From positions 221,573 to 285,572 of IMG/VR virus record IMGVR_UViG_3300021520_000002: a stretch of 64,000 bases of DNA; one strand, written 5' to 3'. A program made the position numbers and the translations under genes. The notes beneath the pieces are model-generated. The model saw only the letters and a list, made by a program, of their open reading frames with translations, had not been told where the DNA came from and did no database searches. Positions 1 through 64,000 of the stretch are shown here, piece by piece (position 1 is the stretch's first letter; every line of letters starts with the position of its first letter).

Positions 1-29
1 TTTTCAGGTAATAGATTCATTTTCCTCCT

Positions 30-236
30 TTACAGATGAACTGTATAAGTTTCCATTGGAAACTCAACTTCAACTAAATATTTGTGTTTTAAACAATATA
101 TTCTAGGTCTACCTCTTCCACTCCAATACATATATACTTTATGTATAGCTCCACATGTTGGACAAATACATTCAACCAAGGGTTCATGCACTTTACAATG
201 TTTTATTACTCTTGGTGGATTATTTAAATGGCGCAT
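30..236 (-). CDS. small Cys-rich hypothetical protein
   Basis: 68-aa ORF with CxCPxC and RPRIYC motifs, overlaps upstream gene. Confidence 0.6.
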   Translation of the reverse strand: MRHLNNPPRVIKHCKVHEPLVECICPTCGAIHKVYMYWSGRGRPRIYCLKHKYLVEVEFPMETYTVHL

Positions 237-532
237 ATTCTAGTCTCATTTTTAATTTTTTCCAATATAATTAAATCACTAGGTTCAAAATTAAATTCTT
301 TTTGAATGTGTCCACCTTTAAAATGTCTTGGTTCATCAAATTTAACCATTATTCCAAGATATCTTCCAGAATTTTTAATTATAATTCCTGTTTCTGTTCC
401 ATCGAAAAAATTCATATCTTGACCTAAAGTAATTATTTGAACCTTTGTTCCAACTGGAAACATTTTAAAAGTATTATTATTTGTATTGTGTATTTCTTTC
501 TGTTTTCTTATCATGTCAGCAACACTCGGCAT
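224..532 (-). CDS. hypothetical protein
   Basis: 102-aa ORF, SD AAGGAG upstream. Confidence 0.7.
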   Translation of the reverse strand: MPSVADMIRKQKEIHNTNNNTFKMFPVGTKVQIITLGQDMNFFDGTETGIIIKNSGRYLGIMVKFDEPRHFKGGHIQKEFNFEPSDLIILEKIKNETRICAI

Positions 533-548
533 AGTTACTCCTTATGAT

Positions 549-580
549 ATCGGCAAGATCTATTGCTAAATCTTGCCGAT
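549..580. repeat. dispersed palindromic hairpin, copy 1
   Basis: ATCGGCAAGATCT-ATTGCT-AAATCTTGCCGAT just after the RNAP beta stop codon. Confidence 0.95.
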
Positions 581-584
581 ATTA

Positions 585-2555
585 TTATTCTTTCAGAAAT
601 TGTAATTGAACATCTACCACTTCTTTTGTTCTACTTTTAACGGCGCGATCTTCTGGAAGATGATATTCTCCAGATGTTATGAGTTGTTTTATCAAATCTG
701 GTTTACCTTCTTTCCAATCACTCTTAACGGATAAAAATTCTTTAATTGCCTGATCTGTGCCGTTAGTTATCATACTTTCAATTTCCATTTGACCAATTTT
801 AGAACCACCACCCTTTGATCTACCTTTTAATGGTTGTTGGGTAATAGCTTTAACAGTTCCAAGATCTCTTGCATTCATAATTTTTGAAGCTATTTTATAT
901 AATTTTTGAATATACATTGGAGCACAAAATATATTCTTTAAAGTAAAATCTTCATTTAATAATCCAATATCTAATTTAAGATTCTGTTTCATATATTTAA
1001 TAAGTTGTTTCTTTAATAAAACATTTTCTCTATAAGGTATTGATGTTTTTAATAAATCTTTTATATTTATCTCTGCAAAACATGGGGCTTCAACAAATAA
1101 ATTAGATTCAGTAACATTATTAATAAAATTATGTTTAAATATATCATCAGTTTCAAGATTCTTTATAATATCATTTTCAATTTTATTATAATAATCTTTA
1201 TCTATATGTCTAATAACTGAATCATTTAACCACTTAATTAATTCAGTTGTTTTTTCCGGAGTTTCTCTAATATGTTTATCACAATACATTACAGATTTAC
1301 CAACAATTCCTTCTAGAATTTGACCTAGATTCATTCTTGAGAAAACTGCAAAAGGATTGAAAATTAAATCCAATGGAATGTTTGAATCAACGGCAATAGG
1401 TCTTAAATCATCAGGAAGAATTAAACTAACTACACCTTTGTTTGCATATCTATTTGCTAATTTATCACCATAATAAGTTGATTCTTGTTTTGAAATTTCT
1501 ATTTCCATAATATAACAAACTTCATCTAATTTGATATTTCCTCTTGAACCTTTCTTTTGAGAAAATCTATAATACTTATCCAATATATGTGTTGCATAAT
1601 CACCTACTGTTTTTCTAGCAAGATCTTGCACAACATCTACTATGAATAAAGCATATTTTTTATAAAGACCTTTTATTATATTATGAAGATTAGTATCTAT
1701 AAGATTTATTTCTCTATCTGGTTTTAATCTATGTATTCTTATTCCAGTTACTGTACCATTTTCAACTTTAGATTTTATCTTATTGGTTGAAAATTTAGTA
1801 CCTTCAAGACTATTTAATGTTAATAAATGTGAAATAGACATCGTTTTAAGTGCTTGTTGAACTTTATTTTTGGTTGCCTGAGCATTACCAATATAACTAT
1901 CTGCTCCTTTAGGTATTAATAAACTACAAACTGCATCGTCTTTAATTTTTTGGCCGATATTTGGAAAATACGTAAAAGAATTTGGAATATGATCATACAT
2001 TGTTTTCATTAATGTATATTCATAGATTGGAATATAAATTTTATCAGTAAATACTGCTTTAGCTTTATCGGCAAAAGATTCAGAAATAACTATTGAATCT
2101 TCATGGTTAAAACCAAAAAATAACATAAATCCTGTAAATGTATTATAACCATATGAAGGTACACCATTTTTAAAACAATCATATGAAGCTATAATATCTC
2201 CTTTCTTAAATTTATCTCCTTCATCCAAACTATATCTTAATGTTGTTCCATAAATACTATACACTCTTTTAACTGCTGGAGTATGTATTTCTTCAAGTCT
2301 ATCTAAATTATCATATTTAACAATTAATAAATCATTATTATTGTTTTTATATTTTACTGAACCATCATCTTTAGCAATATTAATTCCTAAAATAGAATTA
2401 TCTCTAACATGTCTGTAATCAGAACCCACAACATATGGAATATCTGTATTAGGACTTGTTAAAGCTTGTTGTACCTGTTTAGATATCATACTTGCTCTTG
2501 TTGCGTCTGTTGAAGATAAAAATGGTATACTATTTAGATTAATACTTGTGATCAT
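585..2555 (-). CDS. phage multisubunit RNA polymerase, beta-like subunit, C-terminal part
   Basis: RpoB motifs GFNHEDSIVIS, GDKLANRYANKGVVS, NPFAVFSRMNLGQ, TQQPLKGRSKGGGSKIGQME. Confidence 0.92.
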   Translation of the reverse strand: MITSINLNSIPFLSSTDATRASMISKQVQQALTSPNTDIPYVVGSDYRHVRDNSILGINIAKDDGSVKYKNNNNDLLIVKYDNLDRLEEIHTPAVKRVYSIYGTTLRYSLDEGDKFKKGDIIASYDCFKNGVPSYGYNTFTGFMLFFGFNHEDSIVISESFADKAKAVFTDKIYIPIYEYTLMKTMYDHIPNSFTYFPNIGQKIKDDAVCSLLIPKGADSYIGNAQATKNKVQQALKTMSISHLLTLNSLEGTKFSTNKIKSKVENGTVTGIRIHRLKPDREINLIDTNLHNIIKGLYKKYALFIVDVVQDLARKTVGDYATHILDKYYRFSQKKGSRGNIKLDEVCYIMEIEISKQESTYYGDKLANRYANKGVVSLILPDDLRPIAVDSNIPLDLIFNPFAVFSRMNLGQILEGIVGKSVMYCDKHIRETPEKTTELIKWLNDSVIRHIDKDYYNKIENDIIKNLETDDIFKHNFINNVTESNLFVEAPCFAEINIKDLLKTSIPYRENVLLKKQLIKYMKQNLKLDIGLLNEDFTLKNIFCAPMYIQKLYKIASKIMNARDLGTVKAITQQPLKGRSKGGGSKIGQMEIESMITNGTDQAIKEFLSVKSDWKEGKPDLIKQLITSGEYHLPEDRAVKSRTKEVVDVQLQFLKE

Positions 2556-2599
2556 ATTTTACGCCTCCTCTTATATTTTGAATAAAAAATTTTATTACC

Positions 2600-2630
2600 A
2601 TATTATTTCTATATGAATAAGTTAAAAATT
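2600..2630 (-). promoter_or_regulatory. putative phage promoter (TTCATATAGAAATAATA on coding strand), representative copy
   Basis: same motif recurs about 22 times in intergenic DNA, oriented with the downstream gene. Confidence 0.75.
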
Positions 2631-2634
2631 CAAT

Positions 2635-3075
2635 TCAATTTATAAGAGATTTTTTAATTTCTGGAATCTGAAAAGCATCTCCTGGAATCTGAAAAACAAA
2701 TTCAGCATTTGATTTTTCTTTTGGTTGCCAAAACAATACAATCTTTTTCTCTTTTTCTTCTTCCACCCAAAATGAAAACTGATTAACATATTTAGCTGGT
2801 GACATCATAACCATCATAGGCATTACAGTATTGAATGTGTTACTTATAAATTCAAATAATTTTTCATGAATAGACATAATACATTCAGCTGAGAATGTAA
2901 TATCATCTAAATCAAGTTCATGGATTTTATCAACATCAGCATGAATAATCTTACTTAGATGATTTTTGGTTTCTTCTACCTTTTTTTCATAATCTAAATT
3001 ATAACTAAACATATTAGTTTTCCCCAATAGTTTTTTAGTTCTATTTTTTACTCGATTTTTTAAAGATTGTATCAT
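2635..3075 (-). CDS. hypothetical protein
   Basis: 146-aa ORF, ATGA overlap with upstream gene, SD GGAGGTG. Confidence 0.7.
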   Translation of the reverse strand: MIQSLKNRVKNRTKKLLGKTNMFSYNLDYEKKVEETKNHLSKIIHADVDKIHELDLDDITFSAECIMSIHEKLFEFISNTFNTVMPMMVMMSPAKYVNQFSFWVEEEKEKKIVLFWQPKEKSNAEFVFQIPGDAFQIPEIKKSLIN

Positions 3076-3506
3076 CCCACCTCCCTGTTTGGTTCTTCAT
3101 CAGGTTTTTCAAATGGATAAACAATCCATCTATCATTAGGACATTCTTCAACATAATATGTTGGTTTTACAATAGATCTTGGTTTATAATGAATTGTTGC
3201 AACATCAAATTGTTGTATAAAAGAATCAAGAGTGACACCAGTGTCCGATAAATCATCTACTATTAATATATCATTAATTATTTCTCTATCATTTGTTCTT
3301 AAATATACAGTATATCTGACTGCAAAATCATGTTTATCTAAAATTTCAAGTTCTAAATAATGACTTAAATAAACTCCAACAATTAAGCCACCTCTTGGAA
3401 TTGCATAAATATATTCATATTTACCTTTTGGAATTTTATTAGCTAATATTATAATACTATCATGAAACTCTTGTGGTGTTACAAAGTATTTGTTCCATTC
3501 ACTCAT
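3072..3506 (-). CDS. type I phosphoribosyltransferase (xanthine/guanine PRT-like)
   Basis: IPRGG loop, PRPP-binding ILIVDDLSDTGVT, C-terminal WIVYPFE. Confidence 0.88.
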   Translation of the reverse strand: MSEWNKYFVTPQEFHDSIIILANKIPKGKYEYIYAIPRGGLIVGVYLSHYLELEILDKHDFAVRYTVYLRTNDREIINDILIVDDLSDTGVTLDSFIQQFDVATIHYKPRSIVKPTYYVEECPNDRWIVYPFEKPDEEPNREVG

Positions 3507-3657
3507 TTATTTCTCCATTATTTAATTTTTTGTTCAAAAAACATTTCAAGAATAGTAAGAGTTAATACCATTAGGTCATTTTCATTAGCTATTATTGGAA
3601 ATAAAGATTCTTCCTTATAAGCTGTGATTGGTGATATTTTGAATATTTTTTGATGAA

Positions 3658-3855
3658 TCATTTAGTATCTCCTTCCCAGTTCAAAGCATCATATTTGCCG
3701 ATAAACACATTCCATGTAATTTTTAATGTTCTCCACCAATGATTTAATCCATAATATGGTAAAGGCCTTGCTGGTATCCATCTTCCATCTTTAACTTCTT
3801 GATCTGTAGACCATTGTTTTATTTCAACTGCGGAATATGTATTTGGGTGTCTCAT
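3658..3855 (-). CDS. hypothetical protein
   Basis: 65-aa ORF, SD AAGGAG, WIPARP motif. Confidence 0.65.
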   Translation of the reverse strand: MRHPNTYSAVEIKQWSTDQEVKDGRWIPARPLPYYGLNHWWRTLKITWNVFIGKYDALNWEGDTK

Positions 3856-3993
3856 TCTTGTTCTCCTTAATATTTCTCTTTATAAACTATAAACATTAAA
3901 ATATAATCTTCTTGATTTAAAAATTTAACATCTATAACATCTAATTTTTTTAACCATGGATTAATATCTAATTCTTGACCATTAATTTCAAGT

Positions 3994-4179
3994 CTAACTG
4001 TTTTTAGTTGTACTATCATTTTTTTCCCATCTTTTTAAACAGTCTATTACAGTAAGTTCTGGGACAATAACGTTTGAATATGATCCATTTGTAGCACTAA
4101 CTGCAACTCTAATTGTTGCCCATTTAGCTATTCCTTTTGGTAATTTCCAAGCAATCCATTTTTGAATTTTATCTTTCAT
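3994..4179 (-). CDS. hypothetical protein
   Basis: 61-aa ORF with SD, TAG stop. Confidence 0.6.
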   Translation of the reverse strand: MKDKIQKWIAWKLPKGIAKWATIRVAVSATNGSYSNVIVPELTVIDCLKRWEKNDSTTKNS

Positions 4180-4478
4180 ATTATTTCTCCTTTTTTAACT
4201 TCTATTGACATAAGACCAGCTTCTTGTAATATCTTTTTGCATTTTGGAATTACCATAATTTTTTGAAGAGCATTTGCAATATTTTCAAGATTTGTTTTAT
4301 TATCTAAATTAAAAGTCATTGTACTTCCATCTTTAGCATAAAAAATTATATTACGTGGAATAGCACCACCTATTCTAAGAATTTCACAGCATGATTCTTT
4401 TTTTGCTAAATCAATACCGATAGGTGTATATTTTTCAATCATTTCATCAAAGCCATCTTTTTCAGTTTCTTTTTCCAT
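4176..4478 (-). CDS. hypothetical protein
   Basis: start moved to ATG after AAGGA; longer annotated start runs into the palindrome. Confidence 0.6.
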   Translation of the reverse strand: MEKETEKDGFDEMIEKYTPIGIDLAKKESCCEILRIGGAIPRNIIFYAKDGSTMTFNLDNKTNLENIANALQKIMVIPKCKKILQEAGLMSIEVKKGEII

Positions 4479-4503
4479 ATTTTTTCCTTTAAATAAAAAT
4501 TTT

Positions 4504-4535
4504 ATCGGCAAGATCTATTTCTAGATCCTGCCGAT
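4504..4535. repeat. dispersed palindromic hairpin, copy 2
   Basis: ATCGGCAAGATCT-ATTTCT-AGATCCTGCCGAT. Confidence 0.92.
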
Positions 4536-4539
4536 TTTC

Positions 4540-5373
4540 TTAGTCCAGAAAGGCAACAGCTCTGGAAGCTTTCGCTTCCTGTTCTCTGTTCAAACGAACA
4601 GAGTACCATCCTTTCAAATTGATTGTCTTATGATCACTATGGCGAATATAGCCACGAACATAAACCTGTGCATCCCGAGTCATCTGTCTCCATCCTAGTT
4701 TATCCTTATCTGAACTATATTGATCATGAAACTCTTTCAGAGTAAGACCATTAGGAGCATAACTTCTATGAACCATCACAGTTGTTCCACCAGTGCGATA
4801 CAACTCCTCACAGATATGAGGTTTTGCACCTCTTCTTCCGTTGGTAATCGGCTCATTTTTGTGAATAAGTTTCGGATTTGGATCAATATTAGCCTTGGTG
4901 AAAAACCATTCACCCTGTCTAATATAGACCTCATTTTTGCGCCGAGTTCCAGCATGTTCCAGATGTTTTTTCTTCAGAGTTCCTTTCTGAGCATTAACTA
5001 CAGACTCAGGTTTAAGTGCTTCCATAGCATCAAGAACATTTTTCGCTCCAGCTGCTTCCGGTACAGCACAAGTAAACCACTGTCTCTCATCATGTCCGCA
5101 GAGAAATTTGGAAACGGTTTCTTTTCCAACTTTTCCTTGTTTCAGCATAAGGAGCAAATGACGTTCTGCCACTTTTGCATCGATCACAGCTACTTCGAAA
5201 GGAGTATTAGTTTGACGTTCGGAAATAGCAAAAAATTCTCCTTTTCGATCTTTTAACACATCAATACTGATTGCGAGATTTGGAGGCATTCCATCACGAA
5301 AACGTGTTGTTTCTACAAATTTAACTCTCGCGCCGATCTCTTCGAATTTTGTCTTTATTAATTCTACGTTCAT
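4540..5373 (-). CDS. hypothetical protein (RQGEWFF motif)
   Basis: SD AGGAGG then ATG 5373; own promoter motif at 5422; higher GC than flanks. Confidence 0.8.
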   Translation of the reverse strand: MNVELIKTKFEEIGARVKFVETTRFRDGMPPNLAISIDVLKDRKGEFFAISERQTNTPFEVAVIDAKVAERHLLLMLKQGKVGKETVSKFLCGHDERQWFTCAVPEAAGAKNVLDAMEALKPESVVNAQKGTLKKKHLEHAGTRRKNEVYIRQGEWFFTKANIDPNPKLIHKNEPITNGRRGAKPHICEELYRTGGTTVMVHRSYAPNGLTLKEFHDQYSSDKDKLGWRQMTRDAQVYVRGYIRHSDHKTINLKGWYSVRLNREQEAKASRAVAFLD

Positions 5374-5983
5374 TATTCCTCCTAAAAGAAATTGTAGATT
5401 TTTCATTCTACATAAGTATTATTTCTATATAAAGAGTTTGAATATGAAATTATTTTTTTGGGGTTTTTATTAATTTAGTTAAATATGTATCTTGACAGTC
5501 ATCACATCTAATATAAGGTTTTTCAATTTCTTTTCCACAACGACATTTATTAGTTTGTGATTCTTTTTGATCTCCAAAAACTGTGTCATAATTTACATTA
5601 TTATCCATTTAAATGATCTCCCTTAATGGTTGGAAAACTTTTATCAATCTATAAAAATCACTTTTTCTAATTCTTACTTTTTTACCTTCTGTAGAAAATA
5701 TTATATAATCTTCATCAAGATCTTCATAAATTTCCATCACTCCATAATCATATTCTTCAAATTGACTTTCTATTTGTTTTTCTATATCTATGGTAATTTT
5801 TATCATATTTCTCCTTTTTCTTTTTCATTATATTTACAACATGTAGAATCTTCACCTGATTGATAATGTCCATCAAATATACATTTTTCATTATCATCTA
5901 ATTTACAAAGAACTTTTCCACATTTTTCACATATCATTTTTCTCTGACAGATATTACAATCTTTATTCATGTTATTACCTTCC

Positions 5984-6310
5984 TTATTGATAGGAATGTA
6001 AACCTTTTCCAAGTTTAGAAAGTAGTCGATTTTTTGGATCGACATGTTTGTTTTGATTATTAAACATCTGTGGTTCTTTAAATATAATTGGAAAAGGTTT
6101 CAGAACTTCTTGTTTAACTAATTTTTGTTCTTCTATATATGTTTTAAAAGTCATTGGTTTAATTTTAATTGCTGGGGTAACATGGTTAGTTGACTCTTCA
6201 TAATAAAAACAATCATCAGACGGTGAATGTGCTGTTGATGTTATTGGTGTTTGATCTGCTAAAGTTGTCCAAGTACCAGTGCTATTATATCTATTATAAT
6301 AAGATACCAT
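5984..6310 (-). CDS. hypothetical protein
   Basis: 108-aa ORF, SD GAGGT. Confidence 0.6.
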   Translation of the reverse strand: MVSYYNRYNSTGTWTTLADQTPITSTAHSPSDDCFYYEESTNHVTPAIKIKPMTFKTYIEEQKLVKQEVLKPFPIIFKEPQMFNNQNKHVDPKNRLLSKLGKGLHSYQ

Positions 6311-6321
6311 ATTTAACCTCT

Positions 6322-7095
6322 TTATTTTTCATCAAAACATTCCAATCTTTTTAAAGCTGAATCACTACAAGAATTTAAAGATTTAACAATATCAAAATAT
6401 TGAGAATATATATGAAGACCATCTGAATATGCTATCATTTCTCCATCTTGTAATCTTATATCAGATCCTTCATCTTCTAATCCAGAATTGACCATTGCTA
6501 AAACATATTCTTTTACTCTTTGAAATCCCCAAAGATTCTCTGGCATACCACAAACAAGATCCCAAGAACGAAAGAAAACTGATGATCTTAATATTCCATC
6601 AACAGCTTTAAAAGACATAACTCTCAAACAAGGTGGATCACTCATTTTTGTACAAGTATTATCACCAACATTAATAGTAGCTTGATTTGTTTTTCCTTTA
6701 GAAATTATTAGATTTTGTATAATATCTTCAACTTGTGGTTTAATCCATGTTGAATATTTATAAATTTCATTTGGTTCTAATTTATCATCCATTAGATATT
6801 TTGCAAAATAAGCATCAACAGCCTCTAAATCAGTTGGTCTGAAAGGAGAAGTTTCAGATGTGAATGGTTCCCAAATTGAAGGTGTTTTAATTTTTATCAA
6901 AACATATGGTAATTGTAATCTAAATTGTCCTATATAACTCCCAAATTCATCAACTTTTGAAGCGTTTCCAACTTTATATTTTATACTGTTTTTACTTTCA
7001 AGACACAACCACATTACACTTCTCCAAGCTTGAGCAATAGTAAATTCTTCTACATAATTAGTTTCCCAATTAATCATTCTTTTCTCCATTTTCAT
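6322..7095 (-). CDS. thyA: thymidylate synthase family protein
   Basis: catalytic DPPCLR, FRSWDL, PENL (Asn, dUMP-type), LHIY. Confidence 0.8.
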   Translation of the reverse strand: MKMEKRMINWETNYVEEFTIAQAWRSVMWLCLESKNSIKYKVGNASKVDEFGSYIGQFRLQLPYVLIKIKTPSIWEPFTSETSPFRPTDLEAVDAYFAKYLMDDKLEPNEIYKYSTWIKPQVEDIIQNLIISKGKTNQATINVGDNTCTKMSDPPCLRVMSFKAVDGILRSSVFFRSWDLVCGMPENLWGFQRVKEYVLAMVNSGLEDEGSDIRLQDGEMIAYSDGLHIYSQYFDIVKSLNSCSDSALKRLECFDEK

Positions 7096-7366
7096 ATTTT
7101 TTTATAACTTCAGAAAATATAACTAATCCTTTTTGATTTCTTATTTCAACTCTTATATTTTTATCATTTATATGACATCTTGACCATCCACCATTTGGAG
7201 AAACTACTGATTTAAATAATATCCCTTCAGTTTCAATATCTATAAAATTTATTTCAAAATTTCCAGTTTTTTTCGTTGCTTTAAATCCTCGTCTAAGATT
7301 CATTTTTATAATTGGAAATTCTTCTTTTGTCAATTCAACTATAAAATTATTAACTGTTTTGCTCAT
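7070..7366 (-). CDS. hypothetical protein
   Basis: 98-aa ORF, SD AAGGAG. Confidence 0.65.
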   Translation of the reverse strand: MSKTVNNFIVELTKEEFPIIKMNLRRGFKATKKTGNFEINFIDIETEGILFKSVVSPNGGWSRCHINDKNIRVEIRNQKGLVIFSEVIKKYENGEKND

Positions 7367-7388
7367 TTCTACTCCTTTGATTAATTAA

Positions 7389-7457
7389 AGGACATAGGTA
7401 GTCCTGCCTTGGCGTCTTTACCCTACACAGAATGCACTGTGATAAGACCTATGTCCT
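7389..7457 (-). ncRNA. candidate structured intergenic RNA (three-way junction)
   Basis: perfect 11-bp closing stem AGGACATAGGT/ACCTATGTCCT enclosing CACAG/CTGTG and GCC/GGC helices; GC-rich. Confidence 0.4.
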
Positions 7458-7463
7458 GATTCA

Positions 7464-8387
7464 TTATTTTTCCTTTTTAAAAGGTATTTTAGTAGATATA
7501 AATCCAGCTGCACCAGCGTGCCCACCACCACCATACTTCTTGGCTATTTCACTTACATCAACACCATTTTGACCTGAATATAAACTCACTGACCAGTTCT
7601 TGCCGTCATATATAAATGGTAATAATATATCATATTTATCTGTTCCACCAATTGATTTAAAATAATCTGAATTGCATTTTCCTAAGTTAACAGCAAAACA
7701 TTTATAACCTTCAAATTCAACTTCAAATCCATAAGATTTAAGAAAATCTTTAGACCAACCATCTCTATAAGCAATACAAATTTTTCCTTCAACAATAATT
7801 TTATTTATTGTTGATGCTTCATTATTTACTAAATCTATCCAAAAATTAGATTCAGGATTTGTATCATAAATTTCACAACCAATTACAAAAGGTTTAGTTT
7901 GTGGTAATTTTAAAGTCCATGTATCCCAATCACTAATTAATCTAGTAAATTTTGGAACTTGTTCATACATTTTAGTATTAAAAGATTTAACTTCACCTTT
8001 ACCTTGTTTAGTCATAATATTAAGATATATATAAGTTAAAGCACATCCAGCCATATTAATATAATTTGGATCTTTTTTAATTTCATCGGCACTTTTTGTT
8101 TCATATCTAATACCAGTAATTTCATTTCTAAAATTTTTATATTTATCAATAGAACTCTTATGATGATCTATCCAAACAACATTTGGAGTTATTTCAAGAA
8201 GATCTATCATTTCTTCTGGAGAAATTGAAAAATCGACGATATATACAGTTTCATTAGGTAAGATCTTGCCGATTGGAAATGGTTTATTATAATTAATTTC
8301 AAAAAACTCTTTTTTTAGTTCTGGTATAAATGTACACCAAAAAGCGGAACAACGTCCATCTAAATCATTATGATAAAATACTTTCAT
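7464..8387 (-). CDS. DHH/DHHA1 family phosphoesterase
   Basis: HNDLDG, VDFS, WIDHH, GGGGHAGAAG. Confidence 0.92.
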   Translation of the reverse strand: MKVFYHNDLDGRCSAFWCTFIPELKKEFFEINYNKPFPIGKILPNETVYIVDFSISPEEMIDLLEITPNVVWIDHHKSSIDKYKNFRNEITGIRYETKSADEIKKDPNYINMAGCALTYIYLNIMTKQGKGEVKSFNTKMYEQVPKFTRLISDWDTWTLKLPQTKPFVIGCEIYDTNPESNFWIDLVNNEASTINKIIVEGKICIAYRDGWSKDFLKSYGFEVEFEGYKCFAVNLGKCNSDYFKSIGGTDKYDILLPFIYDGKNWSVSLYSGQNGVDVSEIAKKYGGGGHAGAAGFISTKIPFKKEK

Positions 8388-8596
8388 TTGTTCTCCTTCA
8401 CATCTGTTGTTTTTGACTGTTCTGGGACTATTTTAATTCCTAAATAATCACTCCTGCTAGCTCCATATTTATGAAAACCTGAAAATATAGCATCACAACT
8501 TTCATTTTTTCCAAATTGTTGTAACCATTGTGTTTCAAATTCTGTTTCTGGAACAATAAGTAACCCACTACCTCCATGATACATTTCAACTTTCAT
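8384..8596 (-). CDS. hypothetical protein
   Basis: 70-aa ORF with SD. Confidence 0.6.
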   Translation of the reverse strand: MKVEMYHGGSGLLIVPETEFETQWLQQFGKNESCDAIFSGFHKYGASRSDYLGIKIVPEQSKTTDVKENK

Positions 8597-8611
8597 TTTA
8601 TCTCCTTCTTA

Positions 8612-8926
8612 TTATTTATCAACAATATTATATTTTATAAACTTTCCATCTTTAAATTCAAAACATAATGTTTTACGTGGAGAATCACTTATTTCATTTA
8701 GATTGATAAAATTATAATCACTATATGGTTGATTACTATTTTCTACATATTCTATACCAATAGAGTTAAGACATTCTTTAAATTTATCAATATCTCTTAA
8801 GTTTTTTGATGCTTTTTTCTCTTTCGAATAAAACAACTTCATATGATAAAAAAACCAGAGTAAACCATAAATAATACTCGAAGCTAATGCTGCTGGTAAT
8901 AAAATATAAAATAAAAAATCTTTCAT
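8612..8926 (-). CDS. hypothetical membrane protein
   Basis: N-terminal hydrophobic helix, SD AAGGAG. Confidence 0.6.
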   Translation of the reverse strand: MKDFLFYILLPAALASSIIYGLLWFFYHMKLFYSKEKKASKNLRDIDKFKECLNSIGIEYVENSNQPYSDYNFINLNEISDSPRKTLCFEFKDGKFIKYNIVDK

Positions 8927-8954
8927 ATTCCGTCTCCTTCAATACATTTAACCC

Positions 8955-9221
8955 TTATCCCTCCGTTTCCCAATCTATTGGTTCTATATTTGCTCCTTGA
9001 CTTTGCATCCAAGGTACTAATTTTTGTTTAAAACATTTGGGGCATATGTCAATAGTATATTCTTTTTGTCTTACAGTCACTTTTATCTCTGTTTCATCTA
9101 CTTCATAAACTCCGGCATACCAACTATAGCCTTTAGATTCAAAACCACAAATATCACAACTTCTTTTATCTTCAATAACCTTTGTTTGACTTGGTACTTG
9201 AATACTTTTAAATATTTTCAT
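8955..9221 (-). CDS. hypothetical Zn-finger protein
   Basis: CDIC and DICPKC pairs. Confidence 0.65.
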   Translation of the reverse strand: MKIFKSIQVPSQTKVIEDKRSCDICGFESKGYSWYAGVYEVDETEIKVTVRQKEYTIDICPKCFKQKLVPWMQSQGANIEPIDWETEG

Positions 9222-9402
9222 TTTCCCTCCTAAGCCAATTCATGTCTTTTTGTACCTTCTTGTTTTAACTTACAATACATTTCCCATTTAGAATAATAAG
9301 ACCATCTAAATAAGTAAGTAAAGATTTTTTGAATCCAACTTAATTTTATTTTGGTATAATAGTCCCATTCTTTTTTAGTTGGTACGTAATCTCCATATAC
9401 TA

Positions 9403-9657
9403 TCATTTAGTTTCCCTCCCTACACCCAGAAAACATATTTTTAAAAATAATAACACGTTTTGTTTTAAAGTTAGTCTTGGTTCTTTCCATTCGAACCATC
9501 TACAATCATAATTTTTATTAAGTTCATGTGGTGAAAAGAAATGATGTTTAAGTTCTTTAGCATAATAAGTTCTAACTTCTTTTTTGTTATCTGGGTGACC
9601 ACACTCTATAAGACTTATACAATGTTTACAGTCACTACAATAAATTTCAGTTACCAT
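9403..9657 (-). CDS. hypothetical Cys-rich protein
   Basis: CSDCKHC and NKNYDCRWFE. Confidence 0.6.
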   Translation of the reverse strand: MVTEIYCSDCKHCISLIECGHPDNKKEVRTYYAKELKHHFFSPHELNKNYDCRWFEWKEPRLTLKQNVLLFLKICFLGVGRETK

Positions 9658-9838
9658 TTATTTTTCTCCTTATATATTAATAATTGTTCGAAAAAATATT
9701 ATTATAATTGAGATAACAAAAATTCCAAAACAACTAAGAGTTAATATTCCACCTATTATAGATTCTATTTTATATTTTTTATCATACCAATAACATAAGA
9801 AAAATAATAATCCTGATATTACTGTTACCCACTCCATT

Positions 9839-10099
9839 TTAAACTTCCCTCCATACACCATTTTCAAGATATCCATGCCAACCCACAATATCTTTATTAG
9901 AATAGCAAAGTATAGATGGGCTTGCTGTAATTGTTCCATCTTCATGTTCAGTTATGTTATGAATGGTTGTTCTTAATCTTCCCCAGGTTCCATTTGGACA
10001 ACGTAACCACCATGTCCCATCATTTGCTTTAGCATAGTCACCAGGTTCAAGATCATGTATTTTAATATTCTCATCTGGATAAACTCTTCTACCTACCAT
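9839..10099 (-). CDS. DUF6527-like hypothetical protein
   Basis: DGTITASPSIL and WHGYLENGVW pattern. Confidence 0.6.
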   Translation of the reverse strand: MVGRRVYPDENIKIHDLEPGDYAKANDGTWWLRCPNGTWGRLRTTIHNITEHEDGTITASPSILCYSNKDIVGWHGYLENGVWREV

Positions 10100-10265
10100 T
10101 TTATTTCTCCATAAACTTTCTTAAATTCTTCAACCATTACTTCTTTATCTACTGGACATGTACAATTTGTAATATGTTCGGTATAAGCTATAAGATTAAT
10201 TATAGTATCATTATACATCCATTTTGTTCCATTAGCTTGTTGTATCATATGGAATAAGAACTCTT

Positions 10266-10460
10266 TCATTTTTCTCCTTTTTTACATTCATCACATCTTA
10301 ATACACCACCATCAGATTTATCAATTTTAAGTTTTTTATTAAAATAATAACAATTTCTATATTCATCATTATATCCCGAGCAACCACTTCCGAATCCTTC
10401 ATTACCACAATATTCATCATCAACAGTTATTTCAACTTCTATTAGCTTTTTAAGTTTCAT
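10266..10460 (-). CDS. hypothetical Cys-rich protein
   Basis: 64-aa ORF with SD, immediately downstream of the tRNA. Confidence 0.6.
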   Translation of the reverse strand: MKLKKLIEVEITVDDEYCGNEGFGSGCSGYNDEYRNCYYFNKKLKIDKSDGGVLRCDECKKGEK

Positions 10461-10481
10461 ACTTATACTCCTTTTTAAAAA

Positions 10482-10556
10482 TGGTGCCCAAGGTGAGAAT
10501 TGAACTCACGACCTAGTGTTTTAGAGGCACTCGCTCTACAACTGAGCTACTTAGGC
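10482..10556 (-). tRNA. tRNA with CUA anticodon (amber suppressor type)
   Basis: GCCTAAG TA GCTC AGTTGTA GAGC G AGTGC CT-CTA-AA ACACT AGGTC GTGAG TTCAATT CTCAC CTTGGGC A CCA; encoded CCA; C31-A39 mismatch and no D-loop GG. Confidence 0.88.
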
Positions 10557-10569
10557 ACCGATTTTATTT

Positions 10570-10863
10570 TTAAAGTAACCTTAATTTAGAAAATATTTTT
10601 TCATTATCAACAGTAGTTGCTAATGATGTGATTTGATTTCCTATATCAGGTTCTTTAAATATACTATATTCAATACTTTTCATATCCAGCTTAAATATCC
10701 ATTTTTCTAATTCTTCTTCATCATTAACACCAAGATAAACTAATGTACCATTATCCCAAGATGTTTTATTATGAAGAAGATATTCAGCAACAGCATGACC
10801 AGATTGAACAGCTTGTTGGGCTATCGATAAATCACGCCGCGTTAGCACATAAAGCTTCTTCAT
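10570..10863 (-). CDS. peptidyl-tRNA hydrolase 2 (Pth2)-like protein
   Basis: KLYVLTRRDL..AVQSGHA..LVYL..FKEPDIGNQITSLA; likely start MKKLYV overlapping upstream ORF. Confidence 0.8.
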   Translation of the reverse strand: MKKLYVLTRRDLSIAQQAVQSGHAVAEYLLHNKTSWDNGTLVYLGVNDEEELEKWIFKLDMKSIEYSIFKEPDIGNQITSLATTVDNEKIFSKLRLL

Positions 10864-11140
10864 ATCTTCTGGTCCATTCTTCTTTAATTTTTGTAATGTA
10901 TTTTTCATTAGCTGGATGATTTTCAGATGGTGTTTCAATCTGTTCTCTTGTTTTTCCTCTCAGTTCACATCTTGCAATGTGCCGATGACGAAATTCGTAT
11001 TGAAGATTATTAAGTTTATATTGTACTTCCCAACCTTTATTATTTGTTCTATAAGCTTCACTTCTTTCAATTTTTACATTATGAATATCTAAAGCTTTTT
11101 GTTTCATTTCTTCTTTAATTTCTTGATATACTAGATTCAT
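10832..11140 (-). CDS. phage hypothetical protein coupled to Pth2-like gene
   Basis: 102 aa, FRHRHIARCELRGKTREQIE motif, SD AAGGAG. Confidence 0.75.
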   Translation of the reverse strand: MNLVYQEIKEEMKQKALDIHNVKIERSEAYRTNNKGWEVQYKLNNLQYEFRHRHIARCELRGKTREQIETPSENHPANEKYITKIKEEWTRRYEEALCANAA

Positions 11141-11164
11141 GATTATTCTCCTTTTGATTTTTGA

Positions 11165-11230
11165 TTAAGAGTTCTACAATTTAATCTAAATCAAGGGAGG
11201 ACTTCTATTACTATTTTTAACCTAGGTCAT
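11165..11230 (-). promoter_or_regulatory. leader ORF M-T-amber-VKNSNRSPPLI-amber-IKL-amber-NS-ochre with anti-SD hairpin
   Basis: SD AGGAGGTG, ATG overlapping upstream TGA; CTCC in the Pro-Pro codons complementary to downstream GGAG. Confidence 0.6.
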
Positions 11231-11550
11231 AATCTATCACCTCCTTTTTGCTTACTAATTATTATCGGAATTTTATATTTCATAGCTATTTCTTTTAATT
11301 GTTTATATCGTTCATGAGCTTTTTCTAAATTTTCTTTAGTAGAACTTTCAATTACTAATAAAGAATCATAATCTAAAAATTTAATATTATTTTCTTTTAA
11401 ATACATTTCTACTATTTGATCTTCTGTTATAACTCCATAACTTATCATTAAATCAACATCACATTCTCCAATATTGCTAAACCAATCTTTTGCTTTTTTA
11501 ATAAGATCATTAATACTTTCTTGAAGATCTTTAAATGATATTTCTTTCAT
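11227..11550 (-). CDS. hypothetical protein
   Basis: ORF; C-terminal LKEIAMKYKIPIIISKQ resembles a DnaB-type helicase motif fragment. Confidence 0.6.
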   Translation of the reverse strand: MKEISFKDLQESINDLIKKAKDWFSNIGECDVDLMISYGVITEDQIVEMYLKENNIKFLDYDSLLVIESSTKENLEKAHERYKQLKEIAMKYKIPIIISKQKGGDRL

Positions 11551-11846
11551 TATTCTATCCATTCTCCAATTATATCTGCCGGTTGAAGACCATAATGTGG
11601 TGGAGCATTAATAGCAAAAGATGATAATGCTATTCCAAGAGGATTATGAACTATCGGCACAGATTCTATATTTTTTTCTCCAGGTCTATGTACAAAATAA
11701 ATTGAATCCTTAAAATCATCTTGACAAATCCAAACACAAATAACTTTCCATCCACCTCTAGTTCTATAATATTTACCTATTTCAAAATTATGTTGATTAT
11801 TGGTAATATTTATATTGTCTAAATCATATCCGTCATCTGTTTTCAT
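11550..11846 (-). CDS. hypothetical protein
   Basis: GKYYRTRGG and DIIGEW pattern. Confidence 0.65.
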   Translation of the reverse strand: MKTDDGYDLDNINITNNQHNFEIGKYYRTRGGWKVICVWICQDDFKDSIYFVHRPGEKNIESVPIVHNPLGIALSSFAINAPPHYGLQPADIIGEWIE

Positions 11847-11860
11847 TTATCCACTCCTCA

Positions 11861-12652
11861 TTAATAATTAGCTATTATAGCTTTTGCTGAATGTGCATGA
11901 ATAGATTCATCATTAACAACTTCAACTTTAAACTTTAAAATATCTTTAACTTGTGATAGTTTATTATAACATTCACGAGCTATATCTTCAACAAATTTAG
12001 AATTTTCATACATCTTTTCTGTAACTTCTTTTTCATCAGGACGTTTTAATACTGAATAAATTTCACAAGATGATGATTCTTCGGCAATTTTAACTAAATC
12101 TTCAATCCAAATAAATGCATCTTCTTTAGCTTCACAAATAATTTTTATTCTACTTTTTTGATTATGTGCTGATATCTTACTAATTTCTTTACTACATGGA
12201 CAACTTGAAGTAGCAATAGTTTCAACACTTAATCTGAACATATGACCTTTTGCTGTTTTAATTATATTAAACCAAATTTCATATGGTAATATTCCAGGTT
12301 CAAAACTTATTGGTGCGTGCTTAGTTAGAAAATAAGGAAAATAATAACCAAGATCACACAAATCTGCTTCTGTGGATCTTCTTATATTTTCTGCAATTTT
12401 AATCATTAATTTACTACTTAATTGTTCTTTTGCAAATTTCATTAAACCAATAGGTATTCTACTCATAGATATACCTTTAATATCTGGTGCAAGATCAACA
12501 AAACAACTAATATTAGCTACACTATGTTGAACTCCCCCATCTTTTTGTGATATGAATATCGGCAATTTAAAATCAGTTATACCCACTCTATTAATTGAAA
12601 TTTTATGAATAGGTTCTTGTTCATTCTGAATATCTGGTAATTTTTTGTTCAC
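11861..12652 (-). CDS. folE2: GTP cyclohydrolase IB
   Basis: LPDIQ, KGISMSR, SCPCSKEIS, AHNQKS, FVEDIAR, ESIHAHSA. Confidence 0.93.
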   Translation of the reverse strand: MNKKLPDIQNEQEPIHKISINRVGITDFKLPIFISQKDGGVQHSVANISCFVDLAPDIKGISMSRIPIGLMKFAKEQLSSKLMIKIAENIRRSTEADLCDLGYYFPYFLTKHAPISFEPGILPYEIWFNIIKTAKGHMFRLSVETIATSSCPCSKEISKISAHNQKSRIKIICEAKEDAFIWIEDLVKIAEESSSCEIYSVLKRPDEKEVTEKMYENSKFVEDIARECYNKLSQVKDILKFKVEVVNDESIHAHSAKAIIANY

Positions 12653-12653
12653 T

Positions 12654-13028
12654 CTATTTCTCCTTAATATTTATATTTAAGCCAGAACTTATTAAATGAA
12701 AATTTTGAATAACATTATTTTTATCAACTCTTCCTATGCCTTTTAATGAAAGTGAAAATATATTTTCTTTAAACCCATTTTCTAATAAAGCAAAAATAGT
12801 GTTATTTATAGATTCATTAATAATTTCAACTTCTGCTGTTTCTTTATCTTGATTAATTTTTGCAATTCCAATCATATTTTTAAATTTTACTGCAAAAGGG
12901 TTTTCTTCAAAATTATTACTACTCTCTTGAGTTATAAATATTTCTTTTCCAATATATTCTTCTAAAATATCTTCTTGATATTTTCTTCCATTTGAATTAA
13001 GATTATCAAAACTAAGTTTTAATTTCAC
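12654..13028 (-). CDS. degenerate prohead-protease-like protein
   Basis: NSNGRKY and SLKGIG resemble T4 gp21-type NxNxRxY and SSRGxG, catalytic residues not evident. Confidence 0.4.
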   Translation of the reverse strand: MKLKLSFDNLNSNGRKYQEDILEEYIGKEIFITQESSNNFEENPFAVKFKNMIGIAKINQDKETAEVEIINESINNTIFALLENGFKENIFSLSLKGIGRVDKNNVIQNFHLISSGLNINIKEK

Positions 13029-13029
13029 T

Positions 13030-13542
13030 TTATTTCTCCTCTTTTAATCTAATATGTTCATCCATAATTTTTTCAGAATAAATTCTTCCATTATAACTTG
13101 TTTTCTCTCCTAAAGCTTTAACTAAAAAATCTTCTACATATTTTTGAATACCTGGTTTGCTACTTTCTCTGTTACCGGCAACATTTAACACTTCAATTTT
13201 GTTCCATTCAATCCATCTTTTAAAAGCTTCTTCTATTGGATTGATTATATATGGTTTTCCTAATTTCTTACATGTTCCTAAAGTTAATTTAGCTCCAGGA
13301 CTATTTACATCTCCAAACCAAAGAGTACCTTGAGAATTTTTTACATTTTCAATAGTTCTTGGTTTATACTGCCAATCAGAATGTTCTACTAATCCAAAAT
13401 CTTTAAGTGTTTGATTAGGTCCTATATCTGTTCTATATCCTTTTGGTGCGGTTCCCCCAGTTTCAATTCCCAGTTTTTTACCAGCAAGAAGACCTCCAAA
13501 ATCACCACCAGTTTGACCACCTGAGATTATTTTTCTAATCAT
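13030..13542 (-). CDS. SLOG-superfamily putative molybdenum carrier protein
   Basis: KIISGGQTG, RTIENVKNSQGTL, LNVAGNRES. Confidence 0.88.
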   Translation of the reverse strand: MIRKIISGGQTGGDFGGLLAGKKLGIETGGTAPKGYRTDIGPNQTLKDFGLVEHSDWQYKPRTIENVKNSQGTLWFGDVNSPGAKLTLGTCKKLGKPYIINPIEEAFKRWIEWNKIEVLNVAGNRESSKPGIQKYVEDFLVKALGEKTSYNGRIYSEKIMDEHIRLKEEK

Positions 13543-13846
13543 TTTTTCTCCATTCAAATTGTAAAATTGTTAAATGTAATAAAGTTTCTAGTTTTAATTC
13601 AGTTTTAGTATTAAATTCTTTACTCTCTTTAATTTTTCTTACTAGAGCATTATGAGCATTAATATATTCTTCAATTGGTCCAAAATTTGTAATAAAATTT
13701 AAAGTTAAAATATCATCATTTTTAAGATGTGCATCTTTATAATTTGAATTGCTTATATTTTTCATTATTAATATTTTATTTTCTTCTATTTCAATATAAT
13801 CTTCTTTTATAATTTCTTTTAAAGAATTTAACGTTTGTACTTTCAC
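13535..13846 (-). CDS. hypothetical protein
   Basis: 103-aa ORF, GTG start after AGGAG. Confidence 0.55.
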   Translation of the reverse strand: MKVQTLNSLKEIIKEDYIEIEENKILIMKNISNSNYKDAHLKNDDILTLNFITNFGPIEEYINAHNALVRKIKESKEFNTKTELKLETLLHLTILQFEWRKND

Positions 13847-13875
13847 AGTATCTTTTTCTCCTAAAAAAATATTTT

Positions 13876-13908
13876 ATCGGCAAGATTCTATTATTAGATC
13901 TTGCCGAT
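13876..13908. repeat. dispersed palindromic hairpin, copy 3
   Basis: ATCGGCAAGAT...ATCTTGCCGAT just downstream of a promoter motif (13926). Confidence 0.9.
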
Positions 13909-13947
13909 ATTTATCAAATATATAATTTCTATATATAAATTGACATT

Positions 13948-14307
13948 TTATAATTTGACTTTTTTGATTGGTTCACATGTTATAGGATCTAATCTAAAGA
14001 TAACTACATCTCCATAAATTTTTGCATATGCAACTTCCAATTCTCCAATTTTATTTTTTGTAAGATATGGTGGAGCAGAGATAAGACTACTACTTGGACT
14101 AAAATTCCAAACGATTACTTTAATCCAACCTTCTTTAGCATTAGATTCAACATCTCTATATGAATAATGTTCATTACAAATTGTTTTATAAAAACATGTT
14201 ATATCACTAGCTTGAATATTAGTATAATCTAATAACTCATATTCATCTTTATGTTCTAACATATATTTTTCTGTTTCTTTTAATATTATTTCTCCATTAA
14301 CTATCAT
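13948..14307 (-). CDS. hypothetical protein
   Basis: 119-aa ORF, SD AGGAGG. Confidence 0.7.
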   Translation of the reverse strand: MIVNGEIILKETEKYMLEHKDEYELLDYTNIQASDITCFYKTICNEHYSYRDVESNAKEGWIKVIVWNFSPSSSLISAPPYLTKNKIGELEVAYAKIYGDVVIFRLDPITCEPIKKVKL

Positions 14308-14317
14308 TAGTTTCCTC

Positions 14318-14533
14318 CTATTTATTAATTGTCCTGAATATAACAGAACTTCTATCTTGTAATTCGTTATCTTGGTTGTCTAATAAAATTTTAAAATTCC
14401 AATCTAAAACATTTTTATCTTCTTCAAGAATTTTAATTGTTTCTGTTAATTTTTTTATTAATTCTTTAGTTTCATTTAAATTATCTAATGTGATATAACA
14501 TTCTTGATATTTGGGGATAAGTTCTATTCTCAT
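14318..14533 (-). CDS. hypothetical protein
   Basis: 71-aa ORF in operon. Confidence 0.55.
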   Translation of the reverse strand: MRIELIPKYQECYITLDNLNETKELIKKLTETIKILEEDKNVLDWNFKILLDNQDNELQDRSSVIFRTINK

Positions 14534-14826
14534 TTCTTTCTTGGACCTATTGCTGAATCAAGTAATTTAATACTTGTTTTTATTGTTTTTTGAGTAAAGA
14601 ATCCTGCTGGTAAATTTACTCCAATAACTTCAATTAGACATATTGGACAAACTTCAACATTAGTTTCTTTTTTTGTTTTTTCATCAATTAATTTAATATG
14701 TAAAGCTGTATAATTTTCAACATCAGTGTATATCATTCCATCAGCAATTATTTTTTGTCTTGTTCTTTCTAATTCAAATCCACCACAGTATGAACAATTA
14801 TATTTTACTTTTTTTGTTTTTTTCAT
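14530..14826 (-). CDS. hypothetical Zn-finger protein
   Basis: CSYC and CPIC. Confidence 0.6.
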   Translation of the reverse strand: MKKTKKVKYNCSYCGGFELERTRQKIIADGMIYTDVENYTALHIKLIDEKTKKETNVEVCPICLIEVIGVNLPAGFFTQKTIKTSIKLLDSAIGPRKK

Positions 14827-15104
14827 TCTTCTTCTCCTTTCACTTCAAAAAACATATTCATTTCAAAAGGTGCTTCACAACCAAGATATAAATATTTACC
14901 AAATTCAGACATTATAGACCATAGTTGATGTTTTGAATATCCATTTTCATCTGTTTTTGGTAATTTAAATTCAAATGTAGGTTTTCCTCCAGATTGTATA
15001 ATTAATAATTGTAATTCATCATAATTTTTTTTTAGAATTTCTTTTCCACGGTCAGTTAATTTTATCAAAACATAATCATTAACATTAAAAGGTATTTTTT
15101 TCAT
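14823..15104 (-). CDS. hypothetical protein
   Basis: FNVNDYVLIKLT..DENGYSKHQLWSIMSEFG; start after AGGAG. Confidence 0.7.
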   Translation of the reverse strand: MKKIPFNVNDYVLIKLTDRGKEILKKNYDELQLLIIQSGGKPTFEFKLPKTDENGYSKHQLWSIMSEFGKYLYLGCEAPFEMNMFFEVKGEEE

Positions 15105-15123
15105 TTGATCTCCTAAAATTAAG

Positions 15124-15270
15124 TAGAGGGTGTACGATACTTTTACTGGCACCCTCTAAACCAGCTCTCAAAGGAGTCCATGATTATGTGGGAGAAAAAG
15201 CCACACCCATCACCACCCACATAATCAACCACAGTAATCGCTGATGGCATGCACCAAAAATGGTGAGGGG
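15124..15270 (-). ncRNA. candidate structured intergenic RNA
   Basis: GC-rich; 12-bp TGATTATGTGGG/CCCACATAATCA and 9-bp TAGAGGGTG/CACCCTCTA stems plus CACCA/TGGTG. Confidence 0.5.
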
Positions 15271-15448
15271 TTATATTCTATTTTTTTCCATATCTATTAT
15301 AAGAGTTGTTAATCTTATTTTTTCTTCAGTTAAAAATTTTAAATTATTAGTTAAATAATTTTTATTATGATACTCTAATAAAGCAATTGCTTTAAGTACT
15401 TCTGCAATTTCTTGTATGCTTTTATATTCCATTATTCTTCTCCTTTTT

Positions 15449-15480
15449 ATCGGCAAGATCTATTGCTAAATCTTGCCGAT
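15449..15480. repeat. dispersed palindromic hairpin, copy 4
   Basis: identical to copy 1, just after the beta-prime C-terminal gene stop. Confidence 0.95.
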
Positions 15481-15487
15481 ATTTATT

Positions 15488-17476
15488 TTACACTTGACCT
15501 AGCCAAATCTTTTCATAAATTGTTAATATTGGACTATCTATTACTTCTTCCATATCAAGTTCTATTTTCTCAACTGAATTTTTATTTGGTTGATATAAAA
15601 GACCTAATAATGGACTTATATAACTTGCTAATTGTTTATCACCAAGTTTGAATGTTGGAGTTTGACTTTGATTATATCTCCAAAATACTTTATTATCATA
15701 ATCTACTAGGAACATATTTGCAAATAACATTTCAATAAATGAACTGTAAACTGTTCCTACACTTAACATTAAAGTCATAAAATCTTGATAATATTCTTTT
15801 GGTGTTTTTGTTAATTTACTTTGTTGTTTTAACACATTTTTAACTTGATTCATAACAGATATAACATCTTCATTTTTTACTACTTTAGAATCAGCTCTGA
15901 ATGAAAGTTGATTAGTTTTATAATCAATATTCATTAATCCAGGTATATCAGATAAAATTTTATCTGTTAGAATATCTGGAAATTCATTAGTGTCAAAAGT
16001 TAGAATTGTTTGCTCATTAATTCTTTCAACATTAATCAAATGATCTCTAAAAAATTCTAAAACTTCTTTATTTTTTGGTAAATTTGCACCACCTGATACA
16101 TGAAAAGTTCGAAGGATTAATTGTGTTATCCTTTCGACCACACTTTGACCTGCAGTGATACCAACATACTTTGTTGGAAATTCTCTTGCACCAAAACATT
16201 TTCTACAAATTTTAAAATTTGGTTCTTCACAAGTTATTAAAGAACGAATATAGATTTTATTATTTATAAATTTTATAGCTTCTGAAAGAGTTAAAACTTT
16301 CCATTCAAGTTCAGTACTTTGTGGATCTCTATAATATTTTCCAACTAAAGTTTGTGCATGTTTCTGTGAAGTTACAATAATATCTAAATAATTTTCAGTT
16401 CCACAATCATCTGATTCTAGTTCCATGACCGAAAGTCCCATAACTATTGTTCTTTCAAGATACCCAGAATCTGGCGTCCATTTAGCCTTGTCCTGGATAC
16501 TTTTTCTTGTTCCTGGAGCGACTATAAAAAATTCTTCTTCTGTTAAACCTTCTAAAAGAGAGGTTTTAATTGGAATTGGAGTAATATTATTTTCCGCGTC
16601 AGCGCTATATCCGATCGAGATACAAGATCTTGCCAATTGTAATTTAGAAAATCTTGAACCTGATTTAAATAACTTATATAAATTTGATTCTTTATCAAAA
16701 TGTTTTAAACATCTTTCAACAAGAGATTCATTTATATAATAACCTAACATTATATTATCATTAGGTATTTGTTTAAGCAATCTAGTTGTTTCATCATCTT
16801 TAAGATCAACCATTTCTAAAACATCTAAACTTGGTGAATGCTTTGTAACTGATATGAAGAAGAATAGTTTCTTTTCAAGATCAGTTAATCGATCATAATA
16901 TTTTTTATTATCTTTTTCATTTTCAAGAATTAAACGACTAATCTCATTAGAATAATCTTTTTTAACACTTTTATTAATTATTATATTATTAAAACCACAC
17001 CATTTATTGAATAAACACATTCCATATGGTACTAGTTTATTTTTAAATTTAACGGCAGAATATAATTGATCATTCCATAATTCTATAGTTTCTGGAAGAT
17101 CATTAAGATCATCTATTTCTAATATAATTTTGGTTTTATCAAATTCTGTTCTTGTTAATACAAATGCAGCATACAAAGCTTCATATCTCACTGTTGATAA
17201 AAAATTGGAATTTTGATCATAATGAATTGTATTCATCCAAAATGCTTTCTGTTCCAGTTCTTTTAATGCATCAATATCATGAACAATATATATCGCACAT
17301 GTGTCTCCATCAAAATCTGCATTTAAAGCTTCAAGCATAAGCGGACTGATTTGAATTGAATCATTATCTCCATCCTCAATCGCTTCGATTAAAACTCCAA
17401 CACAACTATGACGCCATAATGAAGGTTGTCTATTAATAAATGCTATCCTTTTTAATTTATTTAAAGATTTGTTCAA
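15488..17476 (-). CDS. phage RNA polymerase beta-prime-like subunit, catalytic/C-terminal part
   Basis: NRQPSLWR, NADFDGD, SGSR, bridge helix TPDSGYLER, ICRKCFG, TQLILRTFHVSG; TTG start after AGGAGG. Confidence 0.93.
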   Translation of the reverse strand: MNKSLNKLKRIAFINRQPSLWRHSCVGVLIEAIEDGDNDSIQISPLMLEALNADFDGDTCAIYIVHDIDALKELEQKAFWMNTIHYDQNSNFLSTVRYEALYAAFVLTRTEFDKTKIILEIDDLNDLPETIELWNDQLYSAVKFKNKLVPYGMCLFNKWCGFNNIIINKSVKKDYSNEISRLILENEKDNKKYYDRLTDLEKKLFFFISVTKHSPSLDVLEMVDLKDDETTRLLKQIPNDNIMLGYYINESLVERCLKHFDKESNLYKLFKSGSRFSKLQLARSCISIGYSADAENNITPIPIKTSLLEGLTEEEFFIVAPGTRKSIQDKAKWTPDSGYLERTIVMGLSVMELESDDCGTENYLDIIVTSQKHAQTLVGKYYRDPQSTELEWKVLTLSEAIKFINNKIYIRSLITCEEPNFKICRKCFGAREFPTKYVGITAGQSVVERITQLILRTFHVSGGANLPKNKEVLEFFRDHLINVERINEQTILTFDTNEFPDILTDKILSDIPGLMNIDYKTNQLSFRADSKVVKNEDVISVMNQVKNVLKQQSKLTKTPKEYYQDFMTLMLSVGTVYSSFIEMLFANMFLVDYDNKVFWRYNQSQTPTFKLGDKQLASYISPLLGLLYQPNKNSVEKIELDMEEVIDSPILTIYEKIWLGQV

Positions 17477-17499
17477 GCGGCCTCCTTGATTTTCTCCTT

Positions 17500-18631
17500 C
17501 TAAAATTCAATTGTGACTTTGATGTTTTTTGGAAATGGTTTTGGAAGTTTATCTTTTAATAAATAAACTGTTCCTATCCAAGGTCTTTCTCCATCATCCT
17601 CTTCCTTATATCTGACTGTACCTTTTGTTTCTTTTTCTATTTCAAAATCTAACTCTATTTTTTTATCATCAAAAGATTTACTCATTTTCCTTTTTCTCCT
17701 TCTTTGTTATTTTCCTAAGAATTTTTACAACTTCATCAATTATCTTACTCCATATTATTTGTATTAAAAGAAATAAGAGTAGAGCTTGTAAAAATCCCCC
17801 ATACCATATAATACTAAAATTTGATGGAAAATATAATTCACAAAAGATTCTCATAATTGATAATAATGATATTGATATTAAAAATATTAGTATATATCTC
17901 ATCTTTATCCCTTCTTTGTTAAAGTTATTTCAACATTACAACTATATTCCATATCATAATCATCAAAATTAATATTTAATGTTTCTGCTAATTTTTTACC
18001 TTTTTCAAGAATTGCTTCTTCTAAAGGTTCAACATCAAAAAATTCAACATCTACAACATCTTCAATAGCATAAGTTTCAATTATTATTTTATCCATTTCT
18101 TATTTCAGCTATCATTTCATTAAATTTAATTCTTGCCGATTTATATTCATTTACAATTTCATCATAATTTATATCATCAAAATTTCCGAAAGTTCTGTTT
18201 AATATACTTCTATATTCATTAATTACATTTGACATTTTATCAATATCATAATTAAGAGGAATTTCTTTTTCTACTTCTTCCATTCTTTTTTCAAATTCTT
18301 CATGTGATTTCATTTCTTACTCCTTAACAACTAACTCTATAATTGTGATTTCTACTTCATAATCTTTTCCATCAATATATGTTAAATCGTGATCATCTTT
18401 TGGAGTTGTACATATTTTTAGAAACTCTTCCATATATTCTTTAGCTTTATCTTCAGATGTGAATATGAATTTACTTTTAATAACTGTCTTCTGTTCAAAA
18501 CAAGCTAATTGTCCACGAATACTGAGTTGATATAATTTAAGATCTTTAATATTATAAGTTGTTGTTTCAGAATATTTAAATAAACTATCAGGTTTTATAT
18601 TTGTTTTCTTCTTACTCATCTTCTTCCTCAA
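17500..18631 (-). CDS. five small hypothetical ORFs (17500-17685, 17678-17902, 17905-18096, 18089-18313, 18317-18631) between the beta-prime halves
   Basis: tightly packed, overlapping, co-oriented ORFs. Confidence 0.6.
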
Positions 18632-19802
18632 TATTAATTTTTTTCATTCTAACTATTGTTGTTGCTAACAATTTTTCTTGTGGAACATCTTCAGCTGTGA
18701 AGTATTCAACAAATTCATCAAATAATTGTTTATTATCTTTATATTCTTGAGTAACAACAGTATGATATATTTGAAGATAAGTATATTCTGGATGTTTTTC
18801 TTGAATATAATTAGCAAAATAAGGTAACCACAATTTATATAAAATTTCTTTACTTACTTTAATTTTATATGGTGGTAAGCTTGGATTGATTGTAATTACA
18901 GATCTTGCCGAAAACTCAATAGTTTTACCAAGAACAGATGATCTTATAAGACCCCATTTTCCAGATATATTTTCAAATACTTTTTCATATACCTTATCAA
19001 CATAATATTGATATTTAGCGGTCATTCTATCATATTCCTGAATCATTTGTTCTACAATTTCATCATCTAATTGTTCTTTCATACTTTTGTTAATTCTTAA
19101 TAACCAATCTTCTTCTTTATCATCTTTAACACTTCTTGTTGAAGCATTAGATTTATTTAATTGAACTAAACTAATATAAGGTTTATTCACTTCTGTATAT
19201 CTAAAACTTTCAGGTTTATTTGGATCTCTTATTACCGGCCGAACTTCAGGAGGTAATACTTTTATTGTATCCATTATATAACCTTTATCAAATAATTCTT
19301 GAGCTACAGCAATATGCATATAGTCCGCTAAATATTTTAAACAAAGAATAAAACTATATATTCCTGTTATTCTTAATGGTATAATATACCATCCATTTAT
19401 TTTATTAATTGAATCAACAATTTTTAATTTAGTTGTGTCACCAGATAATGCAAGAAATCTTGATGTTGCAGCTGTTGCATCTGCTCTTCTTGGATTTAAT
19501 AAATGTTTATGTGTTCCAACTATTTTCTTAAAATACTTTGTTCTTTTTGTTGGTTTAATAACCGGAAAAATTAAATTTATTTTACCGAAAGTTGATAATC
19601 TTGATTCATTACTAATACACATTACTCCACATTTATCACAAATATTTCCTTGATCAAGAACTTTTACTGATAATTTACCACATTTACATGTAAAATCTTT
19701 TATTGGTCCAAATATACTTTCACTAAAAAGTCCATCTTCATCAAACTTATTCTGTTTGTTAAAGATCTTGGGACTTGTTACTTCGCCTCGGTACTGTCCC
19801 AA
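18612..19802 (-). CDS. phage RNA polymerase beta-prime-like subunit, N-terminal part
   Basis: DGLFSESIFGP, Zn-finger CKCG..CDKCGV, VLPPEVRP, GKWGLIRSSVLGKTIEFSARSVI. Confidence 0.92.
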   Translation of the reverse strand: MGQYRGEVTSPKIFNKQNKFDEDGLFSESIFGPIKDFTCKCGKLSVKVLDQGNICDKCGVMCISNESRLSTFGKINLIFPVIKPTKRTKYFKKIVGTHKHLLNPRRADATAATSRFLALSGDTTKLKIVDSINKINGWYIIPLRITGIYSFILCLKYLADYMHIAVAQELFDKGYIMDTIKVLPPEVRPVIRDPNKPESFRYTEVNKPYISLVQLNKSNASTRSVKDDKEEDWLLRINKSMKEQLDDEIVEQMIQEYDRMTAKYQYYVDKVYEKVFENISGKWGLIRSSVLGKTIEFSARSVITINPSLPPYKIKVSKEILYKLWLPYFANYIQEKHPEYTYLQIYHTVVTQEYKDNKQLFDEFVEYFTAEDVPQEKLLATTIVRMKKINIEEEDE

Positions 19803-19817
19803 TATACGCCTCCTTTT

Positions 19818-20276
19818 TTATTTTTTTCTGGCATCGTCGAGGATACGTTCAACTTCATCTGTTACTAGATTTTTCTTTGTATTTATTTTTCCCAATTTTT
19901 CAGCTTCTCTTTGAGCTTCTATATTTGCATCTCTCAAATCTCTTTTATTTTTACAAACTTCTTCATGTTGTTCACTAAATGGAACTTTTGCTCTAATTGG
20001 CATATTTAATAAATGATAATCATCAGTTTTTAAACTTTTATCAAATGTTGGAGATATTCTAAATTTAAATCTGATAACATCTTGACTTGTTTTACTTGAT
20101 TTTGTTTTATAACAAACAAATTTACCAAGTTGTCTTATAGCACAAGCTCCATCGGTTATAGTTTTATTAACAACTTCATCAAAAATTTCATCTGCTATTT
20201 GTTTTATAGGAGCATTTGGAAATCTTCTTTTCAGTTTATTTTCAATATCATCTGGAAGACTATATTTCGACATCAA
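19818..20276 (-). CDS. HU/IHF-like DNA-binding protein
   Basis: IFDEV..CAIRQLGKF..IRFKFRISPTF pattern. Confidence 0.55.
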   Translation of the reverse strand: MMSKYSLPDDIENKLKRRFPNAPIKQIADEIFDEVVNKTITDGACAIRQLGKFVCYKTKSSKTSQDVIRFKFRISPTFDKSLKTDDYHLLNMPIRAKVPFSEQHEEVCKNKRDLRDANIEAQREAEKLGKINTKKNLVTDEVERILDDARKK

Positions 20277-20295
20277 TTCCCTCCCAAGTTTTGTT

Positions 20296-20679
20296 TTATA
20301 AAGTCATTATACAAAGACGTTGATCATTTTTAATAATTGTATTATGTTGTAAAGGTACAACACAAGCATATTTTTCTTTAATAAATCTTACATCAATTTT
20401 ATCTGCCATATCACTAGGAATTTTAATACTTTTATAATCATCAGAATTAACTTCTGTTCCAACTGGAACATAATAAGTTCTACCCTGCATCATTTGAAGT
20501 TTACCATTGATAATAGAAACTTTATTTACTTCTCCTGTTGAATTATGAGTATATGCAACTACTGGAACATTTTCAATTTCTGTTTTTACAACAATTATTT
20601 TAGGTAAATTTTTTCTTTCTTCTTCTTTAAGTAATTCTTGTATTGATTCGTCCTGATCAAATTCTGTTGCTAAATTCAT
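20296..20679 (-). CDS. hypothetical protein
   Basis: ATG after GGAGG. Confidence 0.65.
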   Translation of the reverse strand: MNLATEFDQDESIQELLKEEERKNLPKIIVVKTEIENVPVVAYTHNSTGEVNKVSIINGKLQMMQGRTYYVPVGTEVNSDDYKSIKIPSDMADKIDVRFIKEKYACVVPLQHNTIIKNDQRLCIMTL

Positions 20680-20691
20680 TACATCCTCCAA

Positions 20692-21078
20692 TTATATTTT
20701 AATTTTCAAACATGCCCTAGCTAGAGCTATAATATGTTTACAACCTGATGGTATATTAAATTCGTTTTTTTCTTTTGGTCTCTTGATAATTGATCTTAAG
20801 AAAGCTATAGCATTTATTAAACTACCAGCTTTAAATACAGCATTAGCAAATTCAAATTTAAAGCTTTCACAATTACATGTAACTTTTACAGAAGATTTAA
20901 GATTTATTTTATTATCATAAATTTCTATAATTTGTTCATATTTATCAGTTCTACTTTTTACTTCAATACCATATTCTGTTTTCTTCGGAATAATAGATAA
21001 TAATCTTATTTTATCAACAAGTTTTTCTCTATCTTTAAAGGCTGTTGGAAATCTAATAAAATCATTAAGTGTAAGCAA
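20692..21078 (-). CDS. SWIM Zn-finger protein
   Basis: CNCESF...CKHIIA. Confidence 0.75.
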   Translation of the reverse strand: MLTLNDFIRFPTAFKDREKLVDKIRLLSIIPKKTEYGIEVKSRTDKYEQIIEIYDNKINLKSSVKVTCNCESFKFEFANAVFKAGSLINAIAFLRSIIKRPKEKNEFNIPSGCKHIIALARACLKIKI

Positions 21079-21087
21079 TATAACCTC

Positions 21088-21393
21088 CTATCCATTCGAC
21101 ATTACTGATCCTGCTGCTGTTATAATACTACCATTTATACATCCAGCAACAGTATCACCAAGTCGAGCTACACCAAGATTATTTGCCATTACAGTTGGAC
21201 TTGCAGATACTATAGTAGTAGAATGTCCACAGAAACCTATACCAATATCACCCATTCTAGCTTGTCCCATATTTTCAGTCATTACATTTGGACTTGCTGT
21301 AATTATTATTCCAGATGAACTTATACATGGTGGTTTAGCATGACAACAACAAACACCTATAAACATATCATTCATTCTTGCATTTCCTGGCAT
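21088..21393 (-). CDS. PAAR-like baseplate spike tip protein
   Basis: three ARxxD repeats (NARMND, QARMGD, VARLGD), I(I/V)xASPxV, Cys/His ligands. Confidence 0.88.
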   Translation of the reverse strand: MPGNARMNDMFIGVCCCHAKPPCISSSGIIITASPNVMTENMGQARMGDIGIGFCGHSTTIVSASPTVMANNLGVARLGDTVAGCINGSIITAAGSVMSNG

Positions 21394-21402
21394 AATTTCC
21401 TC

Positions 21403-22548
21403 CTAACCAATTAAGTACCAATATATTTTCCAACCATTTTCAACGAAAATCCAATCATAGGTCCATTTATCTCCAGTTTGTGTCCAATATCTTGTCCAAT
21501 CGGCACCAACTCCTGGCTCTGTTGCTGATGAAGATCTATGTTTAAGAATACAAGTATAAATATGATCACCATTGTAAAGAACTCTATCAATTTTATAAGA
21601 TTTATTAGTAATCCAATTATCATATAAAGTTACACCTGGTTCTGTTTGAGATGATGCTGTATGATTTCTTAAACATCTATAAACTAAATTATTACTTGCA
21701 TAAATTATATTATCAGTAATGTAAGCTGTTCCAGAAGTCCAATTACCATATAAATCAACACCTGGTTCATTTCTATTTGATGATGTATGATCTAATAAAC
21801 ACCCATAAACATGAGTAGACAAATATAATGCTTGTCCTTGACCATAAGCTGTAGCTAATATCCAATCACCATCATATAAACCAACATAAGTCCAACCAAA
21901 TTCTCTTAATATTTCTAATAAATACATAACAAATAATTGTTGATTTCTAGCATCAAATCCTGGAACTGGAGTTACTCTTGGGTGTGCGTTTGTCATATAA
22001 ATTGATCTAAGACCAAGACCAGAACCAAGACTATATCTAAATTCTTCCAAATTTGCCGTATCAGATGCATCTCCACCATCTATAAGAGCTTTTAAATCTA
22101 TATATCCATCTGCTATTTCTATTTCACCAGTTGTTGGATCTGGTGGAGGATCTGGATCTGGTGGTATTGTAGGTTCTGGTGGTGGAGTTGCCGATAAATC
22201 AAATAAAGATTCATAAAATGGAACACCAACAGTTAATATATCAGACCAATTTTCATATAAGCTTCTTATATCTTCACCAGCAATAAGTTCTGGAATTGGT
22301 GGAGCTTGAACTGGTAAATTCATACTGAATTTAATAGCTATATACCCATATAAAGGTAATAGAAAATCAGTCATTGAAGCTTTAACAGCACCAATCTTAT
22401 AACTATCATAAGAAGTTTGTAAATCTGTTAAAAATCCATTCATAATAGATAATAATTCTGGTTTATTTGTATAACTAGTTTCATTTATTCTTGTTGTCCA
22501 ATGACTTTGAGCTAAAGGTATCCATGTTGCGATCTGACGTAATAACAT
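21403..22548 (-). CDS. virion protein with C-terminal CBM5/12-like repeats
   Basis: three YxCxxxHxS...EPGV...W modules; Pro-rich linker. Confidence 0.7.
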   Translation of the reverse strand: MLLRQIATWIPLAQSHWTTRINETSYTNKPELLSIMNGFLTDLQTSYDSYKIGAVKASMTDFLLPLYGYIAIKFSMNLPVQAPPIPELIAGEDIRSLYENWSDILTVGVPFYESLFDLSATPPPEPTIPPDPDPPPDPTTGEIEIADGYIDLKALIDGGDASDTANLEEFRYSLGSGLGLRSIYMTNAHPRVTPVPGFDARNQQLFVMYLLEILREFGWTYVGLYDGDWILATAYGQGQALYLSTHVYGCLLDHTSSNRNEPGVDLYGNWTSGTAYITDNIIYASNNLVYRCLRNHTASSQTEPGVTLYDNWITNKSYKIDRVLYNGDHIYTCILKHRSSSATEPGVGADWTRYWTQTGDKWTYDWIFVENGWKIYWYLIG

Positions 22549-22636
22549 TTTTCCTCCGAAAAATATTTGATATTAAATTTATTATTTCTATAAATAAATA
22601 GAAATTTTATTTTAAAAAGAAAAGATCAAGAAAAGT

Positions 22637-22668
22637 TCAGGAGTCTACCATTTAAGATAGACTCCTGA
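22637..22668 (-). terminator. intrinsic terminator
   Basis: TCAGGAGTCTA/TAGACTCCTGA stem with U-tract on - strand. Confidence 0.75.
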
Positions 22669-22749
22669 TTTGTACATCAACCATTTTCCATTTTTTGTAT
22701 AAAATTTTATTTTTAAATAATATTTCAAATTAAAATCTTTTTAATTAGT

Positions 22750-22791
22750 TCAATGAACTGGGTACCATGTTACAGAATAACTACTTTCCAT
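22750..22791 (-). CDS. putative 13-aa peptide MESSYSVTWYPVH
   Basis: SD AAGGAGG, two tandem promoter motifs (22833, 22866), terminator at 22637. Confidence 0.45.
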   Translation of the reverse strand: MESSYSVTWYPVH

Positions 22792-23463
22792 TTAGCCCTT
22801 CCTCCTTTTTTGAGTTTTGCTACATTCAATTATTTCTATATTAAATAACTGAATATACAAATTAATTTCTATATGAAATGATTAAATATTAACTTTATTT
22901 GAACTGAATAATTTCAACTTTTTAAATATAAAGTTTAAATTAATCTGAACAATATGTATATAGAATTGAATAAGAAAAAATAATGTTCATCTTTAATATA
23001 GAAATAATACTCAAAAAGAAAAAGTGGGAAGGGATAAAAAAAGTAATGGTTATAAAGAGTAAGTCAATAATGTTGTTCATGTCTATCAACATTAACTATA
23101 CTCTTCCATATAAAACTTCGATTGTTATTATCTGTAGATTCGACTGCCATGCTATCCTTTCTTTAAGAAACAGATTCAGAAAAGAACCAAAGAATTTCAG
23201 TAATTTCTATTTGAAGATACAGATAAAAGATTCAACTTCAAAATCATTTGGTTAGGAATTTCAAAAACTATTCCTTAATTTATTTACGGCCGGCGCGCGA
23301 GCTAAAAATAGTAAAAATAATTTTTCTATTTTCCTATAGAAATAATAATTTTGTAAAAAGTGAAATGTTGACATCGATGTGCCTATCAATGTCAGCGGCT
23401 AACTCTTATCGTCTTTAAATAAAAAAGATCATTAGACGATTGATCTAAAAAACAGGAGGTAGT

Positions 23464-24309
23464 ATGGTGTATAAAGAACGCTTTATAGCTGTTGTTAAGG
23501 TTAATGGTTCTATCTTACGGGAAAGAGGAGAATCAAGAGATGAAGTTTATATCCCATTTGGTAGTGAATATTCTCTACTTCTTAAAAATAAGGAAAGTAG
23601 AAAAGCACAAGTTCAAGTTCAGATTGATGGGGTGGATGTTCTTGGTGGAAATTCATTAGTTTTAGAACCATTCCAAGAAATGGAACTTGAAAGATTTCTT
23701 GATAGTTGTAATATGAGTCAAGGAAATAAATTCAAATTTATTCAGAAGACTCAACAAATAGTTGAACATCGTGGAGATAAAATTGATGATGGATTCATAA
23801 CAGTTATATTTCAGTTTGAAGCTGAAAAACCTGAAAAGAAAATTGTTGAAGAACATCATCATCATACTTATCATGATCATTATCCGTGGAGAGTATATCC
23901 AACATATTATAGTAGTAATCCAGTTTTCACATCTGGATTAACTAGAGGCAGTTGTACTGGTGAAAATCTTGGTGGAGTTTTTTCTTCCAATATTTCATCT
24001 AATATTTCTGATTCAATACAAGTTAATTCTTGTAATTTTGCCGATATTAAACAAGCACCAATAATTGATCAAGATGAAGGAATAACTGTTAAAGGGAGTA
24101 TTTCTAATCAACAATTTAGATATGCTTATATCGGCAGATTGGAAGAAAATTCTCATACAATTAACATTAGATTGAAAGGAACAAAATCTAATGGTGTTGT
24201 TGTTGATCAACCAATAACAGTTAAAACTAAGTTAGAATGTAAAACTTGCGGAAAGAAGTCTAATTCTAATGAAAAGTTTTGTTCCAATTGTGGAACATTT
24301 TTAAATTAA
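23464..24309 (+). CDS. phage protein with C-terminal Zn ribbon
   Basis: YIPFGSEYSLLLKN..IDG; CKTCG...FCSNCG; SD AGGAGGT. Confidence 0.8.
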   Translation: MVYKERFIAVVKVNGSILRERGESRDEVYIPFGSEYSLLLKNKESRKAQVQVQIDGVDVLGGNSLVLEPFQEMELERFLDSCNMSQGNKFKFIQKTQQIVEHRGDKIDDGFITVIFQFEAEKPEKKIVEEHHHHTYHDHYPWRVYPTYYSSNPVFTSGLTRGSCTGENLGGVFSSNISSNISDSIQVNSCNFADIKQAPIIDQDEGITVKGSISNQQFRYAYIGRLEENSHTINIRLKGTKSNGVVVDQPITVKTKLECKTCGKKSNSNEKFCSNCGTFLN

Positions 24310-24384
24310 AATAGAGTAAGCTGATAATTGATGGGCACATTTTTCTAATTGTATATAGAAATGGTAGTTTTGGAGGCGGAAAAA

Positions 24385-26079
24385 ATGGATATAGAAATAA
24401 ATAATATGCATGTTTTTGTTAGTAACTATTCTTTTACCGGAGTAGTTAAAACATCACTTGTAAAGGATTTTCATTTATTAAAACTTAAAATTGAATTTTT
24501 TAAAATTTTAAGTAATGATAGTAAAATAATTTCAATGATATCAAAGACTTGTCAAGAAGATCCAAGAAACGGTAACTCTTTAGGACTTGTAAGTACAAAA
24601 GTTGATTATGAAAAAGTTTTGAATTTTTATGATGCGGAAGAATTTAGAAATTATTTGCATTTTATAACGGCAAGACCATTCTTAGATGATAAAGTTAATG
24701 GTCAGTTATGGACAATTGAATTTAAATTTCAGAATGATGTACATTATTATAAGGTGTTATTAAGTACAAATGAAGTGTTAAGATTATATAATGTTGTTAA
24801 TTCTTATTATTCTCTTTATTTTGCTTTAGATTTTATTGTAAAAGAACATTCAAATCTAGCTCCAGTAGAAAAAGTTGAAGAGAAAAAAATAACAGAATAT
24901 ATTCCAAGCAGAAAAGAAGTTGTTGAAGAAAAATTTGAAGTTAAGGAGAGAAATGGAACAGATGATATTTTTGAATTATGTTTAACAAATTCAATTAAGT
25001 CAAGCTTGATTCATTATACAACCAATTATTTTAAATTCTTTTCATCAGAACATTGTAAGATTGTTACTAATGATCAGAAGACACAAATTAAAGTAGTTTG
25101 TCCGATATTAATTCCTGGAAAGTTTAATATTGATGAGAACTATTTTAAATCTTTAATTGTGACATCATCATTACATTTGGATAGTATAACTTTTACAATT
25201 AAGAAGATTTTATCTTTGCTATTACAGAGTTATGATAAATATAATAATCCTCTACATTTAATGATGATTAGTTATTTATTATTTGTATATATGTTAAGAT
25301 ATATTTATGATGTGAACAGAGATATATTTAGAGATTATTTTACTAAATTTATTTGTGTTCCAGAGATGCAGAGACATTTAATTATGAATTTAATTCGTAA
25401 TAATTTTTCGGATTATCACAATAAAATCTTCTTTGATTTTATAGCTGTTAATCCTCAGGATATTATGAATGAACAGACAAATAAAGAAATAAACACATTT
25501 TCTGAAACTTATAAACATCTTCTTCCGATTTCACAAGAAGAATTTGCCGATAAAGTATTCAATAGTCTTAATGGTCAAAATAAAAAATTTCCTGTTGACT
25601 TTAAAATAGCCAACAAGAAAATGATAGACATTAAAAATCTATTTGAAGAGAAACCAAAACAAACATTACAATCAAAATTGTTTGATTATGAAGGAACATT
25701 AGATACAACAGCTGGAATATTTAATGAATATACTTTTTTAAATTATACAAAGAATAATGGAAGTAAAATTATAAGTAAAACATATAAACATCTTTTAGAT
25801 TATATTCAGAATCCATCTTCTCTTCTATTAATGAATGAAAAAGATGTGCCAAAAGATGTTCTTAATTTATTTGATTTACTTTCAAAATCAGTTCTAAATA
25901 CAGAGAAATTAGCTAAGGATAATATATCAACATTAAATTATTATAATATATTAGTTGAATCTTTGCCGAATGCAAATTTATTTAAACATACAACTTTATT
26001 ATATGTTGTATATCAAATCATGGTACCTTATTATTATGATGTCTATGGTACAACACAATTTTATGATAATTTTTTATAG
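24385..26079 (+). CDS. hypothetical protein
   Basis: long ORF, SD GGAGG, promoter motif at 24353. Confidence 0.75.
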   Translation: MDIEINNMHVFVSNYSFTGVVKTSLVKDFHLLKLKIEFFKILSNDSKIISMISKTCQEDPRNGNSLGLVSTKVDYEKVLNFYDAEEFRNYLHFITARPFLDDKVNGQLWTIEFKFQNDVHYYKVLLSTNEVLRLYNVVNSYYSLYFALDFIVKEHSNLAPVEKVEEKKITEYIPSRKEVVEEKFEVKERNGTDDIFELCLTNSIKSSLIHYTTNYFKFFSSEHCKIVTNDQKTQIKVVCPILIPGKFNIDENYFKSLIVTSSLHLDSITFTIKKILSLLLQSYDKYNNPLHLMMISYLLFVYMLRYIYDVNRDIFRDYFTKFICVPEMQRHLIMNLIRNNFSDYHNKIFFDFIAVNPQDIMNEQTNKEINTFSETYKHLLPISQEEFADKVFNSLNGQNKKFPVDFKIANKKMIDIKNLFEEKPKQTLQSKLFDYEGTLDTTAGIFNEYTFLNYTKNNGSKIISKTYKHLLDYIQNPSSLLLMNEKDVPKDVLNLFDLLSKSVLNTEKLAKDNISTLNYYNILVESLPNANLFKHTTLLYVVYQIMVPYYYDVYGTTQFYDNFL

Positions 26080-26090
26080 GAGATGTAATT

Positions 26091-26675
26091 ATGATTATAG
26101 ATGATATGACTATTTATAATAGTGTAGTAGATAGAGATAGAATGAGATCTTTAGCTGAAAAATTAGAAAAAGTTAAAGATCTTGCCGGTGGAGTATGTGA
26201 AGTTGGAGTGTATAGAGGTGGAACGGCAAGATTATTATGTTTAAACACTAATGAAAAAGTATTTCTTATAGATACTTTTGAGGGATTACCACAGGAATGT
26301 GAATTTGATAATCATCACAGAAAAGGTGAATTTAATAACACATCGATTGAACATATTAAAAATATTTTATCTGATTTATCTAATTATGAAATAATTAAAC
26401 AAGAATTTCCTAAAGGTGACACATCTAAACTTGATAATTTAAAATTTAAATTTGTTCATCTCGATGTTGATTTATATGAATCTGTAAAAAATTGTTTAGA
26501 ATATTTTTATCCTAAAATGGTTGATGGTGGATATATAATTTTTGATGATTATGGTTGGTTTCTTTGTCTTGGAGCAAAGAAGGCTGTTGATGAATTTTTT
26601 GTTGAATTAAAAGAAAAACCAGTTCAAGGAGCTAATTGTCAATACTATATTATAAAAGAAGGTGAAAAATGTTAA
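26091..26675 (+). CDS. TylF/MycF/NovP-family O-methyltransferase
   Basis: EVGVYRGG, DTFEGLP, FVHLDVDLYES, IIFDDYG. Confidence 0.9.
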   Translation: MIIDDMTIYNSVVDRDRMRSLAEKLEKVKDLAGGVCEVGVYRGGTARLLCLNTNEKVFLIDTFEGLPQECEFDNHHRKGEFNNTSIEHIKNILSDLSNYEIIKQEFPKGDTSKLDNLKFKFVHLDVDLYESVKNCLEYFYPKMVDGGYIIFDDYGWFLCLGAKKAVDEFFVELKEKPVQGANCQYYIIKEGEKC

Positions 26676-26869
26676 AAGAGATAAAAGAAAATCGAAAATA
26701 TTTTATTATAAATTTAGATGAAAGTTATGCGCCAAAAATATTTCAAGTTTTGAAAGAAGAAGAAATGAAAGCTGGTAGATGGCCAGAAGGTGATATTACA
26801 TTTGAACAATGGATTTTTGATACTTATGGTCAAGAAGGACTAGATTATTTAAAGTTTAATAAAGTTTGA
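26669..26869 (+). CDS. hypothetical protein
   Basis: 66-aa ORF overlapping the methyltransferase gene. Confidence 0.6.
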   Translation: MLKEIKENRKYFIINLDESYAPKIFQVLKEEEMKAGRWPEGDITFEQWIFDTYGQEGLDYLKFNKV

Positions 26870-26967
26870 TATTCAATGAATTTATATAGAAATTAAATGG
26901 TATAGAAAGATAAAAAATATAAAGGATTTTTCGTGACGTATTTTTTGGTCATGTTTTTTCTTTCTGG

Positions 26968-27015
26968 ACAAAAGATTTTGTGAAGTGTTGTAAGATATTT
27001 TACAAAGTCTTTTGT
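26968..27015 (+). terminator. long hairpin with GTAA loop and U-tract upstream of thioredoxin
   Basis: ACAAAAGATTTTGTGAAGTGTT-GTAA-GATATTTTACAAAGTCTTTTGT. Confidence 0.6.
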
Positions 27016-27038
27016 TTGTATTCTTTTTTGGGGGTTTT

Positions 27039-27356
27039 ATGAAAGAATTAAATGATGATAATTTTGCTGAAGAAGTATATACAACTAAAAAACCAATATT
27101 AATTGAGTTTATGGCTCAATGGTGTGTAGTATGTAGAGAATTTGATAAGAAATTGGAACAACTAAAAAAAATTTATGGTGATAAAGTTGTGTTTGCAAAA
27201 GTTGATATAGATGAGAGTTTTAGATTATCATCTGGATTTAATATTGATAAATTACCAACATTTATTTTATACTATAAAAGAGAACCTATGAACTTTATTA
27301 TTGGAGCGGCAAATTTGTCAGAATTTAAAACTGCTATTGATGAAGTTATAAACTAG
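27039..27356 (+). CDS. thioredoxin family protein
   Basis: FMAQWCVVC, KVDID, LPTF. Confidence 0.88.
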   Translation: MKELNDDNFAEEVYTTKKPILIEFMAQWCVVCREFDKKLEQLKKIYGDKVVFAKVDIDESFRLSSGFNIDKLPTFILYYKREPMNFIIGAANLSEFKTAIDEVIN

Positions 27357-27387
27357 CTAATACCTCTTTCCATTTTTTCTCCTTCCT

Positions 27388-27473
27388 TAGGGGTGATAGC
27401 TTTTCCACTATCACCCTACTTTAAACAAATAAAAAACTGGCATTACGTTCTCGATATGAGTCGCGTAATGCCA
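27388..27473. terminator. pair of terminators at a convergent junction
   Basis: GGGTGATAG/CTATCACCC (+) and TGGCATTACG/CGTAATGCCA (-). Confidence 0.7.
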
Positions 27474-27556
27474 ATTTGTTTTGTTTTCTGTTGTAGCCCT
27501 TCTTCCCCTTTTTAGAGGTTTGAGGTCCACCATGTGAAGAGATATAAAGGACTTCC

Positions 27557-27772
27557 TCAACAATTCGCCGATGTTTCAGTTTCTTTTCTTTTTTCATAAT
27601 TATCCTCCATTATCATTTTACTTACAATTGCACATTTATGTTTTTGAACTAAACGAAATTCTTTATGAACTTCTTTGTGTATTTTAGTAGTTTTCTTTTT
27701 TTGAGAAAAACTAACATAAATAACTTTTGGTTTAGGAGTCCAATCTATTATTTCTTCCTCTTCTTCAATCAT
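27557..27772 (-). CDS. hypothetical protein
   Basis: own promoter motif (27808) and SD AGGGGG. Confidence 0.6.
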   Translation of the reverse strand: MIEEEEEIIDWTPKPKVIYVSFSQKKKTTKIHKEVHKEFRLVQKHKCAIVSKMIMEDNYEKRKETETSANC

Positions 27773-27909
27773 GTATCCCCCTTTTTTATAGTTTTATAAA
27801 TATATTATTTCTATATTAAAATGAAGAAAAAACAAAAGGGTCAAGATTTCATGAGCGCGCCCCTTTGCGATACTTCAATCCATATAACCTCCTTGGCCAC
27901 TAGGCCATT

Positions 27910-28122
27910 TTACATAGCTCTTACACAGGTTCCAGCCATTCCACAAACGGAACAGCTTATACCAAGTGAACATCTCGTTTTCTTTTTCGGACGAGTCTTG
28001 TGCAGAACGTCGTTGAAATATTTTCGAGATTTATGTTCAGTTTCAGCCGCTTTGTGTATTTCTACACTTAAAAAAGCGTTCTGAAGCTTACGAGCCAAAG
28101 TTGAATCTTGTAAAATTTGCAT
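27910..28122 (-). CDS. hypothetical basic protein with C-terminal Cys cluster
   Basis: promoter 28156, SD AGGAGGAG, CSLGISCSVCGMAGTC. Confidence 0.65.
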   Translation of the reverse strand: MQILQDSTLARKLQNAFLSVEIHKAAETEHKSRKYFNDVLHKTRPKKKTRCSLGISCSVCGMAGTCVRAM

Positions 28123-28184
28123 GTTCTCCTCCTAGAGTTTTTTGTTACTTTATTATTTCTATATGAAATCTTTAAAAATAAAAA

Positions 28185-28328
28185 CAAACAAAATTTTCAT
28201 ATGATACGAATATCACATGAAAATCTTGCCGGTAGAACAATTTCTTAAACCAGCAAGTGGTTCAGAACAGGAACATCTACAGCCTACTGTAGCGTCCTTC
28301 AACTAAAGGTTACCCTTTAATCTATACT
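28185..28328 (-). ncRNA. structured small RNA, paralog A
   Basis: promoter 28335, five hairpins, terminator; covaries with paralog B. Confidence 0.7.
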
Positions 28329-28369
28329 TATTAATTTCTATATGAAAAGCTTGAATATCAAAAAAAGAA

Positions 28370-28516
28370 AATAAACAAAGAACTTATGTGATATAAATAT
28401 CACATAAATCCTTCGCCAGTCGGAGCAAAACTTTTTTCCCGTGAGGGAATTAGTTAGGAGCATCCAAAGCTTTCTTTGGCGTCCCTTAGATATACATTAC
28501 TGTATATCTTACATTA
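28370..28516 (-). ncRNA. structured small RNA, paralog B
   Basis: promoter 28523, five hairpins, terminator; covaries with paralog A. Confidence 0.7.
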
Positions 28517-28569
28517 ATATAATTTCTATATTAAAATCGCAAATATCAAAAAAAGAAAAAAGGAGAAAA

Positions 28570-29073
28570 ATGAACGAGTTTGTACACAACAGTGTTAGAG
28601 ATTTATTTGTCAACAAATATTTAGTATCAAAAAAAGAAGAGAAGTTATTAATTATTGATATTGGAAGTTATGATGTAAATGGTAACATAAGAGATTTATT
28701 TGATGTAAGTAAGAAATGGGGTTATTTTGGAGTAGATATTGAAGCAGGTCCAAATGTTGATATTATTTTAAGAAATCAATATATATTTTATGAATTTGGA
28801 GATTATCAAGTAGATGTAGTTGTATCTTGTTGTACATTTGAACATATTGGTTTGTTTTGGTTAACTATGAAAGAAATAAGTAGAATTTTAAAAGTAGGTG
28901 GATATTGTTGTATTGTAGCTCCATTTGATTGGGAAGAACACAAACATCCAATTGATTGTTATAGATTTTATCCAGATGGATTTAAAGCTTTAGCTGAATG
29001 GTCTGGATTAAAAACTATTGAAACATCTACTATGGCTGATAAACATCATACAATTTTTATCGGCCAAAAATAG
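28570..29073 (+). CDS. class I SAM-dependent methyltransferase
   Basis: IIDIGSYDVNG, GVDIEAGPNVD, CTFEH, HPIDCYRF; start after AAGGAG. Confidence 0.88.
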   Translation: MNEFVHNSVRDLFVNKYLVSKKEEKLLIIDIGSYDVNGNIRDLFDVSKKWGYFGVDIEAGPNVDIILRNQYIFYEFGDYQVDVVVSCCTFEHIGLFWLTMKEISRILKVGGYCCIVAPFDWEEHKHPIDCYRFYPDGFKALAEWSGLKTIETSTMADKHHTIFIGQK

Positions 29074-29259
29074 AATTTTTTAGGAGATTAATTATGGAAG
29101 AAAAAGAAAAATTTTCAGGTTCTAGATTTTTAAGAGAAGGAAAACCATATTTAGAAGAATGTATTAAAGAGTTTGAAGAAAAAGTTAAAGATGGAACAAT
29201 TACTAACGAAGAAATTATATGTTTAACTTGGTGTAGAATAGAACTTATAAAATAAAAAG

Positions 29260-29292
29260 AATTAGGGACAGACTTATCATCTGTCCCTAATT
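29260..29292. terminator. bidirectional terminator
   Basis: AATTAGGGACAGA/TCTGTCCCTAATT flanked by A and T tracts between convergent genes. Confidence 0.8.
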
Positions 29293-29293
29293 T

Positions 29294-29827
29294 TTATTTT
29301 TTCTTTCTTGATTTTTGTGATATGTAATCACCACCAACTAATTGTTCTATTTTTATATTTTTATTAGCTGTATATTGAATTAATTCTTTAAAGACTGAAC
29401 ATCTATCTTTTTTAGTATATATAATAGGATTATTTCTCATAAATTTAATAATTTCTTTTGATGGAATATTTATTCTAAATACATCTATTTCTTCTTCTTT
29501 TTCAATTTGAATACCTTCATCCCAAATAACGGTTTTAAATCCAATCCAACCATTTTTGATTCCTTCAAGAACATGTTCAGCTGTGATTGGAGTAGTTAAT
29601 CCTTCTTCATCAACTAATTCTTTATTAATTTTTTCAACCCAATTATCAATAGTACTTTCATTATCAACAATTATATACTCTTCTTCAAGAGCTAATAATA
29701 ATTCTTCTAGAACTGTTGCTTTATCAAAATTTTCATCAGTTAATTTACTTAGTCTAATTGCACCTCTTTGAGTTGTACACATAACTAGATCTGTTGCTTT
29801 CAAAATATACTTAAAATCTTTTCTCAA
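29294..29827 (-). CDS. hypothetical protein
   Basis: 177-aa ORF, SD AGGAGG. Confidence 0.7.
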   Translation of the reverse strand: MRKDFKYILKATDLVMCTTQRGAIRLSKLTDENFDKATVLEELLLALEEEYIIVDNESTIDNWVEKINKELVDEEGLTTPITAEHVLEGIKNGWIGFKTVIWDEGIQIEKEEEIDVFRINIPSKEIIKFMRNNPIIYTKKDRCSVFKELIQYTANKNIKIEQLVGGDYISQKSRKKK

Positions 29828-30081
29828 AGTATTCCTCCTTTTCTATCTTTTATTACTTGCTTAATTGATTCATAAGCATAAATACTATTTTTTCGATATA
29901 TAAATTTATGAAATCTATCATGAATTCGATATATCATTTCCAATATATCTGCTGGAGTTAAATTTTCAATTGTTAATAATAATTCACTATATTCTCGATA
30001 TGAACTACGTTGTCTTATTAAATTGATTTTTTGCCGTTCTTTATAGAATTTCTTCTCTTCTTCAGTCATTCTCTTTTTCAT
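29824..30081 (-). CDS. hypothetical protein
   Basis: basic ORF in operon; exact start uncertain. Confidence 0.55.
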   Translation of the reverse strand: MKKRMTEEEKKFYKERQKINLIRQRSSYREYSELLLTIENLTPADILEMIYRIHDRFHKFIYRKNSIYAYESIKQVIKDRKGGIL

Positions 30082-30550
30082 AATGACTTTTCCAATCCTC
30101 ATATTTTGCTAGATTTTTATTATAATACATTGGATTTCCTGTTACTTCATGAATAATTATCGGCAAAAGATCTGGTGGAATATAATCTGTATCTATAGTT
30201 TGATATTCAATTTCCATCATATTAAATCTAGCAAATTCATCAATACTAATTTTTAAAGGTTTATATTGATCATATATGTATCTTATTTTAGAAATTTTAT
30301 TTTTATATTTATCATCTAATTTAATAGTATTATACACAACTTCAAAAATTTCAGAATTTATTTCTTCTCTAATTTTATCAGTTCTAGATTTAATTGTCAT
30401 TTCATATTTTTTTTTATTATATTCTTCAGTACATCTAACTCTAATTTCTGAATTTCGAAGATCGGCAATATAAATCTGTTCAATATCTTGTTTTCTAGTA
30501 AAACTTTCTGGTATATTTGAAACTAAAAACTTTCTTTCTATTTCTTTCAT
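30062..30550 (-). CDS. CYTH-domain triphosphatase/adenylate cyclase-like protein
   Basis: EIERKFLV, IEQIY, IRVR, KIRY, EIEY, EVTG. Confidence 0.88.
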   Translation of the reverse strand: MKEIERKFLVSNIPESFTRKQDIEQIYIADLRNSEIRVRCTEEYNKKKYEMTIKSRTDKIREEINSEIFEVVYNTIKLDDKYKNKISKIRYIYDQYKPLKISIDEFARFNMMEIEYQTIDTDYIPPDLLPIIIHEVTGNPMYYNKNLAKYEDWKSHYEKEND

Positions 30551-30559
30551 ATATTCTCC

Positions 30560-31168
30560 TCATCGGACAAAATCTCTATATGGATTATTTTCTAAATCTT
30601 TTACCTTTTCAACTCTCTTAGCTTCGATTTGAAAAATATTATGAATTATATCTTTAGGATATAATTGTAATTTACAACTATCTTTATTCCAAACAGTTAA
30701 TATTTTATGATATTGTGGTTCAATAAGACAGGCTGGTTCATAATCATATTCTCCATCTTGACTTGGACCACTAGAACAATCTGGTCGATATTGACCAGTT
30801 CGAATCATTCTAATTTTTTCAACCATACAAAAACAATCTTCTAATTCTGGAACATAAAGTGTATAAATTTCTTTTTTATTACCGCCAAAATTATGCCTTC
30901 TTATATATCTGTAAGCCAAACATCTTGATATATCTTCAAATTCTTTTTCTGGATTAGTAAATTTTATTTTTAAAATTGGTTTATCATATTTAACTACTTC
31001 TTGTACAAATTTTTTTATTGTATCATAAAATTCAATACCAATCATCTCAGTAACTTTTTTAAGTTCTAATGGATAACCACATCGAATAAAAATAGTTGGA
31101 TTGATTATTTTGATAATATCATTAACTCTTATTATATTATCTTTTAGTTGTTTTTCTTTTTTTGTCAT
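30560..31168 (-). CDS. hypothetical protein
   Basis: 202-aa ORF. Confidence 0.7.
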   Translation of the reverse strand: MTKKEKQLKDNIIRVNDIIKIINPTIFIRCGYPLELKKVTEMIGIEFYDTIKKFVQEVVKYDKPILKIKFTNPEKEFEDISRCLAYRYIRRHNFGGNKKEIYTLYVPELEDCFCMVEKIRMIRTGQYRPDCSSGPSQDGEYDYEPACLIEPQYHKILTVWNKDSCKLQLYPKDIIHNIFQIEAKRVEKVKDLENNPYRDFVR

Positions 31169-31422
31169 CGATGTCTAGGGATCAATAGTGAACCGAAATG
31201 AAGATTATCCGTTTTTGTAATCGCATGTATTTTACAAGCTAATTTATGTACTTTGTCATAACATTTTGAACAAAGCCAAAAAGTTCCAGTGCCATCATTT
31301 GTTATCGGCATGAAACCAATCATTTCTGACATAGTTTGAATACTTAAATTTTGATTTTCAATTGTAATACTTTTACCACAACCTTCACATTGAAAATTTA
31401 TTATAGTTAGGCTATCTCTCAT
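31165..31422 (-). CDS. hypothetical Zn-finger protein
   Basis: CEGCG and CSKC. Confidence 0.65.
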   Translation of the reverse strand: MRDSLTIINFQCEGCGKSITIENQNLSIQTMSEMIGFMPITNDGTGTFWLCSKCYDKVHKLACKIHAITKTDNLHFGSLLIPRHR

Positions 31423-31444
31423 CCTCTTTTTCCTCCCATAGATA

Positions 31445-31474
31445 GAGGGAGCAGTTTTGAGATTCTGCTCCCTC
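31445..31474 (-). terminator. GC-rich hairpin
   Basis: GAGGGAGCAG/CTGCTCCCTC stem after gene end; weak U-tract. Confidence 0.55.
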
Positions 31475-31485
31475 GCCTTTTTAAC

Positions 31486-32601
31486 TTACTTCTTTTTTAT
31501 GATTATTAAAGGTTCATCATTTAAATTTTGTACATCAAGAGATACTCTTTTGATAAAATATTTTTCATGAATTTTACTACTTCCAATAAGTTCATTAAGA
31601 AGTGTTTCACATTCTTTTGAAGTTAATGAACGAAATATCGTTTTCAGACGACAGTCATTTGTGAGCATATTTTTAAAAATATCATCACACATTTCTGGAG
31701 TCAATTTGATTTCTTGCCGATGACCACATTTATCTTCATAAATATGTTCACACATAGGAGCAAATATCTTCTTGAAATCTTCTTCATTAATATTACTCAT
31801 ACGAGTTCCATCAATAGATATTCTACTCGCATATTTTTCTTTTGTTCTGGATGGTTTGTTTGTTATAATTCCACCCCAGTACTTTTTATACTTCAAATAT
31901 TTACCAGTACCATCTTTAGACCAGAAAAATCGATCATCTTTATTGGTATGAAAACATTTCATTCTTACAGTTTCACATTCTGACATTTCTTTCTCCTTTC
32001 TTATAGTACATGTTTCACAAGCTGTTTTACCATTATAACAAACAGTATTACGTGTAAATGGACAAACTCTCCCAGGATTAATTTCTGACATTTCTTTCTC
32101 CCTTGTTTTTCTTATACAATCTACACAATAATGTGTATTTATATATTTACATTTGATATTTTTATTTTTAGGACAATAATCTCTAATACAACTTTTATCT
32201 TTTTGAATTTCTTCACGAATTTCTTTTATAATCTCATCAAGTTCTGAATCTCTGAAACTATTCGGAAGTTTACATTGATGACAAGCGAATTTACTTACAC
32301 GCTCATATGGACAAATGTTTGTTTTTGTTCGGAAACAATATGTTTTAATTGTCCTTTCAGGAATTTTGCAACACCAACAATCAGTTGGTGATATTTCAAC
32401 AAATGGACACATAAAATCTTCTTTTCTTGGTCTTATACAATTTCTTATTTCTTTTTCATCTGAAAATTGTTTTTCATATTCTTCAGTAACTTTTTCAAAA
32501 TATTCTTTAACTTCAGCATGCCATCTTCTTGACAATGGAAGTGGATCATGTAATAATGAATTTAAACTCCTTATTAATGTTCTTAGATAACTTAGTTCCA
32601 T
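31486..32601 (-). CDS. Cys-rich repeat protein
   Basis: repeated CP..C..CxxC modules; duplicated EKEMSE. Confidence 0.7.
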   Translation of the reverse strand: MELSYLRTLIRSLNSLLHDPLPLSRRWHAEVKEYFEKVTEEYEKQFSDEKEIRNCIRPRKEDFMCPFVEISPTDCWCCKIPERTIKTYCFRTKTNICPYERVSKFACHQCKLPNSFRDSELDEIIKEIREEIQKDKSCIRDYCPKNKNIKCKYINTHYCVDCIRKTREKEMSEINPGRVCPFTRNTVCYNGKTACETCTIRKEKEMSECETVRMKCFHTNKDDRFFWSKDGTGKYLKYKKYWGGIITNKPSRTKEKYASRISIDGTRMSNINEEDFKKIFAPMCEHIYEDKCGHRQEIKLTPEMCDDIFKNMLTNDCRLKTIFRSLTSKECETLLNELIGSSKIHEKYFIKRVSLDVQNLNDEPLIIIKKK

Positions 32602-32752
32602 ATTCTAACTCCTCAATTCTGAAATGATAAATCCAAAAGTAGCACCATATAGTGTCCAATATCCTGGATGAGTTATAATTTCATATTTTTGTAATTGAAT
32701 TCCAACTCCAACATATACTATACATATTATGATTGTCATTAAGATTTTCATA

Positions 32753-33190
32753 TTAATTCTCTATTGTTTTTAAAAAATTTTTCGATAATTTATCAACATT
32801 CATATTAATTTGTCTCATTAGTTTATTTTCAGCTTTTTCTTGATCTCTTTCAAATTTACTTTGAGCTAATTTCATAAGAGTCATCTCATAAAATTCTCTC
32901 ATTGTCATATCTAACATATCATTAATTTCTTTCTTTGTTATTTCGGTATCTCTACCTACAGAAATTGATCTTTTAATCAAATTATCTAAACTGAAATTCA
33001 TCTTTTTAGAATATGTCATTTTACCCATTAATTCTAAAAGAACTTGTCCTGATATTGCTTGAGCTAAAAGCAGTCTTTCTGTTTCTGTTTTTTCTACTTT
33101 CTTTTTATCTTTAAGAATTTGACAGTTGTTACATGTTTCACTGTTATTATTAATCATCGGACAATTGTTTTTAGTAAAAACACATTTCAT
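32753..33190 (-). CDS. hypothetical protein with N-terminal Cys module
   Basis: SD AAGGAG, CxxxxxxCP...CxxC. Confidence 0.7.
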   Translation of the reverse strand: MKCVFTKNNCPMINNNSETCNNCQILKDKKKVEKTETERLLLAQAISGQVLLELMGKMTYSKKMNFSLDNLIKRSISVGRDTEITKKEINDMLDMTMREFYEMTLMKLAQSKFERDQEKAENKLMRQINMNVDKLSKNFLKTIEN

Positions 33191-33191
33191 T

Positions 33192-33635
33192 TTATTCTCC
33201 TTGTAAGTATTTCAAAGATTTTTCGTATCTTGTTTTTAACGAATTTAACTCTTTTCTTGTTTCTTCAGGAATTGAATCAGGAAGATTAATTGATCTTGAA
33301 TAGTTATGTTCTACATCTGCCTTCTTTACCTTTTTTGCAATTGGATTTTTACAACAACGTTCAAGATATTCCATATATGTTTCATCTTTTTTTCTTGTTA
33401 TTGCATCAACAGCTTCAACAATATTTTCTGGAAATTCATAAGATCTTAACACATCCAATGTACAATCTGTATCTTCAACAACATCATGTAAAATTGCTGT
33501 TACTGCTTCTTCTTGTGTACAAGGTTTAGGTAGAAGACAATATACATGAATTGGATGAAGAATATATGACATACCAATTTTATCAACTTGGAATTTGTGA
33601 TACATGTTGGCCAGTTTTATTGCTTTCATTATCAT
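33192..33635 (-). CDS. HD-domain (p)ppGpp-hydrolase-like protein (small SpoT/Mesh1 type)
   Basis: HKFQVDK, YILHP, AILHDVVEDT, VKKADVEHN. Confidence 0.85.
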   Translation of the reverse strand: MIMKAIKLANMYHKFQVDKIGMSYILHPIHVYCLLPKPCTQEEAVTAILHDVVEDTDCTLDVLRSYEFPENIVEAVDAITRKKDETYMEYLERCCKNPIAKKVKKADVEHNYSRSINLPDSIPEETRKELNSLKTRYEKSLKYLQGE

Positions 33636-33647
33636 AGTTATTCTCCT

Positions 33648-33872
33648 TTACCAGTCAAAGTCATATCGTTTTGCAAATGTATCAACATCCAATCGAACAT
33701 GATCAGGACATGAGTACTTTCCTTTTCGTCCTATATTTTCACATTTTCTGTTATCACATATCGAACATGAATACCATGGATTCATCTCACAAATATCTTC
33801 TTTTTTGATACCAGGATATTTTTCTGAAATTTCTTTAAACTGCTTTTCAAACTTTTGATCAAGTGTTTCCAT
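33648..33872 (-). CDS. hypothetical Cys-rich protein
   Basis: 74-aa ORF with SD. Confidence 0.6.
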   Translation of the reverse strand: METLDQKFEKQFKEISEKYPGIKKEDICEMNPWYSCSICDNRKCENIGRKGKYSCPDHVRLDVDTFAKRYDFDW

Positions 33873-33923
33873 ATTTTCTCCTTTTTTATAAAATGAAAAA
33901 GGGCGCTATTAACGCCCTTTTAT

Positions 33924-34310
33924 TTACGACCAGGTTCCTCGGTAGAATGTGTTGTATTCGGATGATAATTTTTCAATCATATCCGAATACCCTTCAAAAC
34001 CACCATATTGCCATTTGACTTTTCCATCAACATCGAGATTTAAAATTATCTCTTTCAGTTGCTTCCATTTCTTGAGAACTTTCATATCAATTTTATTATT
34101 TGGTGTTTGTTCTGTATACGAAGAATCTCTTTTTTCGTTACACCATGAAACTTCCATGGGAACTGCATTATCATCATTGTTATTAAAGAGATGTTGTCTT
34201 GCACATCCGAAGATGATGAGATCAGCATTTTTAACTTCTTCTGCTGATATTTCATCTTTAACAAATGAAATTACCAAAGCTGTGAAACTAACTATTAATT
34301 TCTTTTTCAT
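33924..34310 (-). CDS. hypothetical protein
   Basis: promoter 34342, SD AGGAGG, terminator at 33897-33921. Confidence 0.7.
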   Translation of the reverse strand: MKKKLIVSFTALVISFVKDEISAEEVKNADLIIFGCARQHLFNNNDDNAVPMEVSWCNEKRDSSYTEQTPNNKIDMKVLKKWKQLKEIILNLDVDGKVKWQYGGFEGYSDMIEKLSSEYNTFYRGTWS

Positions 34311-34359
34311 AACATCCTCCTTTGATTTGATATCTATATTATTTCTATATGAAATCATA

Positions 34360-34428
34360 AAAAACAAAAAGTGGGATCGCTCCAACTTTTTGCTAGATAG
34401 GGCTGTTATAGCTCAACTATCTACCTAT
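34360..34428 (-). ncRNA. candidate ~65-nt small RNA
   Basis: promoter 34433, hairpin TAGATAG/CTATCTA, terminator CAAAAAGT/ACTTTTTG plus U-tract, no ORF. Confidence 0.55.
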
Positions 34429-34462
34429 ATTATTTCTATATGAAATCTTTAAAAATAAAAAT

Positions 34463-34491
34463 TAGCGGCAGGTTTGACTAACCCGCCGCTA
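34463..34491 (-). terminator. intrinsic terminator
   Basis: TAGCGGCGGG/CCTGCCGCTA followed by T-rich tract. Confidence 0.75.
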
Positions 34492-34495
34492 TCTA

Positions 34496-37374
34496 TTAAT
34501 CTAACGGTTTACCACAATTATTACATTTTGGACCTTCATATTTAATACTGTTATATACATTACAATTTGGACAAAGATCTATGTATAATTGATCAAGTGG
34601 TACAAATAGTGGATGTGCTGTTACCACTTCTTTGGCTCTTGCTAATGAACAATTATATCTATCTTTAATTATTTTTATTAACACGATTGGAGTGAGTGGT
34701 AAAAATGTTAAATCTTCTTCAGTGAAAATAATTTCTTTTTTATCATTTTCTTCCATATCTTTATAATATTTTTGTCTTTCTTCTTCTCGAATAATAGATG
34801 CACATTCTCTATCGGCAAGAATTATAACTCGACCTTTTTTTGTTGTTGTGTCTGATAGTTTCACAAGATCACGATGAGAATCGATAATAACTGCAATTCT
34901 ACTATACATCAGAAAATTTGGATCTTTAACATCATAGACAATTTTTCCTTTATCTGGTTCATCTTCAGGAAACACTCTATTTTCCCATTCGATAGATGAA
35001 CCTTCTAATGAGTTAGTTATTGTCCATTTTTCCATTAATCATCATCTCCTACTATTTCATTAATCATTGTTTTAATATGATCTTGCCAACTGGAAGGCAA
35101 AGAATTTCTATCTATTTCATTAGTACTATCACATGCTTCACAATTATAATACAGATAACTATTATGACCAAAATGATAATGATATTCTAAATCATTTTTT
35201 TCAAGTTCTAGAGTACTCTGACAATTTTTACATGTGACCACAACTGTATTTTTGTTATCGATTATCCTCACATGAACTCCCCAAACTCTTTTTCTGTGAA
35301 TTTGATACCGGCAGCTTCTGCCATGGTTTTCAGTAGAAAAGTTGAAATATCACAATCTTTTCCAGGACAATTCTTTTTGTGATCTTTAACTACTTTTAAT
35401 ATATTCTTTTTCCAGAGAACAACATTTTCTCTATTTGGATCTGTTCCATCGATTTCATCGAATATTTTTTTTGCTTCTTCAGTTAATTTTCCATCCATTT
35501 TTGCCATAATTAATCTTTCTTCAAATGTTGAATTTAATTTACTAATCACATCCATATCAATTTGATATGGATGATTTTCTAATTCTCTATTAACTTCTAA
35601 TCTTCTCCCATCAATATGAACTTGTCTTTCATTTTCAAGAATAGTTCTTTCATCTCTTAATTTATTGATTTCAACTTCAATAGCTTTTATTTTATTATTA
35701 AATTTTATAATTTCTATTTCTTTGTAAACTTTTTGTGTAGTATCAGTTTTTACATTTTGAAATTCACGTGATAATGAATCATATCTCAATCTTAATTTCT
35801 GTCTGATTAATTGTATCAGATCAGATAGTTCACTTTTCAGATACTTTTTTGTCATTTTATTCTCCTATCTCATTATATTTTTCGATGGCAGCATCGAGAT
35901 TTTCATTATTGAACAAATATGTTTTTTGTTTAATTAGATCTTGAACTGTATAATATACACGATGATTAATATCAAGTACAAGATTTAATTTTTTGTGAAC
36001 CATATATAGATCAATTTCTGTTGCTATATTAATAACAATAGGGTCTTTTAATATTTTATTTACATCTTCTTTTGTGATTTTCATGTTTGTTCCATAAGAG
36101 TTTTCGCAATATCAAAATGTCCCATTAATAATTCTTCAGCAATAAATTTTGCTTGTTCAATTTCTGCTAAAGATTCATCATCATCTTTTTCTATGAAGAT
36201 GCGTGCAGCTGTAGTTAATCTTCTTAAAACATCTTTAAATAATTTTTCTTTTTCAGTCATTGTCTTTCTCCTTTTATGCTGTTGTTATATAATAGATTTC
36301 TATCATAGAATACTTACATGTTTCACATCTATCACAAAATAAGTCCTCTATCGGTTCTGTTCCATAGTAACATTCAAGATCTATCCAATACATAGTTTCT
36401 CCTCTTCTGTATTTTTATAAAATTCTTCCCATTTCTTACTTTCACCAGGTTGACAATTTTTGAAATGTTGAATTGATTTTTCTTTATCGGCAAAAGCTCC
36501 ACAATTATCACATACGAACATTTCTGATTCAGTAATATATGTAATTCCTATTAACATACTATAAGAAAGTGAAGTCGATCTGGATTATCATCACATGGTA
36601 CCGGCAAATGATTTTTAAAGATCATTCTCTTTTCGTCTACTTCACGAGCTACAAAAGTCCATCCAGCTTCAGTTCCAGATGGATTTAATCTATTACAGAC
36701 TTCAAGAATTTCCTCATCAGTTACATCTTTAACAGCACACACTTGCATCATTGTTAATCCATAAACGTATTTAGTAATTTCAACTCTACCCATCTGTCTT
36801 CTCCTCTTTTTTTCTAATTTTTGTAACTAAATCTTTTTGACAATCTTCCCAAAGTCCTTTAGCTCTAAGCCAAACAATTATCTGATCGAGAAGTCGTTCT
36901 TTCAGATCCATTTCAAGGATTATGTCCATTTCTTCTTTATTTGGCATCTTTCTTCTCCTTTTTATTTCTGGATTTTTTAATAACTTTATCAATAATTTCT
37001 ATAACTTCTGGATCTTTTTTAATAACTTCATCATCTGAAACATTTGCTCTATTTAAAACTGAATCTGGTGGTTTATTAAACATTATATTAGATTGGGCTT
37101 GTTGATATGGATCTTTTGGTAGATTTTTAAAACCATTCATTTTCATTTCTGATTTTTCTTTTTGATTACCAATAATAGCTTCACACCTACTTTCTAAAAT
37201 TTCTCTTAGTTCTTGAAAAGATTTTGCCGATAAACTATTACCAGTATTTACACCACCCAAACCATATACCATTCTGCTTACTGCTTTTTCAATAGTAATA
37301 ACTTTATCTGTGAAATGAATTTCTACAACATGATCTAAATTCAATATTTTGTCATTAATCATTATTAAGTTCAT
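34496..37374 (-). CDS. operon of small hypothetical ORFs (34496-35035, 35035-35271, 35268-35855, 35857-36084, 36551-36793, 36786-36947, 36937-37374 and smaller ones)
   Basis: co-oriented overlapping ORFs with AGGAG SDs; several CxxC pairs. Confidence 0.65.
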
Positions 37375-37406
37375 ATCTTCTCCTTTTATTTTTATTTATA
37401 TTTAAA

Positions 37407-37526
37407 GATAGAAATGAAGAAGCGCTTTACGCGCTCTTCCCAAATTGGTATTCAACAAATACCAGTTTGTCTACTACCATGTCAATCCCATATTTTGGGA
37501 TCAACAACCCGATTTCATTTTCTATC
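37407..37526 (-). ncRNA. candidate multibranched structured RNA
   Basis: closing stem GATAGAAA(A)TGAA/TTCATTTCTATC enclosing three hairpins. Confidence 0.4.
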
Positions 37527-37672
37527 ATTTTCTTCGGTACTTTGCTTTTGAACAAATTTTTGATTCTTTCAATTTCCTGTTCCATAATTAACTTCCTCCT
37601 TTGAATTTAATAGATACTATATCTATTTCTATATGAAGAAGTTGAATATACAAAAAAAGAAAAAAGGGGTTG

Positions 37673-38065
37673 TTACACCCCTTGTGCTCCAAAATTTGGA
37701 AGCTCTTTCTGGACTTGAGCAAGAATCTGTTCAACATCCACTCCTCTTCCATAGTTATTGATTGCAGAGAGAAGATCTTCTTCTTCAAGAAAACCTAGTT
37801 GAACACCTCTTAACATTGCAACCATTTTTGTTAGATCCTCTCTACAAACATCCTTATACAACATCCAGATTTTACTACCATAGATGTTCAGAGTATCAAG
37901 CATCATTAAAGACCCGAGTCCGCCGAAAAAATCATCCGGATCGATTTTTCCAGCCCTTGTGAGTAAATCTAGAGTGACTCTAAAAGCACCTGGATTTCCT
38001 TCTGCTACTTTTATAACAGCATCTTGAAATGAATCTGTTCCTACAATTCTTGTATTTTTGTTCAT
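37673..38065 (-). CDS. hypothetical protein
   Basis: EGNPGA..LDTLNIYGSKIWMLYKDVC; promoter 38097; SD AGGAGGAG. Confidence 0.8.
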   Translation of the reverse strand: MNKNTRIVGTDSFQDAVIKVAEGNPGAFRVTLDLLTRAGKIDPDDFFGGLGSLMMLDTLNIYGSKIWMLYKDVCREDLTKMVAMLRGVQLGFLEEEDLLSAINNYGRGVDVEQILAQVQKELPNFGAQGV

Positions 38066-38132
38066 AACTCCTCCTTTTATTTTTGATATTATATTATTTC
38101 TATATAAGATTGAAGAATAATAAAAAATAAAG

Positions 38133-38164
38133 ATCGGCAAGATCTATTGCTAAATCTTGCCGAT
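38133..38164. repeat. dispersed palindromic hairpin, copy 5
   Basis: identical to copy 1. Confidence 0.95.
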
Positions 38165-38373
38165 ATTTTTAATAGTCTATATACTCTTTTAACTGTCTAT
38201 TTCTATTAAAGGAACTTTCATCTGTATCTCTTACAAAAACATCATCATTTAAACGATTTAACGCGGCTTCACTAATACAATCATCAAATCTTGTTTTCAA
38301 CATTAAATCAACAACATCTTTGTACCCTTTTTTAGATTTCATTTAGTTCTCCTTTATTAGTTTTTTGCTGATA

Positions 38374-41300
38374 TCAAACTTTAGTATTAACTTTAAAACC
38401 TTTGATTTTCATCTTTCTACATTTTTCAAATACACCATTTAAATTATTATTTTTATTTTCTCTAATAATTTCAATAACATCACTATCAGGTAATAAATAT
38501 TGTAATGCTTCAATTGAAGCTACAACTAAATCTTTATCAGTTTCTTCAATTAATATTTCTTTCCAGAATTGAACAGCTCTTTCAATTCTATGATCAATAG
38601 GTTTAAATTTTCTACCTTTTAGCGGCATATGATTTGGATTTTCTTCTAATGAAAGCATAGGTAAATCATGAACATTTATTTTACCAGATGGACTTTTTTC
38701 AAACAATGAATGTACAAAATCACCAAAAGCATCTATAGGACTATATTCTTTTGATCTACTATCTCCTGGTGAAGGAATTATAACTGGTTCTATTTCATAA
38801 TCACTGATGCTATTTATAAAACTTCTTAACTTATATGTATCACATTCATCTTTCTTTGGACATATTTCACATTTTTCTATATCCATTTTATCCCTCCGTT
38901 AATTCATAAAATATTGAATGACAATTTGGACAACTGAATAGTTGTTTATTATCATATACTACATTCATACTTCTATAATCTAATTTACCGTGAGAGTATT
39001 GACCTCTACTTACTAATTCTATTAGTGGTTCTCCTTTCTCTTTACATACTGGACACTGAAATTTTTCTCTGTCCATTATTCCTCCTCTAATTCATCATGT
39101 GACGACTAAATAACATATCGTCAATTTTAATATTTTTAATTTTTCCATCTGACTTAAAAGTATAGTGTCTCTGATACTTTAACAGATCATTTTGAATGTA
39201 TTTTCCTTGTTCAGAAAGTGACATATTTTCAAATTTTCTTCTTTCCAGATCCATTCCTGTTTTGATTAAATCTTTAAAGTCCTCTTTTATAGGATTATAA
39301 CCAATTACAGTAACATATCTTTTGAATATTTTTTCAAGTTCTTCATCAGATTTTGCCGAATCAAATTGTCCAAGAATAATATAGAAGAAACTATTTAAAA
39401 AATTAAGATGGGATTTTCTCATTTTACTACAATCCAATCCACCTTCTTCTTCTAGTTTTATAAGTTGTTTAAGTCTTTTTTGATTCATTTTTTCTCCATT
39501 AATTTAAAAGCAACATAAACCCAACCAATAATGAAAACAATTATTCCAACAGGTATTAAAATATCATAAATTAATATTTTAGATGTTATAGCTACTATCT
39601 GTGTAATTATAATGATCGTTGTTATTATTGGAAGTATAAGCATTATTCTTCCTATCCATCTTTTCATTTTTTCTCCTTTAAGAAGCATATGCTAAATGTA
39701 ACCATGAATCTGATAAATATGGATTTGAAGTTCCTGATGTTCTTATAGCACTATATTTAGATGTATTTGCAACAGCAGCTGTATATACAACTGTATATGT
39801 ATATGAATAATATGTTTGCATTGAAGATCTATATCGATCTCCAGTGACTTCTCCATTTTCAATCACTCTATAATGAATATGACTACAATGAGGACATTTA
39901 ATTTCATGATTTCCATTTAATCCAAAATCAAGCTTAGCTATAAAATCTTTACCACAACCATGACAATATAGATCAGTTGGAACTATCATTATTTCTCCTT
40001 TTTATCGGCAAGATCTTTAAATTAGATCTTGCCGATATTGATTTATTCTCCTTGAACCATTACTACTTTAAGTAATCTTTCTAAAATCATACTTATATGT
40101 GAACCAATCGATAAATCATCTTCTGCTATTTCTTCAACTCGTAAACCATCACAATATACTACAAATTTTAGCTTTCTCCATTCAAATATAACTGATTCTT
40201 TATTAATAGCTATTATTGTTACAGATTCTGGATATGGTATACTTTTAATAACTAAAGTAATAATTTTTTCTGGTGTTCTGATCATTTATTTTTCTCCTTA
40301 CTGATGATTTTCCATAAATTCATGAATTGTATCTCTTGCTAAACTTAAAGCATCTGGATGTGCATCTCCAGAACTAATAACTAAATTTAATAAATCATAA
40401 ATTGGTTCTAATAATCCATTAATATCATTTAACAAATCAATTTTTTCCTCTGAACATTTTCCTTTTTGTTTTACTGGTACTACACCATCTGGTTTCATAT
40501 TATTTCTCCTTTTTACATTCTGTTATTATTGATAATTCTAAATTAAGTAGATCAATTTCAGTTCTAAGAGCGTATACTCTTATATCTGTTGATAATAAAT
40601 CATTATTTTTAATTGTTGTGATAAATTTTGACATTTTTTCTAATTCTGCTAATGTTTTCTCCATATGTTCCAGTGTCATTCTTCTTTCTCCTGTGGAATA
40701 TTTGGAAGTCTAAACCACTCTTTTCTTTCATCATTAGCAGACCACATTGTTCCGTCATCACATAACGCATAAACAATAATTCCTGGATAACGTTCTTTTG
40801 AATTTGGTATATGTACACAAAACATTTGTATTGGCTTTCTCATATTTTCTCCTTTTTATTAGTAAGATCTATTGCTAAATCTTGCCGATATTATTAATAA
40901 GTTCTAATAAACTCTAACATCTTATTTCCTGATTTAAAGCAAATACATGTTTTACTACCCATTGGTATTCTTCTATTAATTAAATACACAGGACATTTAT
41001 TATTACATGAACCATGTTCACTACAACAAATTTCAAACAATTCTTCAGCTAATTCATCATCTGTTATTTCTTCTTTCTTTATTACTTTCATTAAAAGATG
41101 TACCATTTTATTTCTCCTTATTCATAGAATTTTATTTTCTTCCAGTTCTTTTTTCTTTTTCCTATAAATGGTGGATCATATTGTTTTACAGCTTTATATT
41201 CAATTTCAATAACTTCTTGTTTAAGTTTAGTAGTATCTCCATCATGTTCAATATCTTTCTCCCTAATTCTTCTAACTATAACTTCTGGAGAAATTTCTAA

Positions 41301-41438
41301 TACTATATATTCATTTTTACTTACAATGAGATCCTTTTTTATTGATTCTTGAATACATTTTACAAGAGGTCCCATATTTGATTCTAATTTTTTAACATCT
41401 ATTTCTTCACCATTGTCATCTACGATAAGAGTTTTCAT
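38374..41438 (-). CDS. cluster of small hypothetical ORFs (38374-38886, 38888-39076, 39087-39488, 39485-39667, 39678-39989, 40043-40285, 40298-40498, 40894-41106, 41118-41438)
   Basis: co-oriented ORFs mostly with AAGGAG SD; Zn-ribbon and TM types. Confidence 0.65.
40004..40036. repeat. dispersed palindromic hairpin, copy 6
   Basis: ATCGGCAAGATCT-TTAAATT-AGATCTTGCCGAT. Confidence 0.95.
40858..40889. repeat. degenerate palindrome, copy 7
   Basis: ATTAGTAAGATCT-ATTGCT-AAATCTTGCCGAT (left arm mutated). Confidence 0.8.
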
Positions 41439-41847
41439 TTGAACCTTCTTTTTATTTTTATATTATAGTAAATTAAATATATTGCAGAACAAACCATTGC
41501 ACCTACATAAATATACCAATATTCTTTAAGAAATTCAATTCTCCAGATAGTGTATTCTATTAACCAGTCTATCATATGTTTCTCCTTTTTAAAATAGTTT
41601 TTCTAAGTTGAGTAATTTTATTATTATCATACTATATATTGCTCCTATAATAAATGCTAAAAAACCTATCCAAAAACCATATTCAAAACAATTAGTACTT
41701 AATATTGAAATTGGAAATAATATCATTATAAGTCCTATGTGATTTCTCATTTGTTTCTCCTTTTGTTTTTAAAATTAAAATAAAGCTGGAAAATTCCAAC
41801 TTTATTATTCTATATTATTTCTATATGAAATCAAGAAAAAATAAAAA

Positions 41848-41955
41848 CAAAAAGAGTCTGGATATGTTAACGCTCATATCCAGATTTCGTTAGTAAGTGT
41901 AATTGATTGTGCCTGATTCAATCAATTACAGTCGCTTAACGCTTCTTTCTATTAT
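41848..41955 (-). ncRNA. candidate ~105-nt small RNA
   Basis: promoter 41961, 12-bp TGTAATTGATTG/CAATCAATTACA stem, terminator TCTGGATATG/CATATCCAGA. Confidence 0.6.
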
Positions 41956-41984
41956 TATAATTTCTATATGAAATGTTTAAAAAC

Positions 41985-42050
41985 AAAAACAGAAATCCGG
42001 GTTGCCCCGAATTCCTGTTTCCATCAAATCAAATCACTGTTCTATATATT
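41985..42050 (-). ncRNA. candidate ~65-nt small RNA
   Basis: promoter 42058, terminator AAACAGGAATTCGGG-GCAA-CCCGGATTTCTGTTT. Confidence 0.55.
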
Positions 42051-42093
42051 ATTATAATTTCTATATGAAAAGCTTGAAAACAAAAAAAAGTTG

Positions 42094-42125
42094 ATCGGCA
42101 AGATCTATTGCTAAATCTTGCCGAT
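42094..42125. repeat. dispersed palindromic hairpin, copy 8
   Basis: identical to copy 1. Confidence 0.95.
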
Positions 42126-42131
42126 AATTAT

Positions 42132-42614
42132 TTATTTATTAAATGTGGTTGGGAGTTCATTAATTTTATCGCTAATAAATGCTCCATCTTTAAAAAACCA
42201 TAATATTAATGTTGTTCTATGAATTTTAGAATTTTCTAAATCATACAAATATTTTGCTTCTTTTTTAGACAGATCAGATAGATAATTAGATAAGTTTGTT
42301 GATTGTTTCATATTATCTAAACTACCAGCAATTGTCACCTCAGATGATTTTGATAATTTATATCGAGCATTTTTAATTATACTAATATTCTCTTTTAAAC
42401 TTACAATTTCAATATGTGTTGATCTCAACTTTGGATAATCATTAATTCCTGAAATTATACATATTGTAAAAATTGCTAATGAAATAATTAATACAAAACT
42501 TGATACCATATACCAAGCAGTATCATCATGATAATTTTTCTTGTTTATTTTTCTATAAACAGATATACTAACCATTACTATAATTGCTAAAATACTTAAA
42601 TAAAGATAGAACAT
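42132..42614 (-). CDS. hypothetical membrane protein
   Basis: two N-terminal TM helices; promoter 42658; SD AGGAGGT. Confidence 0.7.
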   Translation of the reverse strand: MFYLYLSILAIIVMVSISVYRKINKKNYHDDTAWYMVSSFVLIISLAIFTICIISGINDYPKLRSTHIEIVSLKENISIIKNARYKLSKSSEVTIAGSLDNMKQSTNLSNYLSDLSKKEAKYLYDLENSKIHRTTLILWFFKDGAFISDKINELPTTFNK

Positions 42615-42975
42615 ATTTTTTAACTACCTCCTTTTGAATTTTTTATTACCTATATAATTTCTATATATAATCTTTGAAAAAATAAATTTATAATACTATA
42701 TAACTCTACAACTACTCACATATGATCACGGTTTCCCTATGGGGTATTTTGGAAAACCCTTTATATTTTTTCAAGGATAGAAAATACAGAACTATAATCT
42801 TAGATAGTATGATATTAAATTTTTTAATGATTCTATTGTAGCTTCTCTTTTAGAAGCATAGGCTTAATTTTCTGGTTGATTTTCCAGGAATAGTTTTAGT
42901 AGTAGTTTCTGGAGTTCAATTTCCAGAGAATGTTTGTTTGGAATAATATAATAAATATATAGGAGGAAAATTTTT

Positions 42976-45900
42976 ATGGCTGATCAAGTAACTCCGACTC
43001 AAGAACGTTATATTGATCCATATATGCAACGGATTTTCGATTTCGATACCGTTGATGCTAAAGTGTATTTATCTCGTGCAACAAACATGTTGCTTAAGTC
43101 CATTGGTAACAATCTAGTTCTCGATGGATTCGATATAGAAAATCCAACGATTACCTCAAACACAATCATATCAGTTGATGTTAATCCTGGACTAGCTATA
43201 CAAGATTATGTACTTTGTGAAAATTTAGCAGGAACTGGTGTTATACCAAAAGTAACATTGAGTATGGATGTTGCTGGTTTAACTGATACAACTGTTGGAT
43301 TAGCTCATATAGGGGTTTTTCTTGATTATCAATTTTTACATACTGTGAACAGGAATGATTTTGTATTAAGAATGTATCATGTACCAGCATCTGGATTTGG
43401 ATTAACTCCAGCTGGTTTCAGTGCACCAAGAAGTGCTACACTTATTGGTATTATATGTTATACAAAAGATCCTGTAACAGGATATGTAACATATGCATGG
43501 GTTCTTCCAGAATTAGTTGGTGGAGTACCTGATTATGAAAACTGGCCATCTCTATTAGCTGAGACTGTAACTTTTTATCTGAAAGGATGGAAAGAACATT
43601 ATCCTCATATCAATTTTCATGATCTGGTTAAATTTATAGGTGGATATGAAGGTTGGGTAAGTGGTCCAGATTCAGCAATTGATGAAAGTATTGCTGTTTT
43701 TGATGGTACAAGTGGTAAACTAATTAAGATGATTGAACGTAATGTAAGAGTTATTCCAGATTGTTCACTTGGAATCAATGTAGAAGTTCCTTGTGATAAT
43801 GTTCTTGGAACTGATGGTAATATATATCGGTGTAGAGTTTCACACACATCTGTCGATGAAGTTTTACCAACTAGTGAAGTTACAAATCTTGGTCAAGGGT
43901 ATCGTTGTAAATTAGCTCATACTGCAGCAGCTATTAATGAGCCAGGTGTTGGTGCTAATTGGGCAACTTATTGGACAGTAAAAATAAGTGTTGCTGGTCC
44001 AGCTTGGGTTTCTGGAACAGATTATATAATTACTGGAAATCGGCCGATAACTGGAAATTTTATTGATCCTGAAACATTACATGAAGAGTGGACAAAATAC
44101 TGGGATAGAAACTATGATAAATTAACAGCTGATGTTTGGACCGCTGGAAGACCTTATATAACAAATATGGATTCTATTATGGAGATGACTATCGGCAACT
44201 CAGAAGTTCATCTTAAAAAATATTGTGCAAATATAGAACCATATAGTGGTTTCGATACAAATTTTTGGAATGCAGAACGTCAATATCGTCCAGCTATGAT
44301 AACTGGTGATTTAGTAACTATGGGTTTTGATTATTCTTATGGTTATAATTGGATACATTGTGGACCTCCAAATACTATTATTGATAATATCATGGGGTGG
44401 GAACCATATAATGCTCTTATGATTTGGAATCATAAAACACAAGAGGCTTGGGATACATTTCCTGTTCAATATGGTATTGTATGTGAAAATCAAAATTATG
44501 CTACAAATTCATGGGTATTTCCAATAGCAATATCTGGTTGGCAAACTGAAGCTGGTCAGTCTGAAATTGAAGGACAAGATGGAGTTTGTTATCGTTGTAT
44601 TAAAGATCATACTTCAGATCCAACAAATAGGCCATTTAGTGGTGCTACACATAATGGGCCTGGTACAGTTTCAAATTTAGCTAATAGTCCTAATGTTGTT
44701 GGAGTTGGTACTCAATTTCTTTCAGATTTTTATATGAATCATACTATAGTAATTGACGGTGAATATCATTTTATTGCACATGTAACTGATGATACAAATC
44801 TTATCACAGGCATTCCATCTGAACTTGGTGATACATGGTCGACAACACCAATATCATTAGCCCACACCAATGTAGCATATGAAGTGTGTGATTGGAATGA
44901 ATTTTGGGCAAAAGGTGGTGGAGCTGGAATGAATCCTTGGGCTAATGGTAGATTTTATCAGTCCAGAGGAACTTCTAATAGTTTTATAAATATTGCTTTT
45001 CATGGTATATCCATGAGTTATGGTCAATTTGGTATGGGTCAGTTAAGACCCTTTTATGGTGAATGTAGATATATGGGTGGTTCTTATGCAAACACTCATT
45101 ATGGAGATGATACAGGCAACAAACCTCTTGGTTGGGGTTCTATGAGAGTTGCTATGTGTTTTATGGCTGAAAGTAATTTATATGAAGATGGTTGGGAAGG
45201 CAAACCAGGAACTATTCCTGTAACTGAAGGGACAGTTTATGGATTTTATGCTAAAGCATTTGATGGTGGAGCATTTAAATATTCTTTCTGGGGACAAAAT
45301 CAACTTTATATTGGTAAGACTGATACTTCTTATACTGGTCAACTAGCAGCAATATATGCAAAATATGAAAAATCTTGTCGATTAAATGAAACAATAATAG
45401 GTGTTTTTGCAGTAGCAGGAGATATTCCACAAGAGTTAGTAACACCAGCTAATGATTCAAATTTTTCTTGGAATCCAACAGATTGGGTAAATGATACTCT
45501 TGTAGAATGTGTATGTCATCCTGGTACTGAAGAAGTTCCACCACTTCCATGGCAACAAAGTTATCTTCGCTGTGTATCTTCTGCAGCTGGACAATATGGT
45601 CATTTACCAGCGGCAAATTTTCCAGTAGAAGGAATAACATTAGTTACTAATGGTGGATTAACATATAGATGTATAAGACCTTACACATCTACTTTAGATA
45701 CTGAACCTGGAGTTGGAGCAAGTTGGGCATCATATTGGGAGTTATTTCCTGATTGGGATATTGGTATAGATTATGTTTTTGGAGATTTTATAGTTAAAGG
45801 TTCTGTTAATGTATATAAATGTATATTAGCTCACACTTCAGCCGCTATTACGGAACCTGGAGTTGGTGCAAGTTGGTCTGTGTGTTGGAAATATGCTGGA

Positions 45901-48900
45901 GTTACAACAGTATCACCTTGGGTTGAATGGATAAGATATAATACAGGTGGATTTACATATATAACAACATTTTATGTTCAAGCATTAACACTAGGAACAA
46001 GTTGGCAGTTAAGATGTGGTACACAAATAATAGGAATAATAAATTCTACAGGAAGTTATGAAATTACTTGGGATGCAATATCTACAGGTGATTTTTCAAT
46101 TATTTCAAATAACGTTTCAACATTAGATATTTTACAACCATTATCATTAAAAGAAATTAATGAAGTTCCTGGTGCTAGTAGTGCTATAGCATTACAAGCT
46201 GTTGCTACTGATACAATAAATAGTTCACAAACTATATTTGGAGCAGTTTGCATAACAAACTCACATACTGAAAGAGGTATGAGATCAGCTGCTGTGCTTG
46301 GAATGACTACATGGTATGGAAGTAGATATGTTTTAGGAACAGATTCATCCACAGTTTTAGGAACAGATGGGGCAATATATGTATGTAAAATAACTCATAG
46401 ATCAAATGTGGGATATTTGTATGGTGGTTATAGTCACAATCAACCTTCTGCTGGTTTTTGGTGGGAAGATTTTTGGAGAGTTTTTATTAATATTTGGAAT
46501 ACTGGTTGGCATTATACTGTTGATACTTCTGTTATCGAATCTGGTGAAATTTATACATGTATATTAGAACATACTGCAGATTCAACTAGTGAACCAGGTG
46601 TTGGTCTTGATTGGGCATTATATTGGAGTGATGAAGGACCAGTTACCACATTACCGTGGGCAGCAAATACAGATTATGTTGCTAAATCTTATGAATGTAC
46701 AACAAAACACACTTCAACAGATGATGATAGACCAATAACTGGTATAAATTGGGCAACGTATTGGACATTAGATACTAGTGCATTTGCTACTGGTAACGTT
46801 TGGGTTAAAAATAGAAGATATGTAGATATAGGTCCAACAGTAATAACTGGACAACAAAGTATAGTTGACGTTCAACAAGAAGATGCATCACCAAGTGCTA
46901 ATACTGGGGATGATTGTACTGTAACTAGTTATTATGCAAATGCTATACCTGGTGGAAGAAGAGTATTTTCTTATTATGGTGGTGATCCCATATATATAGA
47001 TAGAGAAACAGCAGCTAACAGAGAAATTGATGCTGCGATTTTTGCCGATTATACATATCCAACAAGAGAAGCAATAGTTCAGTGTGGTGCTGTAACACAA
47101 TCCATAGATATTGGTGGTTCTCCGAATTATAATTCATATGGACATATTATTGGTACACTTGGATTAGTAACAAATACGTTTAACGGCAAATTATCTTTAT
47201 ATGGTCTTGAAGGAAGATGTGATGGTAAAGGATTAAATGTTAGCGCTTGGAATATTGGTGTATTTGGTATGGCTAATTGGACTAATCCAATTTATGATGA
47301 TAGTTTTGATGAAAATTATTATAAAGTTTTTACAACAGCTGATGTAGATGTAGTAGCTGATACAATAACTTTTATAGATGGACATGGGAAAGTAGATGGT
47401 GATATTGTTGAATTTACTGTTGAAGCTGGAACTTTACCTTTAGGTTTATCAATAGATTCAATTTATACAGTTTTAAATAGTACACCAACAACATTACAAG
47501 TTGGTTATGGTTCAACAGTTCTTCCACTTGTAAGTGTTGGTACAACTGGTCCTTTTAGAATGTATCTGGGAAGATCTGCACCAATGTTAACATATGGAGT
47601 TCAAAGTAGAACATATATGATTAATGATGATGGATCAGAATATTCAACTAACTTTAATAATAATTTTGCGATAAATACATGTTTTGCAGCTATGAAAGCT
47701 GTAGGTGGTTGGATGCAATATACTTTATCCGGTTATGATCCAATTATGTTAACATCTGGAGATTATGTTATAGGTACAGATTCAGATTATGTTTTAACTG
47801 GTGGTACTATTTATAGATGTAAGATAAATCATAAAGCTGGAGGAATGTTTGGTGATCAGGAAGCTCCTGGTCAAATGTTTGGATTTTTATATTGGAGTCC
47901 AGTGACAGATGCTTCTGGTCCAGTGACTGCTCCTGCTTGGTTAAAAGGTAAAGATTATAAAGCAAATTATTATAAATGTACAACAACACATACTTCATCA
48001 TATGATGATCGACCAGTAAATGGTGTAGATTGGGCAGGATATTGGACGAAAGAATATATTTATACACCCATGGGTGAAGATCATATTTGGTATGAAGGAA
48101 AAAGTTATAGAGGACAAGTAACAATGGCATATACTGGATTCCATGTGGATCAAGTTGGTGGTGGTGCCTTAGTTGTTAATGGAGTAACACCCGGTTCAGT
48201 AAATACTGGATGGGTGGAAGTTCGAGTTGATAGTGGTATCGGTTGGATACCTTATTGGTCAACAGGAGCTGTAGCAACAAGTGGAACTTCTGGAACAGGT
48301 GGAACATCAGGTACAAGTACAAGTGGTACTTCAGGTACAAGTACAAGTGGAAGTTCTGGAACAAGTACATCTGGTTCATCTGGAACAAGTACAAGTGGTA
48401 CTTCTGGAAGTAGTAGTGATATAGATTTAACTGAAGGTAATTGGTATCTTGGAACTGGTTGGAGTATAGGTAGTTTAATAAAAGTTTCAGCAACAAGTTC
48501 TGGAATGGCTTGGTCTAATGATCATGTTCCGACTATTGGAGAAACTTATACAGCCACAGTAGTGTGTGATTCATATGATGCTGGAGGTGGTCTTGGAATT
48601 TATTGGAACTATGGTGGGATATGTGGATCAAATGGTATAGCACTTCATGCTGGAACAAATACACGTACTGGAGTGGCAACATCAGGAAACACAGCTTTCT
48701 TCTTCCCACTTAATGATGCGTGTACAGCTACAATTTCACGTATTAATATAACAACAGGAACGAGTGGAAGTAGTGGAACATCTGGAACAAGTACATCTGG
48801 TTCATCTGGAACAAGTACAAGTGGAACATCTGGAACAAGTACAAGTGGAACTTCTGGAAGTAGTAGTAATGTATCTTTAGATGTAAGTAATTGGTTAACT

Positions 48901-49677
48901 GCTATTGGTTGGACTGCAGATGGTACTTATTTAACAAAAGCATCAGCAACTGGGTCTGAAATGACTTGGGCTAATGATCATATTGCAACTCCTGGACAAA
49001 CTTATACAGTAGAGGTTGTATGTGATTCATATAGTGCTGGAGGTGGTCTTGGAATTTATTGGAACTATGCAGGATTATGTGGTTCAAATGGTACACCACT
49101 TCATACTGGAACAAATACAGTTACTGGAGTGGCAACAGGAACAGTGTCACCACTTTTCTTCCCACTTAATGATGCGTGTACAGCTGTAATTTCACGTATC
49201 ACTATAACAGTTGGAACATCAGGCACAAGTGGAAGTAGTGGAACATCTGGAACAAGTACGAGTGGAACATCTGGAACAAGTACAAGTGGAACATCTGGAA
49301 CAAGTACAAGTGGAACTTCTGGTGCAGATTCAGTATCACTTGAAGCATCAAATTGGTTAGCTGGTGTTGGATGGACATATGGTACTACATTATCAAAAAC
49401 TGCAGGTGTTGAAGGTGATTTAATTTATGCTAATGATCATATAGCAAGTGCAGGATCTTCATATACAGTTACAGTTATTGCTGATTCATACACTACTGGT
49501 GAAAGTTTAGGTATTTATTGGAATCTTGGTGGATTATGTGGTGTGAATGGTAAACCACTTGTTGCTGGAACAAATTCAGCAACTGGAACAGCATCAACAA
49601 ATGGATCAGTATTATTTTTTCCATTCGGTACAGGATGCGCATGTGTAATTAGTTCAATTACAGTACATCAAAATTAA
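42976..49677 (+). CDS. giant tail-fibre/virion appendage protein (2233 aa)
   Basis: N-terminus paralogous to 50569 gene; multiple CBM5/12-like modules; three C-terminal beta modules joined by GTS linkers. Confidence 0.75.
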   Translation: MADQVTPTQERYIDPYMQRIFDFDTVDAKVYLSRATNMLLKSIGNNLVLDGFDIENPTITSNTIISVDVNPGLAIQDYVLCENLAGTGVIPKVTLSMDVAGLTDTTVGLAHIGVFLDYQFLHTVNRNDFVLRMYHVPASGFGLTPAGFSAPRSATLIGIICYTKDPVTGYVTYAWVLPELVGGVPDYENWPSLLAETVTFYLKGWKEHYPHINFHDLVKFIGGYEGWVSGPDSAIDESIAVFDGTSGKLIKMIERNVRVIPDCSLGINVEVPCDNVLGTDGNIYRCRVSHTSVDEVLPTSEVTNLGQGYRCKLAHTAAAINEPGVGANWATYWTVKISVAGPAWVSGTDYIITGNRPITGNFIDPETLHEEWTKYWDRNYDKLTADVWTAGRPYITNMDSIMEMTIGNSEVHLKKYCANIEPYSGFDTNFWNAERQYRPAMITGDLVTMGFDYSYGYNWIHCGPPNTIIDNIMGWEPYNALMIWNHKTQEAWDTFPVQYGIVCENQNYATNSWVFPIAISGWQTEAGQSEIEGQDGVCYRCIKDHTSDPTNRPFSGATHNGPGTVSNLANSPNVVGVGTQFLSDFYMNHTIVIDGEYHFIAHVTDDTNLITGIPSELGDTWSTTPISLAHTNVAYEVCDWNEFWAKGGGAGMNPWANGRFYQSRGTSNSFINIAFHGISMSYGQFGMGQLRPFYGECRYMGGSYANTHYGDDTGNKPLGWGSMRVAMCFMAESNLYEDGWEGKPGTIPVTEGTVYGFYAKAFDGGAFKYSFWGQNQLYIGKTDTSYTGQLAAIYAKYEKSCRLNETIIGVFAVAGDIPQELVTPANDSNFSWNPTDWVNDTLVECVCHPGTEEVPPLPWQQSYLRCVSSAAGQYGHLPAANFPVEGITLVTNGGLTYRCIRPYTSTLDTEPGVGASWASYWELFPDWDIGIDYVFGDFIVKGSVNVYKCILAHTSAAITEPGVGASWSVCWKYAGVTTVSPWVEWIRYNTGGFTYITTFYVQALTLGTSWQLRCGTQIIGIINSTGSYEITWDAISTGDFSIISNNVSTLDILQPLSLKEINEVPGASSAIALQAVATDTINSSQTIFGAVCITNSHTERGMRSAAVLGMTTWYGSRYVLGTDSSTVLGTDGAIYVCKITHRSNVGYLYGGYSHNQPSAGFWWEDFWRVFINIWNTGWHYTVDTSVIESGEIYTCILEHTADSTSEPGVGLDWALYWSDEGPVTTLPWAANTDYVAKSYECTTKHTSTDDDRPITGINWATYWTLDTSAFATGNVWVKNRRYVDIGPTVITGQQSIVDVQQEDASPSANTGDDCTVTSYYANAIPGGRRVFSYYGGDPIYIDRETAANREIDAAIFADYTYPTREAIVQCGAVTQSIDIGGSPNYNSYGHIIGTLGLVTNTFNGKLSLYGLEGRCDGKGLNVSAWNIGVFGMANWTNPIYDDSFDENYYKVFTTADVDVVADTITFIDGHGKVDGDIVEFTVEAGTLPLGLSIDSIYTVLNSTPTTLQVGYGSTVLPLVSVGTTGPFRMYLGRSAPMLTYGVQSRTYMINDDGSEYSTNFNNNFAINTCFAAMKAVGGWMQYTLSGYDPIMLTSGDYVIGTDSDYVLTGGTIYRCKINHKAGGMFGDQEAPGQMFGFLYWSPVTDASGPVTAPAWLKGKDYKANYYKCTTTHTSSYDDRPVNGVDWAGYWTKEYIYTPMGEDHIWYEGKSYRGQVTMAYTGFHVDQVGGGALVVNGVTPGSVNTGWVEVRVDSGIGWIPYWSTGAVATSGTSGTGGTSGTSTSGTSGTSTSGSSGTSTSGSSGTSTSGTSGSSSDIDLTEGNWYLGTGWSIGSLIKVSATSSGMAWSNDHVPTIGETYTATVVCDSYDAGGGLGIYWNYGGICGSNGIALHAGTNTRTGVATSGNTAFFFPLNDACTATISRINITTGTSGSSGTSGTSTSGSSGTSTSGTSGTSTSGTSGSSSNVSLDVSNWLTAIGWTADGTYLTKASATGSEMTWANDHIATPGQTYTVEVVCDSYSAGGGLGIYWNYAGLCGSNGTPLHTGTNTVTGVATGTVSPLFFPLNDACTAVISRITITVGTSGTSGSSGTSGTSTSGTSGTSTSGTSGTSTSGTSGADSVSLEASNWLAGVGWTYGTTLSKTAGVEGDLIYANDHIASAGSSYTVTVIADSYTTGESLGIYWNLGGLCGVNGKPLVAGTNSATGTASTNGSVLFFPFGTGCACVISSITVHQN

Positions 49678-49687
49678 AAAATAGAAT

Positions 49688-49719
49688 ATCGGCAAGATCT
49701 ATTTCTAGATCTTGCCGAT
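49688..49719. repeat. dispersed palindromic hairpin, copy 9
   Basis: ATCGGCAAGATCT-ATTTCT-AGATCTTGCCGAT after fibre stop. Confidence 0.95.
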
Positions 49720-49754
49720 TATTTTAAAAGAAAATGAAAAGAGAGGAAATATAA

Positions 49755-50540
49755 ATGAATGTAACAATAGAAAATATTTACTTAATCAAAACAACATTAT
49801 CAAGAATTATAACTATGTTAGAAAATGAAAGAAATTTATCTATTAGAGATTCACACGCATTAGTTAGAGATCTTAAAATTATTGAATCAGAATTTGGAAT
49901 GATTGAAGAGACTAAAAACAAGATAATCAACAAATATTCAATTTCACAAGGTAGTACTGAACCTAATATACCTCTAGAAAATATGAGAGAATATCAAAGA
50001 GAATTCAAAGAGTTATTAAGTACTGTTATGGATCTTAATTTAATGACTTTTGATATTGCTGTTTTTAAATATGCTAAATTTTTATCACCATTAGATATAA
50101 AAAGTCTAAGTCCTTTAATTAATAATTTTAAAAATAGTCTAGTCCCATCTAAACCCATAAAGGTTGTGTTTGGACAGATAAGAGAATCAAAAGTATTCTT
50201 TGAAAAAATTGTTTTTGGAAATTTTGATTTCATATCTTCTATGAAGTTTTTTCAGATAATAGAAGAAACAGATAGATATCAAAACTCAATTGAACAACAT
50301 AGATTAAATTTAATTGATTCAATTTTAAGAGGACTTCCAGAATTAACTGAAGAAACTCCTAAAGATGTTAAAGATAAAATTTTAGAAAAGAGAAATGAAT
50401 TTAATATGAAATTTACAGACTATTTATTACAAGAAATTGAAATTAATATTCCATCATTTTCTCTTGAAGAGTTTGAAAGATTAAATATAAAAGTTTCACC
50501 ATTAGAATATTATAATCTGGATTATATGATGGAGAATTAA
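49755..50540 (+). CDS. DUF1617-like protein, tandem duplicated domain (possible fibre chaperone)
   Basis: two copies of the E..(K/R)..(I/L)I..EF..(L/Y)L..EIE helical pattern; paralog of 58178 and 55061. Confidence 0.55.
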   Translation: MNVTIENIYLIKTTLSRIITMLENERNLSIRDSHALVRDLKIIESEFGMIEETKNKIINKYSISQGSTEPNIPLENMREYQREFKELLSTVMDLNLMTFDIAVFKYAKFLSPLDIKSLSPLINNFKNSLVPSKPIKVVFGQIRESKVFFEKIVFGNFDFISSMKFFQIIEETDRYQNSIEQHRLNLIDSILRGLPELTEETPKDVKDKILEKRNEFNMKFTDYLLQEIEINIPSFSLEEFERLNIKVSPLEYYNLDYMMEN

Positions 50541-50568
50541 ATATTTAAAGAATTAAATGGAGGAAGGT

Positions 50569-53500
50569 ATGGCAGATCAAGCAACTCCAATTCAAGAACG
50601 ATATATTGATCCTTATATGCAAAGAATTTTTGATTATGACACTACAGATTCGAGAGTATTTATATCACGGGTAACAAATCTATTACTTAAATCTGTTGGG
50701 AATAATATTGTTTTATTCGGACTCGAGCCAATAAATTTAAGACCCACTATTTCAGATCCACCATCATCAATCATATCTGTAGATATCACTTCAGGATTAG
50801 CTATACAAGATTATGTACTTTGTGATAATTTATCTGGAGTTGGGATTGAACCTAATATAACTTTAACTATGGATGTTGCAGGATTAGATGATACAACTGT
50901 TGGTGGTGCATATCTTGGAATTTGGATAAATTATCAATTTTTAGAATCAATGGAATCTAATCCTTTTATTTTAAAAATGTATCATGTAAATTCTGATGGT
51001 TCTGGGGTGAATCCAGCTGGATTTGATCCATTAAAAAATTGTACATTAGTTGCAATTTTAGGTTTTACAAAAATAGGTGGTGTTGTTACTGACGTGTGGA
51101 GTTTACCAGCAGTAGTTGATTATCAACATTGGCCTACTTTATTAGTTGGTTCAACAACTTATTATTTAAGAGGTTGGGAAAATTCAAATCTTAATACTAA
51201 TGAAATTATAAGATATGTATGTGGTGAAGAAGGATATGTTAAAGGTCCAGATATAGTAGTTGATGGAAGTATAGCTTTATTCGATGGAACAACAGGTCAA
51301 ATTATTAAAGACAGTGGGTTAACTCCAGTTTTTGGAGATGTATATGGACCAACAGGTTCTACAACAGGACATATTGCTATATTTGATGATAACACTGGTA
51401 AATTATTAGCTGATGGTGGATTAGTACCAGATGGAGATGTGATCGGTCCTAGTTCATCTGTTACTGGAAATTTAGCTATTTTTGGAGATACATCAGGAAA
51501 GTTAATTTCAGATGGTGGTTCAATACCAACTGGAGATGTAGTTGGTCCAATGGGATCAGTTGCAGGACACTTGGCAGTATTTGATGATGTAACAGGTAAA
51601 GTAATTTCAGATGGTGGACCAGTTCCAGTTAGTGTTGGAGATGTGGTTGGACCAGTAGGTGGAGCAGATGATAGTCATTTAGTTTTATTTGATGGATTAA
51701 CTGGAAAATTGATTAAAGATGGTGGTCCAGTTCCATCTGGTTTAGGAGATGTTATTGGTCCTACAGGTTGTACTCCAGGAAATTTAGCTGTATTTAATGA
51801 TGCGACTGGTAAGATATTAGCTGATGGTGGATCATTACCTATTTTTGGTGATGTTGTTGGTCCTGCATCATCTAGTGATGGTAATTTAGTTTTATTTGAT
51901 GGAATATCTGGTAAATTAGTTAAAGATGGTGGTGCAATGCCAATTGGAGATGTAGTTGGACCAGCGGCAGCAACCCCAGGAAATTTAGCTGTATTTAGTG
52001 ATATAACTGGTAAAGTATTAGTTGATGGTGGAGCATTACCAGTTAGTCTTGGAGATGTGGTTGGACCTGGTGTGGCTATTAGTGATCATATTGTTTTATT
52101 TAGTGGAACAACTGGTAAACTAATAAAAGATGGTGGAGCACTACCAGCTGGTTTAGGAGATGTAGTTGGACCAGCAACTGCTATATCAGGACATTTAGCT
52201 GTATTTAGTGGAACAACTGGTAAATTAATAGTTGATGGTGGGGCTGTACCATCTGGTTTAACTAGACTTATACCAGATCAATCTGCTGGTGTTCTTCCTG
52301 CAAGTACTGTTCGAGGAACTGATGGACTTTATTATCGTTGTAGGGTCGCACATTCAGCTCTTGCCGCTAATCGGCCGATAACTGGTGCTGCATTAGATAC
52401 AATAACTCTTAAACCTGAATGGAAAAAGTATTGGGATGTTGATTCATCTCTTACAACAGCTCCAACTTGGGTTTCTGGAACATATTATGTAACAAATATG
52501 GATTCAATTTTTGATTTAACTACTGGAAATACTTTTATTCATTTAAAGAAATATGGTGCAACTATTGATCCATATAATACTTTCTGTTCAACATTTTATG
52601 ATGGTTCAGATGATATACATACTAAGTTAGTTGTTGGTGATATAAATATTCTGGGAACTAATAGAAGTTATAATTATACATTTATTCATCTTGGTCCACA
52701 TTCAAATAAAGATAATGTTGAAGATGTTTATAAAGGTGACACAGGATTAATGGTTTGGAATCATCCTGATCCAACAAAATTAGAAGATTGGTTTCGTTGG
52801 TATCAGAGTGGTATAATAGTTGAAAATCAAAATTATACAACAGTACAATATCACCAAAATTTTGGTTTACAAGCTTGGTCTACAGAAGCTGGTCAGTCTG
52901 AAGTTAAAGGAACTGATAATAATGAAACTGGTTATAGATGTATTTTAACACATGTTGCTGCAACAAATAATAGACCAACTACTGGTACATATTGGGCAAC
53001 ATATTGGGAAGTTGGTGGTGGGTGTGGTCAAAATCAGTGGGTTTCAGGAACAACATATCAAGCTAAAGGAACTGCTCGTGGAGATTCTTATGGTGTTTAT
53101 GGTATGGCCGCTGGTTATGGTACAGAAGGAAATTATACAGGTGTATTAGGTGATTCTTGGTATCTTGGTGGTTCATATGCATATCCAAAAGGTGTATATA
53201 CTGCTCCTGAAGTAAATGGTTGGAATGCTAATAGAATGGCCATAGGTGTTGCTGGTAGAACTAGAATTTATCAAGATGGTTGGGAAGCTCATGATGGAAC
53301 AGTTCCAGTAACTACAGGTTCTATGTATGCATTTTACGCTCACGCCGCTATTGGTGGACAATATAAATATTCTTTTTATGGTAAAGATCAACTTTATATA
53401 GAAAAAACTTATGAAGCGGTTTATCCACAGAATTCAGCAATATATAGTGTTTATCAATCAAACTTTTCAGCTTCATCAGAAAATTCAAGTATATCAGGAT

Positions 53501-54879
53501 TTATATCAAATAATCCTTCTGAAGTGTTTGTTAATGATGGTGATAGGTATGGTAATGTTGGTGGAACTTTTACATGGATAAGACGTACATTATCTGTTTT
53601 TGCACAGACAGGTTCATATCCAACTAGTTATATTAATGCAGCGGCAAGCGCGTCTAATCAATATGCTGAACTTCCAGTATTAAGCGCTCCAATGCAAACT
53701 GGACATACTTATAAAATATTAGTTGATGTTGCTAGTATAGTATCAACATGGACTATAAGATCTTTTGATGGTACACAAACTATTGGAACAATATCAGCAA
53801 ATGGAAGTTTTCGATTTGATTGGACATGTTTAAGTACAAATTCAGTTATTGGTTTAGATATAATGAGAGAAGGAAAAGGAGAATATGGGGCTGGAGGTAC
53901 ATTATCTGCTAGTGGAGGTGGAGGTTCTGGTTTTACTGGAACTTATACTGTGTCTGGTGGTAATATTTCATCTGTCACAATAACAAATTCTGGATCTGGT
54001 TATACTTCTATACCAACTATTGTATTATCTGGTGGTGGTAGTGCAGTAATAACTGCTAGAGTTTCACCAGGTGGATTTCGTATAGTATCTGGTTCAAGTT
54101 CATCTCGAGCTCAATTTTCTAATTTTTCTAGTAAAGAAGTTGTTACAGCAGTATCAACATCAGTAATGTCTGGTGTTAAAGGTTCTGTTACAGATGGTGT
54201 TGATAATTCACATCATATGGTTGGAGTAAAAGGTAGTTGTATTTCTATAGCTGAAAATTATCCATCTTTACAATTACAAGGTGTTTATGGTAATACTCAG
54301 TGGAGTGGATCAACAACAGTTTTAGGAAGTGATGGTATTACTGTTTATAGATGTAAATTATCTCATGTATCAGCAACAATTAATAGACCATATTCTGGAG
54401 CAAATTGGGCAACATATTGGGAAACAGAAACTACTCCAGGAACAGGTGCTGTTGCATGGGTATTAGGTAGAAGATATGTTGTTTATGGTCCTGCTTTAGT
54501 TACAGGTATTCAAGCATCTACAAAAGTTTATCAAGTTGATGGAGCAACAGCTAATAGTTCTTATCGTAGCTGTAATATTGCAGCTGCATTTTATGCTGAA
54601 CCATGTATTGGTGGATCGGCAAAATATTCACTTGTTGGTTATGATCCTATAAAAATATATGATTATGAAGGTTATCCAGCTGGAACACAATCGGTATCAA
54701 TAACTGGTAAACGTGTAGCTCCTGCAGCAGCTGTGGTAGGGAGTGTAGTAGGTACTGGACCTGGTCAAAATGCTGGATGGATTAAAGCTGTTATTACACC
54801 AGGAGATGGACCAGCACCAGGTGTTGCCGTTAATGGGTGGATACCATATTGGACAACTGTTTCTCCCACTGGACCTTAA
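50569..54879 (+). CDS. tail-fibre protein, paralog of 42976 gene
   Basis: MADQxTPxQERYIDPYMQRIFD N-terminus; ten GDVxGP...FDGxTGKLIxDGG repeats; CBM-like modules; GWIPYW end. Confidence 0.75.
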   Translation: MADQATPIQERYIDPYMQRIFDYDTTDSRVFISRVTNLLLKSVGNNIVLFGLEPINLRPTISDPPSSIISVDITSGLAIQDYVLCDNLSGVGIEPNITLTMDVAGLDDTTVGGAYLGIWINYQFLESMESNPFILKMYHVNSDGSGVNPAGFDPLKNCTLVAILGFTKIGGVVTDVWSLPAVVDYQHWPTLLVGSTTYYLRGWENSNLNTNEIIRYVCGEEGYVKGPDIVVDGSIALFDGTTGQIIKDSGLTPVFGDVYGPTGSTTGHIAIFDDNTGKLLADGGLVPDGDVIGPSSSVTGNLAIFGDTSGKLISDGGSIPTGDVVGPMGSVAGHLAVFDDVTGKVISDGGPVPVSVGDVVGPVGGADDSHLVLFDGLTGKLIKDGGPVPSGLGDVIGPTGCTPGNLAVFNDATGKILADGGSLPIFGDVVGPASSSDGNLVLFDGISGKLVKDGGAMPIGDVVGPAAATPGNLAVFSDITGKVLVDGGALPVSLGDVVGPGVAISDHIVLFSGTTGKLIKDGGALPAGLGDVVGPATAISGHLAVFSGTTGKLIVDGGAVPSGLTRLIPDQSAGVLPASTVRGTDGLYYRCRVAHSALAANRPITGAALDTITLKPEWKKYWDVDSSLTTAPTWVSGTYYVTNMDSIFDLTTGNTFIHLKKYGATIDPYNTFCSTFYDGSDDIHTKLVVGDINILGTNRSYNYTFIHLGPHSNKDNVEDVYKGDTGLMVWNHPDPTKLEDWFRWYQSGIIVENQNYTTVQYHQNFGLQAWSTEAGQSEVKGTDNNETGYRCILTHVAATNNRPTTGTYWATYWEVGGGCGQNQWVSGTTYQAKGTARGDSYGVYGMAAGYGTEGNYTGVLGDSWYLGGSYAYPKGVYTAPEVNGWNANRMAIGVAGRTRIYQDGWEAHDGTVPVTTGSMYAFYAHAAIGGQYKYSFYGKDQLYIEKTYEAVYPQNSAIYSVYQSNFSASSENSSISGFISNNPSEVFVNDGDRYGNVGGTFTWIRRTLSVFAQTGSYPTSYINAAASASNQYAELPVLSAPMQTGHTYKILVDVASIVSTWTIRSFDGTQTIGTISANGSFRFDWTCLSTNSVIGLDIMREGKGEYGAGGTLSASGGGGSGFTGTYTVSGGNISSVTITNSGSGYTSIPTIVLSGGGSAVITARVSPGGFRIVSGSSSSRAQFSNFSSKEVVTAVSTSVMSGVKGSVTDGVDNSHHMVGVKGSCISIAENYPSLQLQGVYGNTQWSGSTTVLGSDGITVYRCKLSHVSATINRPYSGANWATYWETETTPGTGAVAWVLGRRYVVYGPALVTGIQASTKVYQVDGATANSSYRSCNIAAAFYAEPCIGGSAKYSLVGYDPIKIYDYEGYPAGTQSVSITGKRVAPAAAVVGSVVGTGPGQNAGWIKAVITPGDGPAPGVAVNGWIPYWTTVSPTGP
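51235..52245 (+). repeat. ten tandem ~33-35-aa GDVVGP fibre repeats
   Basis: visible in translation. Confidence 0.85.
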
Positions 54880-54897
54880 TTGAAAGGAGAAAGTATT

Positions 54898-55038
54898 ATG
54901 GCCGATGAAAAAATTAAACAAGAAAATCCTTCTGATTTAATAAAAAAACATAAAGAATTAGAAGATAGATTAAAAGCTGGATTAAAGAAAAATGATCAAT
55001 TTATTGTTGATTATAAAAAACAAGTAAAAAAGTTGTAA
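54898..55038 (+). CDS. 46-aa hypothetical protein (not in ORF track)
   Basis: SD AAGGAG; MADEKIKQENPSDLIKKHKELEDRLKAGLKKNDQFIVDYKKQVKKL. Confidence 0.6.
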   Translation: MADEKIKQENPSDLIKKHKELEDRLKAGLKKNDQFIVDYKKQVKKL

Positions 55039-55060
55039 ATAGAAAAGGAGAAACAGACAA

Positions 55061-55537
55061 ATGGCTACAATTAAAATCTTTGAATTAGAACAAGCAAAAA
55101 ATAGTGTAGAGACTCTTAAGACTTATAAATTAAATACAACACAATGGTATTGGTTGGGTAGAATTTCTCAATTTCTCAACAATGAAATCACCGCTTTTGA
55201 CGAAGCAAATATGGAATTATATAAAAAATATGGACAATATATTGAAGTTGAATCTTATTTATTTACTACACAAAATCTTAATATATTTATTGATCATATT
55301 AGGAGTGATGTGAACAAGATAAATGAGTTAGAAAAGTATGCAAAGAAACATATTGGAAATAATATTTATATAACTCCAGAGAATATGAAAGATTTTAATA
55401 AAGAACAGAAACAATTATTTGAACAAGACATTCAAATACCAATTAAACCTTTAAAAATATCTATTCTTGAAGGAATAGAGGGTCTTACAGGTGTCTCAAG
55501 TTCACTGATGGTGTTTTTTGAAGAGCCATCCGATTAA
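55061..55537 (+). CDS. DUF1617-like protein, single domain
   Basis: YWLGRI..ELYKKYG..ENMKDFNKE..LFEQDIQI. Confidence 0.55.
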   Translation: MATIKIFELEQAKNSVETLKTYKLNTTQWYWLGRISQFLNNEITAFDEANMELYKKYGQYIEVESYLFTTQNLNIFIDHIRSDVNKINELEKYAKKHIGNNIYITPENMKDFNKEQKQLFEQDIQIPIKPLKISILEGIEGLTGVSSSLMVFFEEPSD

Positions 55538-55551
55538 TTAAATATATTTTA

Positions 55552-55579
55552 TTGGAGGAGAATTAAACCTCTCCTCCAA
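55552..55579 (+). terminator. hairpin/terminator
   Basis: TTGGAGGAG/CTCCTCCAA followed by T-rich tract. Confidence 0.55.
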
Positions 55580-55602
55580 CTATTTTTAAATGGAGGAAAT
55601 TT

Positions 55603-58107
55603 ATGAACACTCCACCTGCTGGTGATGATTATAAAAAATTATTACAATATTTTAGTTCTTTAAAAGTATCAGCTCAAGATCAACCAGATTTAACAGTTAA
55701 AGTTTCTGGTGGTATATTTACTAAACAAACATCTAATGGTCTTGAATATATTAATTGTGTTGGTGGAATTTCCCCATCAGTGTCAACACCTGGGCATGGT
55801 AAATCACAAGTTGTTGTTATTACATTAGATGAATCTGGGAATATTGCATTAGTATATGGAATTGAAGAAGTTAGTGATAATCCATCTTTTCCAAACATTT
55901 CAGTACTAAGACTTCCTTTAGCATTTGTGGTTATAAAATCTAGTACTATAAGAATAACTGATGAAATGATTTATGATGTAAGATCTATTTTTAATTCAAG
56001 TCATATTCATAAAAGTTTAACAGATACTAGTGATTTTAATTGTCATCCTATTGATGCAATTACAGGTTTAACTCAAGCACTTATAGACATTCATGGCACA
56101 AGTGGAACTTCAGGTTCATCTGGAAGATCAGGTTCTTCTGGAACAAGTGGAAGATCTGGTTCTTCAGGCACATCTGGAAGTTCTGGTACAAGTGGTTCTT
56201 CAGGTACTTCAGCTTCAAGTGGAACATCAGGTCGTTCTGGTAGTAGTGGAACAAGTGGTTCAAGTGGGACAACAGGTTCTTCTGGAAGTTCTGGAACATC
56301 AGGTTCTTCAGGAAGATCTGGTTCTTCGGGTTCATCTGGTCTTTCTGGAACATCAGGTAGTTCTGGAACAAGTGGAAGATCTGGTTCTTCAGGTACATCT
56401 GGTAGTTCAGGATCGTCAGGAAGTGCAGGAACATCAGGTTCATCTTCTACATCTGGTACATCTGGTAGTTCAGGTTCATCTGGGTCAAGTGGTTCATCAG
56501 GAACAAGTGCTTCATCTGGAACATCAGGTTCTTCTGGAAGTTCAGGTACATCTGGGTCAAGTGGTACAAGTGGTTCATCAGGAAGTTCTGGTTCATCAGG
56601 TTCTTCTGGTAGTTCTGGTACTTCAGGATCATCAGGTACTTCAGGTTCTTCAGGTAGTTCAGGTTCAAGTGGAACATCACCTCCTGGATTCACATCTGGA
56701 ACAGATGGAACAAGTGGTTCAGATGGTACTTCAGGTAGTTCTGGAACAAGTGGGTCTTCAGGATCATCAGGTAGTTCAGGTTCAAGTGGTACATCACCTC
56801 CTGGATTTACATCTGGAACAGATGGAACTTCTGGAACATCTGGAAGTTCTGGTACAAGTGGTTCTTCAGGTCCTCCTGGAACATCAGGTTCTCCTGGAAC
56901 ATCAGGTAGTTCTGGTCCTGCTGGAACATCAGGTAGTTCTGGAACATCTGGTGCTGGTGGTGGTCTTTCAACAATTTGGATTGGTCAAGGAACTGGAACA
57001 TCAGGTGTTAAAATTTCAACAGCGGGAACACTTGGAACAGATGCAGATTCATATTTACATGTTTATAGAACAACTGCTCATCCAGCATATTCAGGAGTTT
57101 CTCGTGGTTGTATTCATGGTGAGTGGACAGCTAATCTTATTGCAGATTCAATTCCATCAGCTGTTAGAGGTTATATTAAAAACAATTCTAATAATACTGG
57201 TAATACAACATATGGACATATGATAGGTTCTTTTGGTTGGGTTGAAGATACTGCAAATGGTGATATTTACGGTCTTGGTGTTGAAGGAAGAGTTGATGCT
57301 GCTGGAAAAGCAATGATGTATAATGGTTTTGAAAGTCAGGTTACTTGGACTGGGGCATCTGGATCATTTGGTAATAATGGAGTTATTGGAGCACAAGGTG
57401 CTTATGGATTTCATGGTATAGTAGCAATACATAATAGTGGTGGAAATGCTATTGCTCCTGGTGGAAATGGTTTAGTATCATTAATTAGACTTGAAAAAGC
57501 AGATTGTTTAGCTAATCCATATGGAGTAGGTCCATATAGTTTTTGGGCAGTTAGTGGTACACCTGCTGGTGCTGCAGCCGCAGCCGCAGATCCAATGAGA
57601 TTAGATTGTAGTAATGGAACTATGGGAATTTTAATTGGCGCTGAATCAACAACACCATATATAAATCTTAGTAATGGAAGTAGTAATGCTTTAGGTGCAA
57701 GTGGATATGGTATAAGATATAGTGCTGGTGTAGTACAACTTAGAAATAGTGGTGGTTCTTGGGCAAATATAACATCAAGTTCTGATATTAATCTTAAAGA
57801 AAATATCACACCAATATCTAGTCAAATAGATGTTTTTGAAGCAGCAAAATCTATCAATGGTGTCTATTTTGATTGGAGAAAAGATATTGAATTTGCACAA
57901 GGTTATGGTGATAAAAGAACGATGGGTGTTTTAGCTCAAGAAGTTGAAAAAGTTTTGCCAGAACTTGTTAGTGAAATAGGTAATGGATATAAGTCTTTTA
58001 ATTATGATGGTTTAACAGCCTTTTTGTTAGAAGTTAATAAGAGACTTATTGATGAGTTAGAAGATTTAAGAACAGAAGTGAATTTGTTAAAGGACAAAAT
58101 AAAATAA
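55603..58107 (+). CDS. tail fibre with Gly-Ser/Thr triplet shaft and C-terminal peptidase S74 intramolecular chaperone
   Basis: Gly every third residue 56095-56964; SSDINLKENI..GVYFDW..GVLAQEVEKVLPELV..coiled coil. Confidence 0.85.
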   Translation: MNTPPAGDDYKKLLQYFSSLKVSAQDQPDLTVKVSGGIFTKQTSNGLEYINCVGGISPSVSTPGHGKSQVVVITLDESGNIALVYGIEEVSDNPSFPNISVLRLPLAFVVIKSSTIRITDEMIYDVRSIFNSSHIHKSLTDTSDFNCHPIDAITGLTQALIDIHGTSGTSGSSGRSGSSGTSGRSGSSGTSGSSGTSGSSGTSASSGTSGRSGSSGTSGSSGTTGSSGSSGTSGSSGRSGSSGSSGLSGTSGSSGTSGRSGSSGTSGSSGSSGSAGTSGSSSTSGTSGSSGSSGSSGSSGTSASSGTSGSSGSSGTSGSSGTSGSSGSSGSSGSSGSSGTSGSSGTSGSSGSSGSSGTSPPGFTSGTDGTSGSDGTSGSSGTSGSSGSSGSSGSSGTSPPGFTSGTDGTSGTSGSSGTSGSSGPPGTSGSPGTSGSSGPAGTSGSSGTSGAGGGLSTIWIGQGTGTSGVKISTAGTLGTDADSYLHVYRTTAHPAYSGVSRGCIHGEWTANLIADSIPSAVRGYIKNNSNNTGNTTYGHMIGSFGWVEDTANGDIYGLGVEGRVDAAGKAMMYNGFESQVTWTGASGSFGNNGVIGAQGAYGFHGIVAIHNSGGNAIAPGGNGLVSLIRLEKADCLANPYGVGPYSFWAVSGTPAGAAAAAADPMRLDCSNGTMGILIGAESTTPYINLSNGSSNALGASGYGIRYSAGVVQLRNSGGSWANITSSSDINLKENITPISSQIDVFEAAKSINGVYFDWRKDIEFAQGYGDKRTMGVLAQEVEKVLPELVSEIGNGYKSFNYDGLTAFLLEVNKRLIDELEDLRTEVNLLKDKIK

Positions 58108-58116
58108 AAACATTTT

Positions 58117-58150
58117 ATCGGCAAGATCTTGTAATATAGATCTTGCCGAT
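58117..58150. repeat. dispersed palindromic hairpin, copy 10
   Basis: ATCGGCAAGATCT-TGTAATAT-AGATCTTGCCGAT after fibre stop. Confidence 0.95.
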
Positions 58151-58177
58151 AATTTTAAAAGAAGAGAGGAAATATAA

Positions 58178-58942
58178 ATGAACATAAGTTTAGGACAAGT
58201 TTGGATGATCAATCCAATATTGATGAAATTATATCAATTTAAAGATGAATTTGATGTGAAGACAAATTTTAAACTAGGTAGGAATATTAATGTAATTAAT
58301 CCTGAATATAATTTAATTGAACAGACAAGAATATCTCTTATTAAAAAATTAGGTATAATAAATACTAATGAAGCTGGTGAACAGAGTATTGAAGTTCCAG
58401 CAGAGAAGAATCAACAATTTAAAGATGAATTTAATGAATTTCTAAAACAGGAAATAGAACTTAATTTATTACCTTTAGAAATATCTATTTTAAAAAATAT
58501 TAAAGATTTAACATTAACACTTATTGAAGTATTTAATTTTAGACTTTTATTATCTGATTATGATTTAATTCAATTAGTATCAACATCAACAACTTATGGT
58601 CAATTAATTGAAAGTCGACCAGTTATAAATAAATTATTAAATGTTAATATTGAAATTGATACATCATCAAAACTATCTAAAACATTAATAATTTTAAACA
58701 AAATTTTTGATGAAATTGAAGAACATAGAAGACAATTAGCTCAAAATTATAATGTTGTTAATTGGCAACAAGATAATGCGCCGGAAAGAATTATGAATTT
58801 TAATAAAGATTTAAATTTTTATATGACTGAACAAAGAACTATTGAAATTCCAATTATTGATATTGAAAAATTAGCTTTCTTAAAACTTGATCCAATTGAG
58901 TTAGATAGTTTAAGTTACATGTTTGATATATCAACAATTTAA
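58178..58942 (+). CDS. DUF1617-like protein, tandem duplicated domain
   Basis: FKLGRNI..IEQTRISLIKK..FKDEFNEFLKQEIEL, repeated in C-terminal half. Confidence 0.6.
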   Translation: MNISLGQVWMINPILMKLYQFKDEFDVKTNFKLGRNINVINPEYNLIEQTRISLIKKLGIINTNEAGEQSIEVPAEKNQQFKDEFNEFLKQEIELNLLPLEISILKNIKDLTLTLIEVFNFRLLLSDYDLIQLVSTSTTYGQLIESRPVINKLLNVNIEIDTSSKLSKTLIILNKIFDEIEEHRRQLAQNYNVVNWQQDNAPERIMNFNKDLNFYMTEQRTIEIPIIDIEKLAFLKLDPIELDSLSYMFDISTI

Positions 58943-58986
58943 AAAGAAGTTTGTTTTAAATTTAATTAGAGGGAGGTCCTTCAACT

Positions 58987-61900
58987 ATGAATGTGCCACC
59001 TTATGGTGATGATAATAGACGAAAAAATAGCCATTTTAGTACCCTTAAAGTGTCGGCACAACAACAGCCAAACTTATCAGTAAGGGTTTCCCCAGGTGGA
59101 TTTTGGCACAATAGTGAATATGGCTTCACTTATTATGATTTTATTGGTGGTAGTACACCTGGTATTACACCACCAATTTCAGATGCTTATTGGGTAATTG
59201 TAGCTCTTAATGTTGTTAATGATCTCGTTGAAATTGAAACTATATATGGTCCAATTGCCCACCATTCACCACCTTTACCTCAAATTCCGATTGGAAGAAT
59301 ATCTCTTGCCGCTATCTATTTAGAGAGTACAGATCTCAAAATAACTGATGAAATGATTTATGATGTAAGAGCACTTTATCATACATTAGATGAATTAAAT
59401 GGTGAGGATGGAACATCGGGGAGTTCAGGTAGTAGTGGAAGATCAGGAACAAGTGGTTCTTCAGGTACAAGTGGAAGACAAGGTACTTCTGGTACTTCAT
59501 CAACATCTGTAACTTCGGGAACATCAGGAATAGGAACCTCTGGTACTTCTGGATCATCAGGAATTTCTGGAACATCAGGTCGTTCTGGTACTAGTGGAAC
59601 CTCGGCAACATCAGTAACTTCTGGAACATCAGGTAGAACAGGTTCTTCAGGTACATCCGGTTCTTCTGGTCGTTCTGGTACTTCAGGTCGTTCTGGAACA
59701 AGTGGAACATCTGGAAGTAGTGGTTCATCTGGAACTTCAGGAAAAAAAGGTGATGTAGGAACTTCTGGAACAGGTGGAACTTCAGGATCATCAGGTAGTT
59801 CAGGTAGTAGCGGTTCAAGTGGTAGTAGTGGTACTTCTGCAACATCAGTAACATCTGGAACTTCAGGTTCTAATGGTACTTCAGGGTCTTCTGGAACAAG
59901 TGGAAGCTCTGGAACAAGTGGTTCATCTGGTACAAGTGGAACTTCAGGTACATCTGGTTCTGATGGTTCTTCTGGTACATCTGGTAGTAGTGGAACAAGT
60001 GGAAGCTCTGGAACATCAGGAAGTTCAGGTACAAGTGGTTCTGATGGAACGTCTGGAACTTCAGGTTCTGATGGCACATCAGGTAGTTCTGGTACAAGCG
60101 GTATAGATGGATCATCTGGAACAAGTGGTATAGATGGCACATCAGGTACGTCAGGTTCTGATGGAACTTCAGGTAGCTCTGGATTATCAGGAAGTTCTGG
60201 TACATCTGGTTCTGATGGAACTTCTGGAAGTTCAGGTTCATCGGGTTCTGATGGTACATCTGGATCTTCAGGTAGTAGTGGAACTAGTGGAATAGATGGA
60301 ACATCTGGAACATCGGGTTCTGATGGAACTAGTGGTTCTTCAGGCACATCAGGATTTGGAACTTCAGGTAGTTCTGGAACAAGTGGTTCTGGAACATCAG
60401 GAAGTTCAGGCACAAGTGGTATAGATGGAACGTCTGGAACTTCAGGTTCTGATGGAACTTCAGGTAGCTCTGGATTATCAGGAAGTTCTGGAACATCAGG
60501 AAGTTCAGGTACAAGTGGAACTTCAGGTTCTGATGGTACTTCTGGGTCTTCTGGAACAAGTGGAAACTCTGGAACCTCAGGAAGTTCTGGTACAAGTGGT
60601 ATAGATGGAACGTCTGGAACTTCAGGTTCTGATGGTACTTCTGGGTCTTCTGGAACAAGTGGAAGCTCTGGAACTTCAGGTTCTGATGGTACTTCCGGGT
60701 CTTCTGGAACAAGTGGAAGTTCTGGTACATCAGGTAGTTCTGGTACAAGTGGTATAGATGGAACGTCTGGAACTTCAGGGTTTTCTGGAACAAGTGGAAG
60801 CTCTGGAACTAGTGGAATAGATGGTACATCAGGTTCATCTGGGACAAGCGGTTCAAGTGGAACATCAGGTAGTTCTGGAACAAGTGGAACTTCAGGTTCT
60901 GATGGTACTTCTGGATCTTCAGGAACTTCAGGTTCTGATGGTACAAGTGGAAGTTCTGGCACATCAGGTAGTTCAGGTACAAGTGGTACTTCTGGAACAT
61001 CTGGAAGTTCTGGTACAAGTGGTATAGATGGAACGTCTGGAACTTCAGGTTCTGATGGAACTTCTGGGTCTTCTGGAACAAGTGGGTCGAGTGGAACATC
61101 TGGTAGTTCTGGTTCATCTGGAAGTTCTGGTACAAGTGGTATAGATGGTACGTCTGGAACTTCAGGTTCTAATGGTACTTCAGGGTCTTCTGGAACAAGT
61201 GGAAGTTCTGGCACCAGTGGTACATCTGGATCTGATGGTACATCTGGATCTTCAGGTAGTTCTGGAACAAGTGGTAGTAGTGGAACGTCTGGAAGTTCTG
61301 GTACAAGTGGAACTTCAGGTTCTGATGGTACTTCCGGGTCTTCTGGAACGTCTGGAAGTTCTGGTACAAGTGGAACTTCAGGTTCTGATGGTATATCAGG
61401 GTCTTCTGGCACAAGTGGAAGTTCTGGAACATCAGGTAGTTCAGGTACAAGTGGTAGTAGTGGATCATCTGGTTCTGACGGTACAAGTGGGTCAAGTGGC
61501 ACATCAGGAAGTTCAGGTACGAGTGGACATAGTGGAACATCAGGATCTTCTGGAACAAGTGGAGAAGGTTTTGAATGGGTTGGAGCTTGGACACTTTCTG
61601 ATTCTTATGATTTAAATCAAATAGTTGAAGATGGTGGTAATTCATACATCTGTAAATTAGCAAATATAGCAACAGCAAATACTGAACCTGGTATTGGTGA
61701 TGATTGGGAAACATATTGGGATTTATTTGCTCATGGTGGTACAGGAACATCTGGTACATCAGGAAGTTCAGGTTCTGATGGAACTTCTGGGTCGAGTGGA
61801 ACATCTGGAAGTTCAGGTACTAGTGGTATAGATGGAACATCAGGTTCTAGTGGAACATCTGGTAGTTCAGGTACAAGTGGAAGTAGTGGAACATCTGGAA

Positions 61901-64000
61901 CATCAGGTTCTGATGGAACATCTGGTAGTTCTGGAACTTCAGGTTCTGATGGTACTTCAGGTTCTAGCGGTAGTAGTGGAACAAGTGGTAGTAGTGGAAC
62001 AAGTGGTAGTAGTGGAACAAGTGGTATAGATGGAACATCAGGGTCTAGTGGAACTTCAGGAAGTTCTGGAACTAGTGGAACTTCAGGTTCTGATGGAACA
62101 AGTGGCACGTCTGGTACAAGTGGTATAGATGGTACGTCTGGAACTTCAGGTTCTAATGGTACTTCAGGGTCTTCTGGAACAAGTGGAAGTTCTGGAACAA
62201 GTGGTTCATCTGGTACAAGTGGTTCATCTGGTACAAGTGGAACTTCAGGTACATCTGGTTCTGATGGTTCTTCTGGTACATCTGGTACATCTGGTAGTAG
62301 TGGAACAAGTGGGTCGAGTGGAACATCAGGAAGTTCAGGTACAAGTGGTTCTGATGGAACGTCTGGAACTTCAGGTTCTGATGGCACATCAGGTAGTTCT
62401 GGTACAAGCGGTATAGATGGATCATCTGGAACTTCAGGTTCTGATGGAACTTCTGGGTCTTCTGGAACAAGTGGGTCGAGTGGAACATCTGGTAGTTCTG
62501 GTACATCTGGAAGTTCTGGTACAAGTGGTATAGATGGAACGTCTGGTACTTCAGGGTCTTCTGGAACAAGTGGAAGCTCTGGAACATCTGGAAGTTCTGG
62601 TACAAGTGGTATAGATGGAACGTCTGGAACTTCAGGTTCTAATGGTACTTCAGGGTCTTCTGGAACAAGTGGAAGCTCTGGAACATCTGGAAGTTCTGGT
62701 ACAAGTGGTATAGATGGAACGTCTGGAACTTCAGGTTCTGATGGAACTTCTGGGTCTTCTGGAACAAGTGGGTCGAGTGGAACATCTGGTAGTTCTGGTT
62801 CATCTGGAAGTTCTGGTACAAGTGGTATAGATGGTACGTCTGGAACTTCAGGTTCTAATGGTACTTCAGGGTCTTCTGGAACAAGTGGAAGCTCTGGAAC
62901 ATCTGGAAGTTCTGGTACATCTGGAACTTCAGGTTCTGATGGAACCTCTGGGTCTTCTGGAACAAGTGGTGAAGGGACAGCTGGAACCTCTGGAAGTTCT
63001 GGAACATCTGGAGTAAGTGGAAGTTCTGGAAGTGATTATTTTTATCAATCTGGTAATGGTGATGATGGATATAGATATTCAAATAGTTTTGATAATACAT
63101 CATTATATGTTCAATTAGGAAAAGGCACTTCTAATGGTACCAGTGCATTTTTTAGATTTGTAAATGTGACAATTCCAAAAGGAGCAATAATATTATCTGC
63201 AATTTTAACTCTCACATCAACAACTGATGATTCATCTGACTTTATGCATTTAGATTATTTTTTTAATGATGCTGATGATGCAATTGCTCCTACGAATATT
63301 ACAGAACTTGATAATTTAGCTAAAACAACGAATATTCGTCAATGGGATTTTGATCATTTTGTAACAGATCAATCTTATGATTCTCCAGAACTTAAGACTA
63401 TTCTTCAAACAGTTATTAATAGAAATGGTTGGGAATCTGGTAATGCAGTAATAATAATGATGAATGATATTTCAAGTTCAGCAAATGCTGGAAGAAAAGT
63501 TTATTCGATTAGAGATGAAGAAGGTTATCAACCTGAATTATATGTATATTGGTATATGCCTTCTACAAGTGGAACCTCTGGAAGTTCAGGTACAAGTGGT
63601 ATTGGAACATCAGGTTCTGATGGAACCTCTGGAAGTTCTGGAACAAGTGGTAGTAGTGGAACGTCAGGAGCAGCTGGAGCGCCAGGTACATCTGGAACTT
63701 CAGGTTCTGATGGAACCTCTGGAAGTTCTGGAACAAGTGGTAGTAGTGGAACGTCAGGAGCAGCTGGAGCGCCAGGTACATCTGGAACTTCAGGTTCTGA
63801 TGGAACAAGTGGAACTTCAGGATCTGATGGAACTTCAGGATCTTCAGGAACATCTGGAGGGACTGGAACATCAGGAAGTTCTGGAACAAGTGGTAGTAGT
63901 GGAACGTCAGGAGCAGCTGGAGCGCCAGGTACATCTGGAACTTCAGGTTCTGATGGAACCTCTGGAAGTTCTGGAACAAGTGGTAGTAGTGGAACGTCAG
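58987..64000 (+). CDS. giant Gly-Ser/Thr triplet fibre protein, 3-prime truncated by window (at least 1671 codons; absent from ORF track)
   Basis: SD GGGAGG then [30 protein letters not shown], paralogous to 55603; CBM5/12-like module near 61564-61735; DNRLRE/CBM96-like domain near 63035-63560. Confidence 0.85.
59401..64000 (+). repeat. 9-bp-periodic low-complexity repeat encoding [12 protein letters not shown] triplets, with near-exact 90-bp duplications after 63619
   Basis: directly visible. Confidence 0.9.

What the first reader, a model, noticed from the sequence alone, without database searches (positions are those of the whole stretch)
41780..42130. Stack of three promoters producing tiny terminated RNAs
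Seen (- strand): palindrome, promoter (42058), ~65-nt RNA ending in a GCAA-loop terminator, promoter (41961), ~105-nt RNA with a 12-bp stem and terminator (AGCGTTAA occurs both near its 5-prime end and in the terminator loop), promoter (41818), hairpin and then genes. Each U-tract directly abuts the next promoter, as at 27800-28530 and 34340-34490. Inference: a modular promoter-cargo-terminator cassette array whose cargo can be an sRNA or a short ORF. The ATGGAAAC in the 65-nt unit resembles a crRNA 5-prime handle, but this is weak.
Basis: partly seen in the sequence, partly recalled or inferred. Interest (0 to 1): 0.72.

Follow-up and report, generated by a model that had tools for sequence, protein, structure and literature searches.

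The report
Jumbo-phage early promoter stack, tiny RNAs
Three tandem copies of an uncultured giant phage's own early promoter, separated by strong terminators, are predicted to make two very short non-coding RNAs before the third copy drives a gene cluster; the layout is real and recurs in this phage lineage, but no transcript has been seen and the RNAs' role is unknown.

Summary
On the minus strand of window 41780-42130 lie three copies of a conserved promoter separated by strong hairpin-plus-U-tract terminators. The first two units have no ORF. Their predicted RNAs are about 65-73 nt and 105-109 nt. The third unit has a 5' hairpin and then small ORFan genes.

The promoter is a roughly 35-nt two-part element: a T-rich half, then invariant TTTCATATAGAAAT, then 6 nt, then a purine. 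It has 59 copies in this 285.6-kb, 29% GC freshwater jumbo phage and none in a shuffled genome. A distant 315-kb relative has 72 copies. Both phages have the look of phiKZ/AR9-type phages, and this one carries two multisubunit RNA polymerase sets. The motif geometry matches AR9 early promoters, which the virion polymerase reads.

The same promoter drives ORFs, tRNAs and at least 12 ORF-less terminated units. One tandem pair of those units has 13 compensatory base pairs. The relative has similar stacks.

The cassette interpretation is partly supported. The nearest known analogue is the PeSL promoter-terminator cassette of T4-like phages, but this is not a member of that class. No transcripts, homologs, Rfam matches or targets were found for the two tiny RNAs. 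The crRNA-handle idea found no support in a single exact-match test. The tiny units could also be empty cassettes.

The parts
42640..42686 (-). P0: a weaker copy of the same promoter (core 42670-42657, 2 mismatches, PWM 24.9). It drives the 160-aa ORFan gene.
42132..42614 (-). 160-aa ORFan with a hydrophobic N-terminal half. It is the first gene of the minus-strand block after the divergent strand switch.
   Evidence: Only itself among 5.8 billion proteins. No Pfam or PHROG family above cut-off.
42094..42125 (.). T0 palindrome with 14-bp arms, followed on the minus strand by a T-run (42089-42073). It belongs to a dispersed family of about 26 loci (ATCGGCAAGATCTA-loop-TAGATCTTGCCGAT).
   Evidence: -20 kcal/mol, z -7.0
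42051..42087 (-). P1: full two-part promoter. T-rich upstream half, invariant core 42070-42057, then 6 nt. Predicted TSS at 42050.
   Evidence: (PWM 36.4). TSS inferred from the motif-(6N)-purine rule and the AR9/phiKZ analogy.
41978..42050 (-). Unit 1: predicted ORF-less RNA of about 62-73 nt. It has a 25-nt unpaired AU-rich 5' part, a 20-bp terminator stem (42025-42006 / 42001-41982) with a GCAA loop (42005-42002), and a U-tract.
   Evidence: -25.9 kcal/mol, z -5.4. No SD-preceded ORF. Unique in the genome.
41954..41990 (-). P2: full promoter (core 41973-41960). Predicted TSS at 41953. It is 89% identical to P1 over 47 nt, and its T-rich half doubles as the U-tract of unit 1's terminator.
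   Evidence: (PWM 34.7)
41845..41953 (-). Unit 2: predicted ORF-less RNA of about 100-109 nt. It has a perfect 12-bp hairpin (41930-41919 / 41909-41898, 9-nt loop), a 10-bp terminator (41884-41875 / 41866-41857) and a U-tract. AGCGTTAA lies at 41943-41936 and 41874-41867.
   Evidence: -35.0 kcal/mol, z -5.9. Unique in the genome.
41811..41847 (-). P3: full promoter (core 41830-41817). Predicted TSS at 41810.
   Evidence: (PWM 34.3)
41779..41806 (-). 12-bp hairpin at +5 to +32 of the P3 transcript, read as a 5'-terminal stem-loop of the mRNA leader. Similar hairpins starting at about -2 to +9 follow three other copies of this promoter (genome 168032, 177754, 190844).
   Evidence: -13 kcal/mol, z -4.2
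41589..41762 (-). SD AAGGAG (41762-41757) and the 53-aa hydrophobic ORF (ATG 41750). This is the first gene of the small-ORFan operon served by P3; ORFs of 46, 106, 70, 55 and more aa follow.

Best explanation
The window comes from an uncultured freshwater jumbo phage: 285.6 kb, 29% GC, with two multisubunit RNA polymerase sets. The three 'promoters' are copies of the phage's own early-type promoter. This is a roughly 35-nt element: a T-rich half, invariant TTTCATATAGAAAT, 6 nt, then a purine start.

By analogy with AR9 and phiKZ, I infer that the virion-packaged phage RNA polymerase reads it at the onset of infection.

Each copy starts an independent transcription unit:
- Units 1 and 2 end at strong intrinsic terminators. 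The U-tracts of those terminators double as the T-rich upstream half of the next promoter.
- Units 1 and 2 contain no ORF, so they should yield abundant RNAs of about 65-73 nt and 100-109 nt.
- Unit 3 carries a stabilising 5' hairpin and expresses a run of small ORFan genes.

The stack is one instance of a lineage-wide modular system of promoter-cargo-terminator cassettes. The cargo can be a small ORF, a tRNA or a non-coding RNA. The repeated promoter and terminator ends probably also serve as recombination sites for cassette gain, loss and replacement.

I commit to units 1 and 2 being early-expressed small non-coding RNAs that act in trans on host or phage components. Unit 1 has the minimal 'unpaired 5' segment + terminator hairpin + U-tail' build of base-pairing sRNAs.

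**Shown:** the motif statistics, the hairpins, the absence of ORFs, the two RNA polymerase sets, and the analogous units in a relative.
**Inferred:** which polymerase reads the promoter, the start sites, termination, and any function of the RNAs.
For: **The promoter is real**
- 26 hits against 5.45 expected in the window.
- 59 PWM sites against 0 in a shuffled genome; 52 lie on the minus strand.
- Most sites sit 15-60 nt upstream of an SD plus start codon.
- The same two-part element has 72 copies in the 315-kb relative G001. There, only the promoter boxes match at DNA level and a shared protein is about 38% identical.

**Phage polymerase context**
- Split beta/beta'-like proteins are present.
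- There are two beta-like and two beta'-like catalytic-domain loci.
- The published rule is that such phages have a phage-specific AT-rich motif near -10 of early operons, read by the virion polymerase (PMC7598289).
- The AR9 early motif is a 13-mer, then 6N, then G as TSS; phiKZ also starts 6 nt downstream of its element (PMC5312081). Here 41 of 48 sites have a purine at motif +6N.
- The motif is largely absent from the plus-strand arms that carry the tail-fibre genes (7 of 59 sites lie on the plus strand). It precedes small ORFans, tRNAs and one RNA polymerase subunit gene.

**Terminators**
- 6 found against 0.4 expected, with z from -4.2 to -7.0.
- In AR9, predicted intrinsic terminators stop phage transcription.

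**ORF-less units recur**
- At least 12 in G000 and about 10 in G001, including a three-promoter stack.
- A tandem paralogous pair has 13 of 45 compensatory pairs and none broken.
- Two tRNAs lie directly downstream of one copy.

**Cassette exchange**
- A wastewater relative keeps T0-P1-unit 1-P2 with no listed difference inside the unit 1 body, then diverges right after P2.
- The flanking genes are strict ORFans.
Against: - No transcript evidence exists. RNA libraries hold no contig of this region from this genome.
- Units 1 and 2 have no homolog in IMG/VR or JGI metagenome contigs, and none in the relative G001. Strain-level copies are 100% identical. So neither conservation nor covariation can be assessed for them.
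- No Rfam family comes near its threshold.
- No complementarity to phage translation-initiation regions exceeds that of shuffled controls. No antisense match in the genome exceeds 13 nt.
- Apart from its terminator, unit 1 has only about 25 nt of AU-rich cargo.
- The architecture 'promoter + 5' hairpin + terminator' is what would remain if the ORF were deleted from an ordinary cassette.
- Assigning the promoter to the virion polymerase rests on analogy only.
- The wastewater-relative evidence is one contig of 251 nt and one of 151 nt, at depth about 2-13.
Confidence: 0.5

Rival explanations
1. Empty cassettes. Units 1 and 2 are by-products of recombination between repeated promoter/terminator ends, in the manner of PeSLs. 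The promoter, leader hairpin and terminator are what is left after the cargo ORF was lost. The short RNAs may be made but have no function of their own.
For: - The 'promoter + 5' hairpin + terminator' build equals a P3-type unit minus its ORF. P3-type 5' hairpins are seen at four promoters.
- P1 and P2 are 89% identical over 47 nt and closer to each other than to other copies, which suggests a recent duplication or exchange.
- The region is a hypervariable ORFan zone.
- A relative has different cargo after P2.
- PeSL-mediated deletion and replacement is documented in T4-likes (PMC2839356).
- No homologs or targets were found for units 1 and 2.
Against: - ORF-less units are numerous in both distant phages, and compact phage genomes tend to purge useless DNA.
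- Unit 2's perfect 12-bp hairpin is highly non-random and starts at +24, not at the 5' end as the leader hairpins do.
- The unit 1 body shows no listed difference in the wastewater relative while its flanks do (weak).
- Other ORF-less units of the same promoter are clearly structured RNAs under selection.
Confidence: 0.25
2. Cis-regulatory stack. The three promoters and two terminators work together to set the level or timing of the downstream ORFan operon. The terminators insulate it from upstream transcription. Under an antitermination or read-through condition, all three promoters add up.
For: - The units are co-oriented with, and immediately upstream of, the P3 operon.
- PeSL stem-loops are proposed to block accumulation of transcription from distal promoters.
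- Tandem promoter pairs without intervening terminators also occur in this genome: 33, 42 and 54 nt apart at genome 244450/244417, 215022/214980 and 159115/159061.
Against: - Both terminators are very strong: 20-bp and 10-bp stems with long U-tracts.
- A promoter followed 25 nt later by such a terminator contributes nothing downstream unless antitermination exists, and there is no evidence for that.
- Insulation alone does not need P1 or P2.
Confidence: 0.12
3. The motif is not a phage-polymerase promoter. It is a host sigma-70-type promoter carrying a phage activator or repressor site in its spacer, or a middle-class promoter read by the non-virion polymerase.
For: - A weak TTxxAx element at -9 to -4 and an AATATA/TATAAT-like hexamer at +14 to +19 of the alignment can be read as -35 and -10 boxes with a 17-nt spacer.
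- Timing was not measured.
Against: - The invariant 14-mer would then lie in the spacer, which is not conserved in sigma-70 promoters.
- The generic sigma-70 scan shows no enrichment.
- The geometry '13-14-nt AT-rich element, 6N, purine' matches virion-polymerase promoters.
- The motif is conserved between two phages that both look like phiKZ/AR9-type phages, far beyond their general DNA similarity.
Confidence: 0.12
4. Origin-associated primer transcripts. The stack of short transcription units marks or activates a replication origin, as with the tandem promoters at the T7 primary origin or the T4 origin transcripts (own knowledge).
For: - The genome-wide cumulative GC-skew minimum lies at 264-265 kb (window about 42.5-43.4 kb), within about 1 kb of the stack.
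- It coincides with the divergent strand switch at 42615-42975.
Against: - Skew here follows gene orientation, so the minimum is confounded with transcription direction.
- Similar stacks occur at many other places: window 28 kb and 34 kb, and genome 153, 178 and 190 kb.
- Strong terminators release the RNA rather than leaving a primer hybrid.
- No AT-rich unwinding element or iterons were noted.
Confidence: 0.04
5. Unit 1 is an RNA anti-CRISPR or solitary-repeat mimic whose ...GATGGAAAC segment imitates a crRNA 5' handle.
For: That phages are known to encode repeat-like RNAs is my own knowledge, not tested here.
Against: - The 19-mer ending in GATGGAAAC has 7 single hits in unrelated taxa and no arrays among 185,579 species genomes, which is about chance level.
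- GGAAAC is part of the terminator stem.
- No repeat-like hairpin precedes it.
Confidence: 0.02

Closest known systems
Early (virion-RNA-polymerase) promoters of jumbo phages with two multisubunit RNA polymerases (AR9/PBS1, phiKZ, phiR1-37)
   Same: - A phage-specific, highly conserved AT-rich element of 10-14 nt upstream of early operons.
- The start lies 6 nt downstream on a purine.
- There are dozens of copies per genome.
- Intrinsic terminators sit at operon ends.
- Two beta/beta'-like polymerase sets are encoded.

   Different: - The sequence is unrelated to the AR9 (AAATATATATTAT) or phiKZ motifs.
- There is an additional conserved T-rich upstream half, which overlaps terminator U-tracts.
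- The polymerase beta-like subunit is only about 23% identical to AR9's.
- Timing and polymerase dependence are untested.
- Many copies drive ORF-less units. By contrast, only one 75-nt sRNA was predicted in phiKZ, and it was not confirmed.
PeSL (promoter-early stem-loop) cassettes of T4-like phages
   Same: - Repeated composite promoter plus terminator stem-loop ends flank small ORFans in hypervariable early regions.
- An AT-rich tract lies upstream of the promoter.
- They are proposed to insulate units and to mediate insertion, deletion and replacement of cassettes.
- Here P1 and P2 share 47 nt at 89%, and a relative diverges right after P2.
   Different: - PeSL promoters are sigma-70-like and read by host RNA polymerase. 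This motif is not sigma-70-like.
- Here the stem-loops are not one conserved module. One palindrome family exists, but only 3 of about 26 copies precede a promoter.
- The cargo includes non-coding RNAs and tRNAs.
- Mini-circles and recombination end-points are untested.
Small terminated phage RNAs with their own promoter (lambda oop, T4 RNAs C and D, predicted sRNAs of PA5oct and phiKZ); own knowledge
   Same: Short ORF-less units (50-150 nt) with a dedicated promoter and a Rho-independent terminator in lytic or temperate phage genomes.
   Different: - No antisense partner or target was found here.
- No homology to any Rfam family.
- Expression is unverified.
Tandem phage-polymerase promoters at the T7 primary replication origin (own knowledge)
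   Same: Closely spaced tandem promoters for a phage polymerase, near a point of strand or skew divergence.
   Different: - Each unit here is closed by a strong terminator.
- Similar stacks are scattered over the genome.
- No origin features were identified.

Membership tests
Jumbo-phage early promoter read by virion multisubunit RNAP (phiKZ/AR9 type) | The phage encodes two sets of multisubunit RNAP beta/beta'-like subunits. | tested here: met
   PHROG RNAP beta hits on three window proteins. Pfam Rpb2_6 matches at 2 loci and Rpb1_2 at 2 loci above cut-off.
Jumbo-phage early promoter read by virion multisubunit RNAP (phiKZ/AR9 type) | A phage-specific, highly conserved AT-rich motif of 10 nt or more is over-represented upstream of operons of non-structural genes. 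| tested here: met
   59 sites against 0 in a shuffled genome. 52 are on the minus-strand arm, upstream of small ORFans, tRNAs and an RNAP subunit gene. Only 7 lie on the plus strand, whose arms carry the tail-fibre genes. Conserved in G001.
Jumbo-phage early promoter read by virion multisubunit RNAP (phiKZ/AR9 type) | The transcription start lies about 6 nt downstream of the element, on a purine. | tested here: inconclusive
   Purine at motif +6N in 41 of 48 sites (G 33% against 15% background). No 5'-end data.
Jumbo-phage early promoter read by virion multisubunit RNAP (phiKZ/AR9 type) | Transcripts appear first in infection, independent of host RNAP and of new protein synthesis. | not testable with these tools
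   The phage is uncultured, and no RNA run holds this region.
Intrinsic (Rho-independent) terminator | A stable G+C-containing hairpin is immediately followed by a U-tract. | tested here: met
   Terminator scan finds 6 against 0.4 expected. Unit 1 has a 20-bp stem and unit 2 a 10-bp stem, both followed by runs like TTTTTGTTTTT.
Intrinsic (Rho-independent) terminator | RNA 3' ends are observed at the U-tract. | not testable with these tools
   No transcript data.
PeSL cassettes of T4-like phages | A conserved composite element joins an early promoter and an adjacent stem-loop between ORFan genes of hyperplastic regions. | tested here: inconclusive
   The promoter is strongly conserved, and at least 21 of 59 copies have a terminator hairpin within 45 nt upstream. 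The neighbours are ORFans. However, the stem-loops differ in sequence, and the one conserved palindrome family is mostly unlinked to promoters (3 of about 26).
PeSL cassettes of T4-like phages | The promoter is sigma-70-like (-35/-10) and read by host RNAP. | tested here: not met
   The invariant 14-mer does not fit -10 or -35. With the start at +6N, an invariant G falls where sigma-70 requires A-11. There is no sigma-70 enrichment.
PeSL cassettes of T4-like phages | Indels and replacements between related genomes have their end-points in the elements; mini-circles form. | tested here: inconclusive
   One low-depth contig of a relative diverges right after P2. No other intermediate relatives are available. 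Mini-circles are not testable.
Trans-acting base-pairing sRNA | A stand-alone unit with its own promoter, no ORF, and a terminator hairpin with a U-tail. | tested here: met
   (sequence level only)
Trans-acting base-pairing sRNA | A conserved unpaired seed has significant complementarity to target mRNAs. | tested here: not met
   Against 423 phage translation-initiation regions, the best duplexes equal those of shuffled queries. No antisense match exceeds 13 nt. The host is unknown, so host targets are not testable.
RNA anti-CRISPR / solitary CRISPR-repeat mimic | Sequence similarity to a CRISPR repeat that occurs in arrays in prokaryotic genomes. | tested here: not met
   Exact 19-mer scan gives 7 single scattered hits and no arrays. 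This is an exact-match test only.
Any described RNA family (Rfam 15) | The covariance-model score reaches the family's gathering threshold. | tested here: not met
   The best hit is frnS at 29 bits against a threshold of 60. All others are weaker. At gathering thresholds, only tRNAs were found in the window and in the seven other stretches scanned.

The most novel reading that the evidence does not exclude
In this uncultured jumbo-phage lineage, a sizeable share of the early promoters does not express proteins. About 12 of 59 promoters in this phage and about 10 of 72 in the 315-kb relative fall in this group. They would instead yield a battery of small, mostly family-less RNAs made by the injected virion polymerase in the first minutes of infection. 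Units 1 and 2 would be two such RNAs. They would act on the host, for example as base-pairing regulators or as protein or nuclease decoys against defence, before any phage protein exists. The cassettes would be exchanged between phages through their promoter and terminator ends.
Probability: 0.15. Interest if true: 0.75.

Novelty: new variant of a known kind. Interest (0 to 1): 0.42.

Why it matters
- It would define the early promoter and terminator grammar of an uncultured freshwater jumbo-phage lineage whose RNA polymerase is only about 23% identical to that of AR9.
- The PeSL-like cassette logic of T4-like phages would also exist with a phage-polymerase promoter and with RNA cargo.
- It would give a concrete catalogue of candidate early phage sRNAs. 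This class is almost unexplored in lytic jumbo phages: phiKZ had one unconfirmed prediction.
- If instead the tiny units are empty cassettes, they record how hypervariable early regions turn over.

Tried and rejected
1. **Transcript evidence.** The hits were a relative's DNA-like contigs, or the repeated T0 palindrome in foreign flanks.
2. **Homologs of the cargo.** Exact-pattern scans of IMG/VR and JGI metagenome contigs returned nothing but the source contig.
3. **Syntenic relatives through flanking proteins.** The 160-aa and 106-aa proteins have no relatives in IMG/VR or among 5.8 billion proteins. Strain copies are 100% identical.
4. **Megablast of 6 kb against cultured phages.** No match.
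5. **Rfam.** Nothing near threshold.
6. **Paralogs and antisense targets in the genome.** None.
7. **Duplex energies against 423 phage translation-initiation regions.** Equal to shuffled controls. A first, slower version timed out.
8. **CRISPR-repeat mimic.** Not supported in an exact-match scan.
9. **Hidden ORFs through stop-codon recoding.** Rejected. TAG read as sense gives the smallest ORF gain, and TAG ends 12-16% of ORFs. Units 1 and 2 are closed by TAA and TGA in all frames.
10. **Covariance model of the paralogous 150-nt RNAs.** It found no further member in G000 or G001. Unit 2 scores only 17 bits, E about 0.3.
11. **T0 palindrome as a fixed half of a composite promoter-terminator element.** Rejected. 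Only 3 of about 26 copies precede a promoter, and the family is absent from G001.
12. **Generic sigma-70 scan.** Uninformative, at 22 against 22.6 expected.
Full report
**What is there**

Read on the minus strand, window 42686-41748 contains the following, in order:
- A weaker promoter copy (core 42670-42657) and a 160-aa ORFan gene (42614-42132).
- A 14-bp-arm palindrome, T0 (42125-42094), with a T-run.
- Promoter P1 (core 42070-42057).
- 25 nt of unpaired AU-rich sequence, then a 20-bp hairpin with a GCAA loop and a U-tract.
- Promoter P2 (core 41973-41960).
- A perfect 12-bp hairpin, then a 10-bp terminator hairpin with a U-tract.
- Promoter P3 (core 41830-41817).
- A 12-bp hairpin at +5 to +32, then AAGGAG and ATG at 41750, opening a run of small ORFs (53, 46, 106, 70, 55 aa and more).

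**Is it more than chance?**

Yes.
- The 14-mer TTTCATATAGAAAT with up to two mismatches occurs 26 times in the window, against 5.45 +/- 2.38 in shuffles. Nearly all hits are on the minus strand.
- A weight matrix built from the 48 genome copies with at most one mismatch finds 59 sites in the 285,572-bp genome at score 14 or above. It finds none in a shuffled genome.
- Terminator-like sites are 15-fold enriched locally.
- Each predicted RNA folds far better than dinucleotide shuffles, with z from -4.2 to -7.0.
- Perfect hairpins of 12 bp or more occupy 29 loci in the genome, against 0-3 in shuffles.
- The repeat finder independently reports four 47-nt promoter copies here.
- By contrast, the generic sigma-70 scan shows no enrichment: 22 sites against 22.6 expected.

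**What the promoter is**

It has a T-rich half at -17 to -4 (consensus aTTTtnATtTTya), four variable bases, the invariant 14-mer, then AATA-like bases. A purine sits at position +6 after the 14-mer in 41 of 48 copies. The T-rich half is present even where no terminator precedes it. It is also conserved in the relative. So the 'U-tract abutting the next promoter' is one sequence doing two jobs.

The genome is a single 285.6-kb contig with 29.4% GC. Eight freshwater or lake metagenomes hold it at 0.98-0.99 of sampled words. It encodes split RNA polymerase beta/beta'-like proteins. Two beta-like and two beta'-like catalytic-domain loci are present. This is the two-polymerase arrangement of phiKZ/AR9-type jumbo phages. 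The nearest cultured relatives, AR9 and PBS1, are only about 23% identical in the beta-like subunit.

The literature states that each such phage has its own highly conserved AT-rich motif near -10 of early operons, read by the virion polymerase (PMC7598289). The AR9 early promoter is a 13-mer, then 6N, then G as the start. phiKZ and phiR1-37 also start 6 nt downstream of their elements, and predicted terminators are strong in vivo (PMC5312081). The geometry here is the same.

The motif precedes small ORFans, tRNAs and one RNA polymerase subunit gene. It is largely absent from the plus-strand arms that carry the tail-fibre genes: only 7 of 59 sites lie on the plus strand.

I therefore read it as the early promoter of this phage. 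The predicted starts are 42050, 41953 and 41810. That the virion polymerase reads it is an inference by analogy.

**Evidence from a relative**

IMG/VR contig IMGVR_UViG_3300044712_000810 (G001; 314,837 bp, terminal repeats, 33% GC) carries 61 copies of the 14-mer at one mismatch or fewer. A reversed control pattern gives 1. By the weight matrix it carries 72 sites, including the T-rich half. Yet only the promoter boxes match at DNA level, and a shared tail-fibre N-terminus is about 38% identical. The promoter is therefore under much stronger constraint than anything around it.

**The stack in its genome-wide context**

Most of the 59 promoters sit 15-60 nt upstream of an SD and start codon. 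About a dozen do not:
- Units 1 and 2 here.
- A 68-nt unit at window 34445.
- Two 150-nt units at window 28535 and 28347.
- Units at genome 153040, 152946, 177898, 190034, 191101, 198711 and 248452.
- The copy at genome 152806 is followed directly by two tRNAs.

The two 150-nt units are tandem paralogs. 13 of their 45 predicted pairs are changed on both sides and none is broken. So at least some ORF-less units of this promoter are RNA genes under structural selection.

Four promoters, including P3, are followed by a hairpin starting at about -2 to +9 and then a gene. I read these as 5'-terminal stabilising stem-loops. That reading is inference from general knowledge of mRNA decay.

G001 shows the same architecture:
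- ORF-less units of 70-120 nt at 37220, 41166, 175300 and 265030. The last is followed 110 nt later by another promoter and a gene.
- A three-promoter stack at 301352/301577/301750, making three GC-rich, highly structured RNAs of 150-200 nt.

None of these is a known Rfam family; only tRNAs pass threshold.

**Units 1 and 2 themselves**

- Both lack any SD-preceded ORF and are closed in all frames.
- Their cargo is unique in the genome. No antisense match exceeds 13 nt.
- Complementarity to 423 phage translation-initiation regions does not exceed that of shuffled controls.
- No copy exists in IMG/VR or JGI metagenome contigs other than the source contig Ga0194053_10000002.
- Strain-level copies are identical.
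- The flanking proteins are strict ORFans.
- AGCGTTAA occurs only twice in the genome, both times in unit 2. A repeated 8-mer in 110 nt is only weakly significant.

The only comparative glimpse comes from two wastewater runs. Their short, low-depth contigs cover T0-P1-unit 1-P2 at about 93-97% identity. The listed differences lie in the first bases of the transcript, the T-runs and the T0 loop, and none lies in the unit 1 body. One contig then diverges completely right after P2. This is what cassette-wise replacement predicts, but it is thin evidence.

No RNA library holds this region from this genome. Transcription is therefore unverified.

**How it most likely works**

Each promoter copy is an independent early start site, and the strong terminators close units 1 and 2. 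The result would be two abundant ORF-less RNAs of about 65-73 nt and 100-109 nt, followed by an mRNA with a 5' stem-loop.

I favour small trans-acting RNAs made at the onset of infection. Unit 1 has the 'unpaired 5' segment + terminator + U-tail' build. Unit 2 displays a long perfect hairpin with a 9-nt loop.

The main rival is that they are empty cassettes left by recombination between the repeated ends. The build equals a P3-type unit without its ORF, and P1 and P2 are 89% identical over 47 nt.

Weaker rivals:
- **A cis-acting insulator or attenuator stack.**
- **An origin-linked role.** The cumulative GC-skew minimum of the genome lies within about 1 kb, at the divergent strand switch. However, skew follows gene orientation here, and similar stacks are scattered over the genome.
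- **A CRISPR-repeat mimic.** A scan of 185,579 species genomes gave 7 single scattered hits and no arrays.

**Comparison with known systems**

It works like two known things at once:
- The virion-polymerase early promoters of phiKZ/AR9-type jumbo phages. Membership features were met where testable; timing and polymerase dependence could not be tested.
- The PeSL promoter-terminator cassettes of T4-like phages (PMC2839356, PMC4122927).

It is not a PeSL. The promoter is not sigma-70-like. The stem-loops are not a single conserved module, because the one conserved palindrome family is mostly unlinked to promoters and is absent from G001. The cargo includes RNAs.

**Verdict**

Novelty: a new variant of known kinds. 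Interest is moderate at 0.42. It would rise substantially if early, abundant, discrete RNAs were shown.

Noticed in passing
window 551-578, 4506-4533, 13878, 15451-15478, 38135-38162, 40006-40034, 42096-42123, 49690-49717, 58119-58148, and about 17 more loci in the genome: A dispersed palindromic repeat family: ATCGGCAAGA(T/C)CTA, a loop of 3-8 nt, then TAGATCTTGCCGAT, with 14-bp arms and about 26 intergenic loci on both arms of the genome. Many copies are not followed by a T-run; some abut an SD directly. Only 3 precede the early promoter. The family is absent from relative G001 but present in other contigs of the same lakes' metatranscriptomes. Strain assemblies break inside it. It could be REP-like, a protein-binding site or a polymerase-specific terminator; this is unexplained.
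   Followed up: partly
window 28180-28329 and 28367-28516 (minus strand): Two tandem paralogous RNAs of about 150 nt, each with its own early promoter and terminator and four hairpins. 13 of 45 pairs are compensatory and none is broken. No Rfam match. A covariance model finds no further member in G000 or G001.
   Followed up: yes
L072:12470-12712 (genome 198470-198711, minus strand); also genome 190034 and 191101 (L072): ORF-less early-promoter units of 170-240 nt. One is strikingly GC-rich for a 29% GC genome. Predicted folds are -80 kcal/mol (z -6.2) for the unit at 198711 and -59 kcal/mol (z -7.8) for the unit at 190034. No Rfam family at gathering threshold.
   Followed up: partly
L069:1352-1970 (G001 301352-301970, plus strand): The relative has its own stack of three early promoters. 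They drive three GC-rich, highly structured, terminated RNAs of 150-200 nt with no Rfam match.
   Followed up: partly
L070:14614-14760 (genome 152613-152760, minus strand): An early promoter (genome 152806) is followed directly by tRNA-Asn(GTT) and a second tRNA-like gene. This shows the promoter class also serves RNA genes.
   Followed up: partly
window 10482-10556 (minus strand); G001 290747-290821: Both phages carry a tRNA with anticodon CTA (amber-suppressor type). There is no sign of genome-wide TAG recoding: TAG ends 12-16% of SD-preceded ORFs, and reading it as sense gives the smallest ORF gain.
   Followed up: partly
window 15488-19802 (minus strand): The RNA polymerase beta'-like homology is spread over two ORFs (15488-17476 and 18612-19802). 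About 1.1 kb separates them and holds small ORFs on both strands. One in-frame TGA is reported inside the Pfam match. This could be naturally split subunits or an inserted element.
   Followed up: no
window about 42500-43400 (genome 264-265 kb): The cumulative GC-skew minimum of the whole genome lies here, at the divergent switch between the minus-strand block and the plus-strand tail-fibre genes. The maximum is near 105 kb.
   Followed up: partly
window 42869-42890 and 42906-42929 (plus strand): Two similar hairpins (TTTCTGG...CCAG) lie in the leader just upstream of the 2233-aa tail-fibre-like gene. They may be late-promoter or leader elements.
   Followed up: no
genome 152947-153020 (L070, minus strand): The 74-nt ORF-less unit after promoter 153040 carries CUCCUCC in its unpaired 5' part. 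This is an anti-Shine-Dalgarno-like motif and might pair with ribosome-binding sites.
   Followed up: no
window 44165-44445: The only exact metatranscriptome contig on the 5-kb stretch lies inside the 2233-aa tail-fibre-like gene (281 nt, run X15). It may reflect late-gene expression or DNA carry-over.
   Followed up: no
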